In this document: positions 1 through 29,799 of the stretch, in pieces
Position numbering within the stretch: position 1 is the stretch's first letter
How the letters are laid out: each line of letters begins with the position of its first letter
Source of the DNA: Parcubacteria group bacterium CG11_big_fil_rev_8_21_14_0_20_39_22
Lineage (GTDB): Bacteria; Patescibacteriota; Minisyncoccia; Phycocordibacterales; GCA-002787175
Assembly: GCA_002787175.1 (NCBI GenBank)
Contig: PCWC01000066.1
Location: forward strand, 1 to 29,799
Length of the DNA: 29,799 bases
Direction of reading: 5' to 3'
The notes under the pieces: model-generated
Database searches by the model: none
What the model saw: the letters and a program-made list of their open reading frames with translations, nothing else
What the model was told of the DNA's origin: nothing
Made by a program: the position numbers and the translations under genes

Positions 1-11
1 TAATCTGTCTG

Positions 12-50
12 AAAAATAGCCCTAAAACACTATGTTTTAGGGCTATTTTT
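12..50. terminator. Intrinsic (bidirectional-type) terminator after cas2
   Basis: Perfect 18-bp inverted repeat AAAAATAGCCCTAAAACA-cta-TGTTTTAGGGCTATTTTT, 3 nt past the cas2 stop, with A/T tracts on both sides. Confidence 0.85.
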
Positions 51-53
51 ACA

Positions 54-377
54 TCAAAAAAGAAGTAATTGTGATTCATTTATTTTCTTTTCCTGTGGTT
101 TTTTCTTACCGGCGGCAATCACTGCGTCGGCAAATTGCTTGTTCGTCAGAGTCAATATTCTTATTGAACCATTATTTGGTGCATTTGACAAGAGTCGCTT
201 CGTATGGACTTCTGCTGAATCAATGTTGGCACAAATTCTCGTATATACCGAGAATTGAAGCATATCATAACCATCCTGTATTAGGAAGTTGCGAAATTGA
301 GTGGCGTATTTCCTATCAATATCCTTCACAACTGGCAGGTCAAACATTACTAAAAGTCTCATAAATCGATTATTCAT
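54..377 (-). CDS. cas2: CRISPR-associated endoribonuclease Cas2 (type II)
   Basis: 107 aa with MRLLVMFDLPV...F...DGYDMLQFSVY, typical of type II Cas2; 4-nt ATGA overlap with cas1. Confidence 0.95.
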   Translation of the reverse strand: MNNRFMRLLVMFDLPVVKDIDRKYATQFRNFLIQDGYDMLQFSVYTRICANIDSAEVHTKRLLSNAPNNGSIRILTLTNKQFADAVIAAGKKKPQEKKINESQLLLF

Positions 378-1252
378 AAAGTTGGTAATAATAATTTTAT
401 AGGGTCACTTTCATCGGTAGATGTAACCAAGCTTTGTACAGTAATTTCTATAGCTCGTTGTAAAGAATACGTCTTCCCCAATAAAACAACCGGCTCTGTA
501 AGTAAATTAACGATAGATATTCGGTCTTCTTTAGTAAGAGAACCTGCAACGTTGGAAATATTTTGAAATACAAATCTGTCGATATATGGCCTATAGGGTT
601 CAATTATGTCGTCCGCCAAATTGAAGTTGTTAAGTTCACTATCGTGATGAATGCCAACACTTGTTAAGAAGCCATACGAAGATAGCGATCGAGATGTTAC
701 ACCACGGATTACGGCATAACCATAATTCAAAGCTGCATTGATATGATTATCAAATGAGCGCACAGCAGGAATATCAAGAATATTTTGAAAATATTCGCGA
801 GCCGCAGCTCCTTCACGGTTGGTGGTATCACCAGATTGCACAGAATTAACGTATGATTGTATTTTCAGAGACTTCTCCCCTTTTACAAGCCTAAATACTT
901 CTGACTGATTTAAGATTTTTTGTTCAACAATTTTTTTCCATAATTGCTTTTTAAACGGCAATGACCACTGTAACTGTTTCTTGATTGCACTAACTTGCCT
1001 GGAATGTTGCTGATATCCCAACAGCACTCCACTTGGCATATATTTCTCATCACATATAAATACCGTTATTTTGTGTTGCACACAAGCATTTAGAAGCGCA
1101 CCGGTAAGAAGCGTACCGCGATTTTCTACGAGCAGTACTCCAATGTCTTCCAGTGGCAGAGAGAAGGTCTGATCGCCTTGAATAAGGGAAAGATTATTCT
1201 GCTTTAGTGAAAGTCTACTCTCGTTACCTACATGTATAATTCTCCAAGACAT
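374..1252 (-). CDS. cas1: CRISPR-associated integrase Cas1 (type II-C-like)
   Basis: 292 aa, N-terminus MSWRIIHV, with motifs NREGAAAREYF, INAALNYGYA and GIHH...FNLADDIIEPYRP; lies between cas9 and cas2. Confidence 0.95.
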   Translation of the reverse strand: MSWRIIHVGNESRLSLKQNNLSLIQGDQTFSLPLEDIGVLLVENRGTLLTGALLNACVQHKITVFICDEKYMPSGVLLGYQQHSRQVSAIKKQLQWSLPFKKQLWKKIVEQKILNQSEVFRLVKGEKSLKIQSYVNSVQSGDTTNREGAAAREYFQNILDIPAVRSFDNHINAALNYGYAVIRGVTSRSLSSYGFLTSVGIHHDSELNNFNLADDIIEPYRPYIDRFVFQNISNVAGSLTKEDRISIVNLLTEPVVLLGKTYSLQRAIEITVQSLVTSTDESDPIKLLLPTL

Positions 1253-1287
1253 AAAAAAACGATACCTATTAGGTATCGTTTTTTTAT
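1251..1287. terminator. Terminator-like hairpin between cas9 and cas1
   Basis: Perfect 17-bp inverted repeat ATAAAAAAACGATACCT-att-AGGTATCGTTTTTTTAT filling the whole intergenic space; on the minus strand the T7 tract runs directly into the cas1 ATG. Confidence 0.8.
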
Positions 1288-4200
1288 TTATGATAGTGGC
1301 ATACGTTTTTCGTGATGCACTTTATTATAATTACCCAATATGTCTACCATATATTTATCTAATTTGTCAAGCGATTTAATGCCGGTATTCTTTTGCTCAG
1401 TACGATTATGTGTCTCTACCACTAGAGATGCCACTGAAACCCTCGCCTTAACATAATATCCTTTTGTAATATTTTGACCTTTTGTCATACTCAACAAATC
1501 ACCTGGATATACACTAAACTTAAATGAGTAATTATCGTTTAGGACATCCCAATCCTTCTCGCTTTTTCCTCGAGTACACACTTTTGTCGGAAGTTCTTTT
1601 TTCGTTTTGTGATATGCGTAAACAGGAATAAAATAGAACTCGTCTTTACCTTTCTTATTAGCTTTGGTGAAAATATCTACGCGTACCATTGATTGTCGCT
1701 TCACAATTCCCTCTCCATCATTAATTAATAGACCCGATTTTTGTCCACCCGTAAGCTTAACGGAACGCACCAGTGGTCCTTTTTCTCCATTTTTCATGGT
1801 CTTATAGAGCGGTTCTGCAAACGCCCTCTTCGCGTCTCCATTAAATTCACGCAGACGAGAAAGAAGCGTCTGCATGAGTTTTGGATCAAGAAACAACCCT
1901 TCTTCAACAAGACGTTTTTCTGTAAGATTGGTGAGCGGCACTTTAACCGATGAATACTCTTGTTCAAATCGCTTTGCACTGCGCACCTTGTCATCATGGA
2001 CCTTACCACTCACCTTACGGCGTGGCATATGCGACACAAAGATTGGTTTTATGTTTAGTTCATCATCAGTTTCTTCTCTATTCTTAAACCACAGAATTTC
2101 ATCTTTATGTGCTTCTAATTCATACATCGGATCATCTTCCATGCGTGCCGCTAATTCATAACGGAAACCTTCCCAAGGGTCATTGAGCTTTGTGCGGTAT
2201 TCTTCTTCCTTTATTTCTTTCTCTAATTTATGTGCTTCTTCAGCATTTATCTCGGGCAATTCATCGAGTTTTTTATGCAATTGTAAGTACCTTATTATCT
2301 CCCCCTTCTTAGAATCCTTCGCAATATCCTTAACAGTTTTACTATTCATTACCGCTACCAGTGCCGCGTCCTGTGCGTGATGCTTTAGATTTTCCTCCCG
2401 ATTTTTATAAAGTGTCCAACGCTTGCGTGCATAAGCTGTCGCCATACCGTTTACAGTATTAACCGGCTTCTTATGATCAGGATCAGAAAATTCTAATCCT
2501 TTCTCAATGTAATTCTTTACAAATTTTGAAATATATCGAGTGTCATTGAGGGCACGTGCAACCAAGTCATCTCCCACATACTTCTTCACAAGTAGATTCG
2601 CTCGCTTTCGTGGAGCAATATTGACAAACGATTTTACCAACGCTTCAAACTGAGCCCATTTATTTTCATTGCCACCGAACCACTCGTAAGGAATACGATT
2701 CCCCTTTTCTTGGTTTTCTTGCTTTAGTACCAACACTTTATTATTAAAAGAGTCATCTAAACTACGGCTAAATGGAATAACGTGATCAATCTCTACATAC
2801 CCATCCTCATTGAGGCGATTTTCGTAAATTGCTTTACCAGAATACGCACACTTACAATTTTGTTCGCTCCAGAGACGGAATTTTAAAATATCCTGTCCTT
2901 TGGGTTCAGGGATTCCGAGCTCGACCATGCGTTCTTTTGCTTTTTCATTTACAAGCCTATTATCTCCTTGCAGTTTTTCAATATTCTTGCGTTCCCTGAA
3001 ATTTTTCGAAAGATCGCGAGCCAACTCAATATTTATTTGATGAGGTGAACCATACCTATCGATAATAGCGTTGACCACCTTGATAGTCTGCGATATGGTT
3101 CGTTTAACAACCGGATTGGTAATGCGATAGTCATCTTGCTTAAGTGACAATAATTTGTGTCGTTTGATGTTTGCGAATTCTTTATAATCCGCTTTAGATA
3201 TGGCGGTATCATAATCTTCACCGGCTTCCAAATATGGGATTATATTATAGAGAGCTTTTAGAGAAAGACTACCGAAAGAGTCATAGGTTAGATCAGAAGA
3301 AGTTATTGCTTCTATTACAGTTTCAGGGATTTTCTCAACAGCGTACTTACCGTTGATTAAATTGTCCTTAACTTCTTTGTTTGTTTTATACAAAGAAAGT
3401 ACCGTTCCAATCCTATCGTAAATCGTTTTGTCATCATCTGCTTTCTGTACAAAGTTAGGGTCAGTTTCTTCTAACAAGTCACGTAACTTCATCCAATTCA
3501 TCATCGAAGGTAATTTCGTCTTTGTCTCCGCTTCCTTTATCAACTTCTCCTTATTAATCTCTTCTCCTGGTTTTACTTTGATAAAGTAATTAACCATATT
3601 AAAACGATCACTTGCTCCTAAGTTCAATTTTTTACGAAGTCCGTCATAGTGTGGAGTTTTGACAGAAAAAATGTATTTCTTAGCAATTTTTCTTTCTTCT
3701 TCACTTAACGGTCGCCCTCTATCATATTGACCTTTCTTTATAACGACGTGATTTATCTTCTGCAATACTGAACTATATTGGAAAGCATATGTCGCTTTGG
3801 CGGCACGCAACTCTTTTGTTTTTCCTTCAAAAGTACACAGACCAACCATCTTCTCAAATCCGCCTTGAGCATAATGTTTTTGTCTATTAAAAGCCCCCGT
3901 TGCATTATCTTCGGTGTCATGGTCAACAATTGTTTTTACAAGTTCATCAGTTACAAATTTATTACCCAGTTTTTGTTGGACTGAAAATATCTGCCCGAGT
4001 TCATCTTCGAGCATTCCCCGAGTAACAGAATTCTTGTATGACCCAGCCTTATTACGCACACCTTCAAAAGAAATGTTGTCCTCATTTTCAACAATCTTTT
4101 TGTGAAAAAGTTCACCAACAGTTCGTACACCTTCTTTAACAAGAGAGATCTTCATATTCTGAATGCCAAACAGTACAGCTCCACGCTCTTTATCTACCTT

Positions 4201-4602
4201 TGCGTCACTTTTTTCTTTCCGGTTACTCTTATATCCTCGTCGCTTCACTATGTGGTATATGGCAATAAAGAGTTCTTGCGGAGAAATAAGCTCATCGAGT
4301 GCGCAGGTTCGTATTCCATAAGGATTGTTCGGTTGTGAGTGAGCTTTCCTAATTTCATCTTTTGACAAACCCGCCCTCATAAAAGCTTCTTTTACTGCAT
4401 CCAGTCGACCGTGGCGCCGCGCTAAACGTCGGCGCTGACTTCGCGCTAAACGTCTAGGTTCTGCCAAAGACTTTCCACTATCAGGTGTTTCGGGCTTATC
4501 AAAATAACGCACCCCTAAATCAATGATGCGTCTTTTATCTTCATCAATTATTGCCCACCCTACGGATGTAATACCTAAGTCAAGCCCTATAGTGTACCTC
4601 AT
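1288..4602 (-). CDS. cas9: Type II-C Cas9 nuclease (1104 aa)
   Basis: RuvC-I YTIGLDLGITSVGWA, Arg-rich bridge helix RRLARSQRRRLARRHGRL, RuvC-II INIELAR, HNH EIDHVIPFSRSLDDSFNNKVLV..ENQEKGN, RuvC-III HHAQDAALVA; no csn2 or cas4 in the operon. Confidence 0.97.
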   Translation of the reverse strand: MRYTIGLDLGITSVGWAIIDEDKRRIIDLGVRYFDKPETPDSGKSLAEPRRLARSQRRRLARRHGRLDAVKEAFMRAGLSKDEIRKAHSQPNNPYGIRTCALDELISPQELFIAIYHIVKRRGYKSNRKEKSDAKVDKERGAVLFGIQNMKISLVKEGVRTVGELFHKKIVENEDNISFEGVRNKAGSYKNSVTRGMLEDELGQIFSVQQKLGNKFVTDELVKTIVDHDTEDNATGAFNRQKHYAQGGFEKMVGLCTFEGKTKELRAAKATYAFQYSSVLQKINHVVIKKGQYDRGRPLSEEERKIAKKYIFSVKTPHYDGLRKKLNLGASDRFNMVNYFIKVKPGEEINKEKLIKEAETKTKLPSMMNWMKLRDLLEETDPNFVQKADDDKTIYDRIGTVLSLYKTNKEVKDNLINGKYAVEKIPETVIEAITSSDLTYDSFGSLSLKALYNIIPYLEAGEDYDTAISKADYKEFANIKRHKLLSLKQDDYRITNPVVKRTISQTIKVVNAIIDRYGSPHQINIELARDLSKNFRERKNIEKLQGDNRLVNEKAKERMVELGIPEPKGQDILKFRLWSEQNCKCAYSGKAIYENRLNEDGYVEIDHVIPFSRSLDDSFNNKVLVLKQENQEKGNRIPYEWFGGNENKWAQFEALVKSFVNIAPRKRANLLVKKYVGDDLVARALNDTRYISKFVKNYIEKGLEFSDPDHKKPVNTVNGMATAYARKRWTLYKNREENLKHHAQDAALVAVMNSKTVKDIAKDSKKGEIIRYLQLHKKLDELPEINAEEAHKLEKEIKEEEYRTKLNDPWEGFRYELAARMEDDPMYELEAHKDEILWFKNREETDDELNIKPIFVSHMPRRKVSGKVHDDKVRSAKRFEQEYSSVKVPLTNLTEKRLVEEGLFLDPKLMQTLLSRLREFNGDAKRAFAEPLYKTMKNGEKGPLVRSVKLTGGQKSGLLINDGEGIVKRQSMVRVDIFTKANKKGKDEFYFIPVYAYHKTKKELPTKVCTRGKSEKDWDVLNDNYSFKFSVYPGDLLSMTKGQNITKGYYVKARVSVASLVVETHNRTEQKNTGIKSLDKLDKYMVDILGNYNKVHHEKRMPLS

Positions 4603-4629
4603 AACCCTTAAAATATCACAAAATCAGAT

Positions 4630-4745
4630 AGAGATAAACCGCGAACGAGTCGCGGTTTAGAGCTCTGCGGTAAACCTTACATCCCGCAGGATGTAAAGCA
4701 CCTTATTACAGCAGCCTAACAGATCAGGTCTTGGTATAAACTAAT
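4630..4745 (-). ncRNA. Putative tracrRNA
   Basis: Minus strand reads anti-repeat-like AGTTTATACCAAGACCTGATCTGTTAGGCTGCTGT, then AATAAGG (nexus-like), hairpin TTACATCC-tgcg-GGATGTAA, CCGCAGAGCTCT (resembles CCGCAACGCTCT of the Neisseria II-C tracr) and a final hairpin TAAACCGCGA-ctcgt-TCGCGGTTTA. The ends are estimated and the repeat is not in the window to confirm pairing. Confidence 0.75.
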
Positions 4746-4837
4746 CTTTATTGTGGCTACAGATATATACTACCATCTTGCAGTTTTATCAGCAACTTTT
4801 TTCAGTTTCCAAGCTATAGAAATTAGGCAATTCTGTT

Positions 4838-6004
4838 CTAATCCCACTTGGGTTCTTTCCAGAATTTGTGCTTTTTGTTTTGTTCCTTAAGTAGATTCTC
4901 CACCTTGTCCCAATCTTGCTTTTCGTTGCCTTCGTCGACCATAGTGTCAATTTCTTCTCCGCTTATACCGGCGTATAGTCCGGCAACCAAATATCTTACA
5001 CCTTGATTGTCACTCGGATTCATTTTCAGTATCTGTTTGTATAACTTTATCGCTTCTTTTTCTTTGCCTTCTTCGGCATGCAAACCGGCGCGATATTTTA
5101 TAGCTCTTAAAAACGGTCTGTTTCTCAACACTCCCCACGGCATCTCTGTTGGCCACTTGGGAAATTTTTGTTTTGTTTTCTCGTAGGCGATTTTTACATT
5201 CTCCACCTCTTTATCTTTGTCTCCCGATTCATAATACAAATGAACAAGACCCACGTAAGTTATCACATTGTTCGGATCAAGTTTGATCGAATTTTGCAGT
5301 AACTTTTCCGCTCTTTTGCGGTCAGACCGATTGCCGCCCGCGAGCTCCATAGCATTATAATAATTATCCATGATTTCCTCATCGGGACCTTTAAGCGCCA
5401 GCATTTCTTCCTCACCAAAAGCAACTGTACTTTTATTCATTTCCTCAAAAACTTCCTTTACTTCCTCTTCCGTTGGATTGCTCCCAAACAATTTACAAGC
5501 CGGACAATTACCACATCCTTTAAACTCGACTTCCACTTCTACAGGCAACGTGTCAAACCAATCACAAGCTTTTTCCCACAATACATCGTCCCGGAAAGTT
5601 TCCCATGCGATTTCAATACCTGTTTCAGACGAGTAAATAATTTCTTCAATGAGATACGACTTATCCTTCCATTTGCCGTTTAAAATTTTACTCACCACCT
5701 CAATAACCTCTTTGTCTTCATCTTCAGGGTCTACGGACATCATTTCCAGAAAGTCCCGGGCGATTTTTAATTTTTCTTTTTGAGGCAGTGGAGGAATGGC
5801 GACGTAACGACCGCTTTTAATCATCTCTTCCGCTTTTCCTTTTTTTGGACTTTTATTTGTTTTGCCAGGTGAGTTTTCAATACAGCCCACATCTCCTTTT
5901 TCAAGATCCAGTAAATAGACACAGTCTTCTTCCACACCGTCAAAAGCCTCTATCACCCCGTCTATATCTATTTTATTACCCGAAGGCAGTATGTATTGTT
6001 CCAT
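4838..6004 (-). CDS. Acidic protein with a UPF0158-like N-terminus and TPR-like C-terminal region
   Basis: N-terminal IDIDGVIEAFD...YLLDLEKGDV...YVAIPP pattern; central CGNCPAC; C-terminal helical repeats with WG..RNRPFLRA and ILKMNPSDNQGVRYL. Family calls are from motif memory, not an HMM run. Confidence 0.6.
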   Translation of the reverse strand: MEQYILPSGNKIDIDGVIEAFDGVEEDCVYLLDLEKGDVGCIENSPGKTNKSPKKGKAEEMIKSGRYVAIPPLPQKEKLKIARDFLEMMSVDPEDEDKEVIEVVSKILNGKWKDKSYLIEEIIYSSETGIEIAWETFRDDVLWEKACDWFDTLPVEVEVEFKGCGNCPACKLFGSNPTEEEVKEVFEEMNKSTVAFGEEEMLALKGPDEEIMDNYYNAMELAGGNRSDRKRAEKLLQNSIKLDPNNVITYVGLVHLYYESGDKDKEVENVKIAYEKTKQKFPKWPTEMPWGVLRNRPFLRAIKYRAGLHAEEGKEKEAIKLYKQILKMNPSDNQGVRYLVAGLYAGISGEEIDTMVDEGNEKQDWDKVENLLKEQNKKHKFWKEPKWD

Positions 6005-6090
6005 AGCAAGAGAATAGCACGAGTTATTTTATTCTCAAAAGCAAGAAGTACAGTGGTCCACTGCCACTTTCACTTCTACGTAATGCTAAC

Positions 6091-6120
6091 AAAAAGCTCG
6101 TCCACGGGAGTGGGCGAGCT
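6091..6120 (-). terminator. Putative intrinsic terminator of the pyrE unit
   Basis: Minus strand AGCTCGCCCAC-tccc-GTGGACGAGCT (one mismatch) followed by TTTTT. Confidence 0.6.
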
Positions 6121-6146
6121 GATGTCGTTGATTAAGATCTTTTTGG

Positions 6147-6218
6147 CTATGTCGTAGCCGAAGCAATTTCATCGGCGGCAACAATCAAACGGTCCGCCGG
6201 TGTTAGTGTCTTTTTCAT
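6147..6218 (-). pseudogene. pyrF: N-terminal remnant of orotidine-5'-phosphate decarboxylase
   Basis: Hand translation MKKTLTPADRLIVAADEIASATT*. RLIVAAD resembles the PyrF first beta-strand motif RLIVALD; it starts 29 nt after the pyrE stop and ends after 23 codons. Confidence 0.55.
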
Positions 6219-6247
6219 TCCGTTCTCTTTTCGTATTATTGAGGGTT

Positions 6248-6916
6248 TCAATACCTTGCATTCAGACGATCCCAGTTGTCTTTCGGTCGAATTGCCTCAG
6301 ACCCTTGTTTACAGAGAGGACATTCTTCAGGTGTCCATATTGGCATAGGGCGATCGATGAGAGAAATAATCTCTCTCCCACTTATCTCCGTAAGACCGGA
6401 ACGATTTACAAGAGTAAGTATAAACGGCATTGATGCCCCACCTACAGAATCAACTGCCTCAATAGTGAGGTCGACACTTCCCCCCGTCGTTATCACATCC
6501 TCGCAAAGAAGCACGTAACTACCCCTCACAAGAGATTTTCCATAGTTATGAAAGACCAAAGATTTTTTTCCGTCGTTTAAAATCTTTGCAGGCGAAGCAA
6601 AAAAGCAGTCGTCTCTGGTAAAAGACATTATCTGATTACTCACAAATTCGGCAAGTTTTGTTGCCCCAGTTTGCGGCCCGACGACTCCTTGTGCCTCATC
6701 GATATCTCCTCCTTGTATGTCGAACAATTCGATAAGATCGGAAGCAGCGTCGTATAACAATACTTCGTCCGAAATCACTAACCGGCTGTTGAAAAAGCCG
6801 TTTGAGTGTTTTCCTGATGTAAGAAGTGCATGTGGTCGCTTTGGGTTTCCATCATGGATCCAAAGTGCGTTATTTTGTTGATATTCAATGATCCATTCAT
6901 CTGAAGTCCTGAACAT
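6248..6916 (-). CDS. pyrE: Orotate phosphoribosyltransferase-like (type I PRTase)
   Basis: HALLTSGKHSNGFFN and PRPP-binding loop VLLCEDVITTGGSV; C-terminal CPLCKQG seen in short PyrE proteins; AAGGAGG Shine-Dalgarno at 6921-6927. Confidence 0.8.
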   Translation of the reverse strand: MFRTSDEWIIEYQQNNALWIHDGNPKRPHALLTSGKHSNGFFNSRLVISDEVLLYDAASDLIELFDIQGGDIDEAQGVVGPQTGATKLAEFVSNQIMSFTRDDCFFASPAKILNDGKKSLVFHNYGKSLVRGSYVLLCEDVITTGGSVDLTIEAVDSVGGASMPFILTLVNRSGLTEISGREIISLIDRPMPIWTPEECPLCKQGSEAIRPKDNWDRLNARY

Positions 6917-7034
6917 AGGTCCTCCTTATTTAGATTTTACGCTTCAAGGCAGCGTCTTTGCCTGTGTCGACCGGTTCGACTCTGCCGTAGACCTTAAACA
7001 AAAACCGACTGAAAGTAAAGAAGATGCGTCATAC

Positions 7035-8573
7035 TTAATTTTTAAAAGCGGATTTTTGCAATTCCTCTACTTGTAGATCATCTTTAAATTTTTTACCCCA
7101 CCACAAGAGAAAGATTGCATAAAAAATGTAAACAGAGACCATTGTCCAGAAAGGAAAGAACTTTATCGTAACGGAAGCAAAAGGCAGACGGGCAAACCAA
7201 TCGGTGATTAATAGCATATACGATAGTAATAAATACGCTCCGTAACCTGGCAGTGCTGCAAATAGGTACGACACAAAACCGAGTACTCCGGTAAGAAATG
7301 CCAGAAGCATAGTAAAAGGTACAAAAGGAAGTACGAGTAGATTTACGATAGGAGAAACTATAGACAATGTTCCCATCATCCACAAAATCATCGGCAAGAC
7401 AAAGATTTGGGTTGCCAAAGTGGCGGAGACTATTTCACGAAGACCGGCTTTTTCCGGAATAAAGTGTAGATATTTGGATACTACCGGCACTCCGAGTATA
7501 AGCCCCAAAGTCGCCATAAATGAAAGCTGGAACGAAGGATCGAAAACCAATATCTTCGGATTCCAAACAATCATAAAAAACCCCGCCACGACAAGAGCAT
7601 GAGTCATTGTATAAACTCGTCCGGTGGCACGAGCAAGCAGAGCGAGTATAGCCATAAACGAAGCCCTGACTATGGTCGCCGAACCGCCGGTCATAATCGC
7701 AAAAGCGATTATGACTCCGACACCTATTCCAATCGACAGCATACGCCTGAAAAAAGAACCGAACAACTTCATTACAAAATCGGCAATTACCGTTATGTTG
7801 TAACCCGACAAAACCACTATATGTATAAGCCCCACGGTCCTAAAATCATCAAGAATATTTTCTCCAAGAGAACGTTTGGCCCCAACCACAAGACCCGCAG
7901 CAAGAGATGAAGCCGGTTCAGGAATTATGTAGCTCATTTTACTTACAAACGCCTGCTTGAAGGCAAAGAGAGCTCCTACTATCGCCAGATTTTCATCCTC
8001 AGAAATTACGACAATCTCCGGATAAAACATTTGGTAATGTATGCCATCTTTTGAAAGATAAGAGATATAGTCAAATTCCCGACCGGATTCGGTTTCAAAA
8101 TTTTCCGGCTTGTGAAGTTCTCCTTTTATCTCCACTTCAAAACCGTATTCGTATTGCGGATAAAGTGATGATATGACAAGCATACCGGAATCCATAGCAA
8201 ACTCTTCATCGGCAAATAATAGTTTCTCGGCTTTGACTTTGAGGTGTGTGTTTTTATCTCGGACATCCGGCTCGTCTACTACCCTGCCTTGGATTGTAAC
8301 TTCCATGCCGACTAAGCTATCTACAGCACTTCTTTCGTTATTGTTTGAAACATCAAACCTTATTACTCCAACCGCAAGCGAAAAAAATATAAGAGCTATG
8401 GATAAAAAGACTTTCCGAGCAGATGGCTTGGCAATCGATATTCCATAAAGTAAAAGAGCGACTGAAAGCAAAATCAAAAACAAACCTTCAATGTATCCGA
8501 CGGAATAAAGTGAGCTATAAGCAACGCCGACTGCGAAAGAACCTATAAAAATATATGATAACTTTTGCCACAT
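7035..8573 (-). CDS. comEC: ComEC/Rec2 competence membrane protein (OB-fold region + Competence domain, no beta-lactamase domain)
   Basis: Multiple TM segments, FDY..YL..GI motif, GLIHIVVLSGYNI, ATIVRAS.MA and FQLSFMATLG. Confidence 0.93.
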   Translation of the reverse strand: MWQKLSYIFIGSFAVGVAYSSLYSVGYIEGLFLILLSVALLLYGISIAKPSARKVFLSIALIFFSLAVGVIRFDVSNNNERSAVDSLVGMEVTIQGRVVDEPDVRDKNTHLKVKAEKLLFADEEFAMDSGMLVISSLYPQYEYGFEVEIKGELHKPENFETESGREFDYISYLSKDGIHYQMFYPEIVVISEDENLAIVGALFAFKQAFVSKMSYIIPEPASSLAAGLVVGAKRSLGENILDDFRTVGLIHIVVLSGYNITVIADFVMKLFGSFFRRMLSIGIGVGVIIAFAIMTGGSATIVRASFMAILALLARATGRVYTMTHALVVAGFFMIVWNPKILVFDPSFQLSFMATLGLILGVPVVSKYLHFIPEKAGLREIVSATLATQIFVLPMILWMMGTLSIVSPIVNLLVLPFVPFTMLLAFLTGVLGFVSYLFAALPGYGAYLLLSYMLLITDWFARLPFASVTIKFFPFWTMVSVYIFYAIFLLWWGKKFKDDLQVEELQKSAFKN

Positions 8574-8587
8574 AAATAATCGTCTTA

Positions 8588-8774
8588 GAAACTGATCTTA
8601 TGTCTCACCACAGTAATATGAGTCAAAACCCCCGTTTCGGGTCGTCATGACCAAAAATATGACTGCAAAACTTCGCTTCGTCCTCATTGAATCTCGATTC
8701 ACTTCGGACTCCAGCTCGTTTTTCGCCCATATTTTTGGACACTTCAGACCTCGATGAGACATAAGACCAGTTTC
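8588..8774. mobile_element. MITE-like element A (187 bp)
   Basis: Terminal inverted repeats GAAACTG(A/G)TCTTATGTCTCA (19/20 match), flanked by TTA at 8585-8587 and 8775-8777; internal IR CCAAAAATATG/CATATTTTTGG; non-coding. Confidence 0.7.
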
Positions 8775-8777
8775 TTA

Positions 8778-8862
8778 GAGCCAATCTCCAATCTCACCAC
8801 GAGAGGCAGAAGATACACTTCGTGTCTCGTTTCGCATATACGATGAGATTGGAGATTGGCTC
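8778..8862. mobile_element. MITE-like element B (85 bp), in tandem with A
   Basis: Perfect 19-bp TIR GAGCCAATCTCCAATCTCA, flanked by TTA at 8775-8777 (shared with A) and 8863-8865. Confidence 0.75.
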
Positions 8863-8889
8863 TTAAATGGAAACTGAGGAGCAAATCCC

Positions 8890-9654
8890 TCATTGAGCTC
8901 GACGAGCTCCCACCACTTTAATCTCAAGCTGTCGCTCAACTCGACCTTCTTTAATAATATTTTCGAAGTGTTTTTTAAGGTCGGTAATAGCGTCTTCTTT
9001 CTTTTCATCTGCGACCATATTCCACACGCTCATTGTTTGGATATACCAGATCGCTTCCTCAGGGCTGAAATATTCAATGACAAAAAACGATTGATCCTGG
9101 GCGGAACAGAAACCGTTTTCATTCACTACCTTCGCAGGGTCGTATTCTTTCTTGATGTCCGGAATTTCCTGATTTATGAATCGCTTGAGAATCTCTTTGT
9201 TTCTTTTCTTGAAATCACCCGCCTCGTTTTTATTGATGACAAAAAACCATCCATTTGGTTTCAGCACTCTCCTTATTTCATCCAAAGCGATTTTGTTCGC
9301 AAACCAGTGAAAGGAGCTGAACGCGGTTATTGCATCAAAGGTGCCATCCTCAAACGGCTGTTTCTCCACTGGAGCGACCTTATACTTTATTTTGTACTTG
9401 TTGTCTGCTTTCGCCTGTCGTATCATTTGGTCATCTATATCAGTTCCGACAACTTTTGCTCCATTTTCTGATAGTTGTTCCGTAGCAATTCCAGTTCCGC
9501 AACCGATGTCCAAAATATATGGTTCCTCTTTCGCAATTTTATGAAGGATGTAATTCATAGCTTCACTGGGGAATTCTTTCCGAGCTTTGTCGTAGTTTTT
9601 GCTTAAATTACCGAAATCACCATATCCTTTTTTTATTCTAAGATTTTTAGTCAT
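8890..9654 (-). CDS. Class I SAM-dependent methyltransferase
   Basis: Motif I ILDIGCGTG, post-I VVGTDID and FDAITAFSSFHWF; substrate not inferable. Confidence 0.9.
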   Translation of the reverse strand: MTKNLRIKKGYGDFGNLSKNYDKARKEFPSEAMNYILHKIAKEEPYILDIGCGTGIATEQLSENGAKVVGTDIDDQMIRQAKADNKYKIKYKVAPVEKQPFEDGTFDAITAFSSFHWFANKIALDEIRRVLKPNGWFFVINKNEAGDFKKRNKEILKRFINQEIPDIKKEYDPAKVVNENGFCSAQDQSFFVIEYFSPEEAIWYIQTMSVWNMVADEKKEDAITDLKKHFENIIKEGRVERQLEIKVVGARRAQ

Positions 9655-9748
9655 ACCGTCATTCTATCAAGAATATGGGGTTGTTGACAATCAAGAGATA
9701 CTGGTGTTGTATTACATCAGAAACGAAAATATAACTGAAAGATTCAAT

Positions 9749-10492
9749 ATGCCAAAACAAGTACCTTGGAAATCAAACATCACTGAAGTTGGTAAAAACA
9801 AACTTCTCACTCGAGGGGTAGACCAAGAAGAAATCATACGTCGCTTTAGCTACGAGGAAATGGTTTTCCTCTTACTCTTCGATCGAAGACCGAGTGAAGT
9901 TGAGGCAAACTTACTTCGCGCGGTTATTGTCTCGCATGTCAGTCATGGTGTCACTGGTCAGAGTACCATCGCAGTGCGTATGGGTGCGGATTGTCGCTCG
10001 CCATTTTTGAATTCGGCGGTAGGCGGTTTCCTCACAGGATCAGGAGAGTTCCATCAAGGCGCATTACAGAGATCGATGGAAATGCTTAAAGAAGCAGCCG
10101 AAGCCAGAAGTGTAGAGCAGTGGGTTCGAGAACGGTTGGATAATAAAAATACGTTCTATGGCTACGGCCACCGATTCCATTCAAAAGATCCGCGGGCAAT
10201 TGTCCTTATGAAATTATGCGACGAACATACTTACATTGGAAAGCATGTTCGTACCGCTCGAGATATTGAGTCAATCGTCGGTTCCGAGCGTGGCAGATAC
10301 ATGAACATCGAGGCCGCAGGCGGTTCAATTCTCCTTGACATTGGGTTTCCACCAGAAATTGCCTCTCTCATTATTCTTATCGGACGCGGACCTATGTACG
10401 CAGCGGTGTATATGGAACGTTTGCTTTCCGAGAGTAAGCCGTTCCAACGTCTTGCGGTACATGACATCGTTCCCGGAAAGGAGGAGAAATGA
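9749..10492 (+). CDS. Citryl-CoA lyase-like protein (citrate synthase fold), divergent active site
   Basis: WKSNIT..RG..S...FLLL..RP, SHG, GYGHRFH.KDPR and NIEAA align by eye with Ccl (WKTAIT, DHG, GYGHR, NVDGA). Start moved to ATG 9749 because the ORF-track extension overlaps the divergent methyltransferase. Confidence 0.8.
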   Translation: MPKQVPWKSNITEVGKNKLLTRGVDQEEIIRRFSYEEMVFLLLFDRRPSEVEANLLRAVIVSHVSHGVTGQSTIAVRMGADCRSPFLNSAVGGFLTGSGEFHQGALQRSMEMLKEAAEARSVEQWVRERLDNKNTFYGYGHRFHSKDPRAIVLMKLCDEHTYIGKHVRTARDIESIVGSERGRYMNIEAAGGSILLDIGFPPEIASLIILIGRGPMYAAVYMERLLSESKPFQRLAVHDIVPGKEEK

Positions 10493-11196
10493 ATACATCA
10501 CAAGAAGTATGGGCAATCATTCCCACGCGTGGCGGTTCTACAGGCCTATCTGAGAAAAACATTCGTATGCTTGCCGGGAAGCCATTGTTGCATTACATGC
10601 TTGAAAAAGCAGTACAGGCAAGATCACTTAGCCGTATTGTTCTTACTACTGACAATGACGAAATTGAACTGGCAGCAAGACAGATCAGTGGAATTGACGT
10701 TTGGCGGCACGATCCTTCACTTTCGGTAGCAGGCCAACCATCGTTCGGTGTATTCCGATCAACGTATGAGAAGCTGGTACAGGAAGGTGGTATTGAGCCG
10801 AGAGCTGTGGTCCTTTTACGAGTGACTACTCCGCTATGCCTCGCATCAGACATTGATAATGCTGTCGGTTTACTGCTTGGAAATAATGTCAACGCTGAAT
10901 CGGTATTGTCTGTTGTGAAATCTAACGTGCATCCGAAACGGACGTATATGATGGACACCCAGGGTTTCTTACGTGCCCGCGAAGAAACTCCTGAATCTGA
11001 CTACCCTCTACCGAGGCAAGTGTTTGATGAAGTGTACATAAGAAACGGTGCCATATACGCGTCACTTCCCACTATTGTTCGCGAAGGTCGGCTCTGGGGA
11101 CCCAAAGTTATTGCGTATGTTATGCCGAAAGAGAGATCGATCAACATCAACGATGATGTCGATTTCATTCTCGCCGAAGCATTGATCCGACGCTGA
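10489..11196 (+). CDS. Acylneuraminate cytidylyltransferase (NeuA/PseF)-like protein
   Basis: AIIPTRGGS.G..EKNIR.LAGKPL, RQ, YIRNGAIY and SININDDVDF; ATGA overlap with the upstream gene. Confidence 0.85.
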   Translation: MNTSQEVWAIIPTRGGSTGLSEKNIRMLAGKPLLHYMLEKAVQARSLSRIVLTTDNDEIELAARQISGIDVWRHDPSLSVAGQPSFGVFRSTYEKLVQEGGIEPRAVVLLRVTTPLCLASDIDNAVGLLLGNNVNAESVLSVVKSNVHPKRTYMMDTQGFLRAREETPESDYPLPRQVFDEVYIRNGAIYASLPTIVREGRLWGPKVIAYVMPKERSININDDVDFILAEALIRR

Positions 11197-11207
11197 AATA
11201 CAAATAG

Positions 11208-11246
11208 ACCCGCTCTACGTTCTAATCGTAGGCGGGTTTTTATTTT
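11208..11246 (+). terminator. Intrinsic terminator of the ccl-like/neuA-like unit
   Basis: ACCCGC-T-CTACG...CGTAG-GCGGGT hairpin followed by TTTTATTTT. Confidence 0.75.
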
Positions 11247-11315
11247 GAAATCAAAAGTGAGATAGAGGATGGGTAGCCCGAAATTTACTTTTTCCACACA
11301 TTGCAACGATTCTAA

Positions 11316-11538
11316 GAGCCAATCTCCAACCTCATCGTATAAGAGCATATCCACCATCTAATGCATAGGCGAAATGTCCAAAATTCGCCCGCGAAAATTG
11401 GATAGTTTGAGTAGCCATTCGCCGCGGTAAATGGTGACGAAAAATAGACGGTTTTGCAGCCAAATTTTAACAAAATTACGTGACGAAGAGACTCGGAGTG
11501 TATATTCTATCTCTCGTGGTGAGACCGCAAACAGTCTC
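11316..11538. mobile_element. MITE-like element C (223 bp), same family as A/B, reverse orientation
   Basis: One end GAGCCAATCTCCAACCTCATCGTAT is nearly identical to B's right end; the other end (reverse complement) GAGACTGTTTGCGGTCTCACCACGAGAG shares about 40 bp with B's left end. Flanks are TAA and TTA, and the TTA is the rnhA stop. Confidence 0.7.
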
Positions 11539-12276
11539 TTATACATCCGACCATTGATTCTTTAGTAAATCAGCTTCTTGTTTTGAAAAAACTTTTTGAT
11601 ACTTCGCACCCCTCTTTCCCAGAACCTCCGCCTTGCACATATTCCAGTCTTTGTAGAATTTGAAATCGCCAGCAACCATAGAGACATAGCCGTAAGGTTT
11701 TTTGCTACTACTTTTTTTCTTTTTTGACACCTCCTTTACTGAATCGGACTTTAGAAATTTGCCACTTACAATATCGGGTATCGAATAATTTTCTATATCT
11801 CCCTCATATAATTTATCTTCTTTTAAATCGGCAAACGAAGTCGCAATTTTGTCTGCTCTTTCGTTTCCTTTTACTCCTATATGACCACCAACATAGTCGT
11901 ATGTTACTTCTAAATTATCTGAAACCCTCCGGAGTTCTTCCCACAGATCGCGATTTAAAACATCTTGCTTATTTTTTGTCTTCCAAGAATTTCTCTCCCA
12001 AGAATAAATCCAAGAAGTTATTCCATTTATAAGATAAGATGAATCGGTATAAATTATTACTTTCAAGTTGGATACTGGTGAAGATTTGAGATATGACAAT
12101 GCCGATATGGCAGCTTGGAGTTCCATACGATTGTTAGTAGTACTCTTATCGTACCCTCCAAGCTCTACAACTTCTCTACCTCCAAAAACTATTACAGCAG
12201 CCCATCCACCAGGACCGGGATTCTCCCGAGAAGACCCGTCGGTAAATATAATGACATCTTTTGTTGTGGTATTCAT
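11539..12276 (-). CDS. rnhA: Ribonuclease HI with a C-terminal caulimovirus-VI-like hybrid-binding domain
   Basis: FTDGSSRENPGPGGW, TTNNRMEL, YTDSSY and GHIGVKGNERAD; C-terminal Y...GDFKFYKDW..CKAEV.G..GAKYQK. ATG 12276 preferred over TTG 12285. Confidence 0.92.
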   Translation of the reverse strand: MNTTTKDVIIFTDGSSRENPGPGGWAAVIVFGGREVVELGGYDKSTTNNRMELQAAISALSYLKSSPVSNLKVIIYTDSSYLINGITSWIYSWERNSWKTKNKQDVLNRDLWEELRRVSDNLEVTYDYVGGHIGVKGNERADKIATSFADLKEDKLYEGDIENYSIPDIVSGKFLKSDSVKEVSKKKKSSSKKPYGYVSMVAGDFKFYKDWNMCKAEVLGKRGAKYQKVFSKQEADLLKNQWSDV

Positions 12277-12387
12277 GATAAGCAAGACTTAGGACACATA
12301 ACTTACAACTAACAACATACAACTTATAAAACAATAATTTTTAATTACCAATTTTTAATTTTATTAGGTGAATTAGGAATTAGATGA

Positions 12388-12510
12388 ATTAGGTGAATTT
12401 TCTCTTCCTCTCTTTTCGTGTTACATGTTATACGCTACACGTTCTATGCTTTATGTTACACACTCCACGCTTTCCCTAAAAGCTAACAGCTACCAACTAA
12501 CACCTATTCT
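12388..12510. repeat. Heptamer-rich intergenic repeat, copy 1
   Basis: ATTAGGTGAATTTT...CTCTCTTTTCGTGTTACATGTTATACGCTACACGTTCTATG...TTCCCTAAAAGCTAA...CTAACACCTA; an inverted copy lies at 15469-15583. Confidence 0.85.
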
Positions 12511-14267
12511 ACTATATCCACAATCCTAAGTCGTAGCTCCGGAAAGTTTCGGAACATACTTTTTTCAAGATGAGCGGTTATACTTACCCTTTTCATTGCC
12601 GATAGTTCTTTTGAGTTTTTATTCTTAGGATTTCGGGTGTAGAAAAATTGTATTGCGTCGATTGGTTTACCACCTTCTCGTTTACAAACAAATTTCAGAT
12701 GATTCTTTTCTTTTCCGAAGTACTCTACCCTCAATAACTCGATATTTGAAAGTTCAAAAAGTGGCTTTGGATTTCCGACTCCGAAAGGACCCAATTTCTC
12801 TATCGTAGAGTATAGTTTCCAATCAGCTTCCTCCGGAGAAATGACCCCATGAATTAAGGCGGACGCATTCTCTTTTTTTTCTTCGTCTTTGTAAATCAAG
12901 TCGTGGGATTTGGAAAGTAAATCATTTAAAAAATGAACTTTTTCACTTGAAATTGAAAACCCTCCTGATTGCATATGACCTCCGTACTGAAGAAATGTAC
13001 CCTCAGGCGTACTACTTATGATTTTTAGTATATCAAAACCCTCTGGAGCTCGACAAGAACCTTTGAGCACCCCTTCTCCATCCCTACCCCATAAGAAAAC
13101 CGGCTTTTGACATTCTTCTGCAATGGATCCAGCGGCAAGCCCCAAGAGCGACGGCTTCCATTTTGGATTACCAAGCACGATGACAGGACTGTCCTTGATC
13201 TCTTCTCTCTCGGATATATGCCGTTTAATTTCTTTTACCATAGAGGCGACAACACCTTTGCGTTCGTTGTTAATTTCGTCGAGATGATTGGTATAATGCT
13301 CGGCCTCATCTTCGCTTTCAGTCGACAAAAGTAAAAAAGCATCTCGAGATACCCCCATTCTGGAGGCAGCATTTATCCGTGGAGATATTGTGAAACCGAT
13401 ATCATCTTCCGATAAATATCTTTGATTTACCTTTGTCTTTCTTAAGAGTTTCATTAGACCGACTCGGGGAGATTTACGCAAAACAAAAAGACCGTACTTT
13501 GCAAGCACTCTGTTTTCCCCAACAAGTGGAACCATATCGGAAAGTGTCGCAAGTCCAACCATATCAAGTAACCACTTCTCCCAACCTGGCTTTGGTATAT
13601 GTAGTTTAACGTTTAAATCATCCTCATCTTCTCTAAGCTTGAAAAGGACCCTTTCCATAAGTTTAAAAACGACCGCTGCACCGCAAAGCATTTTTTCAGG
13701 ATAAAGACATCCCGGTTGTTTGGGATTTACCACAATAGAATCATCAGGTAACGAACCACTAAGCTCGTGATGGTCTGTGACTATAACATCAATACCAAGC
13801 CCTCTGGCGTGGGATATCGCATCGAAAGAAGCGATACCGCAATCAATAGTTAAAAGTAAATTTGTACCATTTTTAGCAAGCTCATCGATGCCAGAGATAT
13901 TTAGACCGAAACCTTCATTATGCCTATGAGGTATGTATATTTCATAATTTGAAAACCCGACCTTTCTAAAGACATCGTTTACCAGTACTGCTCCCGGAAT
14001 ACCGTCGCTATCATAATCACTCCATATCGCGATATGTTCGTCGTCTTTTATAGCTTTAATCAAACGGTCCGCCGCCAAATCAGAATTTTTGAGCAATGCC
14101 GAATCGTGAGTATGAAGATCATAATCGGGATTTAGAAATACTTCTGCTTGGTCTTTTGATGTTATTTTATGACTATCTAAGACTTTTTTTATAAGAGGGT
14201 GGTAACTTTCGAGTTCCAGTGAGCTATTATCATCTATTTTTGTAGAGGTTTTCGAAATTGAAGACAT
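12504..14267 (-). CDS. recJ: Single-stranded DNA 5'-3' exonuclease RecJ
   Basis: DHH-family motifs DYDSDG, TIDCG, TDHH, ATLSDMVPL, PRINAASRM and DHHA1 YGGH. Confidence 0.95.
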   Translation of the reverse strand: MSSISKTSTKIDDNSSLELESYHPLIKKVLDSHKITSKDQAEVFLNPDYDLHTHDSALLKNSDLAADRLIKAIKDDEHIAIWSDYDSDGIPGAVLVNDVFRKVGFSNYEIYIPHRHNEGFGLNISGIDELAKNGTNLLLTIDCGIASFDAISHARGLGIDVIVTDHHELSGSLPDDSIVVNPKQPGCLYPEKMLCGAAVVFKLMERVLFKLREDEDDLNVKLHIPKPGWEKWLLDMVGLATLSDMVPLVGENRVLAKYGLFVLRKSPRVGLMKLLRKTKVNQRYLSEDDIGFTISPRINAASRMGVSRDAFLLLSTESEDEAEHYTNHLDEINNERKGVVASMVKEIKRHISEREEIKDSPVIVLGNPKWKPSLLGLAAGSIAEECQKPVFLWGRDGEGVLKGSCRAPEGFDILKIISSTPEGTFLQYGGHMQSGGFSISSEKVHFLNDLLSKSHDLIYKDEEKKENASALIHGVISPEEADWKLYSTIEKLGPFGVGNPKPLFELSNIELLRVEYFGKEKNHLKFVCKREGGKPIDAIQFFYTRNPKNKNSKELSAMKRVSITAHLEKSMFRNFPELRLRIVDIVE

Positions 14268-14291
14268 CTGCTCATTATAGCACGGGAAGAA

Positions 14292-15389
14292 TTATCGGCT
14301 TTCCTCTTTGAAATTGACCTGAAACATCTCATTTTGGACAGTGCGGCGAAGGCTTACATTGGTTATTTTCTTATCCATTATAATCGCTTCAAGAATCCCG
14401 CCCTCCATTGTCTCTTCAGAAAATGATTGATCAAATATGAAATTGCCGAGACTATAAGCAATATAGCCATCTTTGTATTGTATAACTGGTTGCAACACAT
14501 GAGGATGATGCCCGATTACAATATCGGCACCACTATCGATTGCAAACTTACTTATATCTTCTTGAAATTTATTAGGTAATGGCTCATATTCATAGCCATA
14601 GTGAAACGAAACCACCGTAATATCCGCTATAGCTTCGGCTTCTTCTATACTGTCTAAGAGCTCACTTTTCTCTATTATGGCTATTCCAGGATTATTATCT
14701 CCTGCTTTAATATGTTGACTAAATTCGCTCATTGCTATAAAAGCAACCATCGTACCGTCAGACAATGTTAAAACCTTCGGTCTGTATGCTCCTTTTCTAT
14801 CATAGCCGACACCGACAGATGTAATCCCAACCCGGTTTAATCTATCCAACGTATCGGTCAAAGCTTCGATACCCCAATCTCCTGCATGGTTATTGGCAAT
14901 CGACAAAACACTAAAATTTGAATCTCGTAGCTCCTCTGCGTTTTTTGGATTCATACGAAAAGAATAAATAGAACCATGATTACTGCCTTTATCGGATATC
15001 GGTCCTTCTAAATTTCCGAAAAGCAGATCGTAGCTTTGCATCTCGTCTCTTATATTTTCAAAAGGGAAACCGGTGTCCCCTTTTCCATATTTTTTGACCG
15101 AAAATTCAACTCCTCTGTCTAACATTATATCCCCGACAAAACCAATTTTTACCCCCCGGACCCGATTATATAAATCAAACCAATGACTTTCTGCATCTTG
15201 GATCATTTCCGGATTATAAACAGTGGCAATATTTACTTTCTTGCTTTCCGCTACGTTTAAAAAGCCCTGAGCGAAAGGGATAGAGGTATAGACAATAAGA
15301 AAAAGTAAGGCTATGTTGGCAAAGAATATAAGTTTTCGGACGTTAAACTTGTGCCCTTTTGGCAGTAGAGTGTGAGTAACTAACTTCAT
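14292..15389 (-). CDS. CapA-family metallophosphoesterase-like protein with an N-terminal TM anchor
   Basis: FVGDIMLDRGV, NLEGP, ANNH..DWG, SFH.G.EY, GHHPHVLQ and YSLGNFIFDQ. Confidence 0.9.
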   Translation of the reverse strand: MKLVTHTLLPKGHKFNVRKLIFFANIALLFLIVYTSIPFAQGFLNVAESKKVNIATVYNPEMIQDAESHWFDLYNRVRGVKIGFVGDIMLDRGVEFSVKKYGKGDTGFPFENIRDEMQSYDLLFGNLEGPISDKGSNHGSIYSFRMNPKNAEELRDSNFSVLSIANNHAGDWGIEALTDTLDRLNRVGITSVGVGYDRKGAYRPKVLTLSDGTMVAFIAMSEFSQHIKAGDNNPGIAIIEKSELLDSIEEAEAIADITVVSFHYGYEYEPLPNKFQEDISKFAIDSGADIVIGHHPHVLQPVIQYKDGYIAYSLGNFIFDQSFSEETMEGGILEAIIMDKKITNVSLRRTVQNEMFQVNFKEESR

Positions 15390-15468
15390 TCTTTTAGTTT
15401 AAGACGGAGGACGTTTTAATACAAGGAAGAAAATAAGTTTTAGCTTTCAGGTTTTATCTGTTAGGAAG

Positions 15469-15583
15469 AGGATAGGTGTTAGCTTATAGGTTTTAGCTTT
15501 TAGGGAAAACATGGAGCGTGTAACATAGAACGTGTAGCGTATAACATGTAACACGAAAAGAGAGGGGATAAAATTCACCTAAT
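15469..15583. repeat. Heptamer-rich intergenic repeat, copy 2 (inverted relative to copy 1)
   Basis: Reverse complement matches 12388-12510, including an identical core CTCTCTTTTCGTGTTACATGTTATACGCTACACGTTCTATG. Confidence 0.85.
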
Positions 15584-15824
15584 AAAATTTCAAATAATAA
15601 AGTAAGAAAAACAGAGTCCGTATTTTTAGGATTAGTCCGCCGTCACGGATTTGTAGATTGTCTCCATTCGGAAGATCTCCCGTAAGGGGAGAATTTCATT
15701 GGTAGATTAGGACATGTTCTTTCGTTTGGAAATTAAAAATCTAAAACTACGGCAACCTGGTTGCCTATGTTTTGATATTTTCCGTAAAATTTGAGGTTAG
15801 TAAGAGGCAGGAGTCGGCTGTGTT

Positions 15825-15850
15825 CCTCCGTAGCTTTAGCGGAAGGGAGG
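15825..15850 (-). repeat. REP-like palindromic repeat
   Basis: Minus strand CCTCCCTTCCGCTAAAGCTACGGAGG shares the core CGCTAAAGCTA(C/T)GG with 19146-19173 and 24687-24716. Confidence 0.7.
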
Positions 15851-15903
15851 GGTTTATATGGCTTCCATATTTGAGGATTGAAAATTGAAAATTATCCTCT
15901 CGT

Positions 15904-15960
15904 GTTACACGCTACAAGTTACATGTTACATGCTTTTGCGTTACAAGTTACAAGTTCCAC
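15904..15960 (+). repeat. Degenerate heptamer tandem array (GTTACAN)
   Basis: gttacac gctacaa gttacat gttacat gcttttgc gttacaa gttacaa gttccac. Confidence 0.85.
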
Positions 15961-15974
15961 GATATAATTGAAAT

Positions 15975-16355
15975 ATGGATAATTGTATATTTTGCAAAAT
16001 AGTAAAGGGAGAGGTTCCATTGCATAAAGTCTATGAAGACGAGGATTTTTTGGCATTTCTCGATATTCACCCGCAGTCACCCGGACACACCCAAGTAATA
16101 CCAAAAAAGCACTACAGATGGGTCTGGGATTTACCGGAGGAAATGCTCGGAAAATATTTCAAATTGGTACAAAAAATAGCCCTATCACAAAGGAAAGCTT
16201 TCGATACGGACTGGATACTTAGTAAAACTGTCGGCGATGAGGTCCCCCACGCTCACATCTGGGTTTTCCCCAACGACAAAGTCAAAGGCGACAAAAAAGA
16301 TTTTGGGGGGAACGCGGAAAAAATAGTCGATAATCTGCAACAGGGCAACCTGTAA
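15975..16355 (+). CDS. HIT-family nucleotide hydrolase
   Basis: MDNCIFCKIV, DIHPQSPGHTQVIPK and variant triad VPHAHIW; converges on the RT gene. Confidence 0.9.
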   Translation: MDNCIFCKIVKGEVPLHKVYEDEDFLAFLDIHPQSPGHTQVIPKKHYRWVWDLPEEMLGKYFKLVQKIALSQRKAFDTDWILSKTVGDEVPHAHIWVFPNDKVKGDKKDFGGNAEKIVDNLQQGNL

Positions 16356-16367
16356 CTTATGACTGAA

Positions 16368-17333
16368 TTACTGGATAACATCCTCAATTAATCTTCTAAC
16401 TCGTGCTCCGATCTTGTAGGTATTCCCATGTTTGCACAATCCCAAATACGACGATACATTCTTTTCATTTACCCTCATAAACATCCGCCGTTTCGTCACC
16501 GTCCGCAAAACGCGATGTGTTGGAAAATGCACCCAACCGAGGAAATCCACGCTGGAGGCAAGCGTCCGTATGTAAACCTTATCGGGATGAAGCGAAAGAT
16601 AAAGGTCATTTGATAGAAAGTCTCCCATCTTCCTCAATCGCTCCGAAAGGTAGCGCTTGTCTTGCGAGAAAATCACAAAGTCATCAGCGTAGCGTATGTA
16701 ATATTTCACTTTGAGCTTGTGCTTCACGAATTGGTCAAATTCATTCATATAGATGTTTACCAAAAGTTGCGAGGTGAGATTGCCAAGAGGAAGTCCTTTG
16801 CCTTCGCTCGTATGAAAACTGTGGGTAACATTCTCCAAAAGCCGTAAGATATCCGTGTCTGCGATATGCTTCTCCAAGATTTTGATTAAAATGGAATGGT
16901 CAATACTGGCAAAAAACTTTCGAATGTCGCATTTGAGAACATACACGGTCTTGGTGTGATTAAATGACGCGCTCCTTCCAAAATCCCGAAAGCGGTCTAA
17001 CGCTTTATGTACCCCTTTCCCCTCTCTACACGAATACGAGTCAGAGATGAATTTGGGGTCAAAGAACGGATAGAGCACTCGGTGTATAGCGTGGTGCAAA
17101 AGCCGATCTCGCACGCTCGCCTTGTGAATGTCGCGGGGCTTTGGGTCGGAAATTTTGAAGTGTTTGTAGGAGCCGTGGCGGTAGGTTTTGTTGCGTAGGT
17201 CGTTGTGAAGCATGCAAATGTTCTCACCAAGATTAAGAGCAAACTCGGCGACATCCGGCTTGTTCTTCTTGCCCGGCAAAAATTCGTTCCAGGCGATATG
17301 CAAATTTTTGAGCGATATGATATTGTCGTACAT
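16368..17333 (-). CDS. DGR reverse transcriptase (321 aa)
   Basis: KPRDIH...RDRLLHHA, KCDIRKFF.SIDH, DGR-type GLPLGNLTSQ and catalytic YIRYADD; no maturase/HNH domain; adjacent avd, TR and VR. Start set to ATG 17333 because the longer ORF overlaps avd antisense. Confidence 0.96.
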   Translation of the reverse strand: MYDNIISLKNLHIAWNEFLPGKKNKPDVAEFALNLGENICMLHNDLRNKTYRHGSYKHFKISDPKPRDIHKASVRDRLLHHAIHRVLYPFFDPKFISDSYSCREGKGVHKALDRFRDFGRSASFNHTKTVYVLKCDIRKFFASIDHSILIKILEKHIADTDILRLLENVTHSFHTSEGKGLPLGNLTSQLLVNIYMNEFDQFVKHKLKVKYYIRYADDFVIFSQDKRYLSERLRKMGDFLSNDLYLSLHPDKVYIRTLASSVDFLGWVHFPTHRVLRTVTKRRMFMRVNEKNVSSYLGLCKHGNTYKIGARVRRLIEDVIQ

Positions 17334-17354
17334 TATCCTTAATTTTTTAAAAAA

Positions 17355-17738
17355 ATGACAAGTAACTCTCTCTCTCTCTCTCTTAAATTTCCGGCAGTGA
17401 TTATGAAGATGAAGGAAGCATACCAATTCTGGCTTGCTATTCACCGCAATTTCCCAAGAGTAGAGCGAATGGGTATCGGGCAAAAGATTGAGAATAATTT
17501 TCTCTCGCTTTTGGAGATAAGTTTTGGAGCGGTCTATCTGCCTCCGGAGACAAAGGTGGTACAGCTTACGAGAGCGATCACCCATCTTGATACTCTACGC
17601 TTTTTTATCCAACTTGCGTGGGAAAGTAAACTCATCCCGATGGAGAAATATACCACGCTCATAGAGCAACTCCACGAAGTTGGACGGCAAATTGGCGGAT
17701 GGAAGAAAGGTCTGGAGCAAAAACTCCCGCGGAGATAG
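17355..17738 (+). CDS. avd: DGR accessory variability determinant (Avd, four-helix bundle)
   Basis: 127 aa with FPRVERMGIGQKIEN, LDTLRFFIQLA and EVGRQIGGWKK; sits between RT and TR on the opposite strand. Confidence 0.9.
   Translation: MTSNSLSLSLKFPAVIMKMKEAYQFWLAIHRNFPRVERMGIGQKIENNFLSLLEISFGAVYLPPETKVVQLTRAITHLDTLRFFIQLAWESKLIPMEKYTTLIEQLHEVGRQIGGWKKGLEQKLPRR
17366..17383 (+). repeat. (CT)9 microsatellite in the 5' coding region of avd
   Basis: AGTAA-CTCTCTCTCTCTCTCTCT-TAAA, encoding N-SLSLSL. Confidence 0.95.
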
Positions 17739-17744
17739 CGGGAG
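17724..17744 (-). other. Hairpin 3' of TR (spacer/terminator-like), antisense to the avd 3' end
   Basis: Minus strand CTCCCGC-tatctcc-GCGGGAG followed by TTTTT; spans the avd stop codon on the other strand. Confidence 0.65.
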
Positions 17745-17752
17745 AAACAATG

Positions 17753-17875
17753 AGTTTCGGGAGAACGAACCGATTACGGTTCTCGGCATTCCAAACGTTC
17801 TCGTTCGAGAGCGGATTCACGTTCGCCTTGCGGTTACCATCCGCGTTCCGATTCGCGTTCACGACGAAGAATTTG
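17753..17875 (-). ncRNA. DGR template repeat (TR, 123 bp)
   Basis: Ungapped alignment to 18218-18340 (offset 465) gives 106/123 identity; all 17 mismatches are at TR adenines; 11 in-frame AAC/AAT codons. Confidence 0.98.
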
Positions 17876-18202
17876 TGTGATAAACCATCCGTAGCATAAC
17901 TCGCCAAATCATGACGAAATGCGAATTTTTTGGGACATAGAAGTCCGCCAGTTTATCACACCAACTGATTGTTTTTTTAATTTTTGAAAAAATACATCCA
18001 CTCTCTTGCAAGACACTTTGTATCAAGGATACGTGTCCGACAAAATTCTCAAATGCATTCTTACACAAACATGTCACCGAAGTATTTTTACCACGATGTT
18101 ACCCATGAATGCTTTTTTATTATACAAAAATCCCTCCAACACCACAAAACTAATTTTGCAAAGTGTCAGAGGGATTGAGAGACAAAGGGTCAGAAGAGCT
18201 AA

Positions 18203-18217
18203 GTAGCCGAGGGCTAC
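18203..18217. other. Short hairpin/cruciform at the VR 3' end (candidate retrohoming cis-element)
   Basis: GTAGCC-gag-GGCTAC overlapping the target stop codon; absent after TR. DGR target recognition generally uses such a hairpin downstream of VR. Confidence 0.55.
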
Positions 18218-18864
18218 AGTTGCGGGAGAACGAACCGACGACGGTTCCCGGCAAACCAAACGCCCTCGTCCGAGAGCGGATCCACGTACGCCTTGCGGTC
18301 ACCATCCGCGCGCCGACACGCGTACACGACGAAGAATTTGCCATCCGATTTTCTTTTAACAAGGAACCGGAACCCTGCCCAACCATCCCCGCGGAGATAT
18401 TTCTCCGCTTCCCGTTCAAAAAACAGGACGATTTGGTGCTGGGTCAGACAGAGTCGCTCCAGTGGCACACCGTATCCGTCATAGATTTGACGGGATTTTC
18501 CATCGCGGATTTGCTCATCCACGACCACTTTCATCTCGAGAGTTGGTTCGTCGGGGACATTCAGTCCCTGATTGACGAAATCCCCGTCAATGAAATTCGG
18601 GAACACGTCTAGTGCACCCGCGATGGTGCGGGAGCCGTCGGTCTCGGGAATAACAACAGGTTCCGTGGAGAGTCGGCGGACAAACGGAATCGGCTTGATT
18701 TCGGCGTTGCCGTCCATAACATCCAAGACTGACGAGAGCAGTCCCGGAGTATCGGCTAAACGCTTGATTCTCTCCCCTGTCCAGTTACTTTCACGGTTAC
18801 CTTCACGGCGAAACGCCAACTTCAGCTCATTCGCCAATCCAACATCGAGCATTAGATCGCTCAT
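18214..18864 (-). CDS. DGR target protein (216 aa) with a hypervariable C-terminus, probable C-type-lectin-like fold
   Basis: The C-terminal 41 codons are the VR; AAGGA SD upstream; no obvious signal peptide or TM segment. The fold is inferred from general DGR biology. Confidence 0.9.
   Translation of the reverse strand: MSDLMLDVGLANELKLAFRREGNRESNWTGERIKRLADTPGLLSSVLDVMDGNAEIKPIPFVRRLSTEPVVIPETDGSRTIAGALDVFPNFIDGDFVNQGLNVPDEPTLEMKVVVDEQIRDGKSRQIYDGYGVPLERLCLTQHQIVLFFEREAEKYLRGDGWAGFRFLVKRKSDGKFFVVYACRRADGDRKAYVDPLSDEGVWFAGNRRRFVLPQL
18218..18340 (-). repeat. DGR variable repeat (VR)
   Basis: KFFVVYACRRADGDRKAYVDPLSDEGVWFAGNRRRFVLPQL versus TR-encoded KFFVVNANRNADGNRKANVNPLSNENVWNAENRNRFVLPKL. 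Confidence 0.98.
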
Positions 18865-19053
18865 AGTATTTCCTTTTGGTTTTGCAACAGAGTCACTATG
18901 ACATAGTTGCGGTTTCAGTTTACCCCGAGTTTCCTCGAGGGGTTTATGCTACGAACCCTCAGTGGTCATAACCAAAAAATGCCTATTTATAAGCCCCTTT
19001 TGGCTATGACCACCTGCAAATCATTTTTCAAAGTACCTCACTTTCCTATCTCT

Positions 19054-19081
19054 ATTATACACGAATTAGTAGGTTTGTCAA
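19054..19081 (-). promoter_or_regulatory. Consensus sigma70-type promoter of the DGR target gene
   Basis: TTGACA (19081-19076), 16-nt spacer, TATAAT (19059-19054); implies a leader of about 180 nt. Confidence 0.75.
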
Positions 19082-19145
19082 GGTCTGTTTTGTTTCACCT
19101 AATTTGAACACTACTCCCCGCTCGAGCCAAAGCTACGATAGACAA

Positions 19146-19173
19146 GCCCGCCTTCGCTAAAGCTACGGCGGGC
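19146..19173 (+). repeat. REP-like palindromic repeat
   Basis: GCCCGCC-TTCGCTAAAGCTAC-GGCGGGC, preceded by a degenerate copy (GCCAAAGCTACGA, 19126-19138). Confidence 0.75.
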
Positions 19174-19377
19174 AAGCAAAACTCCCCCGCCAAATGTCCG
19201 TACCTAAAACAGACTCCGGTAACCCCTAATACTGGATGTTATCTTCTCCTTTCCTCTCGGTATTCTCCCTTTCTTTTTTCGGGTGTCCTCCCTACAAGGG
19301 AGGTGCTGAGTCCTCGAAGCGGAGGGTGTTGTCTTTTTCTTTCCTCTTCTTTCCCCCTACCAACTAAAACCTAACAA

Positions 19378-20511
19378 CTAAAACCTATTTCTTAGAGCTT
19401 CAATACCGGACAGAGTGCCGTTGGCGAGAAAGTCGAGCATCGCACCGCCACCAGTCGATACGAAAGAAAAATTATCTTCAAGTTCAAGAGTTTGAAGAGC
19501 TGCTACAGTATCGCCACCACCGACAATCGAGACGGCATCGCTTCTCGCAATCGAAGCAGCCAGTTTTTCCGTCCCACCATAGAAACCTCTTTCATAAAAT
19601 CCGAGAGGACCGTTCCACAATATAAATTTCGCTCCACTTATAATGTTTTTAAGATTCGCTAATGTTTCAGGACCAGCATCTCTTATGTAATCTTGCTTTT
19701 CTATAGAGTCAATTTTTTTGACCGTAACCCTACCATCACTTTCAACTAATGCATCCTTTATGGTGACAATATTTTTGGCTTTCATAATTTTATCGATACC
19801 AAAATCCGAACCTGAAACCTTTGAATTTCCAACTTCAAGACCCGAAGCTTTTAAAATGTCGTTAGACAAAGCACCGCCAACAAATACAGTATCGGCACGC
19901 GAAATAAATTTCTCGACAAGAGGCAACTTGGTTTCAAATTTGGCTCCACCCAAGATAAAAACAAAAGGATGTTTTGGATTGAAAGCTTCGCTTAGATGAC
20001 TTATCTCATCTTTGAGTAAAAAACCTGCGTAGTGTGGCAAAAGCTTGGGAACCTTAACTACCGAAGCGTGTTCCCGATGACAAACAGAAAATGCGTCACC
20101 TACATACAAATCGACAAGCGAAGCAAGGTCGTGAGCAAAATCGTCTTTGTTTTGTTTCTCTCCAGGCCAGAGTCTTACATTTTCAAGCAAAACTACCGAA
20201 CCTGGACTAACCTTTGACAAGGCCTCCCCCGATGATTTTAAAGTAGAGGCTTTTATAACATTATAGTAATCTTTTAAAAGATTATAGACTGGCAAAATCG
20301 GTATCGGCTTCTTGTCCTCATCTTCCAAATGAGTTACCAATAGAATTTTTGCTTTTTTGTTGATAAGAAAATCTATGGTCGGTTTACTTTTCCTAAACCT
20401 AAAGTCATCCCGCACACGATCTCCTTCGGTCTGCATATTAAGATCGAGTCGTAGTAAGACCTTTTTACCCTCCAAGCTTATATCATCGCTTAAAAATGGT
20501 AGATCAAGCAT
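19378..20511 (-). CDS. pgk: Phosphoglycerate kinase
   Basis: VLLRLDLN, LLENVR, DAF...HR.HAS, ILGGAK, WNGPLG.YE, GGGDT and STGGGA. Confidence 0.97.
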   Translation of the reverse strand: MLDLPFLSDDISLEGKKVLLRLDLNMQTEGDRVRDDFRFRKSKPTIDFLINKKAKILLVTHLEDEDKKPIPILPVYNLLKDYYNVIKASTLKSSGEALSKVSPGSVVLLENVRLWPGEKQNKDDFAHDLASLVDLYVGDAFSVCHREHASVVKVPKLLPHYAGFLLKDEISHLSEAFNPKHPFVFILGGAKFETKLPLVEKFISRADTVFVGGALSNDILKASGLEVGNSKVSGSDFGIDKIMKAKNIVTIKDALVESDGRVTVKKIDSIEKQDYIRDAGPETLANLKNIISGAKFILWNGPLGFYERGFYGGTEKLAASIARSDAVSIVGGGDTVAALQTLELEDNFSFVSTGGGAMLDFLANGTLSGIEALRNRF

Positions 20512-21271
20512 GTTCTACTATTGAAATAATTTCGTTGAAATTGGAAGCGATCAAGCTCTCATGTCCGACCAAGAATCCGCTTATACCACCATCGGTTATA
20601 AGCGACTTAGCATTACCTACAGTTACAGAACCTCCATATATTATAGGTATAGTACTCGCCCTTTCCTTACCGTACATAAGAGAAAGAGTTTTTCTTATAA
20701 AGATTACTGTACCTTCTATATCAGCCGGGCTCATAGCATCAAAAGTAGTCTTGCCAATCGCCCAAATTGGCTCGTAAGCTACTATTAGCTTATTTAGATG
20801 TTGTTGCGGAAACTTATAAAGTGAATTTTTAAGTTCTTCGGATAAGACTGACAAATATTTACCGGATTCATCTCTTTTGTCTTCGCCAATGCAGATAATC
20901 ACTGATAGACCGTCCGTAACCGCCTGAATAGCTTTCTTTGCAACTATTTCATCATCTTCTCCAAGAGCGCGACGTTCCGAATGTCCGACAATAACGTACT
21001 CAGCTCTTGAATCAGAAAGCATATCGGCGCTTACCTCTCCAGTATGAGAACCTCTGCTTTTATAAAACACGTCTTGACCGCCGAGCGAGATGTTTTTGGA
21101 GCGTAAACTACCGGCAAGCATTCCCAAAAACACAAACGGAGGACACACGACAACATTAGTTTTCTTTACAGAGGTGACTTTTTTCTTCACCGAATCAAAC
21201 AGAGACTTCGCTTCTCCCCTTGTGTGTGGGGACATTTTCCAATTTCCTATAACTATTTTTTTAGCTTTCAT
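20504..21271 (-). CDS. tpiA: Triosephosphate isomerase
   Basis: IGNWKM, VIVGHSERR, AYEPIWAIG and IYGGSV; overlaps the pgk start. Confidence 0.97.
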   Translation of the reverse strand: MKAKKIVIGNWKMSPHTRGEAKSLFDSVKKKVTSVKKTNVVVCPPFVFLGMLAGSLRSKNISLGGQDVFYKSRGSHTGEVSADMLSDSRAEYVIVGHSERRALGEDDEIVAKKAIQAVTDGLSVIICIGEDKRDESGKYLSVLSEELKNSLYKFPQQHLNKLIVAYEPIWAIGKTTFDAMSPADIEGTVIFIRKTLSLMYGKERASTIPIIYGGSVTVGNAKSLITDGGISGFLVGHESLIASNFNEIISIVEHA

Positions 21272-21317
21272 ATTATAGATAATATTAGCATTTTTACACT
21301 AAGATTTGGAGGAACAT

Positions 21318-23093
21318 TTATATCTCTCGCCAACCAGCTACACTCCATGTCCCGGAAGGACCGCTTGTGAAATTTATATCTTGTAACCCTGTTTCGTAGT
21401 GAACAGATGTTCCACCGGTCATCACGATTTTTTTAGCGGTAGCTTGCTTCGCTTGGGCTCCGCCTGAAAATTCTATTGTGCCCTTTTGAGCATTTAAGAC
21501 TACCGCCCCTGTGCCTCCGGAAACCTCTATAGCCGAATCGTTGCTACACCCGATAGTCGGACAAGAGCTTGTACTTACAACCAGAAGATAACTCCCCTCG
21601 GTACCACTCCCTTCAAACACACCACCACCCGTTACTGAAACATTACCGTCGGTTACGATCACTCCACTATTTTCGGAATAACTGCTCGATAACTTTATTT
21701 TGGCTTCCCCTGAAAGGGAAATGTCGCCCGTAACCCAAAGAGTTCCGGTTACATTGAGAACCGCCCCGGAACCGACCGACAGATCACCGACTATTTTTTG
21801 CGGACCCAGGTACACAACCTCGCTCCCATCAAAACTCTTGTCGCCGTTGTAAACCCCGCCGGTCTCTGCCTCTTCTTTCCAACTTTCGATATTTCCGTCT
21901 GAAATCGGAAGGGGTGATTGTACAGGATCAGGACGTGATGTATCGCAAGCTTTGTTGTTATTTGTAGACGCTTGGCAATATATTGTACCGGTAACTGAAG
22001 AATTATTGACCTCATGCGCCCAAGCATCTCCGCCGGACTGACCGATTGTTATGCCATCTATAAGACCAGTATCACCGCCTGCGTAGGTTTCAAAATATAT
22101 ATCAATTCCGGAAGGTGAAGTGTCGCCCCATGTTCCACCGTTGCCCTGCGACCATGTTCCTGTTTTGGCTTGTCCGCCTGCGTATGAATTCTGCGATCCA
22201 CCGAGGGAATAATAAGAACCCCATGTAGTCCCCGTATCGAAAACTATCCAGTAAGTTGTACCTGAAGTAAGTGCCGGTTGACTGGTAAAAGGTAAAGTCA
22301 GGTAATTAAATGAAGTTGTTACTTGCGAAGCACTTTGTGTCGCGGAAGCGTAGGTTGTCTTGCCCGGACTGCCAGAAGAATCGTTTACCAAACGGACTGT
22401 GATGTTATTCATCCAGTTATTTGTGCTTTTTTTCATATAGAATCTGATACTTGTGATTGGAGTTGTCGTGCCGGCAACAAAGCTCTGTGCCGCGTCTTGC
22501 GGAGTAGAATTTCCTCCAAAATCTATTACGTTAGGTGCGGGTGTTGTACCGATATGCGATACATCAGTCGAAGGATCGGAGCCGTTTGCAACCGTTGCCG
22601 AACCGGTAATAAATGGTCCGCCGGAGCCCAAAATATCGCCATTTGAATAAACATTGCCGTAAATACCGGCACCACCCGCCATTTCAAAACCGCCTTCTCC
22701 CGATTGGAGTCCATAGCTGAAACTTACGCCAACAACTTCTTCAACTTCCATTTCAATATTCCTTTCGAAATCTTCGGATTGTCCGTTTACAGTGATCGTC
22801 TTACCGCTACTCGTGTTGGCGACATTTATTGTCGCGGTAGCATTTCCGATACTGATTGTCTCCGAGGACACCTCCATTTGATTTTTCAATTTATACAAAA
22901 CTTCTTCGGTGGCACTATTTCCTGCCATAAATGCTTGTTTTGAATGGATGAAAGCACCTGCCGATGAATTGCTCGATACCAAAGGGAACAATATGGCATA
23001 TACAATAATACCGGAGACAATGATAAATATAAGTACGTTTATCATAACGACTTGCCCTCCTTTGAAAATCAATTTTTTATTTTTTTTATTCAT
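21318..23093 (-). CDS. PilX/GspK-like large minor pilin with Gly/Ser/Thr-rich beta domains
   Basis: KGG|QVVM leader without Glu+5, hydrophobic helix, then S.QA..A.NSA.EE.L (PilX N-terminal pattern); last gene of the pilin series. Confidence 0.7.
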   Translation of the reverse strand: MNKKNKKLIFKGGQVVMINVLIFIIVSGIIVYAILFPLVSSNSSAGAFIHSKQAFMAGNSATEEVLYKLKNQMEVSSETISIGNATATINVANTSSGKTITVNGQSEDFERNIEMEVEEVVGVSFSYGLQSGEGGFEMAGGAGIYGNVYSNGDILGSGGPFITGSATVANGSDPSTDVSHIGTTPAPNVIDFGGNSTPQDAAQSFVAGTTTPITSIRFYMKKSTNNWMNNITVRLVNDSSGSPGKTTYASATQSASQVTTSFNYLTLPFTSQPALTSGTTYWIVFDTGTTWGSYYSLGGSQNSYAGGQAKTGTWSQGNGGTWGDTSPSGIDIYFETYAGGDTGLIDGITIGQSGGDAWAHEVNNSSVTGTIYCQASTNNNKACDTSRPDPVQSPLPISDGNIESWKEEAETGGVYNGDKSFDGSEVVYLGPQKIVGDLSVGSGAVLNVTGTLWVTGDISLSGEAKIKLSSSYSENSGVIVTDGNVSVTGGGVFEGSGTEGSYLLVVSTSSCPTIGCSNDSAIEVSGGTGAVVLNAQKGTIEFSGGAQAKQATAKKIVMTGGTSVHYETGLQDINFTSGPSGTWSVAGWREI

Positions 23094-23616
23094 AAGAACG
23101 TCTAAGGACGGCTACTCCCGGATAGCTTTCAAAATACGTTTCGCCTTTTATCGTATAGGTTATCGTAACAACGTATCGTATGGCAACCGAAACCGGAGTG
23201 TCTATATTTGTAAATTGAAGTCCGGAGACCGATAAACTTTCCGGGGTAATTGCCGTAGCCGATCCACCGTCTTCACTATAATATACTCTACCCTCTTCTA
23301 AATATATTTCTTTGACAACCGTCTCTCCATCTTCCACAGCCGTAATTGACAATGACCCGTTTGGCACGCCGAAAACGCTATCTTCAAGATTTACGGAGCT
23401 ACCTGTTCGAATATCTTTGGTTACAATATCTATGATTGCCGTCCCTGTTCTGTCTACCCGAAGTCTTGTTGCAAAATATTCATACAACGAATAGCTCTTC
23501 ACAATAAGATACGAAATCAAACCAAGAATCAAAGTGACTCCGGCAATATAGACAATAAGTTCCACCAAAGTGAAACCTTTCCCCCGATTAATACTTCCAG
23601 TAGCATACAGTCTCAT
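23086..23616 (-). CDS. Type IV pilin-like protein (PilW/GspJ position)
   Basis: Class III signal peptide KG|FTLVE plus hydrophobic helix. Confidence 0.85.
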   Translation of the reverse strand: MRLYATGSINRGKGFTLVELIVYIAGVTLILGLISYLIVKSYSLYEYFATRLRVDRTGTAIIDIVTKDIRTGSSVNLEDSVFGVPNGSLSITAVEDGETVVKEIYLEEGRVYYSEDGGSATAITPESLSVSGLQFTNIDTPVSVAIRYVVTITYTIKGETYFESYPGVAVLRRSYE

Positions 23617-23617
23617 A

Positions 23618-24097
23618 TTAATTATTGTGTATATTATGAATAAGAAGTTTCGATTCTGAAAATACGTACCCGTCCGAAACTCGTGATATTGTTATGGTGG
23701 CTTTTTTGGTATTTGTATCTTCAGTACCCGACTCAACTATCGAATCATTTTCGTCCCTGTAAACGGGTTCGATTACTATGGTTCGACTAAGTGTGCCGTC
23801 TATTACAATAGGGGTAGAAGTGGCAAAGTACTCACCATCTTCAAAATCAATATAGTAGTTAGCCCCTTCAGAAAGTGAGTCTATATTTTCTATCCATCCC
23901 ATATCCCGTATGATTAGAATTGCCTCGGAAGCTTCCTCGGCAAGTACCGCGGCTTGAGTTTTATAACCCACCCTTTGCGTAAATTTAAAATAGAGATTCA
24001 TCAAGTTGCTAATAAAAATCACGACAGTCAAAATTATGGCAAGAGCGACTATAATCTCGATAACACTGAAACCTTTGGTTTTTGTTTTGGTTTTCAT
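23618..24097 (-). CDS. Type IV pilin-like protein (PilV/GspI position)
   Basis: KG|FSVIE prepilin motif plus hydrophobic helix. Confidence 0.85.
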   Translation of the reverse strand: MKTKTKTKGFSVIEIIVALAIILTVVIFISNLMNLYFKFTQRVGYKTQAAVLAEEASEAILIIRDMGWIENIDSLSEGANYYIDFEDGEYFATSTPIVIDGTLSRTIVIEPVYRDENDSIVESGTEDTNTKKATITISRVSDGYVFSESKLLIHNIHNN

Positions 24098-24100
24098 AGG

Positions 24101-24562
24101 TTATTGCAAATCGATATTTCCCGATAAGTCTATTGATATTGTCCTTGTGACTCCCGAATCAGAAGATATGGTTATAGTCGATGATTCTTCGACCCCTCCG
24201 GTAAGACGACTAAATATTACAGTGCGGTCAGTATTGGTTGTCGTGTCTGAAAGAGAAACGTTTGAATCCAATTCGTAAACCACATTATCGGGGTCGGAAG
24301 AATTGTATTCCAATCCCGAAAACACAATATAAGAATCGTCGTTTAGTTTAACCCCTTGATTTTCTCCACCTTTACCAGCAAGTGCGTTGGCTCGTGCCTC
24401 TTCAAGACGAAAAAGTAACGTATCGGTAACCGTCTTTACAATCGTCTCTTTTTTTGATTTGTTTAAATTTACCACTACTATTCCAAGAAGGATTCCTATG
24501 ACAAAGAGCGATATTAGAATTTCTATCAAAGTAAAACCTTTCTGATGTAGATTTTTAGTCAT
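24101..24562 (-). CDS. Type IV pilin-like protein (FimT/GspH position)
   Basis: KG|FTLIE motif, then LEEARANALAG; start set to ATG 24562 because ATG 24601 lies inside MITE D. Confidence 0.85.
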   Translation of the reverse strand: MTKNLHQKGFTLIEILISLFVIGILLGIVVVNLNKSKKETIVKTVTDTLLFRLEEARANALAGKGGENQGVKLNDDSYIVFSGLEYNSSDPDNVVYELDSNVSLSDTTTNTDRTVIFSRLTGGVEESSTITISSDSGVTRTISIDLSGNIDLQ

Positions 24563-24593
24563 ATTTTGCGTCGATATATTGAACAAATTCTTA

Positions 24594-24813
24594 GAGCCCA
24601 TCTAATAACCCATCGCAACCCAAAGCATTTCAAAATTCGAGAGAAAAACGGTGAAGACGATGGAAGTGTACCGAGGTACTCTGACCCCCGCCTCCGCTAA
24701 AGCTATGGCGGGCAAGGATGAGCCGTTTTTTGCCGAATTTTGAAGTGCGACGGCGCGAAACAAAACTTGTTTTTCTTGTTTTATCATTTTGTGGTGGGTT
24801 ATTAGATGGGCTC
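24594..24813. mobile_element. MITE-like element D (220 bp) with a nested REP
   Basis: Perfect 19-bp TIR GAGCCCATCTAATAACCCA, flanked by TTA at 24591-24593 and 24814-24816 (the pilC stop); same inner end signatures (CATCG/CACCAC) as A-C; REP copy at 24687-24716. Confidence 0.78.
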
Positions 24814-26031
24814 TTATAGAGCATTTACAAGCGACAAAGTCGGCGAAATCATGGCAATTGCGAAAAATCCGACTCCGACTCCAATAAATACCATTATAAA
24901 CGGCTCTATAATTGTCGAGAAATTTTTGGTCTTTTGATCAACAACATCCTCATAAAATACAGCGACTTCTAAAAACATATCCGACAATTTCCCCGTTTCC
25001 TCACCAACGCTCGCCATTTCTCCAACAAAAGGTGGGTAAAGTTCTTCATTTTCAGCAAAAACAGAAGAAAGAGTTGCTCCACGCTCGACATTTTCTTTGG
25101 CATCTTCAACAACTTCCCTATAAAAGGAATTTTGTACAACTTCCCCGACAATGGTAAGTGCGATTAACATATCTACACCGGCAGATAGAAGGGAAGACAA
25201 AGTCCGTGCCGTACGAGCAGTATTTACCTCTTTTACCAACTGCCCGATGATTGGTATCTTAAGGAAAAAGTAGTCAAAAAATCTTCTACCTGAACGAGTT
25301 CTCATAAAACTTACAGCCCCGATTACAATAAGAACGACAGCCCCGATAAACCATAAGAACTGATAACGTAATATATCGCTTATGCCGATTATAATTCTGG
25401 TGCTAAGTGGCAACTCTACGCCGAGCTCGGTAAATGTGCTGGTGAGATTCGGCACGATATAGACGAGCATTATTATGCCTATAATAATCATAAGGATGAC
25501 TATTATAATTGGGTATATAAGAGCGCCACGGACTTTTTTCTGAAGCGAGTAGATTTTATCCATCTGAGATGCCACCGTCGAAAGAGTCTCAGGAAGTGAG
25601 CCGCTCTCTTCTCCGGCTTTTACCATAGAGGAAAATAGTGGTGGGAAGACTTTTGGGTGCTTGTCGAGCGAATTATGAAGAGTTTCTCCCTTACTCACAT
25701 TTTCTAAGACATCGAGTATCACTTTTTTGAGTTTTTTGTTTCTGCTTTGCCTCTCAATCACCGAAAGTGAACGCGAGAGAGAAAGACCCGCATGCAACAT
25801 CGAACCCAAGTTGCGGGCAAAAATTATTTTGTCGTGGATTTTTATGCTTCCGAGCAACTCATCGATTTTTTCAAAATACTTTTTTAAGCTCTTGCTCTCA
25901 ATTTCATCGGCGGAAATTATAATCCCTCCTTCTTTTTTTACATCTCGATAAAGCGCGAACTTATCTGTCGCCTCTCTGTCTTCTTCATACACGCTTCCAT
26001 CCAATTTTTGAGCTTTAAAGTGAAATAACAT
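24814..26031 (-). CDS. pilC: Type IV pilus/T2SS inner-membrane platform protein (PilC/GspF)
   Basis: FARNLGSML.AGL, MVKAGEESGSL, ALIYP, VGEETGKL and IEP with the expected TM segments. Confidence 0.95.
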   Translation of the reverse strand: MLFHFKAQKLDGSVYEEDREATDKFALYRDVKKEGGIIISADEIESKSLKKYFEKIDELLGSIKIHDKIIFARNLGSMLHAGLSLSRSLSVIERQSRNKKLKKVILDVLENVSKGETLHNSLDKHPKVFPPLFSSMVKAGEESGSLPETLSTVASQMDKIYSLQKKVRGALIYPIIIVILMIIIGIIMLVYIVPNLTSTFTELGVELPLSTRIIIGISDILRYQFLWFIGAVVLIVIGAVSFMRTRSGRRFFDYFFLKIPIIGQLVKEVNTARTARTLSSLLSAGVDMLIALTIVGEVVQNSFYREVVEDAKENVERGATLSSVFAENEELYPPFVGEMASVGEETGKLSDMFLEVAVFYEDVVDQKTKNFSTIIEPFIMVFIGVGVGFFAIAMISPTLSLVNAL

Positions 26032-26080
26032 CTTGTACCGGTTTTTATTAGTCGAATCTTAACTATCTCGCGATTTATAC

Positions 26081-27841
26081 TTACTCAGATACGACCCTAA
26101 GCACTTCTTCGATTGTCGTAAGTCCTTGAGCGGCTTTAAAGATTCCGTCCTCTATCATTACAAGCATCCCGCTTTTGCGAGCGTAGTCTTCAATTTCACC
26201 TGAAGTCTTGCCTTGTATGATCATATCTTTGATTTCTTGAGTTACTGGTAAGACTTCATGTATTCCTATTCGCCCGCCGTATCCGTCTTTGCATTCTTCA
26301 GATTCGCGCGGCTTGTAAAAAGGCACATCTTCCCAATTTGCTTTTGCCGGCACTATGTTTTCTTCTTTTAACGCTTTAAGAACTCTGTCGAGGTCAACAG
26401 ATTTGGCAAGTGTTTCTATACCGGCTTTGTTTAGAAAATATTTTTCCTTCGAATCGCAAAGTTTGCGAACCAATCTCTGTGCGATGACCACATTTAGGGT
26501 CGATACTATAAGAAAGGGTTCGATTTTCATATCGAGAAGTCTCGGTATCGCACCTGAAGCACTGTTGGTGTGAAGAGTTGAAAGTACAAGATGTCCGGTG
26601 AGTGAGGCATTGACTGCGAGGGAAGCTGTTTCATTGTCTCTGATTTCGCCGACCATTATAATGTCGGGGTCTTGTCGCACTAGAGAACGGAGTCCCGAGC
26701 TAAAAGTAAAGCCGATTTCCGGTTTAACTTGGGTTTGATTTACCCTCGCCATTTGATATTCAATCGGGTCTTCAACCGTTGAAATATTTACATCAGGAGT
26801 GTTTAGAAGGTCAATCATCGTGTAAAGAGTAGTCGTTTTACCGGAACCGGTCGGACCAGTTGTCAGTATCATTCCAGTATGGGCACGCAGTGCTTTATGC
26901 AAATATTCGAGAGATGTACCGTGAAAACCAAGACCTTCGAGTGTGAAACCCGAAACACTGTCTTTCAAAAGACGCATAACTGTTTTCTCTCCGAAATGAG
27001 TCGGTAAAATTGAAACTCGAAAAGAAACTTTTTCGCTTCCGGTTTCGACTTTAAAACGGCCGTCTTGAGGCAATCTCTTTTCATCAAGTTTAAGATTGGA
27101 AAGAACCTTGATTCTTGCGGTTATGCTGTCTGATACATTTTTAGGCAAAACCATAGTGTCGTGCAAGATTCCGTCTATTCTGTATCTGATAACGACCTGG
27201 GCTTCGTGTGGTTCAATATGTATATCGGATGCATTTTGTAAAATTGCGTGTTTAAGTAGAGTATCAACAATCTTTACGACGGGTAAATCCTCCGCCAATT
27301 TCTTAAGGGTCTCTTTTGAAGGAGTGTCCTTCCCTTCGACTCCGCCGTCTGGGATACTTTTAATTTCAACGGACTCTTTTTTTATTATGTCTCCAAACTC
27401 CGCTTTTAGACTTTTTTGATATTGTAAAAGAACCGACTTTATTGACGCAGAGTCAGTAAGTCGAGGTAGTATTTTGAGATGAACCTTCTTCTTTACAAAG
27501 TCGATTGCCGCAAGATCATCGGTATCGAGCATAGCAACCTCAAGCGAATCTCCTTCTTTTTTAAAAGAAATAATATTATGGTTTCTTGCTATCGGCTCCG
27601 GTATCAGGGAAAGTACTTCAAAGTCGATTTTTTGTGTCTTTAGATCGACAAAAGGTATACCGAGTATATATGCCTCGACCTTTCTAAGTTCGTCTTCATC
27701 CAGCTTTCCATTTTTAACCAAAGTTTCGCCAATACTTTTTCCTTCTTCATCGGCTTTTTCAACCATCGCGTCGAAGTCACGACGAGAAATCAAACCGGAG
27801 TCCCTTATAAAATCACGTAATTGTTTTTCTTCAATATACAT
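26081..27841 (-). CDS. pilB: Type IV pilus assembly ATPase (PilB/GspE)
   Basis: ASDIHIEP, LPQDGRF, Walker A GPTGSGKTTT, EDPIE, RQDPDIIMVGEIRD and TGHLVLSTLH. Confidence 0.96.
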   Translation of the reverse strand: MYIEEKQLRDFIRDSGLISRRDFDAMVEKADEEGKSIGETLVKNGKLDEDELRKVEAYILGIPFVDLKTQKIDFEVLSLIPEPIARNHNIISFKKEGDSLEVAMLDTDDLAAIDFVKKKVHLKILPRLTDSASIKSVLLQYQKSLKAEFGDIIKKESVEIKSIPDGGVEGKDTPSKETLKKLAEDLPVVKIVDTLLKHAILQNASDIHIEPHEAQVVIRYRIDGILHDTMVLPKNVSDSITARIKVLSNLKLDEKRLPQDGRFKVETGSEKVSFRVSILPTHFGEKTVMRLLKDSVSGFTLEGLGFHGTSLEYLHKALRAHTGMILTTGPTGSGKTTTLYTMIDLLNTPDVNISTVEDPIEYQMARVNQTQVKPEIGFTFSSGLRSLVRQDPDIIMVGEIRDNETASLAVNASLTGHLVLSTLHTNSASGAIPRLLDMKIEPFLIVSTLNVVIAQRLVRKLCDSKEKYFLNKAGIETLAKSVDLDRVLKALKEENIVPAKANWEDVPFYKPRESEECKDGYGGRIGIHEVLPVTQEIKDMIIQGKTSGEIEDYARKSGMLVMIEDGIFKAAQGLTTIEEVLRVVSE

Positions 27842-27885
27842 AAATTAAGTAAAATGGTAGCTTACCTACTTTCGATTGTCCTGAA

Positions 27886-28013
27886 TATAGGACATACGGA
27901 TTCAGGTGAAGTTCGAGGCGCAAGGGAGGGAAAATGGGAGACGCATACATAATACGGGGAGTGTTTTCCCGACCGAAGCAACAAAGAAATTCGCCGAATG
28001 GGTATGTCCTATA
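27886..28013. repeat. 128-bp element with terminal inverted repeats
   Basis: TATAGGACATAC (27886-27897) / GTATGTCCTATA (28002-28013) with imperfect inward extension; single copy in the window. Confidence 0.5.
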
Positions 28014-28277
28014 AGTATACCAAATCAATGGCGACTTAGTCGCAAGTTATGTGTATAAAATACAGTTTCGTAAAAATATATATCCCATGAAGACTCGGGT
28101 TGGTGTCAGACATCTTTCGCGTATGTATATTGATTTAAAGAAAGGCGCGTCCGAATCCGCCCCAAACTTTGTGTCTTCTATTTCTCCTAAAATTCTATAC
28201 TAAGCGTTGCGGTTAAACGTCGAATTCGGGTAGAGGCGGCTTTTTTTAGTTTGATTTATAGTTTATACTAGGGGAGT

Positions 28278-28808
28278 ATGGAGAAAGAAATTTTCAACGG
28301 CAAAGTAGTTAGACTGACGCTTGAGCCGAAAAAAATCAACAAAAAAAATATTGAATTTGAAAAAGTGTATATAGCTGGTTCAGTACATATTTTTGTCGTT
28401 ACTGCTGCTGGTAAAATTAGATTGGTCCGAGAGAAACGTTGGGATCGTGGCGATAAAATTAAAGACAAGGTTGTCGCCGGCATTTTAGAGAAAAAAGAAA
28501 AGCCCTTGCAGGCAGCAAAACGGGAATTGAAAGAAGAGTTAGGGTTAACTGCCAGTAAATGGAAACAGTTTTTAGTCGCTGAACAAAAAGGTGTGGTTAA
28601 TGACAAAAGGATTTATTATCTAGCCAGCGGTTTGCATCAAACAACAGCCCAACCAGAAGAGGGGGAAAAAATTGTTGGTTATATTGACTACAGCATCAAA
28701 GCTTTATTTGAAAAAATGCTTGCTGGGTATTTTGGTACATCGCCGACAGCGGTTGCAATTACACGGCTTTATTATAGGGTAAAAAAAGGCGAGATTCGCC
28801 TGAAGTAA
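28278..28808 (+). CDS. Nudix hydrolase (NudF-like)
   Basis: Canonical Nudix box G-ILEKK-E-KPLQAAK-RELKEELGL. Confidence 0.92.
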   Translation: MEKEIFNGKVVRLTLEPKKINKKNIEFEKVYIAGSVHIFVVTAAGKIRLVREKRWDRGDKIKDKVVAGILEKKEKPLQAAKRELKEELGLTASKWKQFLVAEQKGVVNDKRIYYLASGLHQTTAQPEEGEKIVGYIDYSIKALFEKMLAGYFGTSPTAVAITRLYYRVKKGEIRLK

Positions 28809-28838
28809 TTGTAAACATTACATCCAGGAGGATTACAA

Positions 28839-29387
28839 ATGAATAAGCGAACGGTTTATGAAGGTCACTTTCGTGTTGAAATCATTGAAACTCAGTTTGG
28901 CGAACAGGAAGTAATCAGATCGACTGGTTCGGCCTGCGTCCTGCTTTATAATCGAAGCAAGCGGTATATTGTTTTGATTCGCCAGCCAAGAGTTTCTTTG
29001 ATGACGTCCGAAAACTCTGAGGGGTTAATCACCGAAACGGTGGCCGGCAGCTTTGATTGTGGTTTAGGCGTGAAAAGCTTGCTGGTTAAAGAATCTCAGC
29101 AAGAAGCTGGGATTACTATTACTGAAGATGCTATTGAGCTATTGAATCACGGTAAGCCACTATCGGTGTCTGCTGGCATGACGGATGATGTTTGTTATCT
29201 CGCATTTGCCGAGATAGACGATGATCAAGTTGACCCTGAAGACGGAGTGTTCGGATCGGTAACAGAAGGGGAACGCATTCAGAGATTGATGATCTCCATC
29301 GATGAGTTACCCGATTATGTCTGTGAAGACCTGAGAGCATATTGCCTGATTCGACATTTATTGAGGAAGATTGCGGTGGACGGATAA
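28839..29387 (+). CDS. NudK/NudF-like Nudix protein with a degenerate Nudix box
   Basis: VLIRQPR, ETVAGSFD...KESQQEAGI, SAG.TD and EGERI; the usual RE..EE reads KE..QE. Confidence 0.7.
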   Translation: MNKRTVYEGHFRVEIIETQFGEQEVIRSTGSACVLLYNRSKRYIVLIRQPRVSLMTSENSEGLITETVAGSFDCGLGVKSLLVKESQQEAGITITEDAIELLNHGKPLSVSAGMTDDVCYLAFAEIDDDQVDPEDGVFGSVTEGERIQRLMISIDELPDYVCEDLRAYCLIRHLLRKIAVDG

Positions 29388-29595
29388 TAAATTCCGTCCA
29401 CTTTTTTATAGAGTTAATAATAAATCGTGATTTACTTTGTAAGACATAATGCGACTGTAGATAACGAAAAGGATGAATTTTGGAATTTAATATCAATCGT
29501 AGTAAAAGCGAATCATATTGTCCGCATTTCAGTTTTCTTTCTTACTTTAAAGTAAGAAAGAAAACTGGGAGTAAGGTGCGGATGCAAACAAATGC

Positions 29596-29633
29596 AAAAA
29601 AGCTCGTACCTAAGTTAAGTAAGTACGAGCTTT
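29596..29633 (-). terminator. Putative terminator downstream of the partial minus-strand gene
   Basis: AAAGCTCGTAC / GTACGAGCTTT 11-bp stem, followed by a T tract on the minus strand. Confidence 0.6.
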
Positions 29634-29669
29634 CGCGAAATGATCTTCCGGGGCTTTCCCGGAAAATTT

Positions 29670-29799
29670 TTACCTGATCCGATAGAACCGCATCGCCTTG
29701 GGCGGTGCTTCATCGGTGAATTCTGCCTCCCCGTTTACAACAGGGACGAGGTTTGAGATGTCTGACCAATTTTTCAGGTCGGACGACGCTTCGATAATG
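29670..29799 (-). CDS. 3' end of a gene truncated by the window edge; C-terminal ...ASSDL.NW...FTD...RFYRI motif
   Basis: Hand translation IIEASSDLKNWSDISNLVPVVNGEAEFTDEAPPKAMRFYRIR* (TAA at 29672-29670); not in the ORF track. Confidence 0.7.
   Translation of the reverse strand, partial: IIEASSDLKNWSDISNLVPVVNGEAEFTDEAPPKAMRFYRIR

Follow-up and report, generated by a model that had tools for sequence, protein, structure and literature searches.

In the genome of a tiny groundwater bacterium of the Parcubacteria group, the genes for a methyltransferase, a citryl-CoA-lyase-like protein and a NeuA-like protein form one self-contained cassette that has its own promoter and terminator and is horizontally mobile. 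Within this cassette, the lyase-like and NeuA-like enzymes constitute an obligate co-evolving pair, sometimes fused, and the active sites of both have been remodelled. This points to a compact transferable unit with so far undescribed chemistry, which would yield a new nucleotide-linked acid metabolite or else activate citrate-like acids by a new route.

Organization of the locus

The window, i.e. the whole stretch of DNA that was analysed, comprises 29,799 nucleotides of contig PCWC01000066.1 (Parcubacteria group bacterium CG11_big_fil_rev_8_21_14_0_20_39_22). The cassette has a size of 2.3 kb and is arranged, with its flanks, as follows:

8583..8865, unstranded: left flank of the cassette, with two MITE-like elements (I2 and I4, both inverted-repeat pairs)
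8890..9654, minus strand: class I SAM methyltransferase, 254 aa (Pfam Methyltransf_11, E 2e-26), the third cassette gene
9655..9748, unstranded: divergent promoter spacer between the methyltransferase and lyase-like genes, with conserved promoter elements
9749..10492, plus strand: citryl-CoA-lyase-like protein, 247 aa (Pfam PF00285, Citrate_synt, E 3e-36)
10489..11196, plus strand: NeuA-type nucleotidyltransferase-like protein, 235 aa (Pfam PF02348, CTP_transf_3, E 4e-16)
11210..11246, plus strand: intrinsic-terminator-like hairpin and T run, read from the sequence, closing the two-gene operon
11310..11539, unstranded: right flank of the cassette, with one MITE-like element whose termini match those of a left-flank element

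The lyase-like gene starts at the ATG at 9749, as opposed to the TTG at 9599 in the mechanical open reading frame, and overlaps the NeuA-like gene by the ATGA at 10489-10492, which is preceded by GGAGGAG; the NeuA-like gene is translationally coupled to it. By direct reading, a terminator hairpin at 11210-11237 is followed by a T run, and a terminator scan picks part of the same stem. The methyltransferase gene lies upstream of the lyase-like gene in divergent orientation. An earlier interpretation based on the letters of this DNA (the sequence-only reading) had described the ATGA overlap, the terminator and the divergent SAM methyltransferase, and all three are present. It had also pointed to the lack of NeuB and other pathway genes nearby. 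No NeuB, epimerase, glycosyltransferase or CoA ligase gene is indeed found near the cassette, whose neighbours encode ComEC, a phosphoribosyltransferase-domain protein, RNase H and RecJ, but NeuB occurs twice elsewhere in the genome.

The spacer (9655..9748) contains a TTGACA box, a -10 element of the TGTTGTAT(A/T) type and a GAAAGG Shine-Dalgarno sequence before the ATG, which are conserved in CPR copies (8 of 9 aligned) and not common to L005, the most distant of the nine. Both here and in the close CPR copies, this promoter is near-consensus. The methyltransferase gene could be served by promoter-like sites that the spacer has on its minus strand. No Rfam family matched the spacer.

Conservation of the gene pair

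Whether the pairing is conserved elsewhere had been set beforehand as a test of the sequence-only reading, and the pairing withstood it. Of 52 evaluable loci, which belong to CPR bacteria, to high-GC and low-GC bacteria and to one archaeon, 49 have the NeuA-like gene directly 3' of its lyase-like partner. The gap measures between -10 and +74 nt, with L009 (211 nt) as the sole exception. Moreover, the distances among the lyase-like proteins follow those among the NeuA-like proteins (Mantel r 0.83), and none of 999 permutations gave as high a value. Two independent fusions join the two types of enzyme: P0127 links the C-terminal half of a lyase-like protein to a NeuA-like protein, while P0268 consists of an N-terminal NeuA-like domain with the same H/R/NIN signature and a full-length citrate-synthase-like domain.

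The methyltransferase gene is present in 19 of the 27 loci having both flanks (about 70 %) and missing from the remaining 8; its distances correlate with those of the other two proteins with r 0.92-0.93. Across about 57 loci, the only recurrent genes are the three of the cassette and that of a HAD hydrolase (5 loci); neither a transporter nor a glycosyltransferase or other transferase recurs among them.

Distribution and mobility

The cassette is rare and mobile, moving between very different microbes. A search of 60 relatives found no copy, and one of 400 further genomes from the phylum contained it. A genome of the same genus, G001, contains the corresponding empty site, in which ComEC and RNase H are adjacent with only a MITE between them, and this MITE is a copy of the right-flank element at 11310..11539. 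On the left flank, positions 8777-8796 pair with 8844-8863 at 100 % as inverted repeats, and pieces of the MITEs recur on several contigs of genomes of the same genus. The two flanks are themselves related, with 97 % complementarity between 11313-11341 and 8837-8865 and a 92 % direct match of 11310-11334 to 8772-8796. Cassette loci adjoin recombinases, an integrase or a transposase, and the GC content of the module differs from that of the host flanks in many of them. The cassette behaves as mobile accessory DNA.

The archaeal locus carries, besides the pair, a degenerate second lyase-like half.

The lyase-like protein

Judging from its sequence, the lyase-like protein has the citrate-synthase fold in its short form, which corresponds to the C-terminal part of PF00285, and its active site is altered. 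Its profile matches Ccl of Hydrogenobacter thermophilus (PDB 6hxp) with E 1e-39, and the predicted structure (pLDDT 91) gives a Foldseek TM of 0.85 to the same entry. It shares the short fold of Ccl, and of the citryl-CoA-lyase module of ATP-citrate lyase (ACLY), over its whole length and retains the three active-site histidines as well as the DPR and GR arginines. However, identity to Ccl is about 29 %, the protein reads SH for DH and HQG for HGG, and R57, Q71, S72, D81, E223 and R224 are invariants specific to its own family. Unlike Ccl, it comes without a citryl-CoA synthetase partner and has a NeuA-type protein instead. All six NCBIfam citryl-CoA lyase models score it below their cut-offs (best 170.4 bits versus 245).

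The catalytic residues of the fold, which we take to be H274, H320 and D375 in pig citrate synthase and D1026 in ACLY, are only in part those of this family. Among 140 sequences, H66, H102, H141, R149 and R213 are strictly or almost strictly conserved, both catalytic histidines (H102 and H141) among them, whereas the position of the Asp base, 188, is occupied by E in 123 (88 %), G in 10, D in 4, A in 2 and K in 1. All forms with G188 carry Y63, which probably acts as a compensating residue. The motifs SHG, HQG, GYGHR and NIE, like RGGST in the NeuA-like protein, read as previously claimed.

The NeuA-like protein

The NeuA-like protein resembles the CMP-Neu5Ac synthetases of N. meningitidis (1eyr), V. 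cholerae (6ifd) and mouse (1qwj) and their PseF/KdsB relatives in fold and aligns with them over the full length (profile matches with E 2e-43 for 6ifd and 4e-37 for 1eyr). R14, S17, K23, N24, R176, Q177 and Y190 are kept, the first four being invariant and corresponding to the P-loop set Arg12, Ser15, Lys21 and Asn22 of N. meningitidis. Also retained are the equivalents of R165 and Q166, which form a carboxylate clamp from the dimerisation arm, those of Thr106, Asn175 and Tyr179, and the hydrophobic pocket.

The role of the Arg165/Gln166 clamp and of other NeuA residues has been described (PMC2901514). Arg71 hydrogen-bonds the cytosine base and thereby confers CTP selectivity (PMC6580227), and Asp209, Asp211 and Gln104 make up the catalytic Mg site (PMC2901514, PMC6580227), which is said to activate the sugar hydroxyl (PMC6580227). 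In the cassette proteins, by contrast, R71, Q104, D209 and D211 are replaced by H74, R111, N219 and N221, all invariant, with an Arg gained at the Q104 position. An alignment of 12 sequences, down to 36 % identity, contains 44 invariant columns, including the Arg, Ser, Lys and Asn of the P-loop and the substituted positions. Of the 150 best representative clusters, only some 13 show this H/R/N/N signature; the nearest clades outside the cassette clade have N-I-D or D-I-D, together with the Gln. It is these four residues that matter, and not the RGGST in place of RGGSK noted in the sequence-only reading, a position that is variable in the family.

The protein reaches 72.2 bits on the PseF model (cut-off 205.7), on which its nearest non-cassette relatives score 116-172 bits, and at most 37 bits on the KdsB models (cut-offs 155-281). 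Unlike the genes of CMP-Neu5Ac synthetases, its gene is never beside NeuB and nearly always beside the lyase-like gene, and no NeuB- or KdsA-type gene was found among the scanned neighbours of cassette loci. In near relatives of the NeuA-like clade, fusions with 2-hydroxyacid dehydrogenase and with LarA-type domains occur. The substitutions suggest a natural NeuA-fold enzyme that would lack the catalytic metal site.

The view that the two proteins are not a plain Ccl and a plain CMP-sialic-acid synthetase is borne out at the sequence level, since both fail by residues and by model scores. The CMP activation proposed along with it is not secure, as the cytosine-selecting Arg and the Mg ligands are all replaced (PMC6580227, PMC2901514).

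The methyltransferase

The LDIGCGTG motif and the Methyltransf_11 domain assign the third protein to the class I SAM methyltransferases. In the predicted model (pLDDT 88), its architecture is that of HvrF and the trans-aconitate-methyltransferase-like enzymes. The best match is PDB 9e72, HvrF from the pantaphos cluster of Pantoea ananatis in complex with SAH and pantaphos (Z 24.3, rmsd 2.5 Å, 240 of 247 residues; next best 21.1), and it extends over the whole chain including the N-terminal and lid elements. The yeast trans-aconitate methyltransferase Tmt1 (3g5t) also aligns over the whole length and ranks ninth among the entries listed (Z 19.2). HvrF itself has been called trans-aconitate-methyltransferase-like, and a role in resistance to side products has been proposed for it and for trans-aconitate methyltransferase (PMC7858074). 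HvrF, Tmt1 and E. coli Tam bind small unsaturated acids with several negative charges.

The N-terminal motif F..Y..R..(F/Y)P and the F(H/Q)W motif are common to HvrF and the cassette enzyme. Nevertheless, the likeness to HvrF, at about 18 % identity, is structural only, and the invariant motifs GYGxFG, FHWF, NKN and S-x-W-N set the protein apart from HvrF and Tam. On the NCBIfam Tam model (NF002463) it scores 32.5 bits (E 7e-8) versus a cut-off of 297. Neither PEP mutase nor a phosphonate pathway was found in this genome. The methylated acidic compound postulated in the sequence-only reading fits the presence of the methyltransferase in about 70 % of the loci and a nearest structure solved with a small phosphonate-bearing dicarboxylic acid.

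A possible pathway

The residues of the three proteins and their gene neighbours, on which all the chemical steps below are based, suggest that the cassette provides for a small-molecule pathway, so far undescribed, in which a small anionic hydroxy acid is processed and which includes a nucleotidylation step. We prefer this reading but hold it tentatively, with somewhat less than even confidence. The substrate would be a citrate- or malate-type acid, i.e. a 2-hydroxy acid with several negative charges, or else an aconitate-like one.

In a first step, the citrate-synthase-fold enzyme, in which the oxaloacetate/citrate ligands are kept and a Glu or a Tyr/Gly pair takes the place of the usual Asp base, would condense an acyl-CoA with a 2-oxo acid to give a 2-substituted malate, or catalyze a reversible cleavage. 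The NeuA-like enzyme would then grip the carboxylate of the acid via its retained Arg-Gln clamp and join the neighbouring tertiary hydroxyl, which would be comparable to O2 of sialic acid or Kdo, to a nucleoside monophosphate. For this it would have to manage with Arg111 and two Asn at the positions of the Gln and the two Asp that bind the catalytic Mg in NeuA, and the nucleotide may differ from CTP. Finally, the HvrF/trans-aconitate-type methyltransferase would methyl-esterify a carboxylate, either on the acid itself or on an unsaturated side product. The HAD phosphatase found in some hosts may dephosphorylate a precursor, in analogy to KdsC in the synthesis of Kdo. Since no transferase using a nucleotide-activated acid recurs, the product would be either an end product or a transient intermediate; for the same reason, the surface modification that had been suggested finds no support across the approximately 57 loci. 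That the three steps take place in exactly this order is doubtful, and the base position of the lyase-like enzyme, which is G, A or K in 13 of 140 sequences and thus not strictly conserved, argues against the proposal.

The scheme is reminiscent of Kdo and sialic acid synthesis (KdsA-KdsC-KdsB; NANS-NANP-CMAS), in which an enzyme forming a C-C bond and a HAD phosphatase, here present in some cassette loci, are combined with a NeuA/KdsB-fold nucleotidyltransferase acting next to a carboxylate. However, the condensing enzyme of the cassette has a citrate-synthase fold and thus acyl-CoA chemistry instead of the PEP-dependent chemistry of NeuB/KdsA, there is no glycosyltransferase, and the nucleotidyltransferase is devoid of the Mg site. 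It is possible, if rather questionable, that the two enzymes operate as one machine, either making a novel nucleotide-linked and perhaps methylated polycarboxylic acid or using NTP to activate and split citrate-like acids in replacement of citryl-CoA synthetase, in both cases on a cassette that travels between bacteria and archaea. If so, the NeuA-like enzyme would be a natural metal-site-free variant of NeuA/KdsB with an Arg in place of the catalytic Mg ion.

The automatic names of the three proteins (citrate synthase/citryl-CoA lyase, acylneuraminate cytidylyltransferase and methyltransferase) are ordinary ones, so that citrate cleavage and sialic acid activation will be mistakenly attributed to CPR and other uncultured microbes when their metabolism is reconstructed. 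Since the cassette measures 2.3 kb and has its own promoter, it can be moved intact into a laboratory host, which makes the question directly testable.

Alternative explanations

The strongest competitor, unlikely as we consider it, is an NTP-driven catabolic pair resembling citrate lyase. The NeuA-like enzyme would be the activator on which any Ccl-type enzyme depends, converting a carboxylate or phosphate to an acyl- or phospho-nucleotide and on to a CoA thioester, the lyase-like enzyme would split the latter into acetyl-CoA and a 2-oxo acid, and the methyltransferase would remove an aconitate-like side product. A carboxylate or phosphate nucleophile would not need the lost Mg site (PMC6580227), a labile intermediate would suit both tight coupling and fusion, and outputs that are central metabolites would make the cassette self-sufficient. 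There is a parallel in the Agrobacterium and Azospirillum plasmid loci that combine a CoA transferase with a Ccl-like protein (29-34 % identity). In the one examined, from Agrobacterium vitis, the CoA transferase gene lies directly upstream of the annotated Ccl-type gene and tricarboxylate transporters adjoin; the activator there, however, is a CoA transferase and not a nucleotidyltransferase, the methyltransferase is lacking and the Ccl subfamily is a different one. The cassette contains no other candidate activator. Ligase_CoA (PF00549) had no match in the genome (93 % complete), in related loci with scanned neighbours or among the recurrent genes, and neither citryl-CoA synthetase nor pyruvate:ferredoxin oxidoreductase was found in the genome. 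Nevertheless, the NeuA residues that hold a carboxylate beside the reacting hydroxyl are retained, another residue stands in for the canonical Asp base that Ccl and ACLY cannot do without, the P0268 fusion has a full-length, synthase-type domain, the HAD phosphatase has no clear role and no transporter recurs. Furthermore, we know of no precedent for a NeuA fold making an acyl-nucleotide.

It is rather improbable that the cassette serves in resistance or detoxification, inactivating an antimetabolite that mimics citrate or aconitate (e.g., a pantaphos-like phosphonate or a substituted maleate/malate) by methyl-esterification, nucleotidylation and/or cleavage. Its rare and patchy occurrence across phyla beside recombinases, integrase, transposase and MITEs, the GC content that departs from the host flanks in many loci and its own strong promoter would agree with such a function, as would the nearest methyltransferase structure, HvrF bound to a phosphonate toxin, given the resistance role proposed for HvrF-type enzymes (PMC7858074). 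However, resistance usually takes one modifying enzyme, whereas here two enzymes form an obligate co-evolving pair and occur in fused form as well, and the most resistance-like part, the methyltransferase, is the dispensable one. Moreover, the TCA enzymes that such toxins would hit are generally regarded as missing from CPR hosts.

A system for anti-phage defence or inter-microbial conflict, consuming a nucleotide or making a nucleotide-derived effector, is improbable. In other loci the rare and mobile cassette adjoins a Fic protein, a DNA methylase and serine recombinases, and the methyltransferase matches PADLOC mad2 (E 1e-21), but this match spans the generic methyltransferase domain, and the lyase-like and NeuA-like proteins match no model in PADLOC-DB 2.0. 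No sensor, nuclease, pore or toxin-type domain recurs in the loci and the cassette was absent from the viral contigs searched. The near-consensus promoter, here and in the close CPR copies, and the lack of a recognised regulatory RNA here also argue against it.

In addition, the NeuA-like protein could be inactive or perform other chemistry, because losing the equivalents of D209, D211 and Q104 cripples N. meningitidis NeuA (PMC2901514); mutation of the Asp residues alone nearly abolishes activity, D211A lowering kcat 15,000-fold (PMC2901514). It might then be a non-catalytic, nucleotide- or ligand-binding subunit that regulates or scaffolds the lyase-like enzyme, an idea we rate as decidedly improbable. 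The three Mg-site residues and the base-selecting Arg are all replaced, a stable complex would fit the fused and translationally coupled arrangement, and the degenerate lyase-like half in the archaeon indicates that pseudo-enzyme parts are tolerated. Yet 44 invariant columns among 12 sequences are typical of an active site under selection, and the replacements are coherent (Asp, Asp and Gln by Asn, Asn and Arg) instead of reflecting random decay.

Finally, two ordinary enzymes, a citryl-CoA lyase and a CMP-nonulosonate synthetase that are neighbours by chance while the rest of their pathways is encoded elsewhere, can hardly be the answer, for despite clear Pfam matches for both and a genome with two NeuB genes, the adjacency in 49 of 52 loci across phyla, the co-divergence and the fusions, curated equivalog and subfamily models all below cut-off, the replacement of the defining catalytic residues and the missing citryl-CoA synthetase domain speak against it, as does the fact that both NeuB genes are already provided with a cytidylyltransferase gene, adjoining or close by. 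These NeuB genes, by which the genome appears to make nonulosonic acids, lie on another contig, and one of the associated cytidylyltransferases keeps D-I-D while the other has D-I-N.

Organization and source of the locus

The source genome of the window belongs to a groundwater bacterium of the CPR (Patescibacteria); it measures 884 kb and is 93% complete. The cassette consists of three genes lying between comEC and an RNase H gene, and its surroundings are laid out as follows:

7035-8573, minus strand: ComEC, left neighbour of the cassette
8583-8865: MITE-like elements, left of the cassette
8890-9654, minus strand: class I SAM methyltransferase, 254 aa
9749-10492, plus strand, divergent from the methyltransferase gene: citrate-synthase-fold (lyase-like) protein, 247 aa, with its true ATG at 9749
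10489-11196, plus strand: CTP_transf_3 (NeuA-like) protein, 235 aa
11210-11237: hairpin followed by a T run, 3' of the NeuA-like gene
11310-11539: MITE-like element, right of the cassette, with termini matching those on the left
11539-12285, minus strand: RNase H, right neighbour of the cassette

A spacer of 94 nt separates the divergent methyltransferase and lyase-like genes. It carries a TTGACA, a -10 element and a Shine-Dalgarno sequence that are kept in the aligned CPR copies (8 of 9 sequences); these promoter and Shine-Dalgarno elements are missing from the spacer of the most distant aligned copy, L005. The lyase-like and NeuA-like genes overlap by ATGA, with GGAGGAG immediately 5'. No Rfam family matched anywhere across positions 8400-11700 of the window. 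The stretch was detected in DNA sequencing runs from groundwater and aquifers, and none of the runs listed was of RNA. As a minor point, residues 211-238 of the neighbouring RNase HI, at the C-terminal end of the protein, weakly match PF01693 (RNase H1 N-terminal hybrid-binding domain), which is the inverse of the usual domain order.

Conservation of the gene pairing

A profile of the lyase-like family built from alignment A1 retrieved 13 loci in species-representative genomes and 45 in metagenomes. The NeuA-like gene lies directly 3' of the lyase-like gene at 49 of the 52 loci with enough downstream sequence, separated by -10 to +74 nt at all of them except L009 (211 nt). At one of the three loci that break the pairing, a transposase gene occupies the place expected for the NeuA-like gene. 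A methyltransferase gene is found within the flanks at 19 of the 27 loci where both could be judged, mostly divergent upstream and at times downstream. When every ORF of the retrieved loci was clustered all against all, the only recurrent genes were the three of the cassette and a HAD-family hydrolase present in five loci (L006, L012, L047 and L060/L061).

The partners also diverge together. Distances between lyase-like proteins are correlated with those between their NeuA-like partners (Mantel r 0.83, a value reached by none of 999 permutations), and methyltransferase distances track those of both partners (r 0.92-0.93). Two independent fusion proteins are known as well. In P0127 the C-terminal half of a lyase-like protein is in frame with a NeuA-like protein of the cassette clade, while P0268 (735 aa), which came from a search for longer forms of the NeuA-like protein, begins with a NeuA-like domain (44% identity, same signature) and continues with a full-length citrate-synthase-like domain. 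The same kind of search returned no longer form of the lyase-like protein, which counts as weak evidence. In an archaeal locus (L012, 8001-11473) two lyase-like halves are fused into a single protein of 461 aa, the first with a canonical N-L-D base, the second degenerate, with neither the histidines nor a GxGHR loop. After this fusion come the NeuA-like gene, a HAD hydrolase gene and a convergent methyltransferase gene. This archaeal cassette adjoins gatA and gatB. No description of this gene combination turned up in literature searches.

The lyase-like protein

The nearest solved relative of the lyase-like protein is the Hydrogenobacter citryl-CoA lyase (Ccl) 6hxp, which is matched over its full length with an E value of 1e-39; the AlphaFold model (pLDDT 91) superimposes on it with a TM of 0.85. 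All NCBIfam Ccl models nevertheless score below their cut-offs. Across 140 family members there is essentially no variation at H66, H102, H141, R149 and R213, which match the residues that bind citrate/oxaloacetate in citrate synthase. Position 234 is basic (R or K) in the variant rows printed, an untallied observation. The position of the catalytic Asp, 188, is occupied by Glu in 123 of the 140 sequences; the others have Gly (10), Asp (4), Ala (2) or Lys (1). This position covaries strictly with position 63: His63 accompanies Glu188, and Tyr63 accompanies Gly188 in all ten Gly forms. This covariation suggests that the two positions act together, and the His63/Glu188 and Tyr63/Gly188 pairs look like alternative active-site solutions within one family. 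At the six loci with Gly188 the neighbouring NeuA-like gene is likewise intact. The enzyme is thus under constraint and probably active, yet it is no orthodox Ccl. Matches in the ESM Atlas were confined to generic "citrate synthase" and "acylneuraminate cytidylyltransferase" clusters.

The NeuA-like protein

The NeuA-like family profile aligns over its full length with CMP-Neu5Ac synthetases (6ifd, E 2e-43; 1eyr, E 4e-37). In the numbering of N. meningitidis NeuA, the conserved features comprise the P-loop Arg, Ser, Lys and Asn, Thr106, Asn175 and Tyr179, the hydrophobic pocket, and the Arg-Gln pair holding the carboxylate of the sugar (residue roles from PMC2901514). Every motif listed by the sequence-only reading was found in the sequence; the RGGST versus RGGSK difference to which it had drawn attention is not meaningful, the position being variable within the family.

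Four replacements are invariant. Arg71, which selects cytosine (PMC6580227), is His74; Gln104 is Arg111; and Asn219 and Asn221 take the places of Asp209 and Asp211, which bind the catalytic Mg ion. In the N. meningitidis enzyme D209A is inactive and D211A lowers kcat 15,000-fold (PMC2901514), and Asp211 has been called invariant (PMC6580227). The change from Asp, Asp and Gln to Asn, Asn and Arg is a coherent charge swap, from which we infer only that an Arg may stand in place of the Mg ion or that the site may be adapted to a more anionic substrate. Among the best 150 hits of a search of 1.84 billion representative proteins, only about 13 clusters have the H/R/N-I-N signature. The next clades have Arg/Gln with N-I-D or D-I-D and reach 116-172 bits with the PseF model, against 72-74 bits for the cassette clade. 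In close relatives outside the cassette (P0132, P0269 and P0135) the fusion partner is a LarA-type (lactate-racemase N-terminal) domain or a D-2-hydroxyacid dehydrogenase, which hints that part of the wider family uses simple 2-hydroxy acids rather than sugars.

Elsewhere in the genome, a 10-kb stretch of another contig (C109, about 3500-14000; L016, L017, L019 and L020) holds two NeuB genes and two orthodox CTP_transf_3 genes, which suggests that the genome has two separate nonulosonic-acid pathways. Each NeuB gene has a cytidylyltransferase gene next to it or nearby. At the metal motif one of the two cytidylyltransferases has D-I-D and the other D-I-N, while the Gln104 position is Gln in both.

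The methyltransferase

By sequence, the cassette methyltransferase (METHYLTRANSFERASE) is a generic Methyltransf_11 protein with invariant motifs of its own. The best structural match to its model (pLDDT 88) is HvrF, the O-methyltransferase of the pantaphos cluster, whose structure was determined with SAH and pantaphos. The TM from Foldseek is 0.82, and VIA-align gives a Z of 24.3 (rmsd 2.5 A over 240 residues), the next best entry having 21.1; N-terminal and F(H/Q)W motifs are common to both proteins. HvrF has been termed trans-aconitate-methyltransferase-like (PMC7858074), and yeast trans-aconitate methyltransferase comes ninth among the entries listed, with a Z of 19.2.

Searches of the 93% complete genome turned up neither a Ligase_CoA domain nor a PEP mutase nor a pyruvate:ferredoxin oxidoreductase; acetate kinase is encoded. 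A phosphonate pathway was considered and rejected: the phosphonomethylmalate synthases FrbC and Pfs2 are homocitrate-synthase (HMGL-like) enzymes without the citrate-synthase fold (PMC8942020), and PEP mutase is missing.

A candidate pathway and its rivals

A small acid carrying several negative charges is indicated by three independent observations: the residues that bind citrate/oxaloacetate are kept, so is the carboxylate clamp, to which an Arg is added, and the methyltransferase is of the HvrF/aconitate type. In the Kdo and sialic-acid pathways, condensation is followed by a phosphatase and by nucleotidyl transfer, and this logic fits the genes of the cassette, the occasional HAD hydrolase included. 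Its condensing enzyme, however, has the citrate-synthase fold, unlike that of those pathways. This logic and the acid theme together underlie the order of steps to which we commit: a 2-substituted malate-type acid would be synthesised, its tertiary hydroxyl would be nucleotidylated without the usual Mg site, and methyl-esterification would follow. A pathway that acts on a small acid and includes a nucleotidylation step is put forward tentatively, as a reading with a little less than an even chance; that synthesis, nucleotidylation and methyl-esterification take place in exactly this order is somewhat less likely.

The main rival makes the NeuA-like enzyme the activating partner that Ccl-type enzymes need, so that the pair would be an NTP-driven analogue of citrate lyase. 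Such a role is filled elsewhere by CcsAB, and by a CoA transferase on an Agrobacterium plasmid; for this cassette it seems unlikely. Detoxification and defence are possible functions, and the NeuA-like protein is possibly a non-catalytic partner. The ordinary reading, a plain Ccl and a CMP-nonulosonate synthetase as chance neighbours, is contradicted by the conserved pairing, the below-cut-off scores and the replaced residues.

Distribution and mobility

The lyase-like family is absent from all 60 relatives searched, two same-genus genomes among them, and a sample of 400 further genomes from across the phylum contains it only once. Flanking DNA is too divergent from the same-genus genomes for direct alignment, and the empty site was established at the protein level: in G001, a genome of the same genus, ComEC and RNase H are direct neighbours, separated by about 430 bp and a copy of the MITE. 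The trio of genes thus represents one insertion or deletion event. The MITE termini that bracket them (8837-8865 and 11313-11341) are 97% complementary, an arrangement like that of a composite element. Two genomes of the same genus have copies of these repeats on several contigs, one copy lying at the empty site.

Host labels include CPR groups, Verrucomicrobiales, Gammaproteobacteria, Ktedonobacteria (Dictyobacter), Acidobacteria and an archaeon; such labels may be wrong for metagenome bins, yet the existence of high-GC and low-GC copies still shows a real spread. Cassette GC (0.37-0.66 across loci) roughly tracks the host and is often 4-12 points off the flanks; in the window it is 0.47, against 0.395 for the genome. 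Large serine recombinase genes lie within a few kb of the cassette at six otherwise unrelated loci (L005, L033, L039, L047, L058 and L059), and an integrase, a transposase, a Fic protein or a DNA methylase is found near others. Viral contigs yielded no relative, and plasmids only relatives of at most 34% identity from another Ccl subfamily. On the Agrobacterium vitis plasmid pAvCG78a (L077, 63617-78339), a distant Ccl-like gene forms an operon with a CoA transferase gene and an isocitrate-lyase/PEP-mutase family gene, adjoining tripartite tricarboxylate transporter genes and a GntR regulator; it looks like an uncharacterised tricarboxylate catabolic locus.

Follow-up and report, generated by a model that had tools for sequence, protein, structure and literature searches.

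Where would the signals that start and stop cDNA synthesis lie in a DGR that has no spacer between its template repeat (TR) and its reverse transcriptase (RT) gene? The question concerns DGRs of architecture B3, TR-(avd)-RT, which was defined for CPR DGRs by Wu et al. 2018 (PMC5758913). They are the commonest DGRs in Patescibacteria, a phylum itself enriched in DGRs, and in the literature searched their priming without a TR-to-RT spacer is unexplained. Here we analyze one such locus in a window of 29,799 nucleotides (the whole of the stretch of a Parcubacteria contig, PCWC01000066.1, that was studied). The element is of a known kind, and as a DGR the locus adds one further active example. Its unusual part is a conserved folded RNA 5' of the TR in which the signals for priming and for stopping seem to lie, and it is this leader RNA that matters more than the DGR itself.

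The retroelement and its target protein

The locus is very probably a chromosomal DGR of the CPR type with architecture B3 (target with variable repeat (VR), TR, inverted avd, RT), active in the sampled groundwater populations. The first-pass annotation had described a complete DGR with RT, Avd, a 123-bp TR and an in-frame VR, belonging to a class already known; the Pfam matches and the repeat alignment bear out all of these components, and architecture B3 is indeed catalogued for CPR (PMC5758913). The gene order, TR-(avd)-RT with an avd gene of opposite orientation, is the one that defines B3.

The RT gene occupies positions 16368-17333 on the minus strand and encodes 321 amino acids. Its reading frame is open back to 17585, which had been taken as the start, whereas homology begins at Met 17333; the call of intact RT and avd genes stands. 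The protein matches Pfam RVT_1 (E 2e-26) and contains the motifs LGNLTSQ and YADD, fitting the DGR-clade motif 4 (I/L)GxxxSQ and YxDD. Its best solved relative is a 328-aa reverse transcriptase, 8ub7_A (E 2.5e-39, compared with 7e-18 for group II intron RTs), which we take to be the Bordetella bRT, and its tblastn matches include Bordetella phages. As for the RT relatives, whose phylogeny had been proposed as a check, the closest are CPR DGR RTs in the same gene order, with 44-68% identity to 19 CPR loci. These loci share RT, Avd and gene order, all 19 have avd in the inverted position, and 80-100% of their TR/VR mismatches are at A.

The avd gene (accessory variability determinant; 17403-17738, plus strand) is inverted and divergent from RT. 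It had been correctly recognized but given a start at 17355, while the family match begins at Met 17403. Avd matches Pfam bAvd PF22296 (E 1.2e-14, 55 bits with a cut-off of 40) and NCBIfam DivGenRetAVD (E 7.5e-18, 64.8 bits, under the 80-bit cut-off of that model); the latter match spans profile positions 6-104 of 104 from residue 2 of the Met-17403 start.

The TR (17753-17875, minus strand, 123 nt with 33 adenines) and the VR (18218-18340, minus strand) form an ungapped 123-nt direct repeat. The VR comprises codons 176-216 of the target, that is, the last 41 codons of a 216-aa reading frame at 18214-18864 on the minus strand, and is in frame as claimed. The adenine signature described earlier holds in every detail: all 17 mismatches fall among the 33 minus-strand TR adenines (hypergeometric P = 3.9e-12), 10 of the 11 AAY codons are changed in the VR (to Y, C, R, D, Y, D, D, G, F, and R, with N207 unchanged), and the codon alignment contains both GAG to GGG (E206G) and AAA to CAA (K215Q). 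The estimate of 15^11 peptide variants from the AAY codons comes to 8.65e12 when recomputed. Directly after the VR, and overlapping the target stop codon, lies a perfect 6-bp inverted repeat, GTAGCC CTC GGCTAC (18203-18217, minus strand), which resembles the GC-rich inverted repeat downstream of the IMH in the Bordetella and Legionella DGRs (PMC5758913). A clear 14-bp GC-only IMH was not found at the VR end; TR and VR cease to match immediately after ...CCG(A/C)AACT.

A search of the 0.88-Mb assembly for remote VRs, another check that had been proposed, gave none for this TR, in a scan that required a match at non-A TR positions. A paralogue on contig C27 was considered as a remote VR and rejected: it is degenerate and undiversified, with 37 mismatches to the TR, only 16 of them at adenines, and the assembly yielded no TR of its own. 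Contigs C83 and C75 contain RT fragments only, with no TR/VR pair.

The target gene is preceded by a sigma-70-type promoter (19054-19081, minus strand; TTGACA, a 16-nt spacer, and TATAAT) that agrees with the consensus at 12 of 12 positions. In an AF2 model (pLDDT 91.5) the target protein consists of an N-terminal three-helix module (residues 8-50) and a variable domain (residues ~60-216). The latter models as a very divergent C-type-lectin-like fold, with weak scores (Z ~4): the top 50 chains in VIA-align are mostly C-type lectin-like domains, including TvpA (2y3c), at Z of only 4.1-4.2. Foldseek found no match to the model in PDB, the nearest named Atlas cluster is Fib_succ_major at a TM of only 0.36, and among AFDB clusters only unnamed or misnamed CPR proteins matched. 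Sequence and profile searches of the target and 101 family members in Pfam, NCBIfam, and PDB gave no match, and no export signal was found in the protein. Homologues sharing only the N-terminal module (P0003 and P0005) have no TR or RT in their examined DNA. The target family, 1,064 clusters without annotation, is a candidate for structural studies and ligand work that address what is diversified within CPR cells or on their surface.

Variation of the VR between samples

The DGR is active now or has been very recently. The suggestion of recent activity, previously drawn from the mismatch pattern, is supported by other assemblies, which differ from the window only inside the VR and almost only at TR-A sites, while the TR is invariant. 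The comparison was made between samples at the consensus level, using assembled contigs (ENA assemblies and Logan contigs of runs). Of two 5,201-bp regions from other ENA samples, one (L001) has 17 differences from the window, all in the VR and 15 of them at TR-A sites, and the other (L002) has two, both in the VR and both at TR-A sites. In a third assembly (L003), eight of the eight VR differences are at TR-A sites, and the TR is identical in all three. The two exceptions in L001 are adjacent non-adenine changes, 18275 T>G and 18274 C>G, which adenine mutagenesis does not explain. Cluster members differ in the VR only. Contigs from groundwater runs X2-X4 provide further VR versions, with 11 of the 11 listed differences at TR-A sites.

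Two other explanations of this variation were considered. The element could be a fossil, in which TR and VR descend from an ancient repeat duplication and the differences seen in the VR reflect standing strain variation or selection rather than retrohoming. The consensus-only comparison would leave room for this, as would one L003 contig in which the RT reading frame is broken after ~16 codons, yet we regard it as very unlikely: there are 0 differences in 5,078 flanking bases as opposed to 2-17 in the 123 bases of the VR (a chance of ~1e-31), at least six distinct VR versions were seen with nearly all changes at TR adenines, and RT, avd, TR, and the RNA motif are all intact. The truly frozen C27 paralogue has the opposite pattern, diverging by 8% between strains with no change at its VR-like variable positions. 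It is also conceivable, given that Logan contigs end at repeat borders and that C27 carries a paralogous 3' flank, that assembly produced the TR/VR pair or the VR variants artificially, as chimeras of the TR, the VR, and the C27 paralogue. Almost no probability attaches to this explanation, against which stand the window and three independent ENA assemblies that span target, TR, and RT with identical flanks, the reading frame of the VR, kept in all versions, and the non-TR bases in the VR, which match neither the TR nor C27. Public assemblies already contain several natural versions of the VR on a background that is otherwise identical, and this is the main use of the locus as a DGR.

The folded RNA around the TR

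The 340-nt spacer between VR and TR encodes a structured RNA with strong covariation. This leader (17872-18050, minus strand), described by the covariance model R1, adjoins the 5' end of the TR. In the R1 model it contains, all on the minus strand, helix H1 (18045-18035/18014-18004), an A-rich block AAACAAU (17974-17968), a near-invariant adenosine at 17966 (alignment column 148, present in 46 of 47 sequences), the 12-bp helix H2 (17961-17950/17886-17875), 11 pairs of which have changes on both sides, helix H3 (17947-17943/17936-17932), an A-rich single strand (17931-17924), and helix H4 (17923-17915/17903-17895). The 3' strand of H2 ends at the first base of the TR.

The window leader scores 105 bits with R1 (E 1e-19 to 3e-20), and full-length matches were obtained in six loci left out of model building. 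RNAalifold predicts 38 pairs in the leader, 32 of them with compensatory changes. Among 47 R1 hits, 95% of cells are paired, compared with 67.5% in shuffles, although the paired percentages are inflated by the fitting of the alignment (A8) to the model structure; 490 cells are changed on both sides, compared with 126 in shuffles, and none of 500 shuffles reached the observed values; the covariation thus greatly exceeds that of both controls. R1 has hits in 27 of the 151 genomes sampled from the class and in 28 of the 151 from the phylum (~18% of sampled Patescibacteria). In 39 of the 47 hits a TR begins between -5 and +17 nt of the end of the motif, mostly within 3 nt, and in this wider genome sample the motif is followed by the inverted avd and RT in 43 of 47. 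A coding role was rejected, as any open frame crosses the leader in only 18 of 47 copies. The Rfam search with the leader gave no family match, and in the literature searched we found no description of an RNA element upstream of the TR in B3 CPR DGRs.

A candidate promoter of the TR RNA, read from the sequence, is located at 18119-18147 (minus strand; TTGTGG, a 17-nt spacer, and TATAAT) and may drive its transcription. The promoter scan of the window did not report it; in related loci an A/T-rich -10-like box occurs at the matching place of the aligned spacers.

On the 3' side there is no spacer with the priming, stop, and RT-binding elements of the Bordetella type: only an 8-nt linker, one stem-loop, and a U run follow the TR before antisense avd begins, and the covarying helices lie 5' of the TR. 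The linker AUUGUUU (17745-17751, minus strand), just 3' of the TR, is complementary to the A-rich block of the leader (17968-17974), and we propose it as the template strand of a template:primer duplex. This complementarity, which involves the 7-9 nt right after the TR, is short and A/U-rich. It covaries at a fixed register in 37 loci, with a mean run of 7.08 for cognate pairs; permuting the linkers among loci lowers this to 5.61 +/- 0.19, and none of 20,000 permutations reached the observed value. The test is register-restricted and replaced a global RNAduplex comparison of leader and linker, which did not discriminate (cognate -18.1, non-cognate -17.6, and shuffled -19.0 kcal/mol).

A 7-bp GC stem-loop with U5 (17719-17744, minus strand) starts 8 nt after the TR. 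It was matched by the terminator scan and looks like an intrinsic terminator, and it occupies the place that Handa et al. assign to their 'Avd-binding stem-loop'. Of 39 related loci, 38 have a stable hairpin 6-13 nt after the TR, and in 32 of these a T run comes next; the stem sequences vary between loci. RNAalifold gave no consensus on the MAFFT-aligned TR 3' flanks, where the hairpins are misaligned; folding of single sequences shows them.

A possible mechanism and comparison with known DGRs

We lean towards the interpretation that the functional RNA of B3 DGRs, the type to which most DGRs of Patescibacteria belong, is circularly permuted relative to that of Bordetella, namely a self-contained transcript of ~400 nt with an Sp-like domain 5' of the TR and only the Avd-binding stem-loop/terminator 3' of it. 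We propose that a separate minus-strand transcript of ~390 nt, from ~18112 to 17719, would carry leader, TR, linker, and stem-loop, and that RT and Avd would bind the leader-TR RNA. Synthesis of cDNA would be primed in cis beside the block:linker duplex, plausibly from the near-invariant adenosine 17966, the TR would be copied with misincorporation opposite adenines, and synthesis would stop at helix H2. The cDNA would then replace the VR, aided by the inverted repeat after the stop codon, and one face of a small domain, modelled as divergent C-type-lectin-like, could in this way exist in up to ~1e13 variants. If this is true, the limits of the mutagenised region would be fixed at both ends by the two duplexes.

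When the leader is read as a permuted RNA, its Sp-like order would be a primer strand with the priming adenosine, the stop-duplex strand, a short stem-loop, A-minor adenosines, and the RT-binding stem. No permuted DGR RNA was found in the literature or in Rfam as searched.

A possible but less probable interpretation is that the leader is real and is not a permuted Sp. It might instead give proteins a scaffold to bind, act as a regulator, or stabilise the TR transcript, while priming would take place elsewhere, for instance from a read-through RNA antisense to avd or from a nicked 3' end. The function of the leader is deduced from topology only; Naorem et al. (PMC5703328) propose the 3'-OH of nicked template RNA as the Bordetella primer, and Handa et al. 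(bioRxiv 10.1101/2023.10.23.563531), using 100 nt downstream of the TR, found candidate downstream elements, stop duplexes, in many DGRs. Because of these downstream duplexes the antisense-avd RNA may play a role. Against this interpretation, in 32 of 39 loci the stem-loop after the TR leads to a U run and then to antisense avd. Moreover, in the window as in related loci the TR/VR homology is framed to within a few bases by H2 and the block:linker duplex, and the order of elements matches Sp.

A compact unit of RNA, RT, and Avd, ~1.8 kb long and with clear testable pairings, would permit reconstitution, and a covariance model of the leader could find TRs directly in metagenomes.

In its protein-coding anatomy the locus does not differ from the CPR/Patescibacteria B3 DGRs (PMC5758913; clade 2 of Roux et al. 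2021, PMC8144416). It shares with them the order and orientation of its genes, a single target immediately upstream that has the VR at its 3' end, the small size of this target and its lack of transmembrane or known domains, a groundwater CPR host, and a strong adenine bias. With the DGR of Bordetella phage BPP-1 (mtd-avd-TR-brt; PMC6182149) it has in common the RT family, Avd, adenine mutagenesis, and an inverted repeat after the VR, whereas here the avd gene, placed between TR and RT, has the reverse orientation, and the target is not a phage tail fibre.

As in the CLec-fold variable proteins of other DGRs (Mtd, TvpA 2y3c, TaqVP, and AvpA), the variable residues of the target are, in its model, in the C-terminal strands of an alpha/beta domain, and TvpA and many C-type lectin-like domains are its best structural matches over residues 55-216, at a Z of only about 4. 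Unlike these proteins, the 216-aa target carries a module of three helices at its N terminus and lacks FGE-sulfatase and DUF1566 signatures, and it has no detectable sequence or Foldseek similarity to them.

The closest parallels of the RNA are with the Bordetella DGR RNA (PMC6182149; bioRxiv 10.1101/2023.10.23.563531). Both have a stem-loop just 3' of the TR, a duplex of ~11-12 bp closing the TR 5' end, and a primer-type strand, here a putative one, that pairs beside the copied region at its 3' side and terminates near a conserved adenosine. After this strand come the stop strand, likewise putative here, a short stem-loop, unpaired adenosines, a stretch of single strand, and a longer stem. 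The order of leader elements thus matches that of Sp (bioRxiv 10.1101/2023.10.23.563531), but they are 5' rather than 3' of the TR. Further, the TR/VR homology here ends at most 2 nt from the proposed primer duplex, whereas the Bordetella cDNA starts 17 nt inside the TR.

The retroelement and its variation among samples

A repeat search and direct alignment of the window give a single ungapped 123-nt repeat, with the template repeat (TR) at 17753-17875 and the variable repeat (VR) at 18218-18340. On the minus strand the TR copy contains 33 adenines, and all 17 TR/VR mismatches fall on them (hypergeometric P = 3.9e-12), as claimed in the first-pass annotation. The VR is in frame, forming codons 176-216 of a 216-aa ORF (18214-18864, minus strand), where 10 of the 11 AAY codons are altered and two further changes, E206G and K215Q, are found, identical to the list compiled earlier. 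The reverse transcriptase (RT) and the accessory variability determinant Avd are both present, matching Pfam RVT_1 (E 2e-26) and bAvd (E 1e-14, exceeding the curated cut-off), respectively, but the ORF lengths assigned to them, 405 and 127 aa, are too long, because the RT homology starts at the Met at 17333 and the Avd family match at the Met at 17403. The observation of a diversity-generating retroelement (DGR) is thus confirmed, and its interpretation is supported.

Among 60 relatives, 22 have an RT match at E <= 1e-20. The avd gene is inverted and divergent from the RT gene in all 19 fetched loci, and where these contain a VR, the TR lies beside the avd 3' end, the VR is located about 460 nt upstream, and 80-100% of mismatches are at A. 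The TR-(avd)-RT order is architecture B3, which makes up 90% of the CPR collection of Wu et al. (2018, PMC5758913), while Roux et al. (2021, PMC8144416) describe CPR DGRs as members of clade 2, DGRs as enriched in CPR, and their targets as lacking transmembrane or known domains. Since the gene order of the relatives and these published descriptions match, the window DGR is an ordinary member of a class that, as already stated in the annotation, is known.

The 90%-identity cluster of the target contains four full-length versions, which differ solely in the last 36 residues. The DNA of their contigs, each representing one consensus version, was compared with the window. Contigs L001 and L002, from other ENA samples, share 5,201 bases with the window and differ from it at 17 and 2 positions, respectively, every one in the VR (chance probability about 1e-31), with zero differences in the TR, RT, avd, the spacer, and the flanking genes (pgk, HIT, and capA). 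The VR differences coincide with TR adenines in 15 of 17 cases in L001, 2 of 2 in L002, and 8 of 8 in the short contig L003. Three further groundwater runs yielded contigs with other VR versions (11 of 11 listed differences at TR-A sites), and the base at the same VR site differs from run to run. These sequence comparisons bear out the recent activity suggested by the annotation, and as evidence of DGR activity from public assemblies they are unusually direct.

Several other features of these contigs were observed. Beside its 15 adenine-site changes, L001 has two adjacent non-adenine VR changes at 18275 and 18274 (CTC to CGG, L197R). A (CT)9 tract (17366-17383), situated between the starts of the divergent RT and avd genes, varies in length between samples: the window, L001, and L002 have nine units, and L003 has seven. 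It lies 5' of the likely avd start, within the 69-bp RT-avd divergent region, and more likely belongs to the shared promoter/5'-UTR region than to avd codons, as the Avd match starts at Met 17403. Past this tract, the 2.5-kb L003 (sample ERZ27293344; positions 2300-2508, approximately window 17250-17370) is about 85% identical to the window over 70 nt and then divergent, its RT frame ending after about 16 codons; the explanation is either RT disruption in this strain or a chimera at the end of the contig. In two groundwater runs (X1 and X2), a second contig of 483 nt (window 17530-18011) occurs together with the main form at about one third of its depth. Its 45 differences and one insertion are spread over avd, TR, and the leader, and it may come from a related strain or from a second DGR present in these samples.

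Genomic setting, further copies, and the target protein

Two congeneric genomes (loci L030 and L031) have contiguous capA, HIT, and pgk genes, with a HIT-pgk gap of about 100 bp, and the search for RTs in relatives found no DGR RT in either of them. In the window this gap is 3.0 kb (16356-19377) and contains the entire DGR cassette. Therefore, the cassette is a presence/absence difference between these genomes. The promoter 5' of the target gene agrees with the consensus at 12 of 12 positions. The intergenic stretches on both sides of the HIT and DGR block (15424-15965 and 18957-19390) consist of short repeats of 40-250 nt, 75-97% identical, that this genome also has on dozens of its contigs; among them is a 35-nt inverted pair (15431-15465 / 19356-19390).

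The window is one contig (C106) of a 0.88-Mb assembly with 39% GC and 116 contigs. A genome scan for remote VRs, proposed in the annotation as a check and run here by matching the non-A positions of the TR, gave one extra site, the 3' end of a 173-aa paralog on contig C27 (3762-4283), which has about 100 nt of 3' flank in common with the target and is apparently not diversified. Of its 37 mismatches to the TR, merely 16 are at adenines and 21 at other bases, and no TR for it was found in the 116 contigs. Between two strains, the paralog diverges by 8% across the protein, with the VR-like stretch constant except for a 4-residue indel and one substitution, a pattern opposite to that of the DGR target in the window. 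Apparently, it is a frozen copy of the target in which diversification ceased. Fragments of DGR-type RTs were found at C83:3-665 (63% identical to the window RT, truncated by the contig end) and C75:10720-11280 (51%, the C-terminal 170 aa only, adjoining an unrelated ORF), with no TR/VR pair assembled near either.

An exhaustive HMMER search assigned 1,064 clusters (E <= 1e-3, covering residues ~55-216) to the target family, whose main home in the Atlas is Minisyncoccota; the family has no sequence matches in Pfam, NCBIfam, or PDB, and the target lacks both a signal peptide and hydrophobic segments. In the AlphaFold2 model, built from 101 sequences (pLDDT 91.5), residues 8-50 form three helices at the N terminus, and an alpha/beta domain comes next, with the variable codons on its last strands (177-185, 190-196, 210-214) and conserved residues alternating between them. 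Foldseek gave no match of the model in PDB, and among named Atlas clusters, Fib_succ_major comes closest (TM 0.36). The top 50 of an exhaustive VIA-align search are mostly C-type lectin-like domains, among them TvpA (2y3c), a DGR variable protein; every Z is <= 4.2, which is weak alone. A CLec-like scaffold was anticipated for CPR targets by Roux et al. (PMC8144416), and we read the modeled fold as a putative, very divergent scaffold of this type.

The N-terminal 20 to ~50 residues of the target (start MSDLMLDVG.ANELK.AFRR; residues 1-20 at 18805-18864) are near-unchanged in other metagenome proteins of ~200 aa (P0002-P0009), whose C-terminal halves are unrelated and rich in Trp and Cys; no TR or RT was found beside them within their short contigs.

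A leader RNA upstream of the TR

The VR-TR spacer, 342 nt in the window and 314-425 nt in relatives, contains conserved blocks. For 15 loci, RNAalifold predicted 38 pairs, and compensatory changes occur in 32 of these. A covariance model, R1, made from 13 loci (158 positions, 35 pairs), has full-length matches in six DGR loci outside its building set, and matches in 27 of 151 genomes sampled class-wide and 28 of 151 phylum-wide. In the alignment of 47 R1 hits, 95% of cells are paired, compared with 67.5% after shuffling and 40-53% when the partners are slid, and both-side changes occupy 490 cells versus 126, values reached by none of 500 shuffles; as this alignment was fitted to R1, the pairing figures look better than they should. 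In 39 of the 47 hits, the start of an A-biased TR falls between -5 and +17 nt relative to the end of the motif, mostly within 3 nt, and in 43, inverted avd and RT follow the motif. The possibility that the leader is a coding region was ruled out, an open frame crossing it in just 18 of 47 copies.

All elements are on the minus strand. A candidate promoter (18147-18119) is followed by helix H1 (18045-18035 / 18014-18004), the A-rich block AAACAAU (17974-17968), a near-invariant adenosine (17966, present in 46 of 47 hits), the H2 5' strand (17961-17950), the H3 hairpin (17947-17932), an A-rich single strand (17931-17924), H4 (17923-17915 / 17903-17895), and the H2 3' strand (17886-17875), the last base of which is the first base of the TR (17875-17753). 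Downstream are the linker AUUGUUU (17751-17745), a 7-bp stem-loop (17744-17724), and U5 (17723-17719). A stable hairpin is present 3' of the TR in 38 of 39 loci, followed by a T run in 32 of these. The block is complementary to the linker, with pairing that covaries across loci, for instance, AAAUGAAGA:UCUUCAUUU, AAAUGAAGC:GCUUCGUUU, AAAUAAAA:UUUUAUUU, AAACAGA:UCUGUUU, and AAAUCAAAU:AUUUGAUUU. With the register fixed, cognate pairs have a mean run of 7.08, versus 5.61 +/- 0.19 with linkers permuted among loci (0 of 20,000 permutations as high).

The leader region of the window and 12 relatives had no match among Rfam 15 families, and a literature search for an RNA domain upstream of the TR found no description in the papers searched; the survey of Handa et al. 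(bioRxiv 10.1101/2023.10.23.563531) covered TR flanks of just 40 nt on the upstream and 100 nt on the downstream side. Judging by covariation, the upstream domain is real; it is widespread across the phylum and appears to be undescribed.

Comparison with the Bordetella phage DGR RNA

In the Bordetella phage ribonucleoprotein, the spacer Sp is located 3' of the TR. It begins with an Avd-binding stem-loop and a primer strand that ends in A56 and pairs with the TR 3' region; two nucleotides past A56 is a strand of the 11-bp "cPRT Stop" duplex, formed with the segment immediately 5' of the TR, and then a short stem-loop, A80 and A81, the single-stranded "Thumb Ring", and a long bRT-binding stem (bioRxiv 10.1101/2023.10.23.563531). 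The CPR leader has the same series, namely the block, the conserved A, the H2 strand, H3, unpaired A's, a single strand, and H4. Unlike Sp, it is attached to the TR 5' end via the second H2 strand, and the stem-loop alone stays 3' of the TR. By this analogy, the CPR DGR RNA may be a circular permutation of the Bordetella arrangement; we propose that the leader would serve as a permuted Sp, and we infer the function of every element of the CPR RNA. The permutation, if true, would account for the B3 architecture working with avd occupying the TR-to-RT interval, and for the TR/VR homology starting at the end of H2 and stopping 2 nt before the block:linker duplex.

Follow-up and report, generated by a model that had tools for sequence, protein, structure and literature searches.

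A CT repeat in the first codons of avd as a candidate contingency switch of a Patescibacteria DGR

What controls the activity of diversity-generating retroelements (DGRs) in nature is a live question, and a recent model asks under which conditions constitutive activation would be favoured in the first place (bioRxiv 10.64898/2026.02.18.706561). In Patescibacteria these elements are very common: among 401 evenly drawn genomes of this group, 160 contain a bAvd match (109 of them above the Pfam cut-off), and many genomes carry two to six matches. The locus described here raises the question in a specific form, since its avd gene carries a perfect (CT)9 repeat within the first codons, and each gain or loss of a unit would shift the reading frame of a factor on which mutagenic retrohoming may depend. 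Does this tract act as a switch on the retroelement, or is it a relic, a promoter element or a site of slippage during expression? The tract lies in a stretch of 29,799 nt (contig PCWC01000066.1), called the window throughout, which was analysed as a whole and contains the following features:

16368-17333, minus strand: DGR reverse transcriptase (RT), 321 aa (RVT_1, 1.3e-26; group II intron RT-like)
17334-17354: spacer of 21 nt between the divergent start codons of RT and avd (sequence and ORFs)
17355-17738, plus strand: avd, 127 aa (Pfam bAvd, AF2, Foldseek); full frame open only at 9 (or 6, 12) CT units
17355-17357, plus strand: upstream ATG, the likely start of full-length Avd (A/T context; MTSN N-terminus shared with the homologue P0021)
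17366-17383, plus strand: (CT)9 simple-sequence repeat, perfect (sequence reading and Tandem Repeats Finder)
17397-17411, plus strand: cluster of alternative starts, GTG 17397 (V15), ATG 17403 (M17) and ATG 17409 (M19), all in the avd frame
17724-17744, minus strand: terminator-like hairpin with T-run, GC-rich, directly after the template repeat on its sense strand and overlapping the avd stop codon
17753-17875, sense on the minus strand: template repeat (TR), 123 nt (TR/VR mismatches)
18214-18864, minus strand: DGR target gene, 216 aa, with the variable repeat (VR) at 18218-18340

The window contains a complete DGR. The RT gene stands beside a TR/VR pair, and all 17 of the 17 mismatches between TR and VR fall on a plus-strand T, which is a minus-strand A in the TR sense. 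The layout is of type B3, TR-(avd)-RT, with avd inverted between TR and RT, as in 90% of CPR DGRs (Wu et al. 2018, PMC5758913). The terminator-like hairpin behind the TR makes it probable that the TR is transcribed as a short RNA of its own, in which case RT would need a separate promoter, located within avd.

The Avd protein is a member of its family by Pfam and by fold, though under the NCBI equivalog threshold: it scores 55.2 bits against the bAvd profile (PF22296, cut-off 40, residues 18-119) and 67.1 bits against NCBIfam NF033474 (threshold 80, residues 14-118). An AF2 model shows a four-helix bundle (pLDDT 90.8), which Foldseek superimposes on the Avd of the Bordetella phage (4DWL) with a TM score of 0.88-0.92 and an rmsd of 1.5 Å. 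A PDB search with the Avd sequence profile gave no match; the fold search did recover Avd. In the model, helix 1 comprises residues 14-30, and residues 1-9 are disordered (pLDDT <50), so that the tract-encoded tail should, as modelled, tolerate in-frame changes of length. The RT of the Bordetella phage DGR is inactive without Avd (bioRxiv 10.1101/2023.10.23.563531), a dependence established for this phage only, the one DGR studied; on this precedent, the supply of Avd would gate retrohoming.

That a pure 18-nt CT repeat starts 11 nt past the A of the avd ATG and is in frame at nine units, as the earlier note had it, is borne out by the sequence and by Tandem Repeats Finder. The repeat occupies codons 4-10 of the 127-aa ORF and encodes Ser-Leu three times over. 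On the RT-sense strand it reads (AG)9 and lies 33-50 nt upstream of the RT ATG (17333, minus strand), which agrees with the distance given previously. The same note had seen no other repeat of this kind in the window, and (CT)9 is indeed the only dinucleotide array that Tandem Repeats Finder reports there; it is also the longest dinucleotide repeat of the 883,836-bp genome, in which the runner-up has 6 units. A first-order Markov model predicts about 4e-5 such tracts per genome. The tract thereby has two properties of a simple-sequence contingency locus, as it is a perfect 5' coding repeat of a short unit that is not a multiple of 3 nt, and it is longer than the genome background allows.

The tract is also real, as (CT)9 recurs in four further assemblies of the same strain (L125, L128, L129 and L130, of which L128 may be the window's own contig), and Logan contigs of the runs X1 (depth 32) and X2 (depth 90) cross it without a gap. 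The Logan contigs of the runs X3 and X4 end near the tract. Its status as a genome-wide outlier, together with its presence across same-strain assemblies, rules out chance or an assembly artefact as its origin. Searches of the 93%-complete genome for MutS_I, MutS_V and MutL (DNA_mis_repair) domains found none, and the same searches gave a match in 11 of 14 control genomes. On this result, repeats are expected to be unstable in this organism.

A frame switch of this kind presupposes that translation starts upstream of the tract. The earlier note considered ATG 17355 to be the likelier start because ATG 17403 and 17409 lie inside helix 1, and several lines of evidence agree. The match to the NCBIfam Avd profile begins at residue 14, corresponding to position 2 of the profile, and that to Pfam bAvd at residue 18, corresponding to position 6, which places the downstream ATGs within the conserved helix, and in the AF2 model a start at M17 would delete the first turn of helix 1. 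Many homologues carry an N-terminal tail of similar length that ends in P-x-V-[IL], for example MTSN...PAVIL in P0021. Upstream of M17, the Pro codon of this segment is CCN in 64 of 72 related loci and the Val codon GTN in 57 of 72, with all four wobble bases in use at either codon. Such freedom at the wobble position of conserved codons indicates that the segment upstream of M17 is translated, and translation must then cross the tract.

Shine-Dalgarno motifs could not be used to rank the candidate starts, and this approach was dropped, since the 372 long ORFs searched show no such signal upstream (12% SD-like versus 14% background). Starts were ranked by A/T context instead, because gene starts in this genome are preceded by A/T-rich sequence (mean 74%, genome 61%). 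The 20 nt before ATG 17355 are 90% A/T, the 95th percentile of the genome's gene starts, and the values for GTG 17397, ATG 17403 and ATG 17409 are 55-65%, the 8th-30th percentile. ATG 17355 is thus likely to be the ancestral and best-placed start of full-length Avd. The conserved Val codon was also considered as the true start and rejected for the family as a whole, as it reads GTA, GTT, GTC or GCG in 51 of 72 loci; in the CT clade, where it reads GTG, it may serve as a start.

The reading to which we incline, with slightly better than even confidence, is that avd carries, in the part encoding its N-terminal tail, a simple-sequence contingency repeat, which would gate or tune the DGR. Full-length Avd would be translated from ATG 17355 and through the tract, read as a disordered Ser-Leu tail, with helix 1 following from residue 14. 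Slippage at replication would lengthen or shorten the tract in steps of 2 nt and cycle the gene through its three frames. At 9 (or 6, 12) units, the ATG would be fused to avd and the 127-aa Avd produced; this 'on' state is that of the window. At 7 or 10 units, a frame of 13-15 codons would end at a TGA overlapping the GTG of V15, after which re-initiation could yield no more than a shortened Avd (low or off), while at 8 or 11 units a TAA directly behind the tract would end translation (off). The supply of Avd would then gate or tune mutagenic retrohoming, and only part of the population would diversify the target protein. Two parts of this scheme are ones that we infer: the rate of slippage with reversible switching within a population, and the step from reading frame to Avd level and DGR activity.

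Natural variation at the tract was assessed in about twenty related contigs, recovered by protein-identity lookups and a scan for the flank pattern. No close copy turned up when 60 relatives among the GTDB species genomes were searched at the DNA level, and the flank-pattern scan of viral contigs gave no match. The recovered alleles are as follows:

Window strain (window, L125, L128, L129, L130; at least 99.9% DNA identity): (CT)9 in 5 of 5
L126/L127 type (L126, L127; Avd the same as in the window from M17 on, 96-98% DNA identity): (CT)7
L004 type (L004, identical to L131, and L132-L136; about 91% DNA identity to the window): (CT)7 in all
L137 (avd called from the inner Met): (CT)7
L001 (about 84% DNA identity to the window): (CT)7
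L003 (Avd from M17 the same as in L001, P0001): (CT)7
L002 (Avd from M17 the same as in L001, P0001): CCCC(CT)8
L087 (76% Avd identity to the window): (CT)5

Lineages at 72-98% DNA identity thus differ in tract length (5, 7, 9 or the equivalent of 10 units), and the frame differs with it: within the (CT)n clade the upstream ATG is in the avd frame only in the window strain, and (CT)5, (CT)7 and CCCC(CT)8 are out of frame. In the out-of-frame alleles, the ATG opens a frame of 13-15 codons whose TGA stop overlaps the GTG of Val15 and lies 2 nt before the ATG of Met17; in the 7- and 10-unit alleles this TGA is the equivalent of window positions 17398-17400. L002 and L003 show no mismatch over 829 nt, and their sole difference is a 6-nt indel at the tract, which keeps the frame. 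Within strains, the consensus length is constant, with 9 units in 5 of 5 assemblies of the window strain and 7 units in all 10 assemblies of its two nearest strains (seven of the L004 type, two of the L126/L127 type, and L137); as contigs hide minority tract lengths, this constancy is one of the consensus only. The claim that gain or loss of a CT unit frameshifts avd as an ON/OFF switch therefore holds in one respect, since the tract lengths of sister lineages do shift the frame, and is weakened in two others, in that the consensus length is invariant within strains and inner starts allow a graded output.

The avd gene is under strong purifying selection, the out-of-frame lineages included, with a dN/dS of 0.06-0.08 at a dS of 0.21-0.46 in comparisons of 9-unit with 7-unit lineages and of two 7-unit lineages with each other. 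In the 7-unit lineage L001, moreover, the VR differs from its own TR at TR adenines only. The avd genes of out-of-frame lineages are thus in use and not dead. This finding bears on a rival explanation, namely that the tract is a lineage-fixed relic of an ancestral poly-C switch. Translation of Avd would then begin at GTG 17397 or ATG 17403 through coupling with the stop codon that ends a short upstream ORF, and nine units would merely fuse that ORF to avd. Purifying selection and a diversified VR in 7-unit lineages would fit such a relic, as would the fixation of (CT)7 in four diverged lineages and in all ten assemblies of two strains, next to (CT)9 in all five of the window strain. The stop-start overlap (GTGA, with an ATG 2 nt further on) is likewise conserved across the CT clade, L087 included, and the homologues P0002, P0007 and P0010 are annotated with a start at the V/I position. 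Gene callers place the start of the 7-unit alleles at M17.

Several observations run counter to the relic. The repeat is perfect and uninterrupted, and about 37 nt of its flanks are conserved at a dS of about 0.4, which is unexpected for a decaying sequence. The A/T context of the inner starts is poor, a start at M17 costs the first turn of helix 1, and the P-x-V segment upstream of M17 is conserved as protein throughout the family. At the level of single codons, the 13 nt that follow the tract give conflicting evidence, too little of it for a decision: two of the changes between the window and L087 are synonymous in the upstream-ORF frame and none in the avd frame, a count based on four changes only, and the one change in the 7-unit allele of L127 is synonymous in the avd frame, at the codon of Pro13. 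On balance, the relic is rather unlikely, and the contingency repeat is the reading preferred here.

The same alleles nevertheless suggest a modification of the contingency repeat. As the TGA of the upstream frame overlaps GTG 17397 and precedes ATG 17403 by 2 nt, a shortened Avd is possible and the switch may be graded. The sequence GTG-ATT-ATG at this stop is kept in the CT clade, L087 included, and found in no other clade; judged from its arrangement, it would suit stop-start coupling, by which 7-unit alleles may still make Avd. 'Off' may thus be leaky in the CT clade owing to its inner starts. (CT)7 is common to four lineages whose DNA differs by up to 16%, and the 8-unit frame was never observed in the CT clade, which indicates either that the tract is less mutable than assumed or that the 7-unit frame is itself favoured.

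The flanks of the tract (17355-17365 and 17384-17408; 12 nt on the near side of the ATG and 25 nt on the far side, 37 nt in all) are the same in all (CT)n loci at 84-100% identity, with the exception of a G-to-T change in L127, in contrast to the body of avd with its dS of about 0.4. This near-invariance shows an extra constraint on the flanks, perhaps from reading in two frames or from the RT leader. Several related DGR-bearing strains occur in the same groundwater samples: in X1 and X2, a second strain coexists with that of the window and differs from it at 45 positions in 471 nt (window 17530-18000), accounting for about one quarter to one third of the total depth.

The earlier note had also proposed a survey of Avd 5' ends in CPR DGRs for simple-sequence repeats and frameshifts, and this survey places the tract in a wider family. 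It covered the 80 nearest Patescibacteria avd loci in species-representative genomes, 77 of which could be assessed. Of these, 60 of 77 (78%) carry a repeat in the stretch from the upstream ATG to the P-x-V segment, mostly C7-C12 and also (AC)5, (AG)8 or (AG)13. Near the avd 5' end, 61 repeat matches were observed where 7.5 are expected from the loci themselves. The position of (CT)9 is that of the poly-C tract in at least 55 relatives, in which avd likewise stands head to head with RT. The longest repeat at the site is a (GA)23 tract of 46-47 nt (L047:1-47), located at one end of a 1.6-kb contig from a bin labelled Holophaga, where the frame is not assessable; this contig is probably a mis-binned Patescibacteria DGR.

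Where a tract is present, the reading frames across this family are random. The upstream ATG shares the frame of avd in 16 of 55 such loci, no different from one third (p = 0.57), as against 14 of 17 tract-free loci (Fisher p = 1.5e-4, with the reservation that related loci are not independent); two of the three out-of-frame tract-free loci are anchoring errors. Among 39 out-of-frame loci, 22 have no start-like codon at or just past the Val codon. Length variation is also seen at short range, as the members of one tight clade, with near-identical Avd proteins, have C8, C9, C10, C10, C11 and C11.

In a maximum-likelihood tree, poly-C is spread over the whole family (53 of 76 rows) and surrounds the four CT loci, which group as a single clade (support 100/99). 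The next relatives of the CT clade, L138 and L139, carry C10, and their first four codons are the same as those of L087 with its (CT)5. The shared codons and the nesting of the CT clade indicate that the type of repeat was exchanged in place while the site stayed slippery. At the locus of P0105 (L138-L140), the tract is C10 in two samples and C9T in the third, and, with the upstream frame broken, the only avd call there is one of 89 aa that begins at an inner Met. Phylum-wide, among the 30 best Pfam bAvd loci, a tract is present in 9 (30%); it is thus a feature of certain Avd clades and not universal.

This distribution invites a stronger proposal, on which our judgement is evenly balanced: that the tract is a selected second-order mutator switch, a hypermutable repeat gating a hypermutation machine. 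It would have been kept for its mutability in about three quarters of this Avd lineage, hence the replacement of poly-C by CT, AG, GA and AC, and diversification in these ultra-small bacteria would be bet-hedged in subpopulations while most cells stay locked.

A different role for the tract follows from its position between two divergent genes. In this second rival explanation, phase variation is transcriptional: the tract would alter promoter spacing or the leader and so set the transcription of RT (and avd), not the avd frame. With 21 nt between the start codons, the RT promoter or leader must indeed fall in the 5' region of avd, the terminator-like hairpin after the TR suggests that RT needs a promoter of its own, and the RT leader is unusually unstructured (z = +1.95). 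The suggestion in the earlier note that the tract may alter the RT promoter did not find support in a promoter scan, whose single -35/-10-like match (minus strand) is what chance predicts and has a -10 that overlaps the RT ATG. Family-wide, moreover, the repeat is always flanked by an upstream ATG on one side and the coding P-x-V segment on the other, its length tracks the reading frame, and poly-C, CT, AG and AC would not be interchangeable as a sequence-specific promoter element. Transcriptional control through the tract is therefore regarded as improbable.

The excess of out-of-frame alleles could also be accommodated by slippage during expression. RNA polymerase or the ribosome would then slip on the tract, every allele would yield some Avd, and the tract would set a low constitutive level and not a heritable state. 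Out-of-frame alleles are in the majority, yet avd is conserved, and the C9-C12 runs of relatives could support polymerase slippage or +1 shifting at CCC-C. We know of no case, however, in which RNA polymerase or ribosomes slip at a dinucleotide CT repeat. The family contains alleles in all three frames, more than a shift in one direction could rescue, and the window contains no element resembling a frameshift stimulator. The RNA folds are no more structured than shuffled controls in any case examined (avd leader with 9 units, z +0.55; with 7 units, z +0.30; RT leader, z +1.95). The same result leaves unsupported the idea that a hairpin hides the inner starts. Expression slippage is the least probable of the explanations considered, and we regard it as very improbable.

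The contingency repeat, which remains the preferred reading, has its nearest described case in mechanism, by analogy, in the CT repeat of H. pylori oipA (also hopZ and sabA), a perfect repeat just past the start codon in which the number of units shifts the frame; in oipA, slipped-strand mispairing alters the number of units and thereby switches expression (PMC10564699). The H. pylori genes encode surface adhesins and their switching was demonstrated experimentally, whereas the gene gated here would be the accessory factor of a mutagenic retroelement, its switching is inferred, and inner starts may make 'off' leaky. To our knowledge, H. pylori is without MutS/MutL-type repair, a further likeness to the genome of the window, in which none was found either. 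In H. influenzae, TA repeats between the -35 and -10 elements of the divergent hifA/hifB promoter act on transcription. That system shares with avd a dinucleotide repeat between two divergent genes; the avd repeat, in contrast, is inside the reading frame, and no promoter could be placed on it.

Within the DGRs themselves, the closest parallels are the poly-C avd loci of other Patescibacteria, with the tract at the same site, the same divergent layout of RT and avd, and random frames. The window differs from them in its dinucleotide unit (2 nt per step), a Ser-Leu instead of a Pro tail, an allele that is in frame, and an added GTG/ATG at the stop of the upstream ORF. It thus adds to this group a dinucleotide variant, an allele in the 'on' frame and a clade whose 'off' frames may be leaky. 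Outside the surface genes of classical pathogens, coliphage genes are described as carrying hypermutable contingency repeats for bet-hedging (PMC12633550); these repeats are not described as gating a second mutagenic system. A repeat or frameshift in avd is not mentioned in two large DGR surveys (Wu et al. 2018, PMC5758913; Roux et al. 2021), and a full-text literature search for work linking DGRs or Avd to phase variation, slipped-strand mispairing or contingency repeats found no paper.

If the avd tract does act as a stochastic and heritable switch, this would explain how a population can both explore and retain variants of a target protein. It would also account for the many avd genes that seem 'broken' in assemblies, with their starts mis-called at inner codons, and for the scoring of many intact DGRs as inactive in activity surveys. 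For annotation, an avd gene with a 5' repeat should not be labelled as a pseudogene or as truncated.

A further repeat was noticed elsewhere in the window's own genome, where a 2.6-kb contig contains a G15 run 12 nt upstream of an ATG (C85:411). The matching locus on another contig (C66:5320) has C7-ACA-C6 instead of G15, and the G15 locus may represent a second length-variable homopolymer, located in a 5' leader or promoter.
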